Below are positions 1-64,000 of a stretch of 64,000 nucleotides of DNA, in pieces. Numbering within the stretch: position 1 is the stretch's first letter; each line of letters starts with the position of its first letter. Location: assembly GCA_946965045.2 (NCBI GenBank), contig OX337230.1:744001-808000 (forward strand). Reading direction: 5' to 3'. The translations under genes and the position numbers were made by a program. This stretch comes from Epithemia pelagica. Taxonomy: Eukaryota > Protista > Bacillariophyta. The notes beneath the pieces were generated by a model. It did no database searches. It was not told the DNA's origin and was given only the letters and a program-made list of their open reading frames with translations.

Positions 1-2
1 GG

Positions 3-1148
3 GTCAAGGCAGTTCCGAGGCTGCGAACCGATGTACGAGCCATTGCGGTCATACTAGGTTCAGAGGATCCTCCCAAGGTCCAAGTCAGGTCGGACACCAT
101 CTTTGTTGCATTATTCGGATGTGGCGATGCTTCGGGATGTGGATTCGGGGCAGCCTTCCAACTCCCTCAAAAGAAACTGTCGTATAGAGTGGGAGCATGG
201 GGAAAGGACATCGTGGTAGGTGAATCTTCCAACTGGAAGGAGTTTACCAACTGTGTAGAGTCGCTGGAGGAAGAAGCGTCCTTGGGCCATTTGGACAACA
301 CAGAAGTCTTCTTCTTCACAGACAACTCAACCGTCGAACGTTGTTTCTACAAGGGCTCATCATCAAGTCCAAAACTGCTAGAACTAGTGATCCGTCTACG
401 ACGACTAGAGATGCGCCATGCAATACGGCTGCATATCTCCCACGTATCAGGAAAGAGGATGATCGCTGTGGGAGTGGATGGCATTTCTAGAGGGCAATTG
501 AATGAGGGAGTCATGGCTGGGACTCCCATGTTATCCTATATTCCTCTTCACAAGACCCCATTCCAGATGTCCGAGAATCTGTTCGAATGGGTTCGTTCTT
601 GGTTGGGACCCAAAGCAGAAGCACTAACCCCCATGGACTGGTTCACAACAGGCCACGACATCCGGGGATGGTCCCTCCCAACAGAACATAACAAACTGTC
701 CCTGCCTATCCTTTGGCCAGGACATTTTGTGTGGGCTCCGCCTCCAGGAGCAGCTGATGTGGCTCTCGAGGAATTGAGAAAAGCACGTCACAAAAGACAA
801 TCTTCCATGCATGTTTTTCTTTGTCAACGTCTGCTTACTCCAAAATGGTATAAGCAGTTACACAAGGCATGCGATTTGGTTATGGAGATCCCTGCTGGAA
901 CTTCTTTTTGGCCTGAAGGAAATTATGAACCTCTCATCGTTGGTCTTGTTTTTCCTTTTATTAGGGCACAGCCGTGGCAATTGCGGGGCACCCCAAAAAT
1001 GTTCTCAATGGACCGCCAATTGCGCAAATTGTGGAAAGAAGATCCAGTGGGTGGAAGGGATCTTCTGCGGAAATTTTGCGTTCAGTGTTGGAAAATGCAG
1101 TCCATGTCGAAACGCATGGTGCGCAAGTTGTTATTCTTCGAACGATGA
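3..1148 (+). CDS. C-terminal part of RT/RNase H polyprotein of the YR retrotransposon, ending in a methyltransferase-like (DIRS MT) segment; 5'-partial
   Basis: Frame is open from base 3. DIRS-type RNase H motifs GDASGCGFG, SSNWKEF, FTDN and GVDGISRG. Downstream FVWAPPP...W..QL resembles the xPP motif of DIRS MT domains. Confidence 0.85.
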   Translation, partial: VKAVPRLRTDVRAIAVILGSEDPPKVQVRSDTIFVALFGCGDASGCGFGAAFQLPQKKLSYRVGAWGKDIVVGESSNWKEFTNCVESLEEEASLGHLDNTEVFFFTDNSTVERCFYKGSSSSPKLLELVIRLRRLEMRHAIRLHISHVSGKRMIAVGVDGISRGQLNEGVMAGTPMLSYIPLHKTPFQMSENLFEWVRSWLGPKAEALTPMDWFTTGHDIRGWSLPTEHNKLSLPILWPGHFVWAPPPGAADVALEELRKARHKRQSSMHVFLCQRLLTPKWYKQLHKACDLVMEIPAGTSFWPEGNYEPLIVGLVFPFIRAQPWQLRGTPKMFSMDRQLRKLWKEDPVGGRDLLRKFCVQCWKMQSMSKRMVRKLLFFER

Positions 1149-2535
1149 GGGTCGGTTCTTTGTGGCTTCCAGGAACTTGATGGTGGAAGAGTCGGACGCG
1201 GACCGGATCGTAGCAGCCACTTGGAGAGCGCGTACAAAGGACCGACGAGAAGATTATAGTCATGCACGAGCGGGTGATCACTTGATGACCCCTTTCGAGT
1301 GTGATTGGTGCATCTTTCGAAAGTTGAGAGGTGAGGAACCGGACCCGAAAAGCGTGCAAGACAAGTACTTGATGGTGTGTGTGAGACGCATGAATCTCGA
1401 TGCATTTTGGAGTCGGGCAACAAGCACGGTTGCGCAAAACACTAGAAATGCTAAAAAGATGATTGAGAAGTCAATGAAAGTGGGAATCCCTTATGGACCG
1501 TTCATGAGCCATGGCCCGTTCCCGAGTTACGATCATTGTGGGTACCAAGTGGCATATTTGATGTTGGACAGTTCGTTGGACGAAGGAAAGTATCATACGG
1601 ATAGAAAGCAATTTGACACCATCCGGAAATTTCGATCGGTGTACTCCAATCACGTGAGAGCAACACCGGCCACTTTGGTTGATAATCGACCCCTGGTTTT
1701 GACGGACAATAATGGGAAAGCATTCTCTCGGTTGGGCCAAGACGAGAGCGGATCATTATGGTTTTCAAGATTTGTTGAAGGTTGTCGCCGACGGATGGGC
1801 CAAGACTGGCGCCCGGACCAAGCAATATCTAGCGAGTTGGTTGTTGCGTTGCTGGGTTCCTTGGAAGAAGAATTGAGGCACGCAAACAATGTGACGGACC
1901 CATTTGTGACGGTTATGGCGGGAACCTTTTATGCTGTGTCTTTCGCTTTGTCCTTGAGAGGGCCGGAAGGGCTGCTCCTTGATTTAGGAGCCATGACTCG
2001 ATATGCAGATCTTTACAAGGACCGGGATTGCGTGGTGGTTTGTCTTTGGGGCCAATTCAAAGGCGAGCATTCTGAACGGGCTCATCTCCTCCCCTGCTGC
2101 AATGTAACAGGGAGTGGAATCAAAGTTCGCCAATGGTTGAACAGAGCAATGGTCTTGTCTCGGGACATTGGACGAACGACTGGGCCGTTGATGATGGATC
2201 GAAAGGGTGTACCCATCGCGCCACGAATGCTGGATGACATCCTGCATCGACATTTGTGCAAACTTTTCGACAACGATAAAAACCTTTTTCCTCTGACTGT
2301 CATCAAAGGGGAAGAGGACATCGTCACAAAATACTTTGTGTTCCGATCTTTCAGACGGGGTTCGAATACAAGAGCAAAAGAGGTGGGCGTCGAGCAGCCA
2401 GACCTTGAAACTGTCAACCGATGGAGAATAAAGGAGAGAGCAGGAGCCAATAAACCAGGCGGGGCCATTGACCACATGTATGCAGACCTGTCGATGCTTG
2501 TGGGGCCGTTTCTCCGGTACAGTTCTGCAATGTGA
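811..2535 (+). CDS. Tyrosine recombinase of the retrotransposon, with Cys-rich N-terminus
   Basis: Motifs LRGPEG (Arg-I), FKG, RSFRRG (box II), NRWR and terminal YAD (catalytic Tyr). Overlaps the RNase H ORF over 811-1148. Start codon uncertain. Confidence 0.85.
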   Translation: MFFFVNVCLLQNGISSYTRHAIWLWRSLLELLFGLKEIMNLSSLVLFFLLLGHSRGNCGAPQKCSQWTANCANCGKKIQWVEGIFCGNFAFSVGKCSPCRNAWCASCYSSNDEGRFFVASRNLMVEESDADRIVAATWRARTKDRREDYSHARAGDHLMTPFECDWCIFRKLRGEEPDPKSVQDKYLMVCVRRMNLDAFWSRATSTVAQNTRNAKKMIEKSMKVGIPYGPFMSHGPFPSYDHCGYQVAYLMLDSSLDEGKYHTDRKQFDTIRKFRSVYSNHVRATPATLVDNRPLVLTDNNGKAFSRLGQDESGSLWFSRFVEGCRRRMGQDWRPDQAISSELVVALLGSLEEELRHANNVTDPFVTVMAGTFYAVSFALSLRGPEGLLLDLGAMTRYADLYKDRDCVVVCLWGQFKGEHSERAHLLPCCNVTGSGIKVRQWLNRAMVLSRDIGRTTGPLMMDRKGVPIAPRMLDDILHRHLCKLFDNDKNLFPLTVIKGEEDIVTKYFVFRSFRRGSNTRAKEVGVEQPDLETVNRWRIKERAGANKPGGAIDHMYADLSMLVGPFLRYSSAM

Positions 2536-2563
2536 CGACCAAACCAAGATTCTCGGTGGAGGG

Positions 2564-2983
2564 GGTTTCTGGAACTGGCAAGTTGCGTTGAGGCTGACAT
2601 GGCAAGGCCTCTTCGCTTCTTGTCCATTAGAGAGAGAGTTTGAGCCGATTGCGTCCCCTGTCCGTTTCCGCCTTTGCGATTGCATGGTGCAACCTGATCG
2701 CGTTGGTGGGCCACAAGCGGATCCAACAGGAGTCTTGATTTGGGTCTTTCTTTTTGTTCTTTTGGGCCGGTTCCCCTGTCTGAGCATTATGCCAGATCGG
2801 ACCCTGAGTGGTGAAGGATTACCCTTCCCCCCACAACACAACCTAAACTAGAGTTTACGGTTGCGAGAATCTAATGAGATAAGTTTATGATTTGATTCTG
2901 CTGTTTGTCTTTGTGTTTGCGCGAGAGAAAGGGATCCTGAGGTTGGATGGCGACATGGTGGGTGCTGAGCAGGGTTTGCGAGT
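2564..2983 (+). repeat. Split direct repeat B1 (420 bp)
   Basis: Identical to 3522-3941 except one substitution seen (ggttgcgag vs ggtggcgag); offset 958 bp. Confidence 0.95.
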
Positions 2984-3521
2984 GCCCTCAATGTACACCC
3001 AAGTTAAGATGGGACCAAGGAACATGGTCAGGCCACGTCATGAAGTCTGAGCATTGGCGTTGGAGTGCAAGTCGGGCGGTCCACCCAAAAGAAGAGCCGG
3101 CCTCGCTGTCACACAAAGAATGAGGCAGAACGGGCGCGCAACTCGGAAGAGGAAATTCCAAAAAGAACATGTGCATCCCATCTACTGCGACAAAGCCTCT
3201 TCCATTCCATATCTCAAAGTGGACTGCCTCCAAATAGAGGATCGTCCGATTCAAGAGGCATGGGCACTCTTGAATCAAACAACAATGCGCCAACAATGGA
3301 TCCCTAATGGAGCGCGACATGCGATCCATGACAAACAAGCAAAGACGCAGCAAACAAAACAAGAGGGACACGGAGAGCTCACTCTTTGGGTTTTCTACGG
3401 TTCGTCGGCGAAGGTCTGATCCCCTTTGGCGCCGTTCTTGATTTCTAAAGAGTTGAAACTCCAACTTTCGTGGGTACGGATAGTACCCATTTCTTCTTTT
3501 TTTTCCCTCCCTTCCCACCCT
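2984..3521 (+). other. Inter-repeat segment, predicted A2 copy of the element's 5' terminal repeat
   Basis: Lies between B1 and B2 as in A1-ORFs-B1-A2-B2 elements. A1 is outside the window, so this is unverified. Confidence 0.55.
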
Positions 3522-3941
3522 GGTTTCTGGAACTGGCAAGTTGCGTTGAGGCTGACATGGCAAGGCCTCTTCGCTTCTTGTCCATTAGAGAGAGAGTTTG
3601 AGCCGATTGCGTCCCCTGTCCGTTTCCGCCTTTGCGATTGCATGGTGCAACCTGATCGCGTTGGTGGGCCACAAGCGGATCCAACAGGAGTCTTGATTTG
3701 GGTCTTTCTTTTTGTTCTTTTGGGCCGGTTCCCCTGTCTGAGCATTATGCCAGATCGGACCCTGAGTGGTGAAGGATTACCCTTCCCCCCACAACACAAC
3801 CTAAACTAGAGTTTACGGTGGCGAGAATCTAATGAGATAAGTTTATGATTTGATTCTGCTGTTTGTCTTTGTGTTTGCGCGAGAGAAAGGGATCCTGAGG
3901 TTGGATGGCGACATGGTGGGTGCTGAGCAGGGTTTGCGAGT
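3522..3941 (+). repeat. Split direct repeat B2 (420 bp), element 3' end
   Basis: Copy of 2564-2983; identity ends after ...gtttgcgagt. Confidence 0.95.
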
Positions 3942-4075
3942 TCCCGTGGGCAACAGCAAAAACGTGAACATTATTATTGCCCCAGCTGCGATAAAGATTG
4001 TACAAGAAGTACTCTACCGAGTCATGACTCCTGACTCCTGACTGCTGCTAGGACTGGACTACTCTCGATAATCTA

Positions 4076-4332
4076 CTCTAGTGCCTCCTAGGGGGAAGTG
4101 CCCAGGACGCCTAGTTTGTGCCCCTTTGGCACAAACTTTAGCTACATGTAACTTCATCAAAAATGGTCGTATGACCACATGCTGGTGCTCAATCTTGAGC
4201 CCAAAAGGGTCTTCTTTCGAGCGCCAACCACCCCCCGGCCCCAATCCTAGTAGGTATGGATCTAGAAATCGATTTCCGAGAACCATTTTTGTCGCTTGGC
4301 ACAGTTTGGCACAGTTTGGCACAGTTTGGCAC
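4076..4332. repeat. Left TIR of piggyBac-like element, with inner 10-bp tandem repeat (TTTGGCACAG)
   Basis: Reverse complement of 9467-9735 with few mismatches, mostly in the outer 25 bp. Confidence 0.93.
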
Positions 4333-4425
4333 ACTTGTTTTCATGGCATTGCATTGCCAAATGGCATCTGTTGATTGTACAAATAGATAGGAAACAGTAA
4401 TAACATGAATAGAGAGCTATAGAGT

Positions 4426-4959
4426 TCATTGTGTGCGCTGTTCGATGATGTTGAAATGAAACTCGGGAGCATCTTGTTGCGTCTCCGCAAACTCAAAGGA
4501 AAGGTTGCTTTCCACTCCAACTGAGCTGGCAAAGCTCTTGCGATGGGAGCACGGCTCGATTGCTTCAAAATCCATGCAGGAGTTGTTTTCTTTGTTGTTG
4601 TTTTGTGCTGGGCTCGGTTCTCCACCCATTGATTCATCACTTTCAGGAGACAGAACTTGGACGACCTCCATTTTTCCAAATGAAACTCGTCCACGAGGAG
4701 TCTTCACTTCCACATTGCCCACATTGCCTTCTTTGTTCACAACAGTCATCTTCTTCTCATCAACTCCTTTGTTTGTCTTCTTCTGTTTCTTCTTTGTCTT
4801 CTTCTTCACGATGACAACAGGTGCAGGCTTGGAGGGAGCTGCCATGGAGCCACCATCGTACCGGTCGGCCAAGCCCACAGAGGACGATGACATCTGCATC
4901 TGCTGAAGCTTGCTCTTGTTGCGCAAGCTGATGCGCCTACCATTGATCATCTCGGACAT
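4426..4959 (-). CDS. Second ORF inside the piggyBac-like element, unknown function (Lys-rich patch, ~177 aa)
   Basis: ATG-initiated ORF (MSEMINGRR...) with KKKTKKKQKK. A TATA-like ctatatag lies ~270 bp upstream. No recognisable domain. Confidence 0.4.
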   Translation of the reverse strand: MSEMINGRRISLRNKSKLQQMQMSSSSVGLADRYDGGSMAAPSKPAPVVIVKKKTKKKQKKTNKGVDEKKMTVVNKEGNVGNVEVKTPRGRVSFGKMEVVQVLSPESDESMGGEPSPAQNNNKENNSCMDFEAIEPCSHRKSFASSVGVESNLSFEFAETQQDAPEFHFNIIEQRTQ

Positions 4960-5599
4960 TGTTGATTGTTGATCTTTGTGCACGGGCTGATTGTCATGTT
5001 TGGAGAAGCGGCGGACAAGTGATCAACAGTCACGAGTTCTCAAAAAAGTGTGACACATGAACGCGCACCACGCCTGTCGGAAGCAGATTATGGCGCAAGA
5101 CACAAAACACAAGGCGATATGACAAATGACAATCAAACAAACCACTTAGCCATCACAACTCATTCTCATTCTCGTATTTTGCATTTCGCCAGCTCTTCGT
5201 GTTCTCGTGTAAGTTCTTCTTGGAGCTATATAGAGAGAAGAAGATTAGTAGACAAGCAACTGCAGTTCCACTCACCCTCTTTTCTCTCCAGTTCTAACAA
5301 TGCAGACACCCAAGGAAGTCAATACTCTCCCCAAGCAATTCACAACTTGACGTGATGTTGGACAGAACCTCCCATGCCAGGGGTTCTCTGTTTCCATCTT
5401 CGGAGATTCTGGGGTGAACATTCATATTAAGCCCGGCCATCAAGACGACGGGTACGATGGGCGCCTCATCGTTGATCGTGGCGTTGTGCTTGTTCAACGC
5501 TCCTACTCGTCCGACACAAACAACAATGCAATCTCCATTCGTGGCTTTGCTCGTGGAAAGGACGACGATCACTTTCCCGAGCTTATCATCCCCATCACA

Positions 5600-8500
5600 T
5601 CAATTGCAAATGCGCTCAAATCCACCCTCGTGTCGTCGCCGAGTGGATCCACGGTAAAGGGCAAGATTGTGATCAAGACAACGCATTCGTTGAATACGTT
5701 GATTACAATGGAGCCGATGACCATCACAATCAAAATGCTGGTTGTGGACGTCAATGACGTTGGAACAACCAAAGTACTTCGAGAGGCAGCTTGGGCGTGG
5801 GACGCGTCTCTCCCGAATGTTGCCGTGTTCATCCGGGAAACGTGCCACATACGGACGACCAGGCACTGTGCTTCCTGCATTTTTCGACATCAAAAACAAG
5901 AGCACTTTTGTTGCATTATATTTATATCCAATTGCACGCAGCTCCACGTTGGTGGCTGGAGCTGTGCAACCCAAAACCAAGTAGGAGCCTGAAGGATACT
6001 CCTTCATTTCCTGGACAAGCTCGTCATGAGGAAAGAATCCACTGTTTGTCTTGATTGAGCAAACAACTTCCGGAGAATTGTGGTTGTTGCCTTTGGCTTT
6101 GTCGACCTCGAGCGAGTAGTTTCGTGGATCCGACGGCACTGGAATCTTGGGCTGGCTCCACAAGCACTTGAGTGCTTCCACCATTCGGACTGATCCAAAC
6201 CAGGAGTCCGCACAGACGATGTAGCGGTCTCCTCCACCCAGTGCCTGATTTTCCGATCCTTCAATCAACCGGAGCGTGGTCGCCGCCGTGACTGAGCCAG
6301 CTTCCGAAGTGAACTTGAGCTTCCTCATTGGATCCTTACCTTCTTGAATCTCAAGAAAGGTAAGGCATCCAATCTCTGCATCTGCGACCGCCTGTGAAAG
6401 ACAGCAGTGAGAATACCTTCGGAGAAGCTGTATCATTGTACAACAAGAGTACACTTAACTTCAGTTCTGTCCCAAGCGGTTTTGGTTTCCGCAGGACAAA
6501 TGTGATGTGAGGAAGACTTGAGGAAGGAGTGGTGCGAGGCTGGAAGGCACTCATGCACTCGTCCACAACTTTCCTGGCAGAAGCTTCAACCGTCGAACGA
6601 CGGTTTTCATTGAAACCATCAATCGACGAGCAAATTGGGTTCCATTTGTCATCTTCAACGGTCCCAGCGAATGCATGGTGCACATGGGCCTTTATCTGTT
6701 TGAACCGATCTTGGGACATCACTCCCATCGCGTTGTCTCCTGTACTCCCAAGGTTGATGCTGGGAGCAAACTGGCGAGGAGAAGGGTTGTCAAACAGATT
6801 CTTCCCGCTCTGGTTTGCGGGGCAAGAACCAATCATGATGCCCCAGACTTTCCACCACTCACTCGGAGAGACAAGACAAACCTTTCGCTTCTTGCGGTTT
6901 TTGTTATTATTCTTATCTATGTGGACGTTGAGATTGTTAAGTTGCTTCTTCCACTTTCCTGCAAAACACACAACAAGAACAAAAGTGAGTCCACTTTGTC
7001 ATAACAACGGATCAAACAATCAACCAGGTGGACTTACCGGGCCACACATGCATGAGCAACCTCATGTATGGAAAGTCGTAAGACTCCGGAGGTGCCAGAA
7101 CATTTTGGCTCTCGAATGACTTTTCAAAGTCAAAGCCAATGATCCCTGTCGTATCTTTGGGAGGCACTGGGTCGTCAGGCTCCGAGTCGCCCATAATCTT
7201 CCATGAGAAAACACGGTCGTCATGGAGCTTTTGAAGCGATGTTCCTGGAATTCCAGGTTTGGCAAACTCTTTTCCATCAAAGAGAACAGTCCACAGTTTG
7301 CGCCTGGTCTCGTTGCCTTCTTCACCCGGAAGAATCTGCCCGACCACCGTGCCAAATTGAGGATCGATGCGCTTGTTTTCGCGAACGCGATCTCCAATCG
7401 CAATGCCGGTGCGTGAGGGCTGGACTTCGACAGTCCATCCACTTTCGATCAAATCCTCACGTCGCTTCTCGTACATTTCGCGCCTTTGCTCGTAGCCGTT
7501 TGCTCGCTCCATCTCTATCTCACATGCAAGCGCAGCCGCGTTTGGGTCGAGGACATTGTCGTCCTCAGGGAGAGCGAAGTTGTTTAGTACATCTTCGCTC
7601 TCTTCGGCAACGTTGATCGACCCGCCGTTGTCTTCTTCCAGCAATTCGTGCTGGTTTGCAGTGCCGTTGTCCCCAGCGTCGTCGTCACTACTATCATCGA
7701 TGAGCACTTCATTGCGAAGCTGCTCATGATCGTCCTCGTAATCGTCTTGGTGGATCAATGGAGCCTCGTCATCCGATTCGACGACATACTCCTGATGCCT
7801 GTGCTTATCAACCAACAGATGAACCTCCACTGTTGGTGAAGTGACGTTGTTGTTGTTACGACGAAGCATTGTTGGTGGTGGCGGGGTGGATACCTCCGGC
7901 TCTTCACTCTCTTCTCGCTCATCTTCATTGGTTGCGGTTGTTGTGACGTTGGTGGTTGCATCAGTCCTCGTCTCAACCCCATTCATTTGAATCGCGTTGT
8001 TGTTGTTGTTGGCGGTGGTGACATCATTGCGGCTGTTGTTGTGGGTGATGTTGCTGTGGGCGGTGGTGGCGACATTGCCGTTGTTGTTGTTTGCCGTGGT
8101 GGTGATGGTGTTTGCCATGTTGTTGTTGTTGTTGATCATGTTGGTGGCAGTGTTGTTGTTGTTGGCAGTGGTGGTGGCATTGCGGTTGGAGGTGGTGATG
8201 GCGGTGTTGTTGGCGGTGATGACATTGTGGTTGGTGTTGTTGTTGTTGGTGGTGGTGGTCGTGGTCGTGGTGGTGTTGTTGTTGGTGGTGGTAGTCGCGA
8301 CACTGTGGTTGGCGGTGGTGACATTACGGTTGACGTTGTTGTTGTGGGTGGTGGTGGTGGTGGTGACATTGCGGTTGGCGGTGGTGATATTGTGGTTGGC
8401 GGTGTTGTTGTTGTTGGTGGTGGTGGTGTCGTTGGTGGTGGTGACATTGCGGTTGGCAGTGTTATTGTTGTGGGTGGTGGTGGTGGTAGTGGTGACGTTG

Positions 8501-8656
8501 TTGTTGTTTGTGTTGTTTGTGTTGTTGTTGATGATGGTGGTGACGTTGTTGTTGGTAGTGTTGGTGACATGATTGCGGGTGGTGTTGGTGACATTGCGGG
8601 TGGCAGTGTTGTTGGCAGCGTTGTTGTTGGCAGTGTTGGTGACATTGCGGTTGTTG

Positions 8657-8707
<51 letters not shown>

Positions 8708-8997
8708 GTGATGGTGGTGGTGACGTTGTTGTTCGGGGTGGTCATATTGTTTACAGTGTTGTTGGTGTTGCTGCTGGTGCGCTCCTGTTCTCCAGGAAAT
8801 GACTCGTCCAAATAGGGCCAACGAAGTTGCTGAGACGATTTGGTCTCGCGTCGTCCAGTCCTGATTCCAGTGGTTTTATCCACAAACTCAACCTCCCAAT
8901 GATGCTTTTCCGTAGGTCCGAAAATAATCACAGGAACATTCCCGCGCTTCACAAACACCTTGGATCCAGTGGTAAGACGTTTCGACGACGGTGCCAT
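5600..8997 (-). pseudogene. piggyBac-like transposase, spliced (introns 6959-7037 and 6392-6458), probably defective
   Basis: Exon joins restore HVWPG|KWKKQ and GTELK|AVADAEIGC. The second donor reads TTAAGT instead of GTAAGT. I see no recognisable transposase C-terminus after VIDVHNQ. Confidence 0.75.
7830..8770 (-). repeat. Low-complexity AAC/ACC-rich coding tract (Asn/Thr-rich) with a (GCT)n run
   Basis: Degenerate triplet repeats; recurrent peptide TANRNVTT; poly-Ser run from (gct)n near 8665-8703. Confidence 0.9.
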
Positions 8998-9466
8998 GAT
9001 GGATGACTCTTCTCTCTCTTTTCTCTCGCTCTTGCTCTCTCCGAACTCTGAACAACAAACTTGAACGATTTCAATCTCGCTCTCTGGTTTATTGTGGCAT
9101 CCTCTGTGTTGTCGTTCGCCATACTTCAGCATCGTCCTTTCCCCGGGAACGTCGTTTTCGAATCCCCTTGGTCCCTATAGGGAATGGATCATTCAAACAT
9201 TGCTTGTTGGTTGTCGGCTTTCTTGTGTGCTTCTGTATGTGTCATCCAAAAATCTTCTGCTTCCGAGTTTCCCCCATGCGCCAAAAAAAGGCCGATGTGC
9301 GCGCAAATAACGTCACGAGTGCAACAACGTACCGTATTTCATGGCCAACGGACATCAACGGCCTCATGGATCGTGGGAACCTCATCCTTCCAGTCTTACA
9401 AAGTTCCCAACTACCAACAGACATGATCCGTCGAGTAGAAATAAGCTAGTCAAGAGATGATCCCAA

Positions 9467-9735
9467 CTGTGCCAAACTGTGCCAAACTGTGCCAAACTGT
9501 GCCAAACTGTGCCACGCGACAAAAATGGTTCTCGGAAATCGATTTCTAGATCCATACCCACTAGGATTGGGGCCGGGGGGTGGTTGGCGCTCGAAAGAAG
9601 ACCCTTTTGGGCTCAAGATTGAGCACCAGCATGTGGTCATACGACCATTTTTGATGAAGTTACATGTAGCTAAAGTTTGTGCCAAAGGGGCACAAACTAG
9701 GCGTCCTGGGCACCTCCAGCTACGAGGCACTAGTG
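9467..9735. repeat. Right TIR of piggyBac-like element, with ~5 copies of the 10-bp repeat CTGTGCCAAA
   Basis: Reverse complement of the left TIR; one to two more 10-mer copies than the left. Confidence 0.93.
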
Positions 9736-10680
9736 TATAATACGATCTATACTCCGAGGCCAACTTTATCATTTACTCCTACAATACTCCTATCACATGA
9801 CATTTACTCCTATGATCGACCCAAACACAAAAATGACAAAAGCGTCAAGCACAATTCAAAAAAGCATCACCAAAGTAGTCCGACAGAACGACTACAAGTA
9901 CAATGCTCGCATTAGGAATGATAATGATTGGACATGACGCTCAGTCATGGTTCTCGTGGAAGTAATGTTTCTGGTACAGGCATTTGTCCGTCTCTCTCGG
10001 CTGATATGAAGCTTTGGCGCCACTGTCTCGGAGCTCGTCTACTGCAATGACAAGTACGTACTCTTTAGGATCACCCTTGAGTCCGTTGCAGATGATCGAA
10101 TCTCTAGGATAATGAAAGTAGCTTCGAATGACCTCTTTCTTGTTCCCTCGATCTGTGAGTAATGTTTACTCTAGAGATCCGACTTGTTTTGAGAGAATAT
10201 GAGTCCCAAGTTCGACCTGTTTACCCATGTACAACGGCGCTCTTGTCCATCGTCTCTTTCCCTTGTTCGGTGAGGAGGAGGAGAACGCGCGACTAATGCA
10301 GAAAATTTTGGGGGAGTTCTCATTCTCTTGTCTGCGTACACTCCCCAGAGTTAAAATATGAATTCATTCATTGTCAGATTTTCAATAAATTTAGTGTCAC
10401 TACGGGGAGTACTCCCCCTCCCCCCGAAACGAGAACCATTCGGGTTATATTACTCGTATCTTTCCTTGGCTTCATGTCATCGACCTTTCATCGATCAAAC
10501 AGGAAGCAGTTCCAAGACGTTCCTACTCATGAGCTCAACTCCCATTCATCTCATCCATGCATTGCCAAATCACGGACGAAGCATGCTCACAATTGTTTCA
10601 TCTCCTTATTCCATTTTCCTGTGAGAGGGAGAAAGAAAACCTGCTTTCAAGAATACTGCTTGTCATCCTTGTCCTCGACG

Positions 10681-11886
10681 ATGACGACGACTTCCACCGC
10701 ATCCAGTCAACGATTCTTTCAGACAGCCGAACTGTCTCGGGTAATGATTCCTGCTGATGCCAATGTGGCGGGAAACGTTCATGGAGGAACTATTATGCAA
10801 ATGATTGAAGAGTCGGCCTGTGTCGCCGCCAGTCGATTCTACAACCATCACCACCAGAATACCCAGAGCAACAATGGACTCGAACCTTGTGGCCACATTG
10901 GTGTTGTCACTGCTCGCGTCGAGTCTATTACCTTTCAACAGCCCCTACACGTGGGAGATGTGGCCAAAGTTCAAGCGCAAGTGGTCTTTTCCTCCCAACA
11001 CACGGTTGCCGTGGCTGTCAAGGTTGTGGCCGCTAGACTTTCATCCAGTTCCGATATGATTTGCAATCGTGCCCTTCTTTGGATTGTAGGTCATGCAAAA
11101 AGTGATGGCTGTAGTCATCAAATGGCCCAGAACAAGAATGGCATTGCAACTGTTCAACGAAATGTTCAACAGGGTAAGGTGGATGATTTGGTAAAGGCCC
11201 CTGCCTTGGATCCTCCACAGGACGACGTGGAAGGTATCATGGCACACAAGTTGGCCAAAATGGCGTACCGCAGTCGAAAGGCGAACCAGGCATCCGATCC
11301 TGCTTCCTTACCCGACATTGTGAATGACGAAGAACTGGAGAGAGTGGGAGGCACATCCAACAGCACTCTTGCGAACAAGGAGGATGCCTATGCTCCAGAC
11401 CAAAGCGCCGTGGAGCTAGCTCAGGTGATGCTTCCCACTGACTGTGTCACAGGTGGTGGCTTGGTAAGAGGAGGCGTTGTCATGAAGCTCATGGACAATG
11501 CTTGTGGAGTCGCGGCAGTTCGACATTGCGGAACCAATGTTGTGACCGTGTCGGTGGACGCTCTCGACTTGGTGGCGCCCGTGTTGTTGGGAGATGTCTT
11601 GAGGATTCGAGCCAAACCCATTTTTACTTCAGGAAAATCCATTGAAATTCAAACCCAGGTCGTGGCCGAACGATTCTTGTTGTCGCTGACAAGTGGCAAG
11701 TATGAACGTAAGGAAATTGTCGCCGCCCAACAAGCCTTTTTCACGTTTGTGAGTTTGGGTTCGAACGGCAAAGCACAGCCCATGCGTCCCTTGGCTTCTC
11801 AGTCCTACGAAGATAGGAGACTTTTTGAACAGGGTAGGCAGCGTTATGAACAACGAAAAGCCTTGCGAGCAAGTTCAAAAGCATAA
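10681..11886 (+). CDS. Acyl-CoA thioesterase, double hot-dog fold (ACOT7/BACH-like)
   Basis: Two hot-dog domains: MIPADANVAGNVHGGTIMQMIEE and MLPTDC...GGVVMKLMDNACG...VTVSVD. Start placed at ATG 10681 within ORF 10474-11886. Confidence 0.88.
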   Translation: MTTTSTASSQRFFQTAELSRVMIPADANVAGNVHGGTIMQMIEESACVAASRFYNHHHQNTQSNNGLEPCGHIGVVTARVESITFQQPLHVGDVAKVQAQVVFSSQHTVAVAVKVVAARLSSSSDMICNRALLWIVGHAKSDGCSHQMAQNKNGIATVQRNVQQGKVDDLVKAPALDPPQDDVEGIMAHKLAKMAYRSRKANQASDPASLPDIVNDEELERVGGTSNSTLANKEDAYAPDQSAVELAQVMLPTDCVTGGGLVRGGVVMKLMDNACGVAAVRHCGTNVVTVSVDALDLVAPVLLGDVLRIRAKPIFTSGKSIEIQTQVVAERFLLSLTSGKYERKEIVAAQQAFFTFVSLGSNGKAQPMRPLASQSYEDRRLFEQGRQRYEQRKALRASSKA

Positions 11887-12291
11887 ATTTTGTTCGAGTG
11901 TGACCATAGTAGGAAGTGTAAGTGTTTCGTCTATAAACTGAGATGCTTTTTATTCAATTTCATCATCAAGGATGGCTGCGTGTGACCAGAACTTAAGTCG
12001 TCAACAAGAACGATTCGTTTGGCGTTCAATGGGTGAGACTATGACTGGTTCGGTCGGTACGTGGAGATTGGAGATAGGTGGCGCATACTTGATAAAATAC
12101 GGGGTCCATGGAGAAACGCCGCCAATCTATTTGCCTTAGTAGTGCCGCTGGGTAACCAATGACTTTGATGTCAACGCAGGGAACTACAGGGAAACTATCC
12201 CAGATAAAAATATGACATATATGATATTGTGCCTCCAAAATTTGCTAAACGATGGTATCAATCATAGTATCATCTAGAGATCTATATGTCC

Positions 12292-15200
12292 TCAATCAAT
12301 ATTGTTGTTTTTCCGTTGTTCTCGTCGGTTTGCCACAAACTGCCGTACTCGACGTCCAACGATAGGACTTTTCGATCGCCTTCGATTGCGCAATCTAAGT
12401 CCACGCCGATCCGAAGCATTGCTCCGTTGCGATTTACTCATCTCCGTTTCATCATCCGAGTCCAACGTGGGCCGTAAAGATTCAGGCGGATCAGAGGCTG
12501 AGACAAAAGCGTACTGATTTTCGGGTGGCCAGTCGTAGAATCTTTGGTACATGAGAGGGCTATTGGGGACAACAACCTTTCTGATCTCTGTATCATCGAT
12601 ATCGTCATTGGTGAGGGGGTCGTTGTTAGGCGTATAGTTTGTAAACAGGGGTGCATCTTCCTCCACATCAACGTCTTTCAGCTTTTTCTTCTTGATAACT
12701 TTGTCTGGATTGAATTCCAAGTCTGCGTCCTCTTTTCCATGTTCCCAGACAAGTCGAAATAAAAAGTTTTGAGGTCCGAAAAGAACAAATCCAATAACAC
12801 CCAGAAGGATTCGCCAAGGAACCAAATGGAGAATAATGACAAGAATGGGTCCCAAGAGAGAGACCCAAAAAGAGAGAATTGGATCTCGCCAGGTGAATAA
12901 GTTGAAAAGCGCACGAAAAAGACACAAAAATGCCAACACAATCTCAATTATGGGTTGCACAATGACCCCCACCTTTGAGATGAGAGGATTCCCGTTGGAA
13001 TATTTTCCTGATTGGAGTAATCGATCGTAGTTGTCGTTGTTGCTACTTGGACCTTCTGCAGTCGAACGCTTTGATGGAGAAGATCGACTTCTCAGATGTC
13101 GGCGTCTTCGTCTTCGAGAGGAAGAAGTGCTGATGGAGGCTTCTGATTTTCCAGTTATCGATTTAGGGGGTGATGAGGTATGAGTCGATAAGTTCCCACT
13201 CCCTGTTGATGCAGTCTCACCGCGAGTTTCGTCTATTGCTGGATCCAGAGGATGTGGAGCTTCGATAGATGGATAAACCCGGTCGTTAAATGCGTGCAGG
13301 AAAACTCCGTGTACTTTGTGGCGGGCGAGCGCCAAAACATCAGTAAGTTTCTTTTTGTTCTTTGACTTGACATTCAAATCCTGGTGAGGAGGACTTTTCA
13401 GGTATTTGACATGCGTGACGACACCATTTTCAATGTATACCTCTTCGCGTGGCTCAGTGTCTTGCACACTCATTGTAGTGGATTTGTCATCCTGGTCCTC
13501 TTCATTGCTGTTGCTATGATCCAGCAAATGGTCAAAATCTTTTGACAGCTGTTCCGTGTTTGTTGATGATGACATTGAGTCATCTAGGTGAATTGTTTCT
13601 TGCTGCTGTTCATGCAGGAGAAGCTTTTTGGACTCTTTGGACCGAATGACCAATGAATCCTTGACCTTGAATCTAGGGTGATCAACGCCTGTGGCATACG
13701 GCATTTCCAGATGAACATCCGCCTCCTCCAGTACCTTGTCTGGCATCAAACCCAAACATTTCATTATAAATTTTCCCTGAGGTTCATGAGTTTTGGTTTC
13801 GTACTCTCGAAGATCACATTCGATAAAGTGATAAAAATGGCTTTCATCGTCCTTAAACGCTTCCTGTCGATGTCGAACATGTTCAAACAATTTCAGCTCA
13901 GCCATGAAACGCTGTCCCAAATGCATGGCTGATTCTCTGGATTTCGAAAAGCCTGACTTGACCAGAAAATTTACGGCATCTCTTCCCTGAAATGCTCTTC
14001 GGTAGACTCGAAATCCATGCCGTAAGCTTCGCGTTTTGACACCGCGGCGAAAGGCAGTTCCAATCTTTAACAAATCATTGGCGCAAAACGCCATTGATGC
14101 TGTGGAGTTCTCAGCCAAGGGATCTGGACGATCAGATTCGGTCTCCATATCATCCCAGCATCGTTGAGTGCTAGCTTTGTCTTTGGCCTCCATAGAGAGG
14201 GGCTCAATAAACTGACGATTTTGTCTGCCCTTTCCTTTCGATCCCCCGAAGAAGAGGGCTGCAAACAATTCTTCCCATGTTGGTGCCAAGAAACCGTTCT
14301 GAACGGGAGAGTCCATGGCATAATACGCATAATTCTTCCACAAATGCAGCAACAGATATGTTAACAAGTGTCCTGGTGCATGTGATAAGGATCCCTCGTA
14401 AATACAATGCATCCACGCCAAAAAGACAAAACCCGAAATCAAAGGATAATGCCAACGTGTAAGTTCATAAAACTCGCGTTTTCGTAAATGACGAAGGACG
14501 TGGATCCGGGTGAAGTTGATCTCTCGCATAGTTGCCTTGAACTGGTCCATTGTGAATCGACCGGGAAAATGATTGCCATGAACCGTTCGAGCAACATTTT
14601 GGAAGGATTTCACATCGCAACAAGAAATAGTACAGCTTTCGTTGACGTGTGGCTTTAGGTCTGATACCCGTTTCGGTAAATAGGACAAAATCGCCTCTCG
14701 TTCGGAATACCATTGCAAATGAAAACGAACCCGAATGGCTCCTCGATGTTCTCGAGTATAGATATGACTTGACGAACGGAGAGGCAAGGTGACATCGTAT
14801 AATGATCCAGGCCGAAGGCGTGACAAGTCCAGTACAATACGTCCAGCGAAACCATCACGTCGTTCATTGCTAGTAGATTGGCCAAATACACCAACGTAAA
14901 GACGAGCATAAGCTTCATAAATGGGAAAGATACATGCACGCCTCATTTTACTCAGCCAAATGGGATTCGCAACAGGAGGCATGACATCGGTTTTGAAGGC
15001 ATATTTACCACAAACAGCAATGCAAAAATCGGACGATTCTCGAATAACACCTTCTTTCGGAATGCCAAAACATTGAAGGATTTCGAGAGACAGCTTTCCA
15101 ATCATTGGATTATCTGGACTCGATCCATAACTTTCAGCCAAATCATGATAGTATTCCGACGGTGCATTCATTTCTTTTCGCAATTCATCTCGAGTAAAAC

Positions 15201-15390
15201 GAGCGTTGGGGTACGCATAATCTGGGGTGACCTTGAATCGTTCTTCGGCCAGGTTTTTGCCCCGCTTTTGCGACAATATTTCAATGTCATGGACGGCTAC
15301 ACGCGCTTTCTTCGGAAGTGTAGCCAGCCTTTGATGGATCCTCCGTCCCTCAGTGCTTCCTTCTCCAGCTTCGTCTAGTATCTTCTCCAT
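12292..15390 (-). CDS. C2-domain + DEP-domain membrane protein with MCTP/PRT_C-like C-terminus
   Basis: C2 (LSLEILQCFG...LYVGVFG...DGFAGRIVLDL), DEP (RAFQGRDAVNFLV...A..LGQ...LFEHV...FKDD..FYHF), and FTWRDPILSFW plus hydrophobic hairpin. Possibly 5'-truncated by the adjacent LTR. Confidence 0.75.
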   Translation of the reverse strand: MEKILDEAGEGSTEGRRIHQRLATLPKKARVAVHDIEILSQKRGKNLAEERFKVTPDYAYPNARFTRDELRKEMNAPSEYYHDLAESYGSSPDNPMIGKLSLEILQCFGIPKEGVIRESSDFCIAVCGKYAFKTDVMPPVANPIWLSKMRRACIFPIYEAYARLYVGVFGQSTSNERRDGFAGRIVLDLSRLRPGSLYDVTLPLRSSSHIYTREHRGAIRVRFHLQWYSEREAILSYLPKRVSDLKPHVNESCTISCCDVKSFQNVARTVHGNHFPGRFTMDQFKATMREINFTRIHVLRHLRKREFYELTRWHYPLISGFVFLAWMHCIYEGSLSHAPGHLLTYLLLHLWKNYAYYAMDSPVQNGFLAPTWEELFAALFFGGSKGKGRQNRQFIEPLSMEAKDKASTQRCWDDMETESDRPDPLAENSTASMAFCANDLLKIGTAFRRGVKTRSLRHGFRVYRRAFQGRDAVNFLVKSGFSKSRESAMHLGQRFMAELKLFEHVRHRQEAFKDDESHFYHFIECDLREYETKTHEPQGKFIMKCLGLMPDKVLEEADVHLEMPYATGVDHPRFKVKDSLVIRSKESKKLLLHEQQQETIHLDDSMSSSTNTEQLSKDFDHLLDHSNSNEEDQDDKSTTMSVQDTEPREEVYIENGVVTHVKYLKSPPHQDLNVKSKNKKKLTDVLALARHKVHGVFLHAFNDRVYPSIEAPHPLDPAIDETRGETASTGSGNLSTHTSSPPKSITGKSEASISTSSSRRRRRRHLRSRSSPSKRSTAEGPSSNNDNYDRLLQSGKYSNGNPLISKVGVIVQPIIEIVLAFLCLFRALFNLFTWRDPILSFWVSLLGPILVIILHLVPWRILLGVIGFVLFGPQNFLFRLVWEHGKEDADLEFNPDKVIKKKKLKDVDVEEDAPLFTNYTPNNDPLTNDDIDDTEIRKVVVPNSPLMYQRFYDWPPENQYAFVSASDPPESLRPTLDSDDETEMSKSQRSNASDRRGLRLRNRRRSKSPIVGRRVRQFVANRREQRKNNNID

Positions 15391-15411
15391 GGTGATGCTC
15401 AGATTGATGAG

Positions 15412-16245
15412 TGTGAAAACTCTCCTTCGGCCCAAGTAGATGAGTTGGACTCAGGTGGCAAAAGAGATTATAAGGTTATATCTAGGGTGGAATGGAATGG
15501 ATTGATCCCGTAGGAATCGTGTGTACGTTCCCCAAAATTGTGTAGCGCATACGTTGTGACCGTTGAGCACGCGAGGCGATGTTTTCAATGGGTCTTTACT
15601 GAAATGTTTTTATCATAAACATAACATAAAACATAAACACAACGCAAATTTTTGTAGGGCTCATAACCAGCTCATAACCTATTGGTTATGTTTGAGTTTA
15701 TGATTCGTCGCTTGGTTATGAGGCATGAATTCATGCCTCATAACCGTTGTGTTCAAACATAACACAAAACACATCCGAAAAATTCTCAACGCATGCCCAA
15801 CACCGGGCATGCGCATGAAAATGGACACGAGTTCCTCACCAGATTCATGGGACTCTCTTGTTGGTACTTTGCCGAGATGATACACTGGTACGCTGGGTAT
15901 GTCACTTCCGCTCAATGCTTGATGAGGAAGAAGGAAGGAAGAAGGAAGAAGGAAGAAGAATCATCAAGCTTGACCATCACACTAGCACCTCTTTTTTGAT
16001 GCCAAAGAAAAGCAAGGCAAAAGCATAGAGATGCGTCGGATTGAGGTGGGGGGAAACTTTGTAGAATTTTTGTGTTCCCACTGTTATGTTTTATGTTTTG
16101 CTATTTATGTTTTATGTTTCAAAGAGTTTCAGTGGCATGAGCAGTCATAAACATAAACATAACATAATGAGGCAAAAACTTTGTGTTTATGTTTTATTTT
16201 ATGTTTATGATAAAAACATTTCAGTAAAGACCCAATATTTTAACA
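15412..16245 (-). repeat. Copia 3' LTR (~187 bp once the MITE is removed)
   Basis: Follows polypurine tract GAGAGGGAG (16246-16254). Begins TGTTAAAA and ends TTTTCACA (near-perfect inverted termini). Confidence 0.7.
15590..16233. mobile_element. Non-autonomous MITE (PIF/Harbinger-group-like), 644 bp, AAT target duplication, nested in the LTR
   Basis: ~50-bp TIRs GGGTCTTTACTGAAATGTTTTTATCATAAACAT...; AAT at 15587-15589 and 16234-16236; internal ACATAA repeats and a 32-bp perfect palindrome at 15714-15745. Confidence 0.88.
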
Positions 16246-17000
16246 CTCCCTCTCGCGCAAAATTGTAGTCGTCCATCCCATCACCATCTTTCGCAGTGGT
16301 GCCAAAACGTTTTGGGCCAATGGCTTGGTGAGATAATCACTCAGTTGTTCCGTGGTGGGAATAGCGTGGATCGTGATGTCCCCTCGCTCCACGTATCCCC
16401 TAAAGTGATGGAGCTTTACGTTCAGGTGCTTGGTTCGTGGTCGAAATTTATGGACCTTCGCCATTTCCAGCGCCCCACTGTTGTCCTCGAAGACCTTACA
16501 GTGTAGTTTTGCCCTGGTGTCGGCAATGTCGATGCCGTGTCCCTTCAGCTCCTTCAGGATTTCCATCAATGGGATTGCTTCTCTCAAAGCGTATGATAAC
16601 CCCGTGTATTCGCTCTCCGTCGAGCTCAAGGCGATCTCAGTCTGTAACTGTGATTTCCATACGACAGGGCATCCTTTGTAGCGGATGATGTATCCGTGTC
16701 GCGACCGTGCCGTATCCGCATCGATCTCGGGTTGCTTTGGATCCCAGTTACCTGCAAAATCGGCATCCACGTATACTTCCAATCCTGCGTCTTGGTCTGG
16801 TTGGAAGGTCATTCCCTTGTCTCTTGTTCCCAGCAGATACCGACCAAGCCATTTCACTGCGTCACCGTGTTCCTTGCGTGGGTTGGAACAAAATCGAGCA
16901 CATTGATGTGTTGCGTATGATATATCACTCCTCGATCCGGCTTCGAGGTAATTCATCATTCCTATTACCGATCGGTAATTGAAGTGGTTATCAAAAGGTG
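16240..17000 (-). pseudogene. Copia retrotransposon remnant: end of RT and RNase H, 5'-truncated
   Basis: FNYRSVIGMMNYLE, SRSDISYATHQCARF, VYVDADFAG, ALSSTESEY, EDNSGA and QLSDYLTKPL. Confidence 0.92.
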
Positions 17001-18153
17001 CGAAATGATGTCAGCATGTCAGAACTCACCCGGATGTGTCTTTTCTATGTTTAGTGTTCTGGAGAACATTAAGCTAGAGGAGTACATGTGAGTTTACTTG
17101 ACGATCCTCCCTATATCATCAGCCTATTCATGATGCAGAAAGAAGCTGGAGATCCAAGATCCCTCTGTAGTCTATGACCTCTTTCGGGAGAGATGCAACG
17201 ATTCAGGGACCAGATAAAGAAGATTTTGTCATGTGCATGGTTCAAGGCATGGCTTAAACGTACGACGCGCATGATCGAAACAGAACTGTTTCGACTGTAC
17301 TGCCACGCTCGGTGCAGTGTTGGGTGGATGGAACACTGCTCTCGTACAATCATCACGATGTACATGCCTCCAACGGGTGGTCGGGTATGAGTTTGTTCAA
17401 TCTCGTCTTTCGTCTGGTCGATTGCCGGGCGTAGTCCCGCGATAAAGGCAACGATGGTGTTTGAGTCAATGACACATCTGCATCGGCCCGTAAATCAAGA
17501 AGCCATTCCTCCCCTTTGATGCCTGCATGATTTCAAACGCCATGGAGCTTTGTCATATTGTCTAGGATAGGATGATGAAATGGATCCCGTGTCATGATCT
17601 GAAGAGTCCGCGTCATTGAACAGACGAATCTCTCTCATGGGAGCAGACGCAAGCTTCAATCCGATCTATCAGGCCCTGCCATTGTCATCTCTAGTTAGCT
17701 CATCATTTGTTGTCCACGTCCGGATAGACTATAAAAGTGACACCTCTTCCTGGAAGAGGAACGGGAACACATCAAAAGCTCGTCGTCACGATCGGAACCA
17801 GCTTCTTCCTGCGCGCCTGCCGATGTTGGTATCAGATTTTTTGAATTCCACCTTCACTCTCCTCTCATAATTTCACGTCCTCGAGAATCACAACATCCTC
17901 TTTGGAAGCTCCATTGCTCAAACCAAGCACTCAAAGTCTTCTTCCTTTCCTGTTTCGCCGATATCCAAGTCGTCTTTCAAACGTTGACGACGAACGAAAT
18001 TGCTGTGTTTACGACGAACGCCCGTGTCTTGTTACCCAAGGTAAGCTGAAACAAAACAGGAAACTCCAAATCGATCGTTTCCTACCCTCCATCCTCCTTT
18101 TCCATCAATCAAGCTCACCACTATATCTCTGCTTCCTAGAATCACTCTCCATC

Positions 18154-19433
18154 ATGTTGACCAAACATCTTTCCTCCTTCTTGGCCTTGCTCGTTCCTGG
18201 CATGACCTGGGCAGCCCCGATCCGAACCTGTGAAGATCAGTGGCCCTGTGTCCGTTTCACCTACAATTCCCTTCCTTCCAACGTGTGCGCGGAAGAGGAA
18301 TGCGAGTACCAAGTCTGTATGATCCTCGACTTTAGTGGGAGTTGCGCCAAGACCGGTAGTGTAAGCCATACCTGCGAGAAACACGAAGATGGTGTCTGCT
18401 TGAATGGCGGCGGGTTTAAAGATGTATCAGATGAAGTTCCAGGTATTGGCAACGGATACACCAGTTGCCAGATTGTGCCACCGAATGGAGTTGCCGAGTT
18501 TCTCCTCAAGGATGGAAATGCCAACATGGGTTGTGGCAACAAGGACGTCACGGTTCAGGGTGGTGTCGATGTATCTTGTGAAACGTTGGGTGTCAAGTCT
18601 TGTACCGGAAATGGGAATATTGGGAAGGAATGTGTTTGGCGTGTCACAGCACCTACGTCATGTGGAAAAGTGGAGGTGGTGGTGGAGATCCTCACTTCAA
18701 ACCGTGGAACGGTCATCGCTTCTCGTACCACGGCGAGTGTGATCTTGTCCTTCTTCGGAGCGACGAGTTTGCCGATGGACTTGGTCTTGACCTTCATGTT
18801 CGCACCACCATCCATGGTTTCTACAGCTTTATTGAGGCGGCGGCTCTCTGAATCGGTCCCTCTGTCTTGGAAGTCTCTGGCGGACTGTTTTGGGTCAATG
18901 GGACGCAAGGATCCGACGAACAGCTTCCTCTTTCCATGTCGGGTTTCACGTTGCATCCTCCATACACTCAAGATGCAAACACTCGAGGAACTGGCAAGGT
19001 TTACAAGCTTGATCTCAATGGAGGAGATAAGATCCTGTTCCGAAACTACAAGCACTTACTCACTGTCGATGTGTCTGGCAGTTCTCAAGACTTTGGAAAC
19101 AGTGTTGGACTCATGGGACATTACGAAACTGGAGCCTTGCTTGCTCGAGATGGAGAAACTGAGATTCCGGAAGCCAACGTATTTGGTCATGAATGGCAAG
19201 TTCAGGACCATGAGCCCATGCTTTTTGTTAGCTCTCGTGCTCCACAACACCCGCATGATGGTTGCAACATGCCGGAACAGACGGTGGAAAGTCGCCACTT
19301 GCGAGAATCCAAAAACAGTGACTTGATCGCGGCTGCCGAGGAAGCTTGTGCCGGAAAGCAGTTGGAGGATTTCGAGTTTTGCGTCTTTGATGTCCTGGCC
19401 ACTGAAGACATTGGTCTTGCGGGTGTGTGGTGA
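18154..19433 (+). pseudogene. Secreted Cys-rich + GDPH/VWD-like domain protein, disrupted by a frameshift (~18668) and an in-frame TGA (18849-18851)
   Basis: Signal peptide; Cys-rich N-domain; GGDPHFKPWNGHRFSYHGECDLVL in another frame; FIEAAAL*IGPSVLEV continues in frame to ...FDVLATEDIGLAGVW. Confidence 0.78.
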
Positions 19434-19809
19434 TTGCCCATCATGCGGGTGTGTGGTGAGTGCCCACTATGGAGGCATTGTAGAAGCCCCCTGTAGAATC
19501 GCTCGGTGAAGTGCCGTTTCACCAATAGATATACTCGCAATCATAACCTAAACACGAGCAGCGATGATTCATAAAGAACCGACTTCCTCTAGTTTACACA
19601 TCTTTCGTCACCAAGACAAAGTTTCTTTGCAAAATGAAAGTTTCTTTGCAAAATGTTTGGTCATGGGAGATCTCTGGAGAATGCACTTTTGGAAGCATCC
19701 ACAGCTTTTGAAAACAGAAGCGTTCGTATTGAACACGGGGACACTCGACCAATCGCACCAGGTACCAGCAAGCGATGACAAGGTTGTTTTTGTCGAGCCC
19801 GCTTGAGAG

Positions 19810-20955
19810 TTAGGAAGGAGCGTAGTCGGTTCGTAGAATTTCGGGAATCCGATGGACGACACCATTGAGTGCCAAATGTTGATGGGACCGTTGCAAGGCT
19901 TGTCCTTGCAGGGTAATGGTCGGCACGGCATTGTCCACATTTCTTCGAATGGTCTTTTCCACGACAAGGTCAAAGCCCAAGAGATTGGTCACCCGGGTGA
20001 CGCCCAATGCAAGTTCCTCCCACGACAAAATTTGATTGGGTACGACATGGTACTGGACAATGCGTTGCAAATGTTCGGGCGCGGCCCAATCCACAATGGT
20101 CTCCAACGAAGTAGGAGACGGTGCCAGGACCGTCAATACTTGACTGGCATCCCGCAACAAGTCTTCCATCCCGGCGGCAATGACCAAATTGGTAAATTCC
20201 ACAGACCCCGCCAAATCCAAGACGGTCTGATCGTACCAAGGCAAGGGCAAGGGTCGCGCCAGGTAAAAGACGGATCCATTGTCGGCTTCCATGGCCGACA
20301 CGGCCACAATGCCATTCATTTGAATATCGTTGCGGTTGGACATGACCACTTGCACCGTCTGGCCATTGACCATGGTCAAATTGGTGGTGGTCGTAGTGGA
20401 GACGGGACCTCGATCGGGCACGGCCAAGTGTGTTTCGGTGCAAAAATGATAGGCCACCAAATCCCACCGATGCGCATTCCACAGAGACGACGAGGTGGAC
20501 GACAAGAGATTGTCGAGCAAGGGTGCCGGCAAGGCCACCACAAAGGCCAGGTCCAGGGGAATGAGTGCCGTCAGGTTCTTGTTCAAGTCGGTCGTATTGA
20601 GCAAATTGTTTATGGCTGGATCGGCCACGAGAGAAACAAGTTGATCCATGGTGGCATGATTGCTCAGGAGAGTCGCAATGGTTTCCAAGGATCGATGTGT
20701 GTTGCGGCCTGTCGCAAAGTGACGTTTGGGAACGTTTGGGTCCTCCTCGTACAGCTGATTCCAGGACGACGACAACGACGACAAGTCAGAGTCATGTTCT
20801 TGTTGCAAGAGTTGTGGTTCCTGTGGTGCGAGTGGTTCCAGTCGCTGTGGGAATGACTGTGCACTGTCGTCGGGTGTCACTGTTGTGGCCAGCACGTTGG
20901 ATCCCCATTGAAGCAGCAAGAGAAACTGCATACGAGCAAAGAACGTCCTCTTCAT
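19810..20955 (-). CDS. Secreted fasciclin (FAS1) domain protein, two domains
   Basis: Signal peptide; LTALIPLDLAF...AYH...ADNGSVFYLARPL and LTVLAP...IVQYHVVP...NGVVHRIPEIL. Confidence 0.82.
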   Translation of the reverse strand: MKRTFFARMQFLLLLQWGSNVLATTVTPDDSAQSFPQRLEPLAPQEPQLLQQEHDSDLSSLSSSWNQLYEEDPNVPKRHFATGRNTHRSLETIATLLSNHATMDQLVSLVADPAINNLLNTTDLNKNLTALIPLDLAFVVALPAPLLDNLLSSTSSSLWNAHRWDLVAYHFCTETHLAVPDRGPVSTTTTTNLTMVNGQTVQVVMSNRNDIQMNGIVAVSAMEADNGSVFYLARPLPLPWYDQTVLDLAGSVEFTNLVIAAGMEDLLRDASQVLTVLAPSPTSLETIVDWAAPEHLQRIVQYHVVPNQILSWEELALGVTRVTNLLGFDLVVEKTIRRNVDNAVPTITLQGQALQRSHQHLALNGVVHRIPEILRTDYAPS

Positions 20956-21747
20956 TCTTCTTGTAATGTGATGCAATGTACTTTGTATATCGAGAAACAG
21001 GGAGGAGCCAGTGGAGGTGGTGCTTTTGTCCAACAAAGTTGACCTGGAATCGAGACGGACAGTGAACAATTAAAAGTTTTATGTCATTCCGTTGATGGAA
21101 CTGGCGAGCACGATTCAATAAAGCCGACGACGGTCTACCATCTAACTACCATCGGTTCTTTTCACCAGGCAATGCCGAAACCAACGGCGAGATTGGACGA
21201 ACGATTGAATTTGTTACGGCGCGGGTCTTTGTGTTTGTGCTTCTTTGTGAGGGAGTGCATGGGGAATCATGGCCCCCCAAAGGACTCAACACATGTCCAA
21301 TGCGCGACCAAGACCAACGTTCCAGGATGAGTCCCTTGTCTCCTTCGAACGGGACTCGTCTCTGGTATACTTTCTGTCAGAGTGCAGCATGGAGCAGGTC
21401 TTGCGTATTTCATGGGACTCTCTCTATAGGTTCACCATTTGGCAGGGAGGGATGGACGTGACTCTCGGCACTCCGATTCTGACTGGCGCGCTTGGGTTCA
21501 CGCCGGGGGGCTCAACGTTGGAGACGCACCACCACTATTTGTCGTGTCCAGGATGCGTTGGAATCTTGGCACGGCAAATTTTTCTTTGCGACTCGAACCC
21601 ATGGCAACACGACAGTGTCAAGACCGACCGCACTCAAGCGTACAACAAGAGCACTCTTCTTTGTTCACTTTCAGGGAACCACGTGAATGTACCTTAAAAC
21701 TTGTGGTGGTTGCTGATTCGGCATTGGATCATTATCATTCCACCACC

Positions 21748-24700
21748 ATGTCGCCGCAACAATTCCTTCAACCCAACTCGTTGGATGTGGGTGACAAGGT
21801 CTATGTTCATGATGACCATCATGTGTGGGTACCAGCCATTATTCTGGAGTCTGAACCGGATCGTGTCTTGGTCCAAATTAGTCTTCCCACCAATTGGAAG
21901 GAAACGACCTTGGTGGATCCCACGACGACACTCTGGAACAGCAACAACGCCGAGGAAGAACCAGTCGAACATGCGGCCCATCGTTGGATCCAGTTGGACG
22001 ATTACAAGGATCGGCAATTGCCCTTGCAAAATGAAACGGTGGCCTGCGACATGGCCAATCTCCGCCACTTGCATGAAGCCGCCGTCTTGTACCAAATCAA
22101 GCACCGGCATTTGACGCACAAACCCTATACCCGTGTGGGAGACATTGTCGTGGCCATGAATCCCTGTCACTGGAGCATCCCACACTTGTATTCTGCTCAA
22201 GAGCAACACTTTTATGCCAAACATTTTATTTGGAATGGTACGTCCCACAACATGTGTGTGTCTCGGTACAACGGAAACCGTCGTCTCATTTCTAGTGCAA
22301 ATTTCATGTCCAGCAGATGAAGTCATGACATTCGGACAAGACGACACTGATAAAAAGGACGATGCCAGTATGACGCATTCTCGATCCAGTTTGTCCAGCA
22401 GTGTCTATGACCGTCTCGGGTTTGAACCACACATTTACGAAGTATCGGCCTTGGCCTATCGCGGCATGTTCCTGCACCACCAAAATCAAACCATTCTGGT
22501 CTCGGGCGAATCGGGTGCCGGCAAGACGGAAACCGTCAAGATTGTCTTGGAACACTTGGCCACTCTCGAATCCTCGGCCCTCTTGGTCATGGCCAAGGAC
22601 AGCCACGAGTCCATTCTTCAAACCAATGACTTGGTCCAAAAAATTGTCACGAGTTCGCCCATCTTTGAAGCCTTTGGCAATGCCCATACAATGCGCAATC
22701 ACAATAGCTCTCGGTTTGGAAAAATGACACGATTGCACTTTGCCTCTCTCGACAATGGCATGTGGGGACTCTGTGGATCCACCTGTCAAACCTACCTGCT
22801 GGAAACAAATCGGGTCGTGTCCCAGGCCGACGAGGAACGAAACTTTCATGTCTTTTACCAGTTACTGGCGGCCTCCAGTGACGTGAAAGAAGCAATATTA
22901 GGTACGATCTACAGTTCCGTGATGAAACCGGGAAAAAGATAGACACTGCAGAGTGGACTCACTGGTTTTGACCTTTGCTCGTTGACAACACAGGACCGGA
23001 ATGGCGGGATGCCACCGCGCATGACTTTAAGTACTTGAATAGCTCCGAAAACAAGGAGGGTGAAACATCGGATCAAGAGGAATGGTCCAAGACTTGTTCC
23101 GCCCTAGAGCTCTTTGGACTCCAAGGCAGCTCACTTACAGAACTCACAGAGGTTTTGGGAGTCATTTTGCGTCTGGGAAATATTGTGTTCTCCTCCCATC
23201 AAGATGAAAGCGGCGGCTGTAAGGCCTCCACCTATGACTTGCTCTTGGCGGCGCAGCTTCTAGACATCGAACCAGATGTCTTTGAGCATGCCATGACGAC
23301 ACGAGTGGTAAAGACGGCTCGAGATTGCTTGGAGGTTCCCCTTACGGCAGAGGCCGCCAAAGACTCGTTGGATGCACTGGTGAAACGTATCTACGCCTTT
23401 TTGTTCGCCTGGGTTGTTTCGGCGGTAAACAGCCAGACTTTGGGAGAAAAAGGAGATGGCATTGTCTCGCTCTTGGACATTTACGGCTTTGAACGCTTTG
23501 ATATCAATCGATTCGAACAGTTGTGTATCAACTACGCGAATGAAAAACTCCATAAAAAGTATGTCGATGACAATTTTGCACGTTTCCAAATCGAGTATCA
23601 GAGCGAAGGTCTAGAGATTTTCGACTTTGCCAAGATTGATAATGACACAGTTTTGCAACTGTTTGATGGACCCAAGGGACTTATTGGAAGTATCAGTGAA
23701 GAGTGTTTGCGACCTCAGGGCAACAGCACTGTAAGTTGGACATGCTGTTTTACCAGCCTCACCCGGAACAAAACTCTGACTGGCTCTGTTGTTGTTTGTT
23801 TGCGACAGAATTTCGTGCGTCGTATCAAACAGTTTCATGCCGACAATGATCGATTTGTGAATGACAAACTCGGTGGGCAGTGTCAATTCGGTGTCGTGCA
23901 TTTTGCTGGATCTGTTATCTATGATGCGGATCACTTTGTAGAACGAAACACTGATAGTCTGCCCTCTATCGTAGTCTCTACAATGACCAAGGCGAAGAAC
24001 AGAATCATTCGCGGAGCGTTCAAGGAGATTGCCGATGAAACGACAGCCCGACGAGGATCGCCCAAGAAAACCATTCTAGACAAATTCCGTGTGGAACTCA
24101 AAGACCTGATCGCTTCCATTGACAAGACACAGTCACGGTACATTCGGTGCATCAAACCGAATGAGTCACTCTCGGTGGGGAAGATCGATCAGTCCACGGT
24201 GATGAGGCAACTCAAGTGCGCTGGACTTGTTGCTGCGATTGATCTCTCTCGAGAAAGTTTTCCAAGCAAACTTCCGTTTGCGCAAGCAGAAGAGCGTTTC
24301 CAATGCTTGCTCGATACCGCAACCAAGCAGATGCTACAAGATCTTCCTCCGTATGACAGAGTCCAGCTCATGATGTCGACACTTTTTGCTCCCGTTCTCG
24401 AAGTTTATAGCAACTGCGACTTCACACTACCTTTTGCTTGTGGAACAACTCGAGTTTATTTCCGTGCAGGGGCCCTTGAACTTTTGGAATCGGAACGTCG
24501 AGCATACTTTTCAGCACGAGCGTTGATATTACAACGATGGATTCGCTGCAACATGGCGAAACATGATTATTATCGTACCCGCAAAGCGATTATCCTTGTT
24601 CAATCCTGTGCTCGATCGTACATGCTTCGACTCAAATTTTTGCGGGTCATTGCGAAAGTCTGCTTGATCCAGAACATGTATAGATCCCATTCAGCCCAAC

Positions 24701-26262
24701 TCACATATCTCAGAATGAGGAAGGCCACTATCAATATTCAGACTGTTGTCAGGGGTCACAAATGCAGGCAACGGATGCTACATCGTCGCAACATGGCGAA
24801 AGTGCTCTGCACAGCGCTTCGAATGTTTTGCGCCAAGCAGAACTTTCGCAGAATCAAGCGTTCTGCCGTCAAGATTCAAACACAATGGCGAGCTCATCTG
24901 GACCGTCAAGAGCGTCGACGTAAAATGATCGCCATCTTGACAATTCAATCTGCTTGTCGTCTATTCCTTGAGCTCCGACACGCCAAATCCCAAGCAGCCG
25001 CTATTACGATCCAGTCAGCATGGAGGTCCCATCTGAATGTTTTGGATGTCAAGAGAAATCTCGCTGTTTTACGTATCCATGCAAGCTGGCGTCGGTATCA
25101 ACACCTGAAACTGCGAGCTGTGCAGTGTATCCAATCGTCCTGGCGTTCCTATCAGAACACATACAAGACCAAACGCCTTTTGGCCGCAATCTTGATCCAG
25201 TCATCCTGGCGTGGTCATAGGACGCGGAATCAAACCAAAATGGAAGTCGCGGCCGGAACAATTCAGATGGCATGGAAGTTGCATAGCAGTGTTAAGCAGC
25301 TCAGACACATTGCTGTCTTGAACATCCAATCAGCATGGAGAAAGCATCGAAATTTCCAATACCGACAGCAGGACTCTGCTGCCCTTTGCATCCAGTCGGC
25401 GTGGTTTAATTTTATGTTGCGAAAATCTGAGGAACACCACATGGGCAAAGCTCTCAGCAGCAACGTAGAGACACGTGACCACCAGCACAGAGAAGAGGCA
25501 TGGGATTCACGGTCATCGACGTCTACTCTGCATACTTCTCACAGAAGACAAGACTCTTTTGTGTTGAATCTTCATAGAGAGCTTGGTGCGAAGGACGTGG
25601 AAATTCACCAATTACGTTATGATGTTGCTGCTATTGCCGCGGAAGCTGAGACAGGAAAACAGGAACTTGAGGCAGAGTATGAAGAGAGGTTGGTGGCCTA
25701 CGAAGAAGAAGTCCTCCATTTGCGTGAGATGCTCGATCAATATGAAAGCGAGAAAACCGGGTTTGTTACAAAGGAAGAAGAAATGAAGAAGGATCACGAG
25801 AAGAATGTGGGCAGACTAAAATCGCTGTTGGAGAAAACGCAAGCTTCTCATAAGGAGTACCTCCTCAATGTGACTTCTGTTCTTGATAAAGCGACCGAAG
25901 CTCGTCGTGTCGAAACAGAAAAAATCTTAGATGAAGTTGCTCGAATTAAGAATGAGAAAAACGCAAAGATTGCTTCTCTTACAAGAGAACTTAATGCCAT
26001 GAAGGAGATGTTTCGGAAGAGAAATGAGTTCGACGTGGGTATGGAAACCTCTGCTCAACGGGAACAACTGCTGCGTCTGCTCAGTCCACAAAACATTTTG
26101 AATGTGGTGGAGATGGTTGATCACCGTTCCGAGGGTTCGAAAGAGAGACATATCCAATTAGCCATTACCACACCGGCGGAAGAGCTCATTGACAGCATGT
26201 TTGACGTCGGGAGTCATCTTGATATTGGACCTCGGGGAAGGAGCCCTCCTACCTTGCGGTAA
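21748..26262 (+). CDS. Unconventional myosin: SH3-like N-terminus, motor, ~14 IQ motifs, coiled coil; introns ~22238-22313/22316, 22902-22993, 23731-23808
   Basis: GESGAGKT, NHNSSRFGK, LLDIYGFE, CINYANEKL, FGVVHFAG, YIRCIKPN; repeated IQxxWR motifs; GT-AG introns restore frame. Confidence 0.95.
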
Positions 26263-26354
26263 CTCATAATGGCTACTGTTGGAAATAAAATCATAAAAAT
26301 CTATATTTGATGTATACTAGGCATAATAAAGTCTTGAGATATGTAATGAAACAG

Positions 26355-29300
26355 TTATTGGTCATCGCCACCGACCAAAGCCCCGCGCTGCGCGTTTGGC
26401 TGCATGCAAGAGCGCGCCACACTTTCAAACACCTTTTCAATTTCAGTGGCACAGCGGGTAAAAGGATAGGTCCAAAATCCGTAACGCTGGTTCTTGATGA
26501 GTTCAATGAAGGTGATGAGCAAACCCCAAGGGTGCGGACGGTTTACAATCAACCTCTCAAGAAGGACACGAGTAACTTGTTCTTTCACGACAACACTCTT
26601 CGAATCGCTAAAGAGATACAGCATAACGCACGAGAAATAGTGCGTATGACTCGAAGGGAAACGAAGTTGGTTGGCAACTGCGTTAAGACATATGTAACGT
26701 CCTTTGTCATCCAGCTCCATCAAACGCTGGAACACCTCCATCTCTGGCGTGCGAGAAAGAGTGTATTGAGCGCTGTGAAGACGTGCAATTGCGTGAGCTC
26801 CAACGTAAAGGACCAAAGAGTTCACTTTTCCAACTTGGAGCTCGCTGGTGCCTTCTTTGTACAAAAACGGCAGGAGTCCATTAAGGAAGTTGGAGCGTTG
26901 CCCATCCTTCAAGTAGCCATCGAGGTGTCCTCGAATGCTCTCGATCGGACCCAATACATTGGAGAGAATGGTTGGGCTTCTAGCAATATCGGAGAGGAGG
27001 TCAATCTTGAGGTTCGGCGTGAAAGGGTCGGGGGGATTCATCCCCTTCGGCGTAGCTGATAGTATGATGTTGCGTAGCTGTACACAGTTGTGGGGTATGA
27101 CATTGCAAAAGGAAATGTGATACCCAGAAAGAAAAGAGGGGAAATCGTGAAGAAGTACAAGTAATACACGTAGTGTGCCCTCGTAAAGCTTTTTGATTGG
27201 TGGTGTCAATTCCACCCTCGAGAGATAGGGCTCCAAAAAGAGAAAGTGGTCAATCAACAGTTGGTGCGCAATATGCCAACCTTTCTCACCAGGGAACATC
27301 ATGATGTTGGGCAAGAAGTGGCGATGCGACACGAGTTCAAGCCAAGCAAATGCAAAACCCGGCACGACCAACGGCTGGCAAACATGAAATGCCGATCCAA
27401 ACACACTGAGGATGCCCAAACGAATGCGCTCAAAAGTTGGGTCTGGCTTGTTAATATCCATCACAAGATTCATCAACAATCGGAACCAAGGCCTCTGGTC
27501 CCAAGGAGTTCGTTCCGTCTTTTTCTTCTCGAAATGCCACATCATGGAACGAACGATGGATCCGAGAATCTTGTTAAGCACTCCAAGACGCTGTGCGGCA
27601 ACCTGTTCGGGCGATCCACCAGTGTTCATGTGTCGGAACAAAATCACAAGCAAACGTGTATACATGTCGACAAAACTGTGGTTGAGTGTCTTTGATCCAT
27701 CTGCACCTTGTGAGCTCGACTTGAGCACTGCATCAATCACAACAATCGTAGATAGACGGAGAAAACGTTCCGTGCTTTCTTCAACCTTGCCCACGCCCAT
27801 TTGCTGGAGAACTTGCAGGTACTGGGCAAGATTCTTTTCCACGGTCGATGGGTCGGACTGAATTCGAATCCACCCGTCCAACAAGGCTGCCGCTTGGTGG
27901 CGAGCATTCGGTGGGTCACTGCGCATTGAGGCCTCGGTGAGTTCGGCAACCTTACGGGATGCCTGCATGAGGGTCGACAACGAAGTGGGTGACAAGCTGG
28001 AACCTTCTTCAAACGGAAAGGACTGAGGCAACCGAGACGAGTTAGTGGGAGTAGATGGCTGGAGTTGGGACGCGCTCACGACAGGATCGGCAGCAGCTGG
28101 AAGGCGAGAGCCAGTTTCTTCTAGCATTCGCAGAATTGCCTTACGGTACGCCTGAACAACCTGTTGTGTTGCCTGACTCTTGCCCTCAACAATTCGCGTC
28201 ATTAGGTCAATAAGTTTGGGGAAGTCCGACGGGGTTGAGATACGTTCCATGAAAGCAGTTCGGATGAACAAAAGAGAGAATTCTACCCAAATATGGCTAC
28301 GTCCATTGTCAGTCCGAGCAGCCAGGAAGTTGTCGAGTTCCGGGACGGCAAGAAGCCGACTGCGAACAAGAAGCAGCAGCACAGTTCGGTGAAGTCTACG
28401 CTGAGGTTCGGTGTTCGTAGGGGCATAGGTGGCCCACGTTCCCATGTCTTTGCCGAGCTTCGGACAAAACGAATTGATACTCTCCAGCAGTGCCACCAGC
28501 GCCTCTAGGCGCAACGGCTCCGCCAAACTGAGCTCGTACAATCGCTTGAAGATACCCTGAGAGAAACCAAGAACCATATCTTGTTCCGTCGTAGTGAGTG
28601 GACGGGAAATGTTTCCCGAAGGACCTGCGTTGGGCATGATTTGCTTCACAAGCCCCAACAACTGACGAATCTGATGATCCGGGTTTAGCATCGAAAGCTT
28701 GACTTCAGGAGCTCGAGAAGCCGCCGCAGATAAAAGCGCCGACACTGCCGCATCCAACTTGGAAGCAAGCTGAGAAAGGGTGTCTGCACTTGATTGAGGA
28801 CGTCCAGCACCATCTTTCCCTCCAAGTCCACCCTCTTGGTCACCTGAATCACCCACACCACCAGATCGATTGGATGAGGGAAGGCCGTTTGCACCAGGTG
28901 CATTAGCGGTTGTGGGGGAACTTGTGGATCCCATAGGACCGAGACCTTGCGATGGCCTCGACATGCGTTGAAAACTCTCATAAAGTTGGAAATGTGCAGG
29001 ACGAAGTCCACCTGGCTTTGGCTGCAATTGTTCCGGAAGCGCAGCAGGGTATCGTTGATTGCCACCGGCAAAGATGGACATATCGTAGAAGGGTTGACCC
29101 GTTTGTTCGCGATGAGTGCGCCGAGCGTTCATGGGAGCACCCAGGGTCTCGTCGACATCCTTGACGGCCTTCTCGGTTGCCGCCTTTTCAATCAGCATGC
29201 ATCCCAGCTCCAAGTTGTCCGTGGCACAGATTTGTACACATTGTTCAATGACATTTTGTTCCTGATCATTCATTTTGCTTGAGGCAATGGTTTCGGTCAA

Positions 29301-32300
29301 GAGCCGTCGAAGATGCTGCGAGACGCTGGATCGAAGCGGTTCACGGCACGTGACAAGTGCCAAACTTCCAGCCAAGTTGGCCACCATCAGCTGTCCAGCC
29401 TTGCGCATTTTCATTTCATCACTTTCCATGGCGAAATCCTTGGTAACGATTTCCTTGGTCGTGATGCAAGCAATTGTCACACTTCGCTCCACCACGGGTT
29501 GGATGATTTCTCGAATGGCCTTGTCCACCGCAATCGGGACACAGCGCTTCAGGGCAGCAGTGCTCAAATTCGCGAGCGCCCCGCCGCCTTGGGATTGCAA
29601 CAATTGCGGTAAACTGGGATTTACCGTGACATAGGCAGCCAAATTTGGGATGACCGTACCACTTCCTTCTGGCTGTCCCGAGCCTTCTTTGTGCTGTCGA
29701 TCTTCGGCATTTGCCACGGCTGAGGAAGCCGATGGTTGTGCAGACGCAGGGGGCAGAGCTGGACTCTGTCCTTCGGCACTACTTCCACCGACCCGGTTGG
29801 GCGTGGAAGGTTTCGACGACGCTTGTTGGGACGAGGATGCCGTTCGAATATTAAAGTCAGGATTCCGTTCCTTTGTCGGTGCAATGCGCTGTGCCACCAC
29901 ATCATTGCGCAAGGGAATATCTTCCAGCTTGATTCCGAGATTCTTGCAAAGGACTTCTACTTCAAACTTGATATTCATCTTCAGACCTTCCACGTTGTAG
30001 ACCGAGCGAAATACACCGAGAATACCCATTAACCAAGGATTGGGCGGACGAAAGACAACAGATCCTTTAGCACCTTCCAAAGTTTTGGCCAAAAAGGGCG
30101 CAACTGCAATCAGTTTTCCCGTTTCGTATCCTTGGAGAAGCAACTCTTTGCAATCCAACATGATTTGCAGAATCGGACGATTGCGAGCCAAGGTAATCTG
30201 TCCGAGCCAGATTCCCAAGTTCTTGAGATAGCTTCGTTCTGACGAGGACGTTGTAATCTTGGGGGATCTCAACAGCTTGCCAATATTATGATAGGCGCTC
30301 TTCAAAATGGCTTCTACCAATCCCTTACCGTAATCTCCTAGATAATCCAAAAAGGAGAGATAGAGGGAATGAAAATTGGCTTGGGTACTGATTCGTTTCA
30401 CGACGAGAAACTGCCCCAACCAACCAAAATAGCTTTGATCCAACATGTCTCGTAGCTCTTGTGCCTTTTGTTCGACATTGGACGGTGCCATGTTATTAAT
30501 CATGAATTGGACACGATCGAGGATCGCGTCGGGAGGGGCAGCCAAATCCGCTTCATCGTAGGCCTCGGCCAAATCCGTCACGGCGCGACCCAAGTTGGGT
30601 CCAAATTCGGCCACGCGCGGTTTGGGCAGTTCCAAACTCGTCGGAGTGGATGTCACGGAACGAGTGGTGCTGACCGGAGAGTTCGCCCCTGTACCCGTGG
30701 TACGGTTGCGGTTCTGGCTGCCCTTGGACATTTCTTGTTCAATTTCCGCCACCAACGCGGCATATTTCTCCTTTAAATGAGGGATTTGCACAATGTGAGA
30801 GCAATACTGAGGCCATTCATGAAGACGTCCTTTGAATTGTTCCAACGCAAACATTCCAAATTTGAACATTTTGCCACTGCTCGTCGTGGTGTTGGGAGGC
30901 GACGGTGGTTTGCGCAAGGCTTCTAGGACATAGCGCAAGGCAATACCCAGTGTAATGCTGCTAACCAATTGTTCTTGAATGAGCGCTCCGAACAAAATGC
31001 CCGTGATACGAAGCTCCTTTTCCGGATACTTGGAGAAGAATCGATATTCATCAAACAAGTTATGTACCATGCAAGCAAAAATTTCATTCTCCTTGGAATT
31101 TCCCGACGTCTTGAACCGTTTCAACATTTCCACAATCTCCCCAATGCTTTGTTTGGACGTGTAAATGTTTTGAAAGTACTGCGTCGCCATATCTTCCACA
31201 TCATCCGAAGCGGCACCCGGGGAGGGGCTGCGGGCACCCGTTGCTGCCACACCTGCGGCTTGTTGTTGTCCGGGAGTGGACGCGTTGCTGCCCATACTGG
31301 TCGTGGGTTGCGTGGCGGGCAAGGGAGCGGCCGGAGTAGTGCCCACAAAACTGGATCGCAAGGATGGAAACGCTTGTAGGACGGCATCGGTCAAGGCCGA
31401 AACCGCTTGTCCCAAAGTCCGATCTCCCTGTGTCTGCGCCAAGACGGATGGATCCAATTCCCTCAACAACAGGAGGGACGTGACAAGATTCTCAAAGCTC
31501 ACCAAGGGAGCCGTTTGTCCCTTGCTGGGGTCGGCACGAGGCGCCGCCGAAGGATACTGCACACGAATCCAGTTGATGAGCGCAATGGCAGTGGGAGTCA
31601 CGGAAGGACCACCCTTGAATTTTTCCGTCAACCACACCTTGAGCTGCAAGTAATCATGATCGGACATGACAAAGGCCATAGCCAGGCTAAACTCAATGTC
31701 TTTGCCACTTAGCAACGATCCGACGGCTTCTGTGGGTTTGGGCAAGAGACGAGCAATGTTGATAATGTGCAAAATAGACTGAAGCCGTACCGAAGGTCCT
31801 TCGGCTGCCGTCGATCGCCAGGCTTCCAAACAGGCCGCCACTACCGTATGAGGGGAAATGGCATACAGTCGCCGCAAGGCCGCCGGTCCGTTCTGAACCC
31901 TCCGATGTCCTTGTGGACGGAAAAAGAGAGGAATCAATTCTCGCATGACATCTTGCTTCAGCTGCAAGCCGGCATTATTGTTGTTGTTGTTGTTGTTGTT
32001 GGGTTCATTTCCCGATGTCACCCGTAGCTGTAAGCGGACCAAGCTACATAGCAAGACTTCGGGACATTGCAACAAACATTTGACAAACAAATCTCGCACT
32101 CTCCGAAACAAGGAAGGCACATCACTCAAATACAAGAGTCGATTCAATAGCAAAATAGAAGCCCAGCATTGTGGATTGGGCAAGGCACAATTGGGTGGAG
32201 CCGTAGCCGCATCGGCCAGTTCTTCGTCGTCCAAGGGAACCAAAAAGACGGATGGAGGTACGGCCAACATGCATTCAAAGACACTCAGCTGACCCGACGT

Positions 32301-33616
32301 GTTGCGCCAGGCATTGGTCAAGGCCGGCAAGGGTGGTGTCCCTCCGGCTCCGGCACGGTACATGTCGAGAAGGATGCGGAATTGTTGTGTGTCCTGAAAC
32401 CCAAAGCCAGGGAAATCGAGCGACTCGGCCACCAAATTCCAGTCGAGGGTTCCATAGTCTTCACTCAACACTTGTGCCACCACGACCAAGTTCCATTCCG
32501 TCCCTGGAGGACCACCGCCACCACCATTTCCACCGGTTTGACTACTGCCACCAGGGATCAAACTGGACAAGAGAGCCGAAGACAAACCTGAAGAATCGTT
32601 TTCTTGTTGTTGCGCCTGCTGAGAAGACGCACTTTGTTGAGCCAAAAAGAATATGAGACGAGCCAAGGAACCTTCTGTCACGGTACCCAGTTCCTGCAAG
32701 ACCCCACGAAAGGTTTGTGGAGATCGAGTGCAAGCAGGCCCTAGATCGATCAATACATGTGAAATATGATCTTCCGAAGATTGTGGGAGTCTTCCAGCGA
32801 TTCCATGCAGATTGTCGGTATTGTTGTTGTTGCTGCTAGTATTATTATTGTTGGATGATGAGCTGTTGCTGTTCAAAGGATTCATTGTGAGTTCGTCCAA
32901 GGGCGATGTGGGGAATTTGCTCAGCGTTTGTAATGTCTGTGCCTTGATTGATTTGTTTGCTTTCAACGACTATTTCAAAGAAAATGAGTTTCCGAATCCA
33001 AGGTTTCGATTCGTGTCTCCCAGAAAAGGACTTACATGATGTTGTTCCAAAAGGTTGCGCACGGAATCCACCAAAGACTGATCCCGACTCTTTTGGAATG
33101 AAAAGCTTCCCGTATAGGCCGCGTTCAGCAATACCAACGCCTCTTGCTGTGATACTTCTTCTCCCAGCCCCTTTTGTTCCAGTCGATCCACCTGTATTCG
33201 GATGATTATGATTTGTCAAACCAGACCATCCAGTCGACCGTCGACACACCATGAGAACCACCACAACAGAACGGCATTTGGAATCATGGAGCGTTTGAGA
33301 AACGAACGAACTCTACACTGTAGCGTTTACGGCATCCAAAATGTGCGACTCAACGTACCAAAAATTGACAATATTCACGCACAACGGTACTGGGTGGAAC
33401 GCCAGATTGTACGGAGTGCCCGCTGCTGACTTCTACGAGCAAAGCCCCCGCTGGGGACTGTGCCAACCGTGGCCTCCCTCCTGCGGGTGCCGGGGTGGTG
33501 GTGGTGGTTGTAGCCTCAATGGATGGATGAATCGCAACCAAGGATGACGACGACAATGGCTCGTTTGGAAGGTTGTTGTCTACCGGGTTCTGTTGTTGTT
33601 GTTTCTCTTCGCTCAT
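26355..33616 (-). CDS. CNOT1: CCR4-NOT complex subunit 1; exons 33616-33359, 33191-33036, 32969-26355
   Basis: EYRFFSKYPEKELRITGILFG, FRPPNPW, MNIKFEVEVL, PGFAFAWLELVSHR and RPHPWGLLITFIELIKN. Two phase-0 GT-AG introns join upstream ORFs in frame. Confidence 0.96.
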
Positions 33617-34039
33617 GGGCCATGGCACCCCAGGCCTTGCTTCTTCCTTTTTCGATGTTTCTTCTGTCTGCTTTTCCAGAAGGGTGTGTCTCTTGGTGTG
33701 TTCCTTCTCGTTTTCTCTAAAGACCAAAGCTACTATCACCGATGGGGAGTGGGTCTTTTCCCGGCCGGGGAATTTGGGCGGTTGAGAGCGGGGAAGATAT
33801 TCCGACACTATGAGAATAATCAGTAGATATTCTTTTAGAATAGTCTTGAAAGTACGTTTCTCACGTCACTCTCGATCTTTGGATCTTCCGTAAAGAGGCT
33901 ATCGGATAGCTATCAAGAATGATGATAGGAGTAGCTCCTATTAGGAGCCTATCAAGGATGATGAAGTCAACACTGCACCACCAATCCGCGTGAGATCTAC
34001 CAGATGGTATTAAAAGCAAAGAGCACGATGCTGAATACT

Positions 34040-34089
34040 GTTCGTTGTTCTTATGAGCACTCCCAAAAGTTCCCTAGCTTTGTCGCAAC
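34040..34089 (+). repeat. Diverged ~50-bp direct repeat, copy 1
   Basis: gttcgttgttc...gagcactcccaaaagttccctag..t.tcgcaac, matches 35982-36028. Confidence 0.7.
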
Positions 34090-34150
34090 CACGACAGTTT
34101 CGTGTCTCTTGCAGTTTCTCTCTTGGAGTACGACGACTCGTGTGTCCATA

Positions 34151-35701
34151 TTATCGCATGGTCCTCGTGGCCATGCGTTGTCGCATGGTGCCAAACATGT
34201 AGACAAAATCCGGAAACAAGAGTCGATCGTTTGGTTGCGTCGGAAGTAGTGTGGGATCTCGAGCGGCAATGGCATGGGCAAACAGTTGGTCAATCTGTTT
34301 GGTGGGCGGTGGTGTTCCGGCACGTTCCAAGACCATGTAAGCAGTACCCTTGCGAACTTCGGACAAGGAAAGGGATTGATTCTGGTCAAAGTCAAACAAA
34401 TAAAAGAGTCGTTGAATGGATTGATACAAGTCTCGTGTCATGGGGGGAGGACTACTCGAGTCGTTATTGTTGTTGTTGTTGGCAGTCAATTGCAAGGCTC
34501 GTTGGACTTGTTCTGTTTCATCTCGAGACAGTGGTTCAAGAGCCATGGTTTCGGCATAGTCCAATTGCGTATTGGCCGTCGTCCAGGTTTGATAAAAGGT
34601 GAGAAAATCGTACAAGGCGTGCGCCACAATGCTAGGTACCAAATTACCCCCCGTCACGACATACAACAATCCCAAGGCCAAGCCATTGAAGCATTGCAAT
34701 CCAAACACAATGGCATTTTCCAGCAGCGACACTCGAGGTTGGACATGACCCATGGCAAACAGGACAGCTTGTCCCAACCATACCAACGCCACGGTTGTAT
34801 CTGTAGTCGTAGCGGTATTACTATCGGCCAACATTAAGGTCAAGACGGCTGGTACTTGACATCGAAAGACGATTTCTTCACAAAGTCCCGTCACGACGGA
34901 CAATCGCAAACTTTGGATCAAGGCATCGGGCCAATTGGTAGTGGGTCCATTGCTAATGGGTCCGTTGATCGTCGGTTGGTCGGATTGATTTGCGGTTCTT
35001 GTTTTTGTTGAAGTTGCGGATGTTTGTCGTCCAAACAAGGTAAGGGACATGACAATGGTGGAAAAATTGATTTGTGCAAAGATTCGTCGGTCCGACGACT
35101 CGATCCAATGGCTGAGAGTCACCAGGGGAAGGGCACCCACCATTCCTTGTACGATTGGGATCCAGAGGGGTGTGTCGATTGTGCTGCTACTACTACCCCC
35201 AGACCAGTGTGCCAAGGCCCACCAGTAATCGGGCGCCGCCAATTGGGCCAGGTCGTCCGTGTGAAACAGGACAAAAAGACCCGACACCAGTGTGGACAGA
35301 CTTAAAAGAAGGCCCTGATTGAGCACGAGTGCTTGAATCAAGGGCATGTTCATACCATGACGACGACGACGGACCAAGGATTGGGAGGAATCTTGTAATG
35401 GTTGTTCGGATGATTGCGGGATGCTCGGGGGCCGGACCGCCTCTTTGAGATCAAAGCCGGGTGGTGCTCGTATATTCACCTTGAGCATGGCACTTTCGTC
35501 ATCGTCTTCATCCAAAGGACGATAAAATCTTCGACTCGTTTTGGTACTTGTAGTAGTAACAGTGGCTACCGTGGCATGGCTTTGATGGAACCGAGGGACT
35601 AGGGAAAATCCCTGAGAACAGGGGACCTTGGTGTACCCGAAACAACCAACCATCAACCACAAGAATGGCACCAAAGGGAACCTCCACGACACTGCCATCA
35701 T
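34151..35701 (-). CDS. CPBP/Abi-family intramembrane metalloprotease-like protein with C-terminal EF-hand, probable plastid presequence
   Basis: GLCEEIVFR, LFAMGH and AHALYD motifs; EF-hand loop DFDQNQSLSLSE; N-terminal signal followed by SQG-FS. Confidence 0.8.
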   Translation of the reverse strand: MMAVSWRFPLVPFLWLMVGCFGYTKVPCSQGFSLVPRFHQSHATVATVTTTSTKTSRRFYRPLDEDDDESAMLKVNIRAPPGFDLKEAVRPPSIPQSSEQPLQDSSQSLVRRRRHGMNMPLIQALVLNQGLLLSLSTLVSGLFVLFHTDDLAQLAAPDYWWALAHWSGGSSSSTIDTPLWIPIVQGMVGALPLVTLSHWIESSDRRIFAQINFSTIVMSLTLFGRQTSATSTKTRTANQSDQPTINGPISNGPTTNWPDALIQSLRLSVVTGLCEEIVFRCQVPAVLTLMLADSNTATTTDTTVALVWLGQAVLFAMGHVQPRVSLLENAIVFGLQCFNGLALGLLYVVTGGNLVPSIVAHALYDFLTFYQTWTTANTQLDYAETMALEPLSRDETEQVQRALQLTANNNNNNDSSSPPPMTRDLYQSIQRLFYLFDFDQNQSLSLSEVRKGTAYMVLERAGTPPPTKQIDQLFAHAIAARDPTLLPTQPNDRLLFPDFVYMFGTMRQRMATRTMR

Positions 35702-35981
35702 GGTACTGGGTCGCGAATCCTGCTGGTGGATCCTCTATGGAGAAGATTCGATCGTGCAGAATCGATTGTATCGAAGAGAGTTGATGACGAAGGATATCTA
35801 AAAAAAGGGTAGTATCTTGTTGGATCTTTTGGTCGCGCCAACACGAATCCCGATCGGTGTGGTCCCTTCCCATGTCAAAGTGGGTCTAGCCATTCCAGCC
35901 CATTTCCCTCTGGATAGTTCGCTATCTTGTTTAGGGGATCTTTGTTGCCCGTTTGCCGGCCGAATACGAGTAGAAGAGATC

Positions 35982-36028
35982 GTTCGTTGTTCAACGAGCA
36001 CTCCCAAGTTCCCTAGTTTCTTCGCAAC
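35982..36028 (+). repeat. Diverged ~50-bp direct repeat, copy 2
   Basis: gttcgttgttcaacgagcactcccaagttccctagtttcttcgcaac, matches 34040-34089. Confidence 0.7.
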
Positions 36029-36348
36029 AACTCGTACAGGAACCTTCCTCTTTGTCTGCAGTTGATTCGGAAAGACGTCTTCTCTAGGTAGTCTCGAGCA
36101 CTTGTGCCATCGTTGCAGTCCAACACGAAATGTTCCCTACTTTAGGTATACTACGTTCGAGACTTTCATCTTTGATATGCACATCAATCGGATACGTCTT
36201 CTATTTGTGTTAGGCTGTCAACCACTAAAATGCAATATTTATCACCAATCGTTCGTCTTTTTCAGAGACCAAACTTTTTCATTCATTCAAACACACGGAC
36301 CCATGCCAACGGTTGTTGGAAGCCTCAATGCTGGTTTGACGGTTTTTT

Positions 36349-38291
36349 TTACAAATCTGTAAAGCTGTTGGGGTCGGGCTTACCCACGGCATGTACTTCA
36401 AATCCAATTTCTCGAAGCGCACTGTGGTCGAGCAAGTTGCGACCATCAAAGATAAAAGCTGGCTTGGCCATGGAGGCATAAATCTTTTTGTAGTCGTACG
36501 TCTTGAAGGCATCCCATTCTGTCAAGATGCACACGGCATGGGCACCATCGCAGGCTTCGTAGGGGTCTGTGGCCGTAACGACCGATTCTTCCAACTTGGG
36601 TGTGTTGTTCTTGTTAATACCACACGTGTAGTCCATTTCGGTCCACATGTCTTCACGCTTGACTTCCGGATCATACACATGAATCTTGGCCTGTTCCTGC
36701 AACAAGTCACGGAGGACAAACATGGACGGCGTCTCACGAACATCGCCGGTATCCTTCTTGAAGGCATATCCAAAGAGACAAATCTTCTTGCCCGTGACCG
36801 TGTTGAACATTTTGGCCACAACCTTTTCTGTGAATCGCTTCTTTTGGAAGTCATTCATGAGAATGACCTGATTCCAATAGGCGGCACATTCATTGAGACC
36901 ATAGGTTTCACACAGGTACACCAAGTTGAGAATGTCCTTTTGGAAGCAGGAACCTCCAAAACCCACGGAGGGTTGCAAGAATCGTTTGCCAATACGATCG
37001 TCCATACCCACAGCACGAGAAATTTCTTGCACATCGGCACCCGTGGCTTCGCAGAGGGCCGAAATACTGTTGATGGAAGAAACGCGTTGGGCCAAAAAGG
37101 CATTGGCGACCAACTTGGACAATTCAGAAGACCAAAGGTTGGTGGTCAAGATTTGTTCGCGAGGGACCCAATGGGCATAGACCGACACCAAAGTTTCGGC
37201 CGCCTTGAGACCGGCCTCCGTTTGCTGTCCTCCAATCAAAACACGGTCTGGAGCCATCAAATCCTTAATGGCCGTTCCTTCGGCCAAGAATTCGGGATTG
37301 CTCAAAACTTGAAAGTCCAATCCCTTTTCATTGGATTGGAGGACACGGGTAATGGCTTGGGCGGTACGGACGGGCACAGTGGACTTTTCGACCACAATCT
37401 TTGGTGTGGTCGAGACTTTGGCAATCGTACGAGCGCACAATTCGCAGTTCTTGATGTTGGCCATGCGGCCAGCCCCAATTCCCTGCGTCTTGGTGGGAGT
37501 GTTGACCGAAATAAAGACCACGTCGGCCTTTTGGATCTCACCTTCGACGTCGGTGCTAAAGAACAAGTTCCGGTTGACGCACTCATCCACGACTTCTCGG
37601 AGACCGGGTTCGTAAATGGGCAACTCGGGGCTGTTCCATCCATCAATTTGCTTTTGCGAAATGTCCACCACACAAACACGAATCTGAAACAGTAGAAACA
37701 TCAATTCAAATATTGGGAATGTGAAAAATAAACAGTGTGAGATCTTTCTCCGTATCACAAACCTAGAAGAATTCGACATAGCGGTTGTTCCAAACCGAGA
37801 ATTGCACCTCCATGGTCCCAGGAAGGCATGATGTGGGAACACTCAACAACACCATGACGACGACGTCTGGAGCCAGTCTAGAGACTTGAGAAAGAATGAC
37901 CAAGCAAAGCGTGAATGCAATTCTGTGGTCTACGAGCACTGGATACCAAAGAGCCACATGACTTGTTCTGCATCCGATTGACTCGTTCGCGTGTCCGTGA
38001 AACGACGGGGGAAGTAGAAAACCATTGGTCGTAGGAAGATTCCACAGTGACAATACGGTGCTTGGACGTCGCGGAACCACCTCCATTCTGCCGCATCCTT
38101 TCGTCCAACCGACTTATCTTGATTTTCATCTTGAGGGACCCATTTCATCATCCTCGTTCAGCCACCCAAACACCAACCACGAGAACACCTACCTCAGGAC
38201 ATTGTTTCGCAATGACCGCCATGGTGGGACCTCCCACATATCCTGCACCCATGCAGCAAATCTTGAGCTTCCAATTCTTTTCCTCACTCAT
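36349..38291 (-). CDS. UGDH: UDP-glucose 6-dehydrogenase; exons 38291-38193 and 37683-36349
   Basis: [48 protein letters not shown] (catalytic Cys) and AFKKDTGD; 509-bp GT-AG intron. Confidence 0.97.
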
Positions 38292-39189
38292 CTTCTTATT
38301 CTTATTATTATGATTATAAATCAAGTCGATCGACTGTTGTCCTCCAAGTCCAAGGTCACTTTTGATATGACGTTCGGGTCGCCTTGTCGGGGGGAAGGAA
38401 GGAATGAACAGCACACGAAAGAAGTCACAAGTCACAACAATTCGATTCAAAATAAAAAAGACCGATGGGCCACAAACAAATGACGGAATCTTGGGGGCAC
38501 GGTGTGCGTGCGACCAGCACCGTCATCCATCCCCCAAGATACGTATGTGCGAACGGTCAATTTCTGAAAAGAGTCGCATCTTAGTCGATAGTCATTGGTA
38601 GCACGAAGCACGGAACCACACGAGCCACTCCCCATTGCTGGCGTCATTGCTGGTTGATCGTAAACTACTGGGAACTAGATTGAAAATTGAAATAGCCCTT
38701 TCTGCCTTTGGCGATAGGCTGAGACGTTGATGACAGAAAGGCAATAGTATTTATTTTGTGGGATTCCTTCAAAGCATTATGGGGCTGAATGAATCGGGTC
38801 ACATGGCCGTATTCACCAAATCGGAGTGCAATCTGCGCGCCTACCGGTATTCATTTGCCCACTTCCCACGAACCCGACCTGCGATCCAGCGAATTATCTT
38901 TGCAGCATCTTCTCTCGATCGGCATCCGTGGCAACTGACCGTTGCGTGGTGGCAGTAGGTAGCATCTGTTTGCAACCACCCAGACCCAGAGAGAGAAAAG
39001 AGGAGAGGAGTGCGTTGGACCACGAGCTATAACCATAAGGTAACGGTACCGACGTCAGAAGTCCCGTTGCTATCGGAAACAAAGCGAGATTCAACACAAA
39101 ATCCGGTCCTTGTCGTGTGAAAAGTACCATCCTCTCCTATCCATTCATCCATCAGTCATTCGCGGTCGGCAAAGACAACTACATTGGAA

Positions 39190-40308
39190 ATGTGCAAGCC
39201 GGAAACAACGACAAAGCCAATCACTTCCAAGGTGGAAGTGAAACCAACCACCACGACGCAGCAAGCGACTTCTGGTGAGTCCCCTCCCTCACCTCTAACT
39301 TTGGCTTCCAAACTGGTAACCGACAAACCGAAGCAATCGGGTCAAGATGACTTTTATTGGAGCGATTCCGAGGAACCACATGCCAGCCGACGCAAAGAAA
39401 TCCTCGACAAGTATCCGGAAATCAAAAAGTTGTATGGACATGATCCGTACCTGAGGTATCAGGTGGCATTTGTCATGGCACTCCAGACGTTTTGTGCCTA
39501 TTGGGTCAAGGATTCCTCCTGGATGACCTACATTGCGACGGCCTACATCATTGGAGCCACGTCCAATCACATGCTCATGATGTCCCTCCATGAACTCGCA
39601 CATCATTTGGGCTTTCAAAAGTTTGGCCACAACAAGTTATTCAGCTTGTTTACCAACTTGCCCGTTGGCATTCCGGCGGCCATATCCTTCAAACGGTATC
39701 ATATGGACCATCACAAGTACCAAGGTGAACATGAAGTGGACGTGGATATCCCCACAGAATGGGAAGGTCGGTGGATCAACACAACACTTTCCAAATTTTT
39801 CTTTGTCTTTTTTCAAGGCTTCTTTTACGCGCTCCGACCCTTGCTGGTGAACCCCAAGACACCTGGTCGGTGGGAAATGGCCAATTTGGCCCTTTGCCTC
39901 CTCTTTGATGGTTTGGTCTTGCACTTCATGGGCCCGTCCTCCTTGGGCTATCTTTTTCTTTCCACTCTGTTTGGTACTGGACTCCATCCGGTGGCCGGTC
40001 ATTTCATTGCCGAGCATTACATTTTTACGCAAGGCAATGAGACCTACTCGTATTATGGCTTTTTTAATATCTTCACCTTGAATGTTGGCTATCACAATGA
40101 ACACCACGACTTTCCCTTTATTCCCGGTCGTCGCTTGCCGCAACTCAAGGCCATTGCATCGGAATACTACGATTCCTTACCCCAACACCCGTGCTGGATC
40201 ATGGTCTTGTATAACTTCATTATGGATCCCACTGTGACAGCCTTTAGCCGGGTCAAACGGTCCTCCCTGAAGCAAGAGGAATTGATGGAATTCAAAAAGA
40301 ACCAATAA
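39190..40308 (+). CDS. DEGS1: Sphingolipid delta(4)-desaturase DES1
   Basis: N-terminal DFYWSDSEEPHASRRKEIL and histidine boxes HELAH, HMDHH and HNEHH. Confidence 0.93.
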   Translation: MCKPETTTKPITSKVEVKPTTTTQQATSGESPPSPLTLASKLVTDKPKQSGQDDFYWSDSEEPHASRRKEILDKYPEIKKLYGHDPYLRYQVAFVMALQTFCAYWVKDSSWMTYIATAYIIGATSNHMLMMSLHELAHHLGFQKFGHNKLFSLFTNLPVGIPAAISFKRYHMDHHKYQGEHEVDVDIPTEWEGRWINTTLSKFFFVFFQGFFYALRPLLVNPKTPGRWEMANLALCLLFDGLVLHFMGPSSLGYLFLSTLFGTGLHPVAGHFIAEHYIFTQGNETYSYYGFFNIFTLNVGYHNEHHDFPFIPGRRLPQLKAIASEYYDSLPQHPCWIMVLYNFIMDPTVTAFSRVKRSSLKQEELMEFKKNQ

Positions 40309-40545
40309 ACAGTTTTGGACGACTACTACTACTACTACGACACCACATGATGTGACTTGATACGGCGATTTCTAGACGAGGCACTCGGATGCATTCAAGT
40401 TGTGAGATGTTTTCTTCTCACTCCCTGTACAGCAAAATTTTGCTTTTCCTACTTTCTCCACATGTACACACACATGTCGATTGATATATACACACGCAAA
40501 CGCAAACACACCACTCTTTCTTGACCCATAAACTACATAATTCAG

Positions 40546-41173
40546 GGATACTCGGTATTTTTTGTGGACCACATACAAATCAAGACAAACTACCACAAAC
40601 TACTATGTCGTATAGACTTATTGTGGTATAGCTCTACTTATTAAGACCGTTATAAGACGTTATACTACAATACCCCCAATGCGGAGTTGAGCGATGTGGA
40701 TAAATGTTGTCAATTGTTGATAATTGTTGAGCGTGCCATGTTCCTAAATAGACAAATAGAAAATTCTAAGTAGAATTGTTTTTCTGTTGCTCCCCCAAAG
40801 CCCCCCCAAAATTAGTCCCGAATGCATCGCATGCAGTCACAGTTGACTGCATAGCACATGGCACGAAATTTCTTCGCCATGTGCAACATGATGAGTTTGA
40901 CGTGATGAATGATTATGCGTTCTTTTCTCGATTGTCGTGCATCGTGCAAGTTGACCATGGCCGACGGTACGGTGGAAATGGCGGTTCAGACTGGTTGTTT
41001 CGACAGCCTTGTCTGGACGAATCCACAAATCCACAAATCCACAAATCCACAAATCCACAAATCCACAAATCCACAAATCCACAAATCCACAAATCCACAA
41101 ATCCACAAACGACGCAACAACACAAACGACGCAACAATCAAACATCTTATCTCTGCTACTATGGGTTAATGTT
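40546..41173. repeat. Left TIR (~628 bp) containing (ATCCACAA)x11 at 41021-41108
   Basis: Reverse complement of 45498-46118. Confidence 0.95.
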
Positions 41174-41243
41174 GACTAAGGTAAGTAAATGAGCCGAAAG
41201 GGCGAGGACTGTCATGATTCTTGGTTGTTGCGGTCTTTCACGC

Positions 41244-41723
41244 TCACATGGTTTGTCCCCCCACAGGGTCAGCACGTACTGCAGTCGGTGCAGCAGCCGC
41301 ATTGGACTGATTCTCGACGGGTTCGAATACAACCCACTTCCAATCTGCTTCAGGACCAAGGGTATTCTGGGTCAGGATTGCGTCGTGGAGATACAGCTGG
41401 AAGATCTGGGTCATCCTGGATGAATCGGTCACCCCACACATCGCAATTTTCTTACAAAGCTTGCGGAGAAGTGCCTCGACGTCCTTTTGCTGGTCGAGGA
41501 TGGCATCTTCGAGGTTGTTGGGGGGCTCTTCGTTGTCGGGGATCTCCTTCACGTTCACTTTGCGGACCCTCGTCCACTTTTTCCGCCCATTTTCCTTCTC
41601 GATAGCAACGTACGCCATCTTTGCAGTATCCTGCTTGCTGGCATTCCTCTAGCCCTTCATGCCAACGTAAGTGCCTCCTGTGAAGGCAATGCGGCAGCCA
41701 ATCTCAAATTCTTCGTCCGCCAT
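41244..41723 (-). pseudogene. Transposon ORF-A, ~159 aa, KOW-like N-terminus, one premature TAG (41649-41651)
   Basis: MADEEFEIGCRIAFTGGTYVGMKG*RNASKQDTAKMAYVAIE... continues in frame into ORF 41244-41618. The G-x-Y-x-G-x-x-G pattern resembles KOW. Confidence 0.55.
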
Positions 41724-41876
41724 GGTGCGTGGTATCCAACAATCAAAGAGAATGGGAAAATTGTGACCACTCGTGTTCGCGTTTACAAAAACGAGTTCGT
41801 TTACTTGTTATCGCTAAAATAAAGTAGTCAGAACACAGGCTTCATCTACTTGTACATTTCTTATAGTTATTCAAAG

Positions 41877-42776
41877 ATGCTTATAACGCCTCACAAAATG
41901 ATGATGCAAGGATTGAACTTCCTTGGCATCCATCCTCCTCCTTGTGCACGAGAGAGCACGAAGTACAGCGACCTTTTCCATAAGCATTATGGTTCGTCTA
42001 CTTTAGTTGTTGCTTCTCTATGGTTTGACCTTGCACATGCGTCGGTCAATGGCGAATGCTTGCTATTAGAGAAGGAGATGACAACGAGTGGCCTACGGCA
42101 ATTCCTTATGGCTGTCTACTTTCTTTGGGTCTATCCCAAGAATGCCGAACTTCTTGCCTCGGTATTCAATGTATGCGTGTCCTACTGCCAAGGTAAGAGG
42201 CTGTGGCGTTGGATTGAGAAGATACAGGCGATGAAGACGATTAAAATCACCTGGCCAGATTTCTCGGAAATTTTTTGCCTTACTGTGGATGGAGTGGACT
42301 TCAAAACGTGGGAGCCCAAGCATCCCATCCATCACCGTGACAAGGGGGCCTATTCCCCAAAGTTCAATCATGGCGGTGTGAAGTATGAACTGGGTGTTGC
42401 TGTGTTTCAACCAAAAATTGTATGGACAAATGGCCCCTTCAAAGCTGCTGTACATGACTTAACGGTATTTCGTGCAGGGCTCAAGCAGAAGATTGGTCCA
42501 GGAAAAAAGGTAATTGCTGACCGTGGATACCGCTCAGACGACAAGCACGAGCAGTTAATGCTTTCCCTACCGTATCACGGAGACAGTGCCGAGCTCAAGA
42601 GCTTCAAGAGCCGTGCGCGCTGTTGCCATGAAAGTGTCAACGGACGGATTAAAAACTTCCGAGCGATGGAAGACACCTTTCGTCATGGCAAAGAGAAACA
42701 CAAAATCGCCTTCGAGGCTGTATGCGTCATTGTGCAATACCAAATGGATAATGGCGCTGAGGTTTTCCAAGTCTAG
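41877..42776 (+). CDS. Transposon ORF-B: DDE transposase (IS5/Harbinger/ISL2EU-like, DDE_Tnp_4)
   Basis: TVDGVDF...EP, VKYELGV, WTNGPF...HDLTVFR, VIADRGY and RCCHESVNGRIKNF; catalytic D-D-E intact, ORF open. Confidence 0.9.
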   Translation: MLITPHKMMMQGLNFLGIHPPPCARESTKYSDLFHKHYGSSTLVVASLWFDLAHASVNGECLLLEKEMTTSGLRQFLMAVYFLWVYPKNAELLASVFNVCVSYCQGKRLWRWIEKIQAMKTIKITWPDFSEIFCLTVDGVDFKTWEPKHPIHHRDKGAYSPKFNHGGVKYELGVAVFQPKIVWTNGPFKAAVHDLTVFRAGLKQKIGPGKKVIADRGYRSDDKHEQLMLSLPYHGDSAELKSFKSRARCCHESVNGRIKNFRAMEDTFRHGKEKHKIAFEAVCVIVQYQMDNGAEVFQV

Positions 42777-42983
42777 GAGAAGGAGTAGGTGCTCTACAAG
42801 ATTAATAGTTCTAATACAATAGTGAAACCTTAACGACAAACTACTACCTGATTACTCACTACCAATATTCATATGCATGTTTATGCTGTGTCCAGTGGCC
42901 AAGAAACAATTGCCTCTGAGTCGCTGTCGACAACACAAAGAAGTTTTTCATGTGATGTACTCTACTGGTACTCGTACCAAGAC

Positions 42984-44513
42984 TCAAACCTTTTTCTTCC
43001 GAGTAGTCTTACCATTGCCCTGAGGAGAAAACAAATCCTTGACTCCCTGTTTGCGTTGCTTGTTCTTCGCACGCCTCGACGATCCCTTGACGACGATGCG
43101 CCAAAAGACAATCATCCCAAGCATACCATTTGGGAGATCCTCGTCTTCGTCTTCATTGTCTGCTTGTGACTCCAACTCCACAATGCTTGCAGTCGTAGAA
43201 TCGGACTCCGCCATCGTTGCTGCTGCCTCACCTCGAGCAACACTGGCAGCATGATCACCAGTTGGGCCACCCTCCAATTGCACTTCGTCGTCGTCCTCCT
43301 CCTCATGATTAATTGTAAGAGGGATCATCTCTGTTGGCACTTCATATTCCTCACCAGCAAGAACGGAGTTGTCCAGAACTATTTTCGACGGGAAAACAAG
43401 AATCCAGTAAGCCATCTCGCGCTCTTTGCTGCCCTTGACAGCGAAGTATGTCTTGTTGTGCTCCTGGATAAACGCCTTACATCGAGGACCCATTCTGGGG
43501 TGAGAATGGTATCGTCGCACATTCCTCAACCAGAAGTCCCTGGAAACTCCCTTGACCAACACCTTGGGGCCAGGGATATGCGTGTACTCTTCGGGCTTGG
43601 GGATCTGTGCTTCCCAAGTGGTGTAGTCCGAGCTACCTGGCGAAATCGATCGGTGAATGTAAACGCTGTCCCAGGTGTGCTCGTTGTAAACCATGTCGGT
43701 CACATAGAAGACCTCAAACTCCCTGTTCCTCTCGGGGTGATCCAGATCCACATAGATGACGAATGGATTGTCCTTGGTTCCCTCAAGAACTCGGGAAGAA
43801 GAATTGGTTACCTCGAGGGACGAAAAGCTTGAAGTCAAGTCAGGAACACTCATCTTCTTGTTATCAACAATCAACCGTGTCCTCCTGGATGAATCAACAA
43901 TCTTCGAAGGGGGGGCTGTTTCCAATGGAACAGAATGTGTTGGAGTCGGGGTTGAGCGGCGCGCCTCAGCAAACGCAACAACTTTCTTGGTCGGTTGCTT
44001 CGAGAGAGCACAAGTAGGAGGGATTATGGCGTCGGTGATGGCGTTGAGGCCAAAGCCTTCTGCGCTGTCAACAGTGTACTCCTCGTCGGAGTCGGGTGGG
44101 GTGCAGTCGCTTGCGTCTTCCCCGTTGGGTTCCTTCTTCTCTGGCTTGGTCTCGGGTTCCTTCTTCTCTGGCTTGGTCTCGGGTTCCTTCTTCTCTTGCT
44201 CGGTCGCTGACTTCTGCAACTCGCCAAGTTCTTGGTAGGTCTTATCAGAAGGTTGGACCTTCAGTTCCTTGAGGCGAGAAGCGTACTGGTCAATAGGAAG
44301 CTTCTTGAAGTAGCTCCACTTGGTCTGAAATGCTCTGCGGAGCAACGAACCACTTTCCCCGTATGTATTGGGGTACCTGTCGCAGATCGAGACAAAACGG
44401 AGGCTCTGTCGACTCTTGTTGAGCTTGTCAACGTCTCTTAAAAGCTCAAGAGTCTGAAGACCCGACAGGTGAATCCTTACTTCGTTGTTTGCTTTGGAGT
44501 TTTTTTTGGACAT
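42984..44513 (-). CDS. Transposon ORF-C, ~509 aa, unknown function; helical N-domain, 27-bp tandem repeat (EKKEPETKP), globular C-domain
   Basis: Long open ORF between the TIRs, convergent with the transposase. Candidate for the DNA-binding partner protein of Harbinger-type elements (inference). Confidence 0.7.
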   Translation of the reverse strand: MSKKNSKANNEVRIHLSGLQTLELLRDVDKLNKSRQSLRFVSICDRYPNTYGESGSLLRRAFQTKWSYFKKLPIDQYASRLKELKVQPSDKTYQELGELQKSATEQEKKEPETKPEKKEPETKPEKKEPNGEDASDCTPPDSDEEYTVDSAEGFGLNAITDAIIPPTCALSKQPTKKVVAFAEARRSTPTPTHSVPLETAPPSKIVDSSRRTRLIVDNKKMSVPDLTSSFSSLEVTNSSSRVLEGTKDNPFVIYVDLDHPERNREFEVFYVTDMVYNEHTWDSVYIHRSISPGSSDYTTWEAQIPKPEEYTHIPGPKVLVKGVSRDFWLRNVRRYHSHPRMGPRCKAFIQEHNKTYFAVKGSKEREMAYWILVFPSKIVLDNSVLAGEEYEVPTEMIPLTINHEEEDDDEVQLEGGPTGDHAASVARGEAAATMAESDSTTASIVELESQADNEDEDEDLPNGMLGMIVFWRIVVKGSSRRAKNKQRKQGVKDLFSPQGNGKTTRKKKV

Positions 44514-44885
44514 TGTGAGATTTTGTCTGTTGCATGCGAGTTTCCAAGGAGAGAGTCGAGCAAGACAATGCATCTTATTTGGATAACCACTCCTGTATAG
44601 AATATGTTACTAGTTTGATTTCTTTTGCTATGTAAATGGGTTATGCTGGCGGATATTGATGGCATTAGGTGCTGTCTGGCGACAGCAATGCTGTGACTCG
44701 TGACCAGGTCGTGATTGTTGTGTTCGGAAACGAAAAGAATGTGAAGCCGAGTCGAGTTCTCCTTTCTTGTTGTGTTTTCTTTCTTGAGCCCCTTCTGGGC
44801 TCAACAAAGTCGCAAGCATTGGGACGTGCGACCAGCACTGAGAGAACAGTGCAGCAAGTACCGTGTTTGATTGTTGCTTTTAACC

Positions 44886-45470
44886 ATGGCCCAATCATCC
44901 AAAGACGGGTGGATCGATTGGAGAAACTCCGAAAGTCGATCCATCTTGTTGCTGGACTTGGAAAGCGGCGTTCTTCCACTTGATATCACAGCCCAGGAAG
45001 CTTGGGAGATCTACGCCTTGGAACCTGTGTTTATTGTTGAGGGTGTGGTCTTTGACCAATTCAAGGCCCGACTCGCAGGCCACCGGAAACAGGTGCGACG
45101 CGACCATGCTCAGCGTCAGCGCAAAGAAGCGGCTCTCGTCCACGACCGTCAGTTGTATCCGCGTGCCTTCGTCAACCATCGTGCGGAACCAGTCTTTGAC
45201 ATGTCCGAAGCAAAGACTTTTTTGGAACAAGATGTCGAATATGGGAAGCCGCAGACGATGACAATGTCGGCGCTGTACCATTCGCGGCAGGCCTACCTCA
45301 AGTTTTGACCAGACATCTTTCGACAACGCGTCTATCAAGAACAGCGTCGCCAGAAGTTTCTCGTGTACCTGGAGCAGAAACGAGTTCTCAAGGAAGAAGC
45401 TGCAGAGAAAAGGAGAAAGAAGGTCAGAGAAAAAGCGAGAAAGACAAAAGAGAAAAGTGAAACAACTTAA
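44886..45470 (+). pseudogene. Transposon ORF-D, ~194 aa, internally duplicated domain, one premature TGA (45306-45308)
   Basis: WRNSESRSILLLDLESG...F..RL..HR and FDMSEAKTFLEQDVEYG...F*PDIFRQRVYQE look like two related halves; the frame continues past the stop to TAA 45470. Confidence 0.55.
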
Positions 45471-45497
45471 CGTCCTGACTGGCCGATGACTCCGTAG

Positions 45498-46118
45498 AAC
45501 ATTAACCCATAGTAGCAGTTGTTTGATTGTTGCGTCGTTTGTGTTGTTGCGTTGTTTGTGGATTTGTGGATTTGTGGATTTGTGGATTTGTGGATTTGTG
45601 GATTTGTGGATTTGTGGATTTGTGGATTTGTGGATTTGTGGATTCGTCCAGACAAGGCTGTCGAAACAACCAGTCTGAACCGCCATTTCCACCGTACCGT
45701 CGGCCATGGTCAACTTGCACGATGCACGACGATCGAGAAAAGAACACATAATCATTCATCACGTCAAACTCATCATGTTGCACATGGCGAAGAAATTTCG
45801 TGCCATGTGCTATGCAGTCAACTGTGACTGCATGCGATGCATTCGGGACTAATTTTGGGGGGGCTTTGGGGGAGCAACAGAAAAACAATTCTACTTAGAA
45901 TTTTCTATTTGTCTATTTAGGAACATGGCACGCTCAACAATTATCAACAATTGACAACATTTATCCACATCGCTCAACTCCGCATTGGGGGTATTGTAGT
46001 ATAACGTCTTATAACGGTCTTAATAAGTAGAGCTAGACAACAAAAAGTCTAGACGACATCGTAGTTTGTGGAAGTTTGTCTATATTTGTATGTGGTCCAC
46101 AAAAAATACCGAGTATCC
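45498..46118. repeat. Right TIR (~621 bp) containing (TTGTGGAT)x11 at 45556-45643
   Basis: Reverse complement of the left TIR. Confidence 0.95.
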
Positions 46119-46273
46119 CAGGTAAATGAACTAGAGTAGATCCATATGATGATGACTATGGAGTTTGGATAGAAAATCAGAGTTTGGAAGGTAGCTTGTT
46201 CCTGTACGCACACGGATGGAATGTTGGTGATTCTGTAGAGAAAGATCAAACTATCTAGCTGGAAAGGCGGCCG

Positions 46274-47560
46274 TTACGAACTTGGTTCCACCGGCACGGC
46301 CTCTACTTCTGCTTCCGTCGACTGCGTATCCACCGGTACTTGTTTCTTGGTGGCCGTCCACATGCCGTATTCCATCAACCCACGCTTAAAGGCTCGGTGC
46401 ATACGTTCGAGGCAATAGGCATCGCGAACGCACTTGATGTAGGTTTTGGGCTTGAAGATCCATCCACGAGGATCGTAAATACCAACCAAAATGGAATGCC
46501 TCCAACTGGCAATCGTCTCGTCGACCCAATTGGCTGTTGTAACAGCGTTCATGACTCCGGTCCCTTCAATCAACTCTTTAAACTTGCTCACCGAAATAAA
46601 ATAGGGATGACTCCATTCTTCGTACAAATACTGCAAGTCGCGCTTGTCTCGTTTGTCAAAAGGCATTTCATCCGTCTCGTCACGTTGCGACCAGCAGGCC
46701 ATGACAAAGGTACCACCCGGTTTGAGGACTCGCATCATTTCTTCAATGTAACGCTTCTTGTCTGGCATGTGTTCTCCCGATTCACAGGCCCAGACAACAT
46801 CAAACGAATTGTCTTCAAATTCCATGTTCAGGGCATCCATTACCATAAACTTGGTGCGATCCGCAACGCCCTGTTCTTGGGCCAACTCCGTCCCTCGTGC
46901 CACTTGATTGGGCGACAAGGTGATGCCTGTCACATGGGACTGAGGACCCAAGTTCTTGGCCAAATAGCGACTGGTGCCACCAAATCCACATCCAACGTCC
47001 AACACCTTCATGGAAGATTTATCCGTGGGTTTGGCAATGCCTCCGAATTTCATCATTTCATCGATAAAGTCATATTTTGCTTGGATAAAGTTCTTTTTGG
47101 GAATCCCGGCCTTCATCATGTCGTCTGGCTTATAGTACCCCAAATGAATGTGCTCTCCCCAGTAATATTCCAAAATACCCTCGTCCGTCCATTCATCGTA
47201 TTCTTCCGCAACCGTATTCTCATTGGCTGTAACATTGCTGTAGGTTCCTCGAGGCTTGTCCAACACCAGTTTCACGACGGCAGTAGCAGCGACAGCCACG
47301 GCCGACGTGACCAAGCCCACTGTGCGAAGGGTAGGGTTGAGAGACATGGAGAGCTCCGACCGAGAAGTTCCTGTCGTTCGGCCATGCGTCGCCACTTGCT
47401 GGTTCACATGCTTTGTGGGTGTCGTTGGGTCTGCGACTCGCAAAGGAGGGGACGACAAAAAGGGTGCAGCATGGGTGTGGGCGACGCGTACAGGCGCAAA
47501 ACCACTCGCCACGCCGAACAAGTATCCCACCAACAACGGAAGTAATCTCCTTGATATCAT
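46274..47560 (-). CDS. SAM-dependent methyltransferase, cyanobacterial-type MPBQ/MSBQ / tocopherol methyltransferase family, plastid-targeted
   Basis: YDEWTDEGILEYYWGEHIHLGYY, VLDVGCGFGG, VTGITLS and ESGEHMPDK...RVLKPGG; signal peptide ending ASG-FAP. Confidence 0.85.
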   Translation of the reverse strand: MISRRLLPLLVGYLFGVASGFAPVRVAHTHAAPFLSSPPLRVADPTTPTKHVNQQVATHGRTTGTSRSELSMSLNPTLRTVGLVTSAVAVAATAVVKLVLDKPRGTYSNVTANENTVAEEYDEWTDEGILEYYWGEHIHLGYYKPDDMMKAGIPKKNFIQAKYDFIDEMMKFGGIAKPTDKSSMKVLDVGCGFGGTSRYLAKNLGPQSHVTGITLSPNQVARGTELAQEQGVADRTKFMVMDALNMEFEDNSFDVVWACESGEHMPDKKRYIEEMMRVLKPGGTFVMACWSQRDETDEMPFDKRDKRDLQYLYEEWSHPYFISVSKFKELIEGTGVMNAVTTANWVDETIASWRHSILVGIYDPRGWIFKPKTYIKCVRDAYCLERMHRAFKRGLMEYGMWTATKKQVPVDTQSTEAEVEAVPVEPSS

Positions 47561-48154
47561 TGTCCTTTGCACAGTTGTGATACAATTCAAATGGGATACA
47601 AATCAATCGCCACGACGATTGGTACGAACAACGGAGCAGGAAAGTTGAGTTGGCATCAAAAGACAACAAACTCCATCCACCATGGTGCACAGTGACGTGT
47701 TGGTACTCCTGCGACCTTCGCGCGACTCAAGGGTATCTCAAAAAATTCCCGACGACCATGACAATCACAACCGACCTCCCACCTCCTCCTTGTCAACATT
47801 CTTTCGAATTGGTTGCCTCACTTCCTCTAAGACATGCAGTGGCCAGGGATACAGCGACCATGTGCTTCAGTCTACGAGCAAGAAATCCGAAAAAGTAAAG
47901 GATAGACAACCAAAAGATCATAGTCTGTAGTCTCTAGAGTTCAAACAAAGGGGTTGCTTTAGTTGGTTGAAAATCGACATCCGTGGTCAGTGGCGAAACG
48001 GGAAACCCGTTCATGAACTATCACCAATGACAGAAGCTCCTGAGAAGAAGATGAATCGAAAGTTCTCTCTTCTCTTCTTTTCATTATGCTGACTGACCAT
48101 GAAGACAAGCCTACCAAGCTCAATACTCCAATTAGAACGCAGTCTTCGTTTCCA

Positions 48155-48706
48155 TTAAGCGACTGCTTTGTCGTTTGATCTTCTTTTGGCGTTGCATGCT
48201 TTGGAACAACACGTGACTTCGTCCCAACAACGTTCCCATTTCTTGCGCCAGGTAAACGGTCGTTGACATACGACACAGATTTTGGTCGGCAAATTTTCTT
48301 TGCTCATGGCCTTGCCCTTTTTGCTCTTCGTAACTTCACCTTTCTTGTTGTTGGTTTTACTTTTCTTGCTTCGACTGGCCAAGACGATTGGTGTAGAAGG
48401 ATCCAGCAACAAGTTCACCAGCGCCGTCGCTAGGACAGTAAGGACCGACACAACCAAGTCCATCATTCTTGAGGTGGCATTGTCGTCCGGGGAATATTCC
48501 GACCAAGACACTGCTGCACTGTGGTGCATCGTTGTACTCTGATGGTGTACGTTCGTCGTTGCTGTTGTCGTCGTAGTGACAGCACCATTACCAAGATGGT
48601 GCAGAGATGCCGAAGATGAGACTTGTGTCTTGGGCACGGGTGCAAAACCACTCGCCATGCCAATCAGGTATCCCAGGGTCAATGGAATTGCTATTCTTGA
48701 TATCAT
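48155..48706 (-). CDS. DUF2256-family Cys-cluster protein with N-terminus paralogous to the neighbouring methyltransferase (putative chimera)
   Basis: [36 protein letters not shown]; N-terminus MISR...GYL.G.ASGFAPV shared with 46274-47560. Confidence 0.75.
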
Positions 48707-49061
48707 GGTCTATCACAGGGTTCTCGGGACACAGATTTGACAACATCAACACATGGATGGAAGGAGGGCATGACATGGAGAAGCAACAAAGTTGAGTTGG
48801 CATCAAAAAAAAATAACAACAACGAAGAAACGATGGTGTATGACGTGTTTTACACGATCGACCATTCCGCGACTGATGCGATCCTGGTCCGGGACTCGGG
48901 GATTCTTGCGTGACTTCTCTCACCTTTTGGTCACGAATAGTGATGACCATGGCCAAAATTGCGTTCACCTGAAACGCTGACTCCGCAATCGGTGTTTCTC
49001 TTGTTGCTGCGAACTGCGAAGGAAAGTAGTGTTCTCGTGAGACGATAACATCCGCGAAATT

Positions 49062-52000
49062 ATGTTTGGGAACCAGCCTTCTGGCCTAGATCGGGGCCAA
49101 TCCGAGACGGAAGCAATCGTCGACGGTACTTCAAGTTTGTTCCAGGGACAAACCAAGGCAGCCTACTTTGTCGAAAATGAAATTGATTCACTGTTTGGAA
49201 GTAGCAGTGGTACTGGTAGTATTTATGACGAAGATGATGAGGACGACGATGATATCCAAGATGAAGATGAGGTAGAAGAGAAAGAGGAAGCAAAAGAGGA
49301 GGCGGTGGAAGAAGTCGAAGTTGGAGCAGCAGACGAGGTCGTTGAGAAAGATAAAGAATATGCTGATAACAGTGAAAACAAGAAAACGGAAGACGCTATC
49401 AAGCCAAAGAACGAAGACGAAGAAGATGAGGATATTGATGAGCTTCTGACCGAGTTGACTCAATCTGCGAATGGGGAGAAACCAAAAGCCACAGTGAAAG
49501 ATCCATTTTCAGCAGAAGCAAGGCGTGCCCGAGAACTGAAAGCCTCCACACGAAAGATTTGGGCAAACACAAAGTTGCTCACCATTGAGGATTTTGAAAC
49601 GTATATCCCTGATCCTGCGTTGACCTTTCCATTCAAGCTAGATGTGTTTCAACAACAAGCGATTGCGCGACTTAACAGATCCGAAAATGTATTTGTTGCG
49701 GCTCATACTTCTGCAGGTACGAGAAAAAAAGACTCTTTCTTTGAAGTCCGTTTCCTTTGTGACGACAGCTAACAACATTGTGGGCTCTGTGTCTTTCTTC
49801 GTTCTCACCCCATAGGAAAAACTGTGGTTGCAGAGTATGCGATCGCCCTCGCTCTGAGAAATTCCACCAAGTGCGTGTACACGTCTCCCATTAAAGCACT
49901 CTCTAATCAAAAGTTTCGAGACTTTGCGGACAAGTTTGGTGCCAAAAATGTTGGTCTCATGACGGGTGACATTCAAGTGAATGCGACAGATTGCTCGTGT
50001 CTTATCCTGACGACTGAAATGCAAGTTCTATCTGCTTCAGAAACCACCTGTCACAGATTTCGATCTCACGATTCTTTCTCTTTTCCGTCCTTGATTCGAC
50101 AGTCTCCGATCTATGCTATATCGGGGTGCTGATATGAGTAAGTTTTACTTGGACGCACGCTGCCATTTAATGTTTGGATATTCGAGGACTTACCCTGTTC
50201 GTTTTCAGTTCGTGACATCGAATACGTCGTCTTCGATGAAGTTCATTACATCAATGTAAGGTATACACGATGTACTTCTATCAAATGTATACTTATGCTC
50301 AACGTTTTTTCCGCTGTTATAGGATCCAGAGCGTGGTGTGGTATGGGAAGAAACGTACGTACAAATGCTTTTTCTGGAGTTCCTTTGTTGCACATTCTCA
50401 AAATCTTTATGTATCTGCAGTATCATCATGTTGCCTGCTAGTGTTACCATGGTTTTCCTCTCTGCAACAACCCCCAACACCATCGAATTCTCCGACTGGA
50501 TAGGTCGTACAAAGCGCAAGCCTGTACATGTTGTCACAACCAACTTCCGTCCGGTTCCGCTGTCCTACAACTTATGGGCTGGGAAAGAGCTGCACAAAGT
50601 AATGGAAGGCAAATCAGGCTTTCTTGAGAAAGGGTACCGAGATGCAGCGAACGCATTGTTACCTGCGTCGGCCAAGGATCCAAAGAAAAAGGATGACCCG
50701 AAAGCGAAATTACGAAAACCGGCAACTGGCTCCAAAGCAATGGTGTGGCAGGCTCAAGGAGATAAGAGCAACTGGGTGTCATTGGTAAACTACCTTGATC
50801 GTTATGTCATGACTCCAACTGTGGTATTTTCCTTCTCCAAGAAGAAATGTGAGGAAATTGCCCGGATGCTTCAGTCTGTCGATCTCAACACCGCGAAAGA
50901 GCGTAGCGCGGTACAAGGATTCACTCTGCAGGCTGTGGGACGACTTTCTGAGAATGATAAAAAGCTTCCCCAAGTGGAAATGATATCAGAGATGGTTCAA
51001 AGGGGAATCGGTGTACACCACGGTGGGCTCCTACCGATTCTAAAAGAATGCGTCGAGATTTTGTTTTCACGAAACCTGATAAAGATCCTTCTTGCAACAG
51101 AGACCTTTGCGATGGGTGTCAATATGCCTGCAAAAGCAGTAGTTTTCAATTCAATACGGAAACACGACGGTACCCAATTTCGAAATCTCCAGCCAGGTAA
51201 GCAGATTGATATTCATTCGTCACTGGGATATTCGAAACTACTCACGCTGCGATGCTGACTATAGGCGAAATGACTCAAATGGCCGGTCGAGCAGGCCGTC
51301 GTGGTCTGGACGATGTAGGTACCGTTATCCTATGTTGCTTTGGTGAAGAACCCCCTCCAATAGACATGCTTCGACAAGTTTTGACTGGCTCTTCCATGCG
51401 GCTTAAAAGTCAGTTCAGGCTCACGTATAACATGATTTTGAATTTGTTGCGTGTCGAAGACCTGAGCGTAGAAGGAATGATTAGAAGATCTTTTTCAGAA
51501 TTTGCTATGCAGAAAGCCATGACGACGAATAATTTTCCCCATTTGCTGAGGAAGGGAAGACGCAAACTTTCAAAGATTGAAGAAGAACTTGCTGTGGAGT
51601 CATCCAAACGGGACGGAGCGGAGGATTTGGAAGAATACTTTCGTGTTTCGACGAAGCTGATCTCCACAAACCGCGAAATTCTCGAATTCATACATGGGGT
51701 CGACTCTTCCGCCTACAGTGATTTGTTGACACCTGGGAGAGTTCTGCTTATCACTGCTGCACGTGAACATGGCGTTGTCCGTCAACCTGCGATTGTATTG
51801 AAGCTCCCAGATAGTTCAGGACGACAAGGCTACGGTGATGTTCAAAGATCCACTCCCCCTACTCTCGTATGTATGGTCCTGCTTCCTTCTTCTCAGTCAT
51901 CAAGTAACCAAGAGTCGTCATTGGATGCGGGAACTGTTGGATCTATTGGATCTTGTAACGGACGCCGCTACGCAATTAGCAACGTTGGATTGTCACAGAT

Positions 52001-53445
52001 TTTTCTTGTTCTCGATCGGAAGACAAAGATTGATTCAAGCAAAATTTTGAAAGACAACACTGCGAAAACATCACATGGCAGGGGAGGAGAGGCAGACTTC
52101 TTTGCTGGTATGAAACCTGTAGGCAAAAAGAAGCAAAATGACGACGTCTTGTCTGGTTCGCGAGGAGGCGGTCGTGGTGGCGAAGCAGACTTTTTCTCTG
52201 GAATGACACCAGTGGGTAAAAAGAAGGAAAGTAGTGACCGGGGCGGAGACGCGGACTTTTTTGCGGGGATGAAGCCGGCAGGCAAGAAGAAGCAGAGCGA
52301 CGGTGGTCGGGGTGGAGACGCGGACTTTTTCTCTGGCATAAAGGCTGTCGGCAAAAAGAAGCAAACAGATGATTTCTTATCCGGAGGACGAACCAAGCAA
52401 CAGAATCAAGAAGAAATTGCAGTAGACTTGCTGAAGGAAGTCGAAACGAAGGAGCTCAGCGAAAATGGGTTGGCATCTGTTGATTTGAAGCGTTTTGTCC
52501 AACGAGGACCAGACATCTTCCGGATAAGAGAAGCCTGTCAACGGTGTAACACTCTTGCTGCTCAAGCTCGTTCTTTTGTCTCCCATCACCATCCTTCTCT
52601 CGAGACGCACTACTTGACTTTCGAGAAGAAAGGTGTACTGGAAGAGAAGCTTCGCAAACTCCAGCATTTCCTTTCCAATGAATCTCTTTCGCTTTTCCCT
52701 GATTTTCAGCAACGCAAGGCTGTGCTGAAGACACTGGGTTACCTTGATGAAAACGAGACTGTCTCCTTCAAGGGTCGTGTTGCGTGCGAGGTCAATACGT
52801 GCGAAGGTAATCTTTACAAAACCGTCGATGGTTGTTGTTCCGACGCTCGCGCGATCTAACACAAATTCATTTTTTGTCGTATCGAAGAGCTCATAGCGAC
52901 CGAAATGGTATTTGAAGGAGTACTGGATGACCTTAAGCCGGAGGAAATTGCGGCCGTCCTCTCGGCTTTGGTGTTTCAGGAGAAGAATGACTCTGAATTG
53001 GATTCAGACCTACCGGAAACTCTCAAAGACGGGATTGAAAAGATGAAGACCATTGCGACAGGACTCGGACAAGTGCAAAAGGATGCCGGCTTGCCGATCG
53101 ATCCTGGAGAATACTGCGATGGCTCTCTCAAATTCGGACTTGTTCATGTTGTTTACGAATGGGCTCTTGGAATAACTTTCAAGAGCATTTGCCAACTAAC
53201 CGATGTCCAGGAAGGCTCAATAGGTAAGAAGGCGACGAGTGTCGTGAAAAAACGCCAAATTTTCCAAATCTGACCTCCGACGATACGTCCCAGTTCGTTG
53301 CATTACCAGGCTGGATGAGCTATGCGGCGAAGTCGCAAACTGCGCTCGAGTGGTTGGAAACCAATCACTTCATGAGAAGCTTGAGAGTGCGAGAGAGAAA
53401 ATCAAGAGGGACATTGTCTTTGCTTCCAGCTTGTACCTAAGCTAG
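49062..53445 (+). CDS. SKI2: SKI2-like DExH RNA helicase; 9 exons (49062-49716, 49816-50020, 50103-50137, 50209-50255, 50323-50354, 50421-51196, 51265-52806, 52888-53223, 53294-53445)
   Basis: [60 protein letters not shown] and C-terminal [13 protein letters not shown]. Confidence 0.93.
52081..52380 (+). repeat. Four coding tandem copies of RGG(E/D)ADFF(A/S)G(M/I)xxxGKKK within SKI2
   Basis: Read directly from the translation. Confidence 0.9.
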
Positions 53446-53698
53446 AGGTAGTGCGCAGAAACAGGAAATTATGAAAAAGTAGGCTGAAAGAAAGACTACA
53501 TTCAATGGACGGAGGATTTCCAATACGTTTTCATTCTCAGGTCACTGAATACTGACAAAGCCTTCAATATCCGGTGCAAGTCACGATACGGATACTGCCA
53601 AGTAGCATATTCGACAATTGCTGTCGAAGGGAATTGTTTTGAATTGATAGTACCACAACCAATACTCCTTTTCATGCTGCACTGTAAAATGCAGTGAT

Positions 53699-54070
53699 TC
53701 ATAGGGAGGTTGTTGTTGTCGTCGTCGTTGCGCTAGAAGTCGTCTCTGCCTTGGTGGTACCACCAGCTCGTCGTTTCGCATTGCATGACTTGGAGCAACA
53801 CGTGACTTCGTCCCAACAGCGTTCCCATTTCTTGCGCCAAGTGAATGGCCGTTTGCAAACGACACAGATCTTGCTCGGCAAATGTTCCTTGGCCACGGTC
53901 TTGCCCTTTTGGTTCTTCATCAAGACAAAGGCTGTCGAATGATACCAGTGCGTCGTGGTGAACCAGAATGAAGAAGGATTGATGATTGAAGGAGTCCTTG
54001 GCACTGAGAAAAGTCGATTGCACGTTGTCGAAACCAACAGAGAACACCAACGTAGAACAGCAGCTCGCAT
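53699..54070 (-). CDS. DUF2256-family small Cys-cluster protein
   Basis: [36 protein letters not shown]; start uncertain. Confidence 0.78.
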
Positions 54071-54848
54071 TGCTTCGACAGGGGGGATTTGTTAGACACA
54101 CCCGTGTGTGTGCCCTTGCCGTGTCCGTTTTCCGACCAAAGGAAATCAATCAAGCGCCGTGAGGGTGTCTTCTGCTCATCATCGTTTCCACTCAGTGTTG
54201 AACGCAGACCTCTCAAGTCGATGAGAACAAAGAAAGCAGACATACATGCCAATGCCACCTCATCGTGGAATCGCAAAAGAAGACTGATGTTTGAATCACG
54301 GACACGATCGCTTTGGTCGCGTTTTTCAATGTTCCTCTTGGGCAAAGTGCAAAGTTACCTTCAGATGCTTGTCGTGCTCATGCTCATGCCATAGTCGTAT
54401 TTAGGGGATGGGTTGCTTGTAGTCGCGTGGTTCTGAAGATGTTGGTCTGCGAGGGTTTGAATGCTTTTCACATGGCGACGTACCAGAATGCTGCCCGTGT
54501 AGGATCATCTAATGGCTTTGGAACCGGAACCGGAACTTAGTCCTCTAGACTTTGAGAAGTTCATACTCATGTATGCCAAGTGCGAACTGACTTTCAGAAT
54601 GCATGTGTAGTTGTGAACTGCGGAGACATCCTACTCCTATTTGTTGCCAGAAAGGACCTATGCCATTAAGGAATGGATAGACGAAATGCTATGTCATGGA
54701 GACTTGTGATCGTCCCATCAGTGCGCCACCGTGCAAACCACACGCCAAAGCCAAAAAGAATTCTGCCTGACAGCCAAAAAGATACCCCAAGGAGGATACC
54801 ACACACCACGAGAGACGCCGACATTGATCGTTCGACAGAGGAATTACC

Positions 54849-56174
54849 ATGACATCGATCGCCACAGTGGCGACCTGTGTTCGACGGTCACGTTCCGTTT
54901 CTGCTAGTGGAACATCATGGTCTCGACACTTTTCAGACGCTGGCAAAACACGAGCAGCCGCATCCATGACATTTGAATCCTCACAACAGAGTGACAGCAG
55001 CAGCACCAAGTTCCGAGACAGTAGTCGTAGTTCCACAAATGAGCTAGCACGACGCTTTGACTGGAATCGCACTGGAAGCCGAGCTGCTCGTTCATCTTCG
55101 CTCAACATTAGCAATCCCCGCTTTTCGTCAACGTTTCATCAAGGACGAGGTGCTGATATCGTTCCAGGCACACTGTCGATTCGGTCCCATGGAAAAAGCA
55201 CATCCTCCGTACGGACTGTCTTTAGTGTCGGTCCTCGATACCAAGCCATCAAGGTACCCAAATGGAAGAAGGCTCCTATAGAACCAGAAAAGAGTCGTTT
55301 CTTTGTAGTACATCATGGAGACGCCTACAAAAAATCCATGGATGGTTACCATGGCATGACCTTGCAAAAGGCACAGAAGTTGGGAAAAGGGAAGGATGAT
55401 CCCATGTTCAATCCGTTTGAGGAAGATGAGTTAAAGGAGCAACGTCTTCTTGCCGAAGAGATGGAAGGGCAAGAAGACGGAGAGGAGGGCGAAAATGACC
55501 AAATGGTGGGTCTCAACGAAGAAGAAGAAGAGGAATTTATCGAAGACGATGAGGATGAATATTCACAAGAAATCACTGAAGAGCAAATGTCAAAGATGAG
55601 TCTGGAAGAGCTGGCACTTGTCAAGTACAATGCCGATGGATCCATTCGTCGCAAGGCGTCCCAAAAGTATATTCTTTCGGCCGGTGCTCCCGCTGGTGGC
55701 ACCTTTGCCATTGTGGAAATGGCTGGATCGCAATTCAAGGTCACCCAGGATGATTTACTCATTGTCCACCGGTTAAAGGGCGAACAATTCAAAGTTGGAT
55801 CGGTCCATGCCTTTGATACGGTAATGTTGGCTGGATCGACGCATTTGACCTTGGTCGGTGCCCCCTATGTCCGTGGTGCCAAGGTTCATGCCATGGTGGA
55901 AGAAATCACCATGGATAAAAAGGATATCATCTTCAAGAAGCGACGTCGAAAGAGTTCGCAGCGCAAACGAGGCTACCGAAGAGATGTCACCTTTTTGCGT
56001 ATTTCGGACATTGAATTTCCCGAGGAGTTTGCCAATCATGAATATACTCCACGGATCAAACCGGACTTATTGCCACCCCGACGAGATCCTCGTCTCGCAA
56101 AAGAAGCGGCAAACAAAGATGGCGACGATGATGAAGAAGAAGGAGAATCAGAGGAATCGGATCGAGCGGCCTAG
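54849..56174 (+). CDS. MRPL21: Organellar (probably mitochondrial) ribosomal protein bL21 with long N-terminal extension
   Basis: FAIVEMAGSQFKVT..., VGAPYV.GAKV.A.VEE and IFKKRRRK.SQRKRGYR...T.LRI; Arg/Ser-rich presequence-like N-terminus. Confidence 0.85.
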   Translation: MTSIATVATCVRRSRSVSASGTSWSRHFSDAGKTRAAASMTFESSQQSDSSSTKFRDSSRSSTNELARRFDWNRTGSRAARSSSLNISNPRFSSTFHQGRGADIVPGTLSIRSHGKSTSSVRTVFSVGPRYQAIKVPKWKKAPIEPEKSRFFVVHHGDAYKKSMDGYHGMTLQKAQKLGKGKDDPMFNPFEEDELKEQRLLAEEMEGQEDGEEGENDQMVGLNEEEEEEFIEDDEDEYSQEITEEQMSKMSLEELALVKYNADGSIRRKASQKYILSAGAPAGGTFAIVEMAGSQFKVTQDDLLIVHRLKGEQFKVGSVHAFDTVMLAGSTHLTLVGAPYVRGAKVHAMVEEITMDKKDIIFKKRRRKSSQRKRGYRRDVTFLRISDIEFPEEFANHEYTPRIKPDLLPPRRDPRLAKEAANKDGDDDEEEGESEESDRAA

Positions 56175-56632
56175 GGCGGTCGTCCGGAACATGGTTGTTT
56201 GTCGCAAAGGATGGCATCAACCGTAACACAAAAATAAATAGTAACGGGATGACGAACGATTGGAACCACATCAAAAGTCTCAAATGCCAAAAGACATTGT
56301 TTTACTCTTCCTTAGTCTACATGTATGTATGTACCTTTATCTTGTTCTGAAGGAAGGGCTGCTGGATTGATTGAGAGCTCTTCCAGTCGCTCCTCAAGCG
56401 ACCAGGACTTCTACCGTAGGTCTCCAATTCTTCTTCTCTTCAACTAAAGGAAATCGTATTGACATCACCATTCTTGCTTTCCACATAGGAAAAGACAATG
56501 GGTAGAATCAAAACACAAACGGAGTAAATCTTGGCCATGATTTGCGCAAACAAGCGATCGGCAGCATTGTTGACACTGTCCCACACGGGAGTGCCCAGGA
56601 GCATGGACACGACGTAATAGACCGTGTAAACA

Positions 56633-56707
56633 ATCTACGTCGCTAATCATTCGTGATTGATGAGTCTTGTTGCCGAGTATAAGCTTGCTACCCCAGCTAT
56701 AGTCGCA
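56633..56707 (-). repeat. Truncated 3' LTR (first 75 bp only)
   Basis: 73/75 identical to 63574-63648; preceded by PPT GAGAGGGAG (56708-56716); the remaining ~162 bp are absent. Confidence 0.9.
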
Positions 56708-56732
56708 CTCCCTCTCAAGCGCAATATCTCGG

Positions 56733-59700
56733 CTACCATCCACACAGTAGCTTCCGAATTGTTTCAAATGTATCTTTCGTCAGACCCTTTGTCATGATGT
56801 CTGCACGTTGTTTCGATGTCTCGATCTTTTCAACCGTGACTCGATTCGGCTTTAAGTGCGATCGAAACCAGTGCATTCGAATCGCATAGAACTTTGATCT
56901 TGGTGTGAACCTGCCCGGCTCCATGTTCGCGAGCGTCAGGGCACCATTGTTATCTTCCCACACTGTGGTCTTGAATTTTGTGCTCTGATCTTCTGTCATG
57001 CCGACACCTCGTGCCACAGTTTTCAGAAGTTCCAGAAGAGGCAACACAGATTTCATCGCCACACTGAGCGCTGTGTATTCCGCCTCCATTGTTGATGTTG
57101 CAATATCCGATTGCAACTTGCTTTGCCAAATGACTGGATAGTTTGCGATGCAAATGGCAAACCCAGTTCGGCTCTTGACACATGACGGATCCATCTTATC
57201 CTCATGTGGCCACAGACCCGCGAAGTCTGCATCAACGTAACAATCAACGTTGAGATTGTCGTAAGTTGGACGGAGGATGAGTCCTTTCTCCATTGTCCCT
57301 TTCAAGTATTGTCCGATCCTTTCTAACGCTTCTTCGTGTGTTGTCTTAGGATCATGGGTGTATCGTGCACATTGACTGACGGCATATGTGATGTCGGGTC
57401 TTGAATGTGCTTGCAAGTATTGCAGCATTCCAATGACACTTGGATAGCTGAATTTGCACTGTGCTGGAGTCCCATTTTTGTTTGCCACCAGAGGATCCTT
57501 CGATGCTGGTGTCCGTTTCATGGGTTTGTCTCCAATGTGAAGTGCCTCCACAATTCGCTTGATCAGGCCCTTCTGCGTCAACGTGATAGTACCATCACTA
57601 TCGTTGCGTTCAATGTGTACGCCGAGAAATCCGGCTACACTGTCTTCGATCTCGAGTGTCACATTCTGTTGATTCTGGAGTTTCCCAAGAAACTCATCAA
57701 TCCACTCGCGTTTGGGGCTGTAAATCAATGTGTCGTCCACATAGACCAGCACGATTATTTTGTCGGACATGAACAGACACGGGTCAATGTGTTCCTGCGA
57801 CTTGAGTCCGACTTGTTCCAATTTGCTTTTCAGATGAAGGAAGAAGTTGCGTGGTGCCTGCTTTAGGCCATACAACGATCAAGTAAGTTTCAAAACTTTC
57901 CCTGGTTGTGCAAACCCTCTCGGCATCTCAACATACACGCCACTTTTCTTTTGTTCTTCTTCTGTCATCTTGTCCCAATTGGGATCCTTGTCAATCGGCG
58001 CATGTACAAATACTGCCGTGTAATCAACTTGTACCGTGGACAGATTCAAAATGATGGAAAGAATCATCATCAGGCGCACAGTCGTCCAATTCACAACGGG
58101 TGCAAACGTGTCGAAGAAATCGACTCCTTCGACTTGTTTGTCCCCCCGTGCACAAAACCGTGCTTTCAATTTGCGTACGGATCCATCGGGATACCGTTTG
58201 CACTTGAACGCCCACGTGCCAGGTAAGACATTCATCCATGTCTCTCTTGCCACGACTTCCCATGCTTTCATCTTCTCATGAAGCGTGTTGTATTCTTTCT
58301 TGCAAGCCTCCCAGTACCCTTCTTTGTCGGGACCGTTCATGGCTTGTTCCCATGAGGGATTGTCTGCAGCATCGGCTTTGGTTGCCAATGCCATAGGATG
58401 CATCTCTTCAATCCAGCGTGTGTCCGGATCTGTATGACGATCCAGCCACAGGTCCATTGCCAATAGGTCTTTGGATTTGGACGCGATTGCGCTGGTCAGA
58501 GTGTCCCAGGTAAGGGATTGGAGGAACTGTGCATTCAACAGCTCTCGTCTCACTTTTTGCTTTGGCCTTGTTGACCCACGAGGAAAGTAAGCAGTCGATG
58601 CCCACAATCGCTCATCGAACAAGTGACGATTGGGACGACGTTCTCTTTTGCCTCTTCCATGTGATTCTGGATCGGGTTCGGCAAAGTGCCTATTACGGCG
58701 TTCAATCTCTTCTTGTTTTGTCGTGCTGTCATCGTCTGAGTCGTCTTCAAAAACGATCTCATGTTCTTCCTCGTTGGCTTCTCCCTCTGGAGGCAACAAT
58801 TCACCATTTGGAGCTCCCTCTGGAGGTAACAATCCACCTGTTGGATCTTGGCTTGGCAATTCACCGGGTTCTGGAGGTGGTTCTGGTCCTTGCCCTCGCT
58901 CTGTTGGCTGTTCCAGTGGAGGTTGGAATCGAACATGGTTCCTTACAGCTCGGTCTCTGTCTCTCCCCCCGTCAACAGACGTTGGAACAGGAACAATGGG
59001 TAAAGGTGGAGTGGGCAATGGACGAGGAGGACGTGACTGACGTCGGGCATGCCGTTCCGCAATCTCGGAATCGGTCATCCACTCGTCTCCAAGCTCCAAG
59101 TGACCATCATCATCGTCTTCGTCAGGCAGGTTAGATTCAGTGCCCGCCGCTAGCAGACGTTGCCAAAAATCACCGTTCAAATTTGGCTCATCTAAGAGCC
59201 CGCCAGAATCGGTATTAGGGACCGTAGAGAATAAATCATCGTAGACCACATGATACTGTGAGCTGATGAATCCCGAGCGAAGATTGAGTACACGACCAAC
59301 AGTAGTAGAATGGTTGGGCGAAATCCCAAGAAACTGACCACGTCGTGCCTTGGCTTGCCATTTAGGCAACTTCTTGCCATCTTGAAGTTTGGGGTCCAGG
59401 ACGTATACAGGACATCCCCATACGTGACTCCGCTGAAGGTGGTGAAAATCGGAGAATGTGATGCCAGAGAAGATTTCGAGTGGAGCGATGTTCGTCCGGC
59501 GATTCGGAAGGTGGTTCCAGAGCCAGACGGCGTGCTCAACGGCAAAGGGCCAAAGATGCAAATGCATTTGCTCGGGCCAGTGAATGGTCGCGTGTAGTAA
59601 CATAGTACGGGCCCAAGACATCGTGGTCTTTACTGCCCTTTCCGCGACTCCATTCTGGTGATGTGCCCCAACACCTGAGAAGCTGATACGTTGACCACTT

Positions 59701-62700
59701 CCGTGTACATGGTTCAGGAATTCTTCTCGGCCAAACGGCGCATTATCGGCGCGGTACTCTCGTATCTTGACACTGTATTCATCCGCGAACCGCTCAAACT
59801 TCTTCTTTGAACTGATCGTCTCACCAACTCGTAGGGACACTTGGTTCGCCAAGAAAATCATGCCAGAGGCATGGTCGACAAACAGAGTTCCCCCTCTATA
59901 CTGTTCTTTGGTCCTCTCTTTTCCATACGTGTGAGGAAGACGTCCACGAATCGTTGATTCGTATTGATCAATCGAAACACAATCTCCTGGTTGAAGGTGC
60001 TCCCTCTTGAGCATACTGTCTTTCCCATCCACCAATCCACCGTGATTCGAATGAGGCGTCCGGCGATGTTGCTTCCCGAGCATACAAGCTGCGCACAAAG
60101 GTATGACGCAACTTGTTGTCTTCGCTTCTTTTGTCTCCAGCACTAACCGTCGACTGGTTGCTTTTGGATCTCGACAGAGCGTCTGAATCCATTGCATGTT
60201 GGCATGGCCAAGCTTCCAGTGCCATAGCAAGAGCTCCCTTTGCGATGCCGTCAAGTTCTGGTTAGTCTCGTCGGCCACATTCATCAAGCCACTGTGATTT
60301 GCCGTGGACAAGGCCGACTTGACGGAATATCCATCACCCAGCATCGTTGCATCTTCGAAGGTAGGTCCCATTTGATTCACATTCCCTGTGAGCATAAAGG
60401 GAAGATTACTACCGGAGTTATACGGAAATTCTAACCATGTCCCATCCGGGATTTGCAACTGCGTTTTCTTGTGGTCGAGTACCAGTTTTCCAGCTTGCTG
60501 TTCTTGGAAGAACGTTTGCGGGCTGAACAAACGAATCGAGGCTTCTGGTACGTAGTATGCTTTCGTCTTGATCGTTCGAGCTACCCCCATAACATCTCTA
60601 ACCATCCATTGGACCGTGCCAAAACCTCGGACTGCTGTTGTTCCAGACAATCCATTCAACGATGAGATTTCGGCCGGTTGAATTGGTCCGACGAAGTCTT
60701 GGAGATTTGGCGTCAACGATTTGGACGCTCCGGAATCGATCACAATGGGAAGCACATCTTGTTCTCGTTGACTCATGTACACCGTCATGCGACGGGACAA
60801 TTCGCCAATAGTCTCACTATTCAAACCAGAACAATCAACCTGATTCAACGGGACAGTGACGGCTTGAAAACTTTTCAGTTGTCCAAAATTGGCTGCTGCA
60901 ACCATGCTTTGTCGCAACATCAGTTTCCAAGGGGTCTTTCGTCTTGTAAGGTCAGCTCCAAGCCACGCCCCATGACTCAACAATTTGATTGTCTGCCACT
61001 GACGAACTGGATCGACTTGTGGTAGCAAGGAATCGTCCTTCAGGGCCAAACTCCAAAGCGACAATCCACCAAAGATTTGGTCTCGAAGAGTCTTCGTCGT
61101 GTCGTTTGTCGCTCCCTCTGGAGACGACGTTCTCTGGTTGGTCCAGTTGTCCCAGTCGTCCGTGTTGTACCAAAGACAAGGACGGTTGTTTCGCCAGATC
61201 ACACGATGGACTCGACGTCTTGCTTTCATTTTGAGGCCATAGGAGCGTACCGATTGTCTCAAACGAGGTTTCGGCGGTCTTGGTGGAGTGCTCACAGCAT
61301 GAGCAGCTGTGGCTCCGGACTTGGAGTCTTGCTCGACCAAGCTCATGGCACAACAAAGGCCTGTGAACAAGGCGAGATACAGTAGGAATAACCACGGCAG
61401 ATAAAGCCAAAATAGGTCCCCCATCCCCCTCATGAGCGCACAGTCGAGTAAGGATGAGAAGATAGAGGTCGCCCAGGTTTCCCTCCTGGGACCATAGCGA
61501 TGATATGGGCGGCCTACACCAGATGGACCGTCCAAAGACGCCACCCAGCGGCCACCCCATCAGGAGAAATGCTCCACGAGACTGCGGAGCAACTGGTCGA
61601 CGGAGCGAGCCACGTTTGCGACTGCAGCATCGAGCTCAGCGCGATTGACAGTAGAACCAGCCACAGGACCAGTCGCTCCGGTGAGCGTGCTGGTAGTGCT
61701 GGCGCCGTCGGCTCGCGCGGCATGAGCACTCGCATCTTGGTTGGAAGAATGCGTCCGATCTGGAACCCAGCGATGTGTGCGATGGTTGTAGAACATATGT
61801 TTTCCATCAATCACGCGTCGATTTCGCTCGTCCGACTTTGGAGGCGCCCACTTTCCAGATGCACCACCTGCTCCAGAATTTGAGGAACTCGTCCCATTGG
61901 CTGCCTTCTTAGAACCAAACTTCTCTTTGTTCGCAGCAATCTTCTGTTCGTTGCGGGGTTCCGTGCACTTCGGTGCTGTATGTCCCGGCTTTCCACAATT
62001 CCAACAAATTGGTTGGGATTTGCCATTGCCCGAAGAGGCAGTATTGGCAGCTTTCTTGGCATCTTCTTGGGCATTGAACACGGAGTTCTTTCCCTTCGTT
62101 TTAGAACCGTGCCAGTCATTACTGCTGCATAATTCATTATACTTAGTTTCGGCTAAGCGAAGCAAAACATCAACTTCCAATCCACCAGTGTCATCAGGAT
62201 CACCTTGAAGTTTACCGATGTCCCGTGCCATTGTGTAAGTTTGCTCGATATAGCGGAAATAGGAGTTAAATTTGCCAACGGATGAAGTTTGCATGACCTT
62301 TAGCGCTTGCTGATTAAAACGCTCTGGAACTTTCTTGACCCATTTCAAGTTTCAAGCGCTTGTGTGCACCACGGATTAAACTTACAACACGAAGAACATT
62401 TTCACCTTGAAACTCATTGATCTTCAAATTCTTAACCAAGTCTTTCAAATGATCAATAGCGGCTTCCGAACTTGAAACTAGAATGTTCATCATAATGACG
62501 AAGAGCAGCGGACCCCCTTGTTGAATGGTAGGGTAAGTCTCAAACTGTTCGTAGCATTTTTCAAACAGACTTTGAGTCATGTTATTTTCCAGATGCTTGT
62601 AGGTCAGTACCAAATTCTCCCGGTACCAATCCTTCTTGGTCCAGCGGCGATACCATTCACAACTGGCTGCAACTTCATCGGGAGTAACTTCCTCATAATT

Positions 62701-63309
62701 TAAATATAGATCTACAGTACGAGACTCAATACTCCGGGATCCCTTCGACTTGGGGAACACAATTGTGAACACGTCATGCATATCGTAAACCATATGCGTG
62801 TCCTTGGTCTTGGAAATCATGATGGCAGTGTTATAACACTCATCCAACTTCTTTTCATCGGTCAAACTCATACTCGTGAAAGTATATTTCGTTTGCGATG
62901 TCTTCACGGCTTCCTTGAAGAGATCTTGTTTCTTCTCCGAGGACATCTTCTCCCTGTTCTCTTTCTAATGTAGAGGTCCTTGATCCGCGACACCATATCC
63001 CCTTGAACCTGGTTCCACCAGCTCAACTGCCAGTCCCCCAACCATGAATTGGGTATCTGTATCTAACGGGTAGTCATCGCTCTTTGAACTCTTATCCGAA
63101 TTGTTTTCATCGCTTGTTCTTCTTTGTCTTCTCTCATTAGGACCCTGAAGCGTTTCGTCGAGTGTTCAGAATCCAAAGTCGGATTCCCGATAGCCGGTTC
63201 CAGTCTGGTCTTCCGCTGAGGCGTCTTGATAGTCCTCATCGTCTCCCGTGTTAGCCGGTGCAGCACCTGAAGCGGGTGAAACATTTGCCGAGTCTTCTGC
63301 TCGCGCCAT
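56733..63309 (-). pseudogene. Copia gag-pol, with stops at 63166-63168, 61560-61562 and 57879-57881 and a 7-bp duplication frameshift at 62343-62356
   Basis: ORFs 62314-62946, 61560-62348, 57879-61544 and 56733-57875; VLKLT*SLYGLKQAP interrupts the RT core. Confidence 0.9.
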
Positions 63310-63398
63310 TGTTCTCACCTTCTCTCTGTCCTATCTTGCCAGAGCACTCACTTCCTTGACACCGTACGACCTTGGGAAACCTTCTACAGCGTAATACT

Positions 63399-63411
63399 TG
63401 GGCTCAGAACC
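63399..63411 (-). promoter_or_regulatory. Primer-binding site, half-tRNA(Met) type
   Basis: GGTTCTGAGCCCA immediately after the LTR's CA; complementary to a tRNA-Met anticodon arm (TGGGCTCATAACC) with one mismatch. Confidence 0.65.
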
Positions 63412-63648
63412 TGCGAGTAGTGGAAAAGAACGGCGGTCTCTTTCCCATGGAGCAATCCGTAAAAGGATACTTATTCTGATAATCACTATTATGTTAGTCC
63501 TAAATTCTCACTAAATTCACTTGGATCTTTTCTTCAATATCTTTTGGATGAGTCATTCCATCCATTCGTTCACATCTACGTCGCTCATCATTCGTGATTG
63601 ATGAGTCTTGTTGCCGAGTATAAGCTTGCTACCCCAGCTATACTCGCA
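63412..63648 (-). repeat. 5' LTR (237 bp)
   Basis: Perfect inverted termini TGCGAGTA...TACTCGCA. Confidence 0.92.
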
Positions 63649-64000
63649 AACAAGAAAAAACAAATGATTCCTCTCTAGAGATCGCGAAATAAAGATACGG
63701 GAACCGCTTCAAAGAACCTAGGCTTTCGAGCTTGTGGCGTGGTAAGTGGAACGAAACTGAATGTAAAAGATCCAAGGAAACACATGAATCTTTCGGCATT
63801 CAAGACATCGATCGGGGACTTTTACAGCTTCCGAATTTCTCCGTGTTCGCGACTTGTTTGTACATCCAAGCGCTGGAATAGGTCTACTACCAGGGAGTAT
63901 TGCAAATTGCAATCTTAGCACTATCCACAATGCTCTGCTTCATGGTAAAATTACCTCTAAGGAGTAATCTGACATTTCGATATCTCGTTGTTTGGACAGC

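Follow-up and report, generated by a model that had tools for sequence, protein, structure and literature searches.

A four-gene Harbinger (PHIS)-type transposon with CWG target-site duplications in the genome of the diatom Epithemia pelagica

Eukaryotic cut-and-paste transposons usually need a single protein, and Harbingers two. Canonical PIF/Harbinger elements (among them Ping/Pong and Harbinger3_DR) carry two genes and produce target-site duplications of the TWA/TNA type, or ANT in Pangu; a second, DNA-binding protein is reportedly required by these elements (Sinzelle et al., 2008; Hancock et al., 2010, PMC2836001).

Within the PHIS superfamily, a 3-bp duplication of the form CWG defines the NuwaI group (Han et al., 2015, Mob DNA 6:12, PMC4482050). 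NuwaI elements have two ORFs, one encoding the transposase and the other a Myb/SANT protein recognisable by Pfam, which lie between inverted repeats of 12–61 bp starting with GGG; the group has been described from 16 animal genomes and from animals only (PMC4482050). In the diatom Thalassiosira, the element Harbinger4_TP has a 3-bp duplication and belongs to a lineage sister to PHISTA, placed near or inside Nuwa in the tree of Kojima (2025; PMC12730594). Additional genes have been reported for PHISTA of Puccinia (TET/JBP) and HarbingerS of Phytophthora (SET methyltransferase) (Kojima, 2025; PMC12730594), and in the stramenopile Ectocarpus the Harbingers are two-gene elements only, with ANT or TNA duplications (PMC12477816).

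The 64,000-nucleotide stretch of E. pelagica DNA analysed here (the window) was found to contain a transposon with four genes, namely a transposase gene (T) and three others (A, C, and D). Like NuwaI, it possesses a PIF/Harbinger-type DDE transposase, a 3-bp CWG duplication, more than one element-encoded protein and G-rich tips (GGG in NuwaI; the G of the duplication plus GGA, GGAC, or GAAC here). Unlike NuwaI as described, it has four conserved ORFs, none with a Myb/SANT Pfam match, its inverted repeats are ~625 bp long with internal 8-bp arrays, and its host is a diatom. The Pfam transposase family and the 3-bp length of the duplication are shared with canonical PIF/Harbinger elements, from which it differs in having CNG duplications, four genes and a short, intronless transposase of 299 aa. 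As with PHISTA and HarbingerS, this is a PHIS lineage which stably carries genes beyond the transposase and a partner and, as with PHISTA, a Myb/SANT protein is lacking. However, the extra genes of those elements encode recognisable chromatin- or DNA-modifying enzymes, whereas no enzymatic domain is recognisable in A, C, or D, and PHISTA produces TA rather than CWG duplications. A preliminary description of this DNA had suggested that the architecture was possibly undescribed, and no paper describing the A/T/C/D gene set was found in a search of the published literature; the set may already be recorded in Repbase, which contains diatom Harbinger entries such as Harbinger4_TP.

Structure of the element and its genes

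Positions 40546–46118 of the window are a 5,573-bp copy of a Harbinger (PHIS)-type DNA transposon. The copy is genuine, if slightly decayed, and represents a cut-and-paste element of this superfamily residing in a diatom genome. On the left, attCAG (the CAG at 40543–40545) is followed from 40546 by GGATACTCGG, and on the right CCGAGTATCC ends at 46118 and is followed by CAGgta (the CAG at 46119–46121). The features of the element are as follows.

40543–40545, no strand: left target-site duplication CAG, identical to the 3 bp at 46119–46121
40546–41173, plus strand: terminal inverted repeat of the left end, 628 bp long with the tip GGATACTCGG, from inverted-repeat pairing
41020–41109, plus strand: left subterminal array, in which an 8-bp unit (AATCCACA, core TCCACAA) is repeated perfectly in 11 tandem copies, in the left arm
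41244–41723, minus strand: gene A of 159 codons, encoding a small protein which has a GGTYxGxxGW motif near its N-terminus and a tail of helical character, interrupted here by TAG
41724–41876, no strand: short A/T divergent spacer, presumed from the gene layout to be a bidirectional promoter
41877–42776, plus strand: gene T, 299-aa DDE transposase (DDE_Tnp_4), intact, from the Pfam match and invariant triad
42984–44573, minus strand: gene C, 529 aa here, intact, with a predicted helical N-domain, linker and C-terminal beta-sandwich
44574–44885, no strand: C/D divergent spacer, likewise a presumed bidirectional promoter
44886–45470, plus strand: gene D of 194 codons, encoding a protein with two predicted three-helix modules in tandem, interrupted here by TGA
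45498–46118, minus strand: right terminal inverted repeat, 621 bp, from inverted-repeat pairing
45555–45644, minus strand: right subterminal array, likewise with 11 perfect tandem copies of the 8-bp unit (AATCCACA), in the right arm
46119–46121, no strand: right target-site duplication CAG, identical to the 3 bp at 40543–40545

The boundaries originally proposed (CAG/GGATAC at the left, GTATCC/CAG at the right, with inverted repeats of ~625 bp) were confirmed. An ungapped stretch of 603 nt is 98% complementary between the two arms (40545–41147 versus 45517–46119) and a further 21 nt pair perfectly (41153–41173 versus 45498–45518), resulting in arms of 628 and 621 bp. The tip GGATACTCGG is common to four full-length copies and three shorter relatives in the genome; it reads GGATAC after the CAG, compared with the GGG start of NuwaI. 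Sister families with a second gene order (see below) have inverted repeats of only 23–28 bp, which begin GGGACAC when the G of the duplication is counted.

The 8-bp subterminal arrays are candidate protein-binding sites. They are longer in the sister copies than in the window copy, and every long-repeat family possesses a short-unit array of its own with an NNACAA core. In addition, a single inverted TCCACAA is located at 40562–40568, 17 bp from the element tip.

The four genes, each a single ORF, are arranged as two divergent pairs (A- T+ and C- D+). This layout and the 299-aa T had been recognised from the outset, but A and D as first read (41244–41618, minus strand, 124 aa and 44871–45308, plus strand, 145 aa, respectively) were truncated, the full-length proteins of sister copies having 159 and 194 aa. 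In the window copy only T and C are intact; a single nonsense mutation interrupts each of the other two genes, TGG to TAG at codon 25 of A (41649–41651) and CGA to TGA at codon 141 of D (45306–45308).

The intronless, short (299 aa) T matches the Pfam family DDE_Tnp_4 (PF13359) with an E-value of 1.1e-9 and 38.6 bits (cut-off 24.8). Its triad of D138, D215, and E252 is invariant in 23 aligned sequences, the triad columns being those which we take to correspond to the known DGxD, (A)DxGY, and RxxxE motifs. A total of 208 homologues of about 300 aa were found, most of them carrying PF13359. The DDE_Tnp_4 match, the invariant D/D/E triad, the inverted repeats and the 3-bp duplication bear out the initial assignment to the PHIS/Harbinger type.

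Copies, target sites and conservation of the gene set

The genome contains four full-length copies of the window element which are ~98% identical, each with all four genes. Three of these have matching flanks (CAG/CAG, CAG/CAG, and CGG/CGG), and that on contig 5 has differing ones (CTG/CAG) and carries an 8.4-kb LTR element inserted in its C/D spacer, at about 44705. The sister copy on contig 9 looks intact from its sequence. Among the three shorter relatives which share these tips, the duplication is CAG in one and CTG in two; short relatives of the window family also hold foreign fragments, such as a hAT-dimerisation-like ORF in L025.

In other families of this genome the duplications are CAG, CTG, CTG, CCG, CAG, CTG, CTG, CTG, and CTG. 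Identical 3-bp flanks were thus present at 15 of the 16 insertions examined in this genome, the chance of such identity being 1 in 64 per insertion, and 13 of the 15 matching pairs are CAG or CTG (the others are one CGG and one CCG). One metagenome element has a CTG duplication. Mismatched flanks (CTG/CCG) in one metagenome element, together with those of the contig 5 copy, indicate that the duplication is imperfect in places. All duplications are CNG, unlike the TWA/TNA duplication of canonical PIF/Harbinger elements. The predominance of CAG and CTG flanks agrees with the CWG duplication of NuwaI (PMC4482050), so the likeness to this group of animal elements noted in the preliminary description holds.

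Homologues of A, C, and D were found within 13 kb of all 38 full-length T homologues in the genome, although these T proteins share only 35–57% identity. Conversely, a T match is present within 13 kb of 38 of 39 A matches, 41 of 42 C matches, and 41 of 45 D matches in the genome. The genes are arranged in two different orders here, of which the second (A+ C- T+ D-) corresponds to a clade with 100/100 support on the T tree. In one metagenome scan, contigs of other organisms (L054, L066, L067/L068, and L052) were found to possess the same four genes in further orders, for example D+ A- T+ C- in L067. In the distant relatives L105/L106 only T and D were found with the profiles used.

Most families of the genome have intact, intronless ORFs. 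Synonymous sites are saturated between families, which makes dN/dS between them mostly uninformative, while the proteins can still be aligned; this combination is a qualitative sign of constraint. For T of the L032/L038 pair, omega is 0.096.

It is considered likely, with a probability of about 0.85, that the window element belongs to a lineage characterised by a 3-bp CWG duplication and a compact DDE transposase of ~300 aa which is always accompanied by intronless A, C, and D. The alternative which survives best, though it is improbable, is that the element is a plain NuwaI member whose extra ORFs are annotation noise. It would account for the CWG duplication which defines NuwaI (PMC4482050) and would suit the placement of the Thalassiosira element, with its 3-bp duplication, in the PHISTA-sister lineage near or inside Nuwa (PMC12730594). 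However, the extra ORFs show both conservation and constraint and are therefore not noise, none has a Myb/SANT Pfam match, and four ORFs between ~625-bp repeats in a diatom contrast with the two ORFs, 12–61-bp repeats and exclusively animal hosts of NuwaI.

Very unlikely is a Pack-type origin, in which A, C, and D would be captured fragments of host genes without a role in transposition and the set would reflect recent amplification of one chimeric master copy. The ~98% identity of the four copies is compatible with this but cannot alone separate capture from function, and the foreign fragments in the short relatives likewise speak for it. Against it, A, C, and D are present in 4/4 copies, in every divergent family (with T only 35–57% identical) and on the metagenome contigs; they occur in two orders here and in others elsewhere, their ORFs have stayed open while synonymous sites became saturated, and almost no match to any of them lies outside such elements. 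Capture is therefore largely refuted and, judged from sequence, A, C, and D are no one-off acquisitions, so that the absence from other copies which the preliminary description named as refuting its reading was not observed. That two independent two-gene units (A+T and C+D) were fused or nested between one pair of ends is scarcely credible despite the two divergent pairs with separate spacers, as there is a single pair of inverted repeats and a single duplication, the pairs are broken up in other orders (A+ C- T+ D-, and that of L067) with the set still complete, and no C+D unit with ends of its own was seen in this genome.

Predicted folds of the accessory proteins

Pfam gave no credible match for A, C, or D, either singly or across family members, and no match to a Myb/SANT/MADF-type second ORF among them. 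Profiles of the three proteins had no match among the sequences of solved structures, the ESM Atlas returned no usable match for A or the C-terminal domain of C, and Foldseek against the PDB gave none at E <= 0.001 for the D and C models. A word search with the C alignment, in which 8,000 candidates were scored with two matches, was swamped by low-complexity words, so that its blank is uninformative on the rarity of C.

Protein D has 139 homologues, the only named one being an uncharacterised protein of Cylindrotheca closterium, with JGI matches labelled as hypothetical. This fits the earlier suggestion that diatom proteins annotated as "hypothetical" may be encoded by transposons. The confident model of D (pLDDT 95.9) consists of two tandem three-helix modules, each with a long basic helix at its end, in agreement with its original description as a duplicated-domain protein. 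Three-helix domains of the FF, homeodomain, Chd1-DBD, and Myb/GARP types gave the best matches to this model, with weak Z-scores of 4.5–6.3; all Z-scores reported here are under 8, a range into which, as the tool cautions, unrelated small folds often fall. D could be a DNA binder or, equally well, a protein-binding FF-like module.

Protein C is predicted to comprise a helical N-domain (about 31–127), a disordered linker rich in acidic and lysine residues, whose coding sequence contains a 27-bp repeat (44127–44205), and a C-terminal beta-sandwich (about 261–425 plus 484–495). Its model was built on 17 sequences only and has a mean pLDDT of 63.7. HSP20/alpha-crystallin or CS domains accounted for about 30 of the 50 best VIA-align rows for this model (Z 4.1–6.7, several with high rmsd), suggesting an HSP20/CS-like beta-sandwich at the C-terminus, although Pfam gave no HSP20 or CS match in C. 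The N-domain had weak matches to helix-turn-helix folds. Like the modules of D, it is modelled as a three-helix module weakly resembling homeodomain, Myb, or FF domains (Z 4–6.3 for the two proteins), and these modules could be the counterpart of the second DNA-binding protein of Harbingers.

The likeness of A to KOW proteins goes no further than a resemblance in pattern. Using hhalign, its GGTYxGxxGW motif aligned in register with the KOW motifs of the genome's rpl24 and RPL27-like ORFs (E 0.26 and 0.5). No Pfam KOW match (PF00467) was obtained in nine members at E up to 10, and the assignment was rejected as unproven. The roles first put forward for A, C, and D, in DNA binding, targeting or anti-silencing, are putative.

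A second, more abundant PHIS family (L124) has a possible D-like module (hhalign E of only 0.032) and a possible C-like ORF (E 0.4); neither relationship is claimed.

A proposed mechanism and its significance

In the mechanism proposed for the lineage, the transposase would cut at the GGATAC tips, and insertion would take place at CWG with a 3-bp stagger. D, as a putative counterpart of the Myb-like partner of canonical Harbingers, may attach to the TCCACAA arrays within the long inverted repeats, recruiting the transposase to the element ends and carrying it into the nucleus. C might act as a scaffold, with a helix-turn-helix-like head, a flexible linker and the HSP20/CS-like beta-sandwich, and A as a small accessory factor. 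Owing to the nonsense mutations in A and D, the window copy could be mobilised only if intact sister copies, for example that on contig 9, provided the proteins.

A broader proposal is put forward tentatively, its odds being judged somewhat below even. The diatom CWG lineage would be a new PHIS group whose transposition needs a four-protein machine, composed of a minimal DDE transposase (T), a tandem three-helix end-binder (D), a scaffold with a DNA-binding head and an HSP20/CS-like domain of co-chaperone type (C), and a small KOW/SH3-like protein (A). A considerable fraction of the diatom proteins called "hypothetical" in genomes and marine metatranscriptomes would then belong to these three families, A, C, and D.

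That the four genes have stayed together despite deep divergence and repeated changes in their order implies a machinery, for transposition or for interaction with the host, which is more elaborate than known for the superfamily. CWG-targeting (NuwaI-like) behaviour is extended from animals to diatoms, and three uncharacterised protein families gain a context which is useful for annotating "hypothetical" genes in diatom genomes and ocean metatranscriptomes. As the element is young, with at least one sister copy apparently intact for all four genes, these ideas are directly testable, and a CWG-targeting system might serve as a genetic tool in diatoms. In keeping with a diatom host, the genome also possesses more than 10 silicon-transporter genes, with matches at E-values down to 1e-226.

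Gene set and its conservation

The ORF list confirmed the layout proposed in the preliminary description of the Harbinger/PHIS-type transposon at 40546-46118, with the genes ordered A (minus strand), T, the transposase gene (plus), C (minus) and D (plus). T encodes 299 aa from its first ATG and has a DDE_Tnp_4 match above the Pfam cut-off, and its catalytic residues D138, D215 and E252 were found to be invariant in 23 sequences. A Pfam search with A, C and D returned zero matches.

The genome searched was the 60.5-Mb assembly of 23 contigs, in which the window lies on contig 3 (744001-808000) and which holds >10 silicon-transporter genes (best E 1e-226), identifying it as the genome of a diatom. 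Six-frame searches gave 131 matches for T, 39 for A, 59 for C and 50 for D. All full-length T matches (38/38), which outside the window's family share 35–57% identity with T, have A, C and D inside 13 kb. Conversely, a T match occurs inside 13 kb for 38/39 matches of A, 41/42 non-redundant sites of C and 41/45 sites of D, the remainder being a degraded A+C remnant and a small number of D fragments. Most families retain intact intronless ORFs of all four genes. The dS between families is saturated with the proteins still alignable, and the sole pair close enough for measurement gave an omega of 0.096 for T.

Two gene orders were identified among 13 divergent loci of this genome that were fetched and mapped, namely the window's A- T+ C- D+ and A+ C- T+ D-, the loci with the latter forming one clade (100/100) in the transposase tree. 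Outside this genome, a word search yielded 208 homologues of T (~300 aa) and 139 of D, of which the sole named D homologue comes from the diatom Cylindrotheca closterium and is uncharacterised. A metagenome scan gave 80 loci, and on the longer metagenome contigs profiles of all four genes recovered the full set in further orders:

L054, metagenome locus: A+ C- D- T+
L066, metagenome locus: C+ A- T+ D-
L067/L068, metagenome loci: D+ A- T+ C-
L052, metagenome locus: T+ C- A- D+

The preliminary description named absence of A, C and D from other copies as a refutation of its reading; they instead accompany T across families and on metagenome contigs. That the set is conserved and the order is not matches the prediction of selection on the set, not of one-off capture.

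One element of a sister family, on contig 16 (L040:270-9547), has its T-C-(D) block duplicated internally in tandem, with two identical T genes 3.6 kb apart within one pair of ~570-bp inverted repeats and CTG flanks. The genome also contains, at L124:1780-4923 on contig 2 and at ~90 similar places, another PHIS family (~3.1 kb) that is more abundant and has CTG/CTG flanks and an inverted repeat of 30 bp. In this family the transposase aligns with T residues 130-299 only (~34% identity), A and C are not detectable, and one ORF showed a weak alignment to the first D module (hhalign E 0.032).

Ends, target duplications and relation to known lineages

In the window sequence the left junction reads attCAG followed by GGATACTCGG (40543-40546), and the right junction CCGAGTATCC followed by CAGgta (46118-46121). 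The repeat finder detected two inverted pairs, which taken together give inverted-repeat arms of 628 and 621 bp:

40545-41147 vs 45517-46119: main inverted pair, 603 nt, 98% complementarity
41153-41173 vs 45498-45518: second inverted pair, 21 nt, perfect

In each arm of the window copy an 8-bp unit with the core TCCACAA is repeated in tandem as 11 perfect copies, and at a distance of 17 bp from either tip there is an additional TCCACAA in inverted orientation. Over the whole window this heptamer was counted 48 times, against an expectation of 15.3. Across the families of this genome the tips are GGATAC, GAACAC or GGACAC. In several families that share the gene order of the window, the inverted repeats are 500–740 bp long and come with a family-specific short tandem array (cores GGACAA, AGACAA or CCACAA), and those with the order A+ C- T+ D- have inverted repeats of 23–28 bp.

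The flanks of the four full-length copies are CAG/CAG, CAG/CAG, CGG/CGG and CTG/CAG, those of three shorter relatives CAG, CTG and CTG, and those of other families in this genome CAG, CTG, CTG, CCG, CAG, CTG, CTG, CTG and CTG. Flank pairs of 3 bp thus match in 15/16 cases in this genome, with CWG in 13 of these 15. Metagenome contigs showed CTG/CTG in one element and CTG/CCG in another. The catalytic residues of this PHIS-type transposon are intact, its target duplication is a defined 3-bp CWG, and its set of four genes is conserved.

CWG duplications define NuwaI, which has two ORFs (a transposase and a Myb/SANT protein) and inverted repeats of 12–61 bp starting with GGG, and whose hosts are 16 animals only (Han et al., 2015). 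The target rule is common to both; however, the element departs from the architecture described for NuwaI. A Thalassiosira family, Harbinger4_TP, has 3-bp duplications and lies near the Nuwa lineage, and additional enzyme genes occur in the PHIS lineages PHISTA (TET/JBP) and HarbingerS (SET) (Kojima, 2025). The Ectocarpus Harbingers are two-gene elements throughout, with ANT or TNA duplications. A literature search, with Repbase outside its coverage, found no description of a four-gene Harbinger in diatoms. The element is provisionally filed here as a new variant within PHIS.

Predicted proteins and their proposed roles

The model of D (pLDDT 95.9, built from 84 sequences) has two similar modules (~16-90 and 108-193), each of three short helices leading into a long basic helix. 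Foldseek listed homeodomains only at E >1. A wide structural search matched D to FF domains (Z 6.3, rmsd 2.3 over 66 residues), the Chd1 DNA-binding domain (Z 5.3), HD-ZIP and other homeodomains (Z 4.5–5.6) and a Myb/GARP domain (Z 4.5), all of which are small three-helix bundles, and this range of Z may reflect a common arrangement only. The model of C (mean pLDDT 63.7, 17 sequences) comprises a confident helical N-domain (31-127), a disordered linker (130-260) and a beta-rich C-domain (261-425 and 484-495). Approximately 30 of the best 50 matches to the C-domain are alpha-crystallin/HSP20 or CS domains (p23, Shq1, Sgt1, NudC) at Z <=6.7, and the N-domain gave weak helix-turn-helix or Myb-type matches (Z 4–4.9). 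Protein A has an N-terminal motif, G-x-I-x-F-x-GGTY-x-G-xx-GW, followed by helices; hhalign placed this motif in register with KOW motifs in two ORFs for ribosomal proteins in this genome, though not significantly.

Harbinger transposons use a Myb-like partner, bound at subterminal sites, to recruit the transposase to the ends and to the nucleus. By analogy with this established biology, the end-binding partner may be D or the N-domain of C, for which the tandem arrays would be candidate sites, with C a putative scaffold and A a putative accessory factor. The short spacers within the two divergent gene pairs are probably bidirectional promoters.

Copies in the genome

An inverted-repeat search of the genome identified four full-length copies at ~98% identity (the window copy and sister copies on contigs 9, 17 and 5) and the three shorter relatives, which have the same tips and arrays. 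The majority of differences among the four are private to the window copy, in which T is intact, codon 25 of A is changed from TGG to TAG and codon 141 of D from CGA to TGA; sister copies encode an A of 159 aa and a D of 194 aa. The conserved part of C is open in all copies, and C of the contig-17 copy has a frameshift near the C-terminal end. Because of its gene lesions the window copy is probably not autonomous; the contig-9 copy, by contrast, looks complete.

The 8-bp arrays reach many more units in the sister copies than the window copy's 11. Near the start of C (44499-44500) an A-run indel, +1 on contig 9 and -2 on contig 5, shifts the upstream frame, giving two alternative unconserved N-terminal leaders with the conserved body in frame, and a 27-bp coding repeat of C at 44127-44205, (KKEPETKPE)n, has 3 units in the window copy and 2 in that of contig 17. 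On contig 5 the spacer between C and D is split, at the equivalent of ~44705, by an 8,382-bp insertion (L021:4727-10000, continuing in L027, both fetched genomic loci) with TG...CA ends (TGTTAC...TAACA), probably the result of an LTR retrotransposon integrating into the transposon. Non-autonomous 2.7-kb relatives have tips and TCCACAA arrays in common with the window family around unrelated inner sequence, and in a short relative on contig 1 (L025:1608-1964) an ORF ending resembles a hAT-family dimerisation domain (...SSERAFSIAG...). The window copy is inserted just downstream of the stop codon of a methyltransferase-like ORF (438 aa, 46274-47590, minus strand), the end of which is separated by 153 bp from the target duplication on its left.
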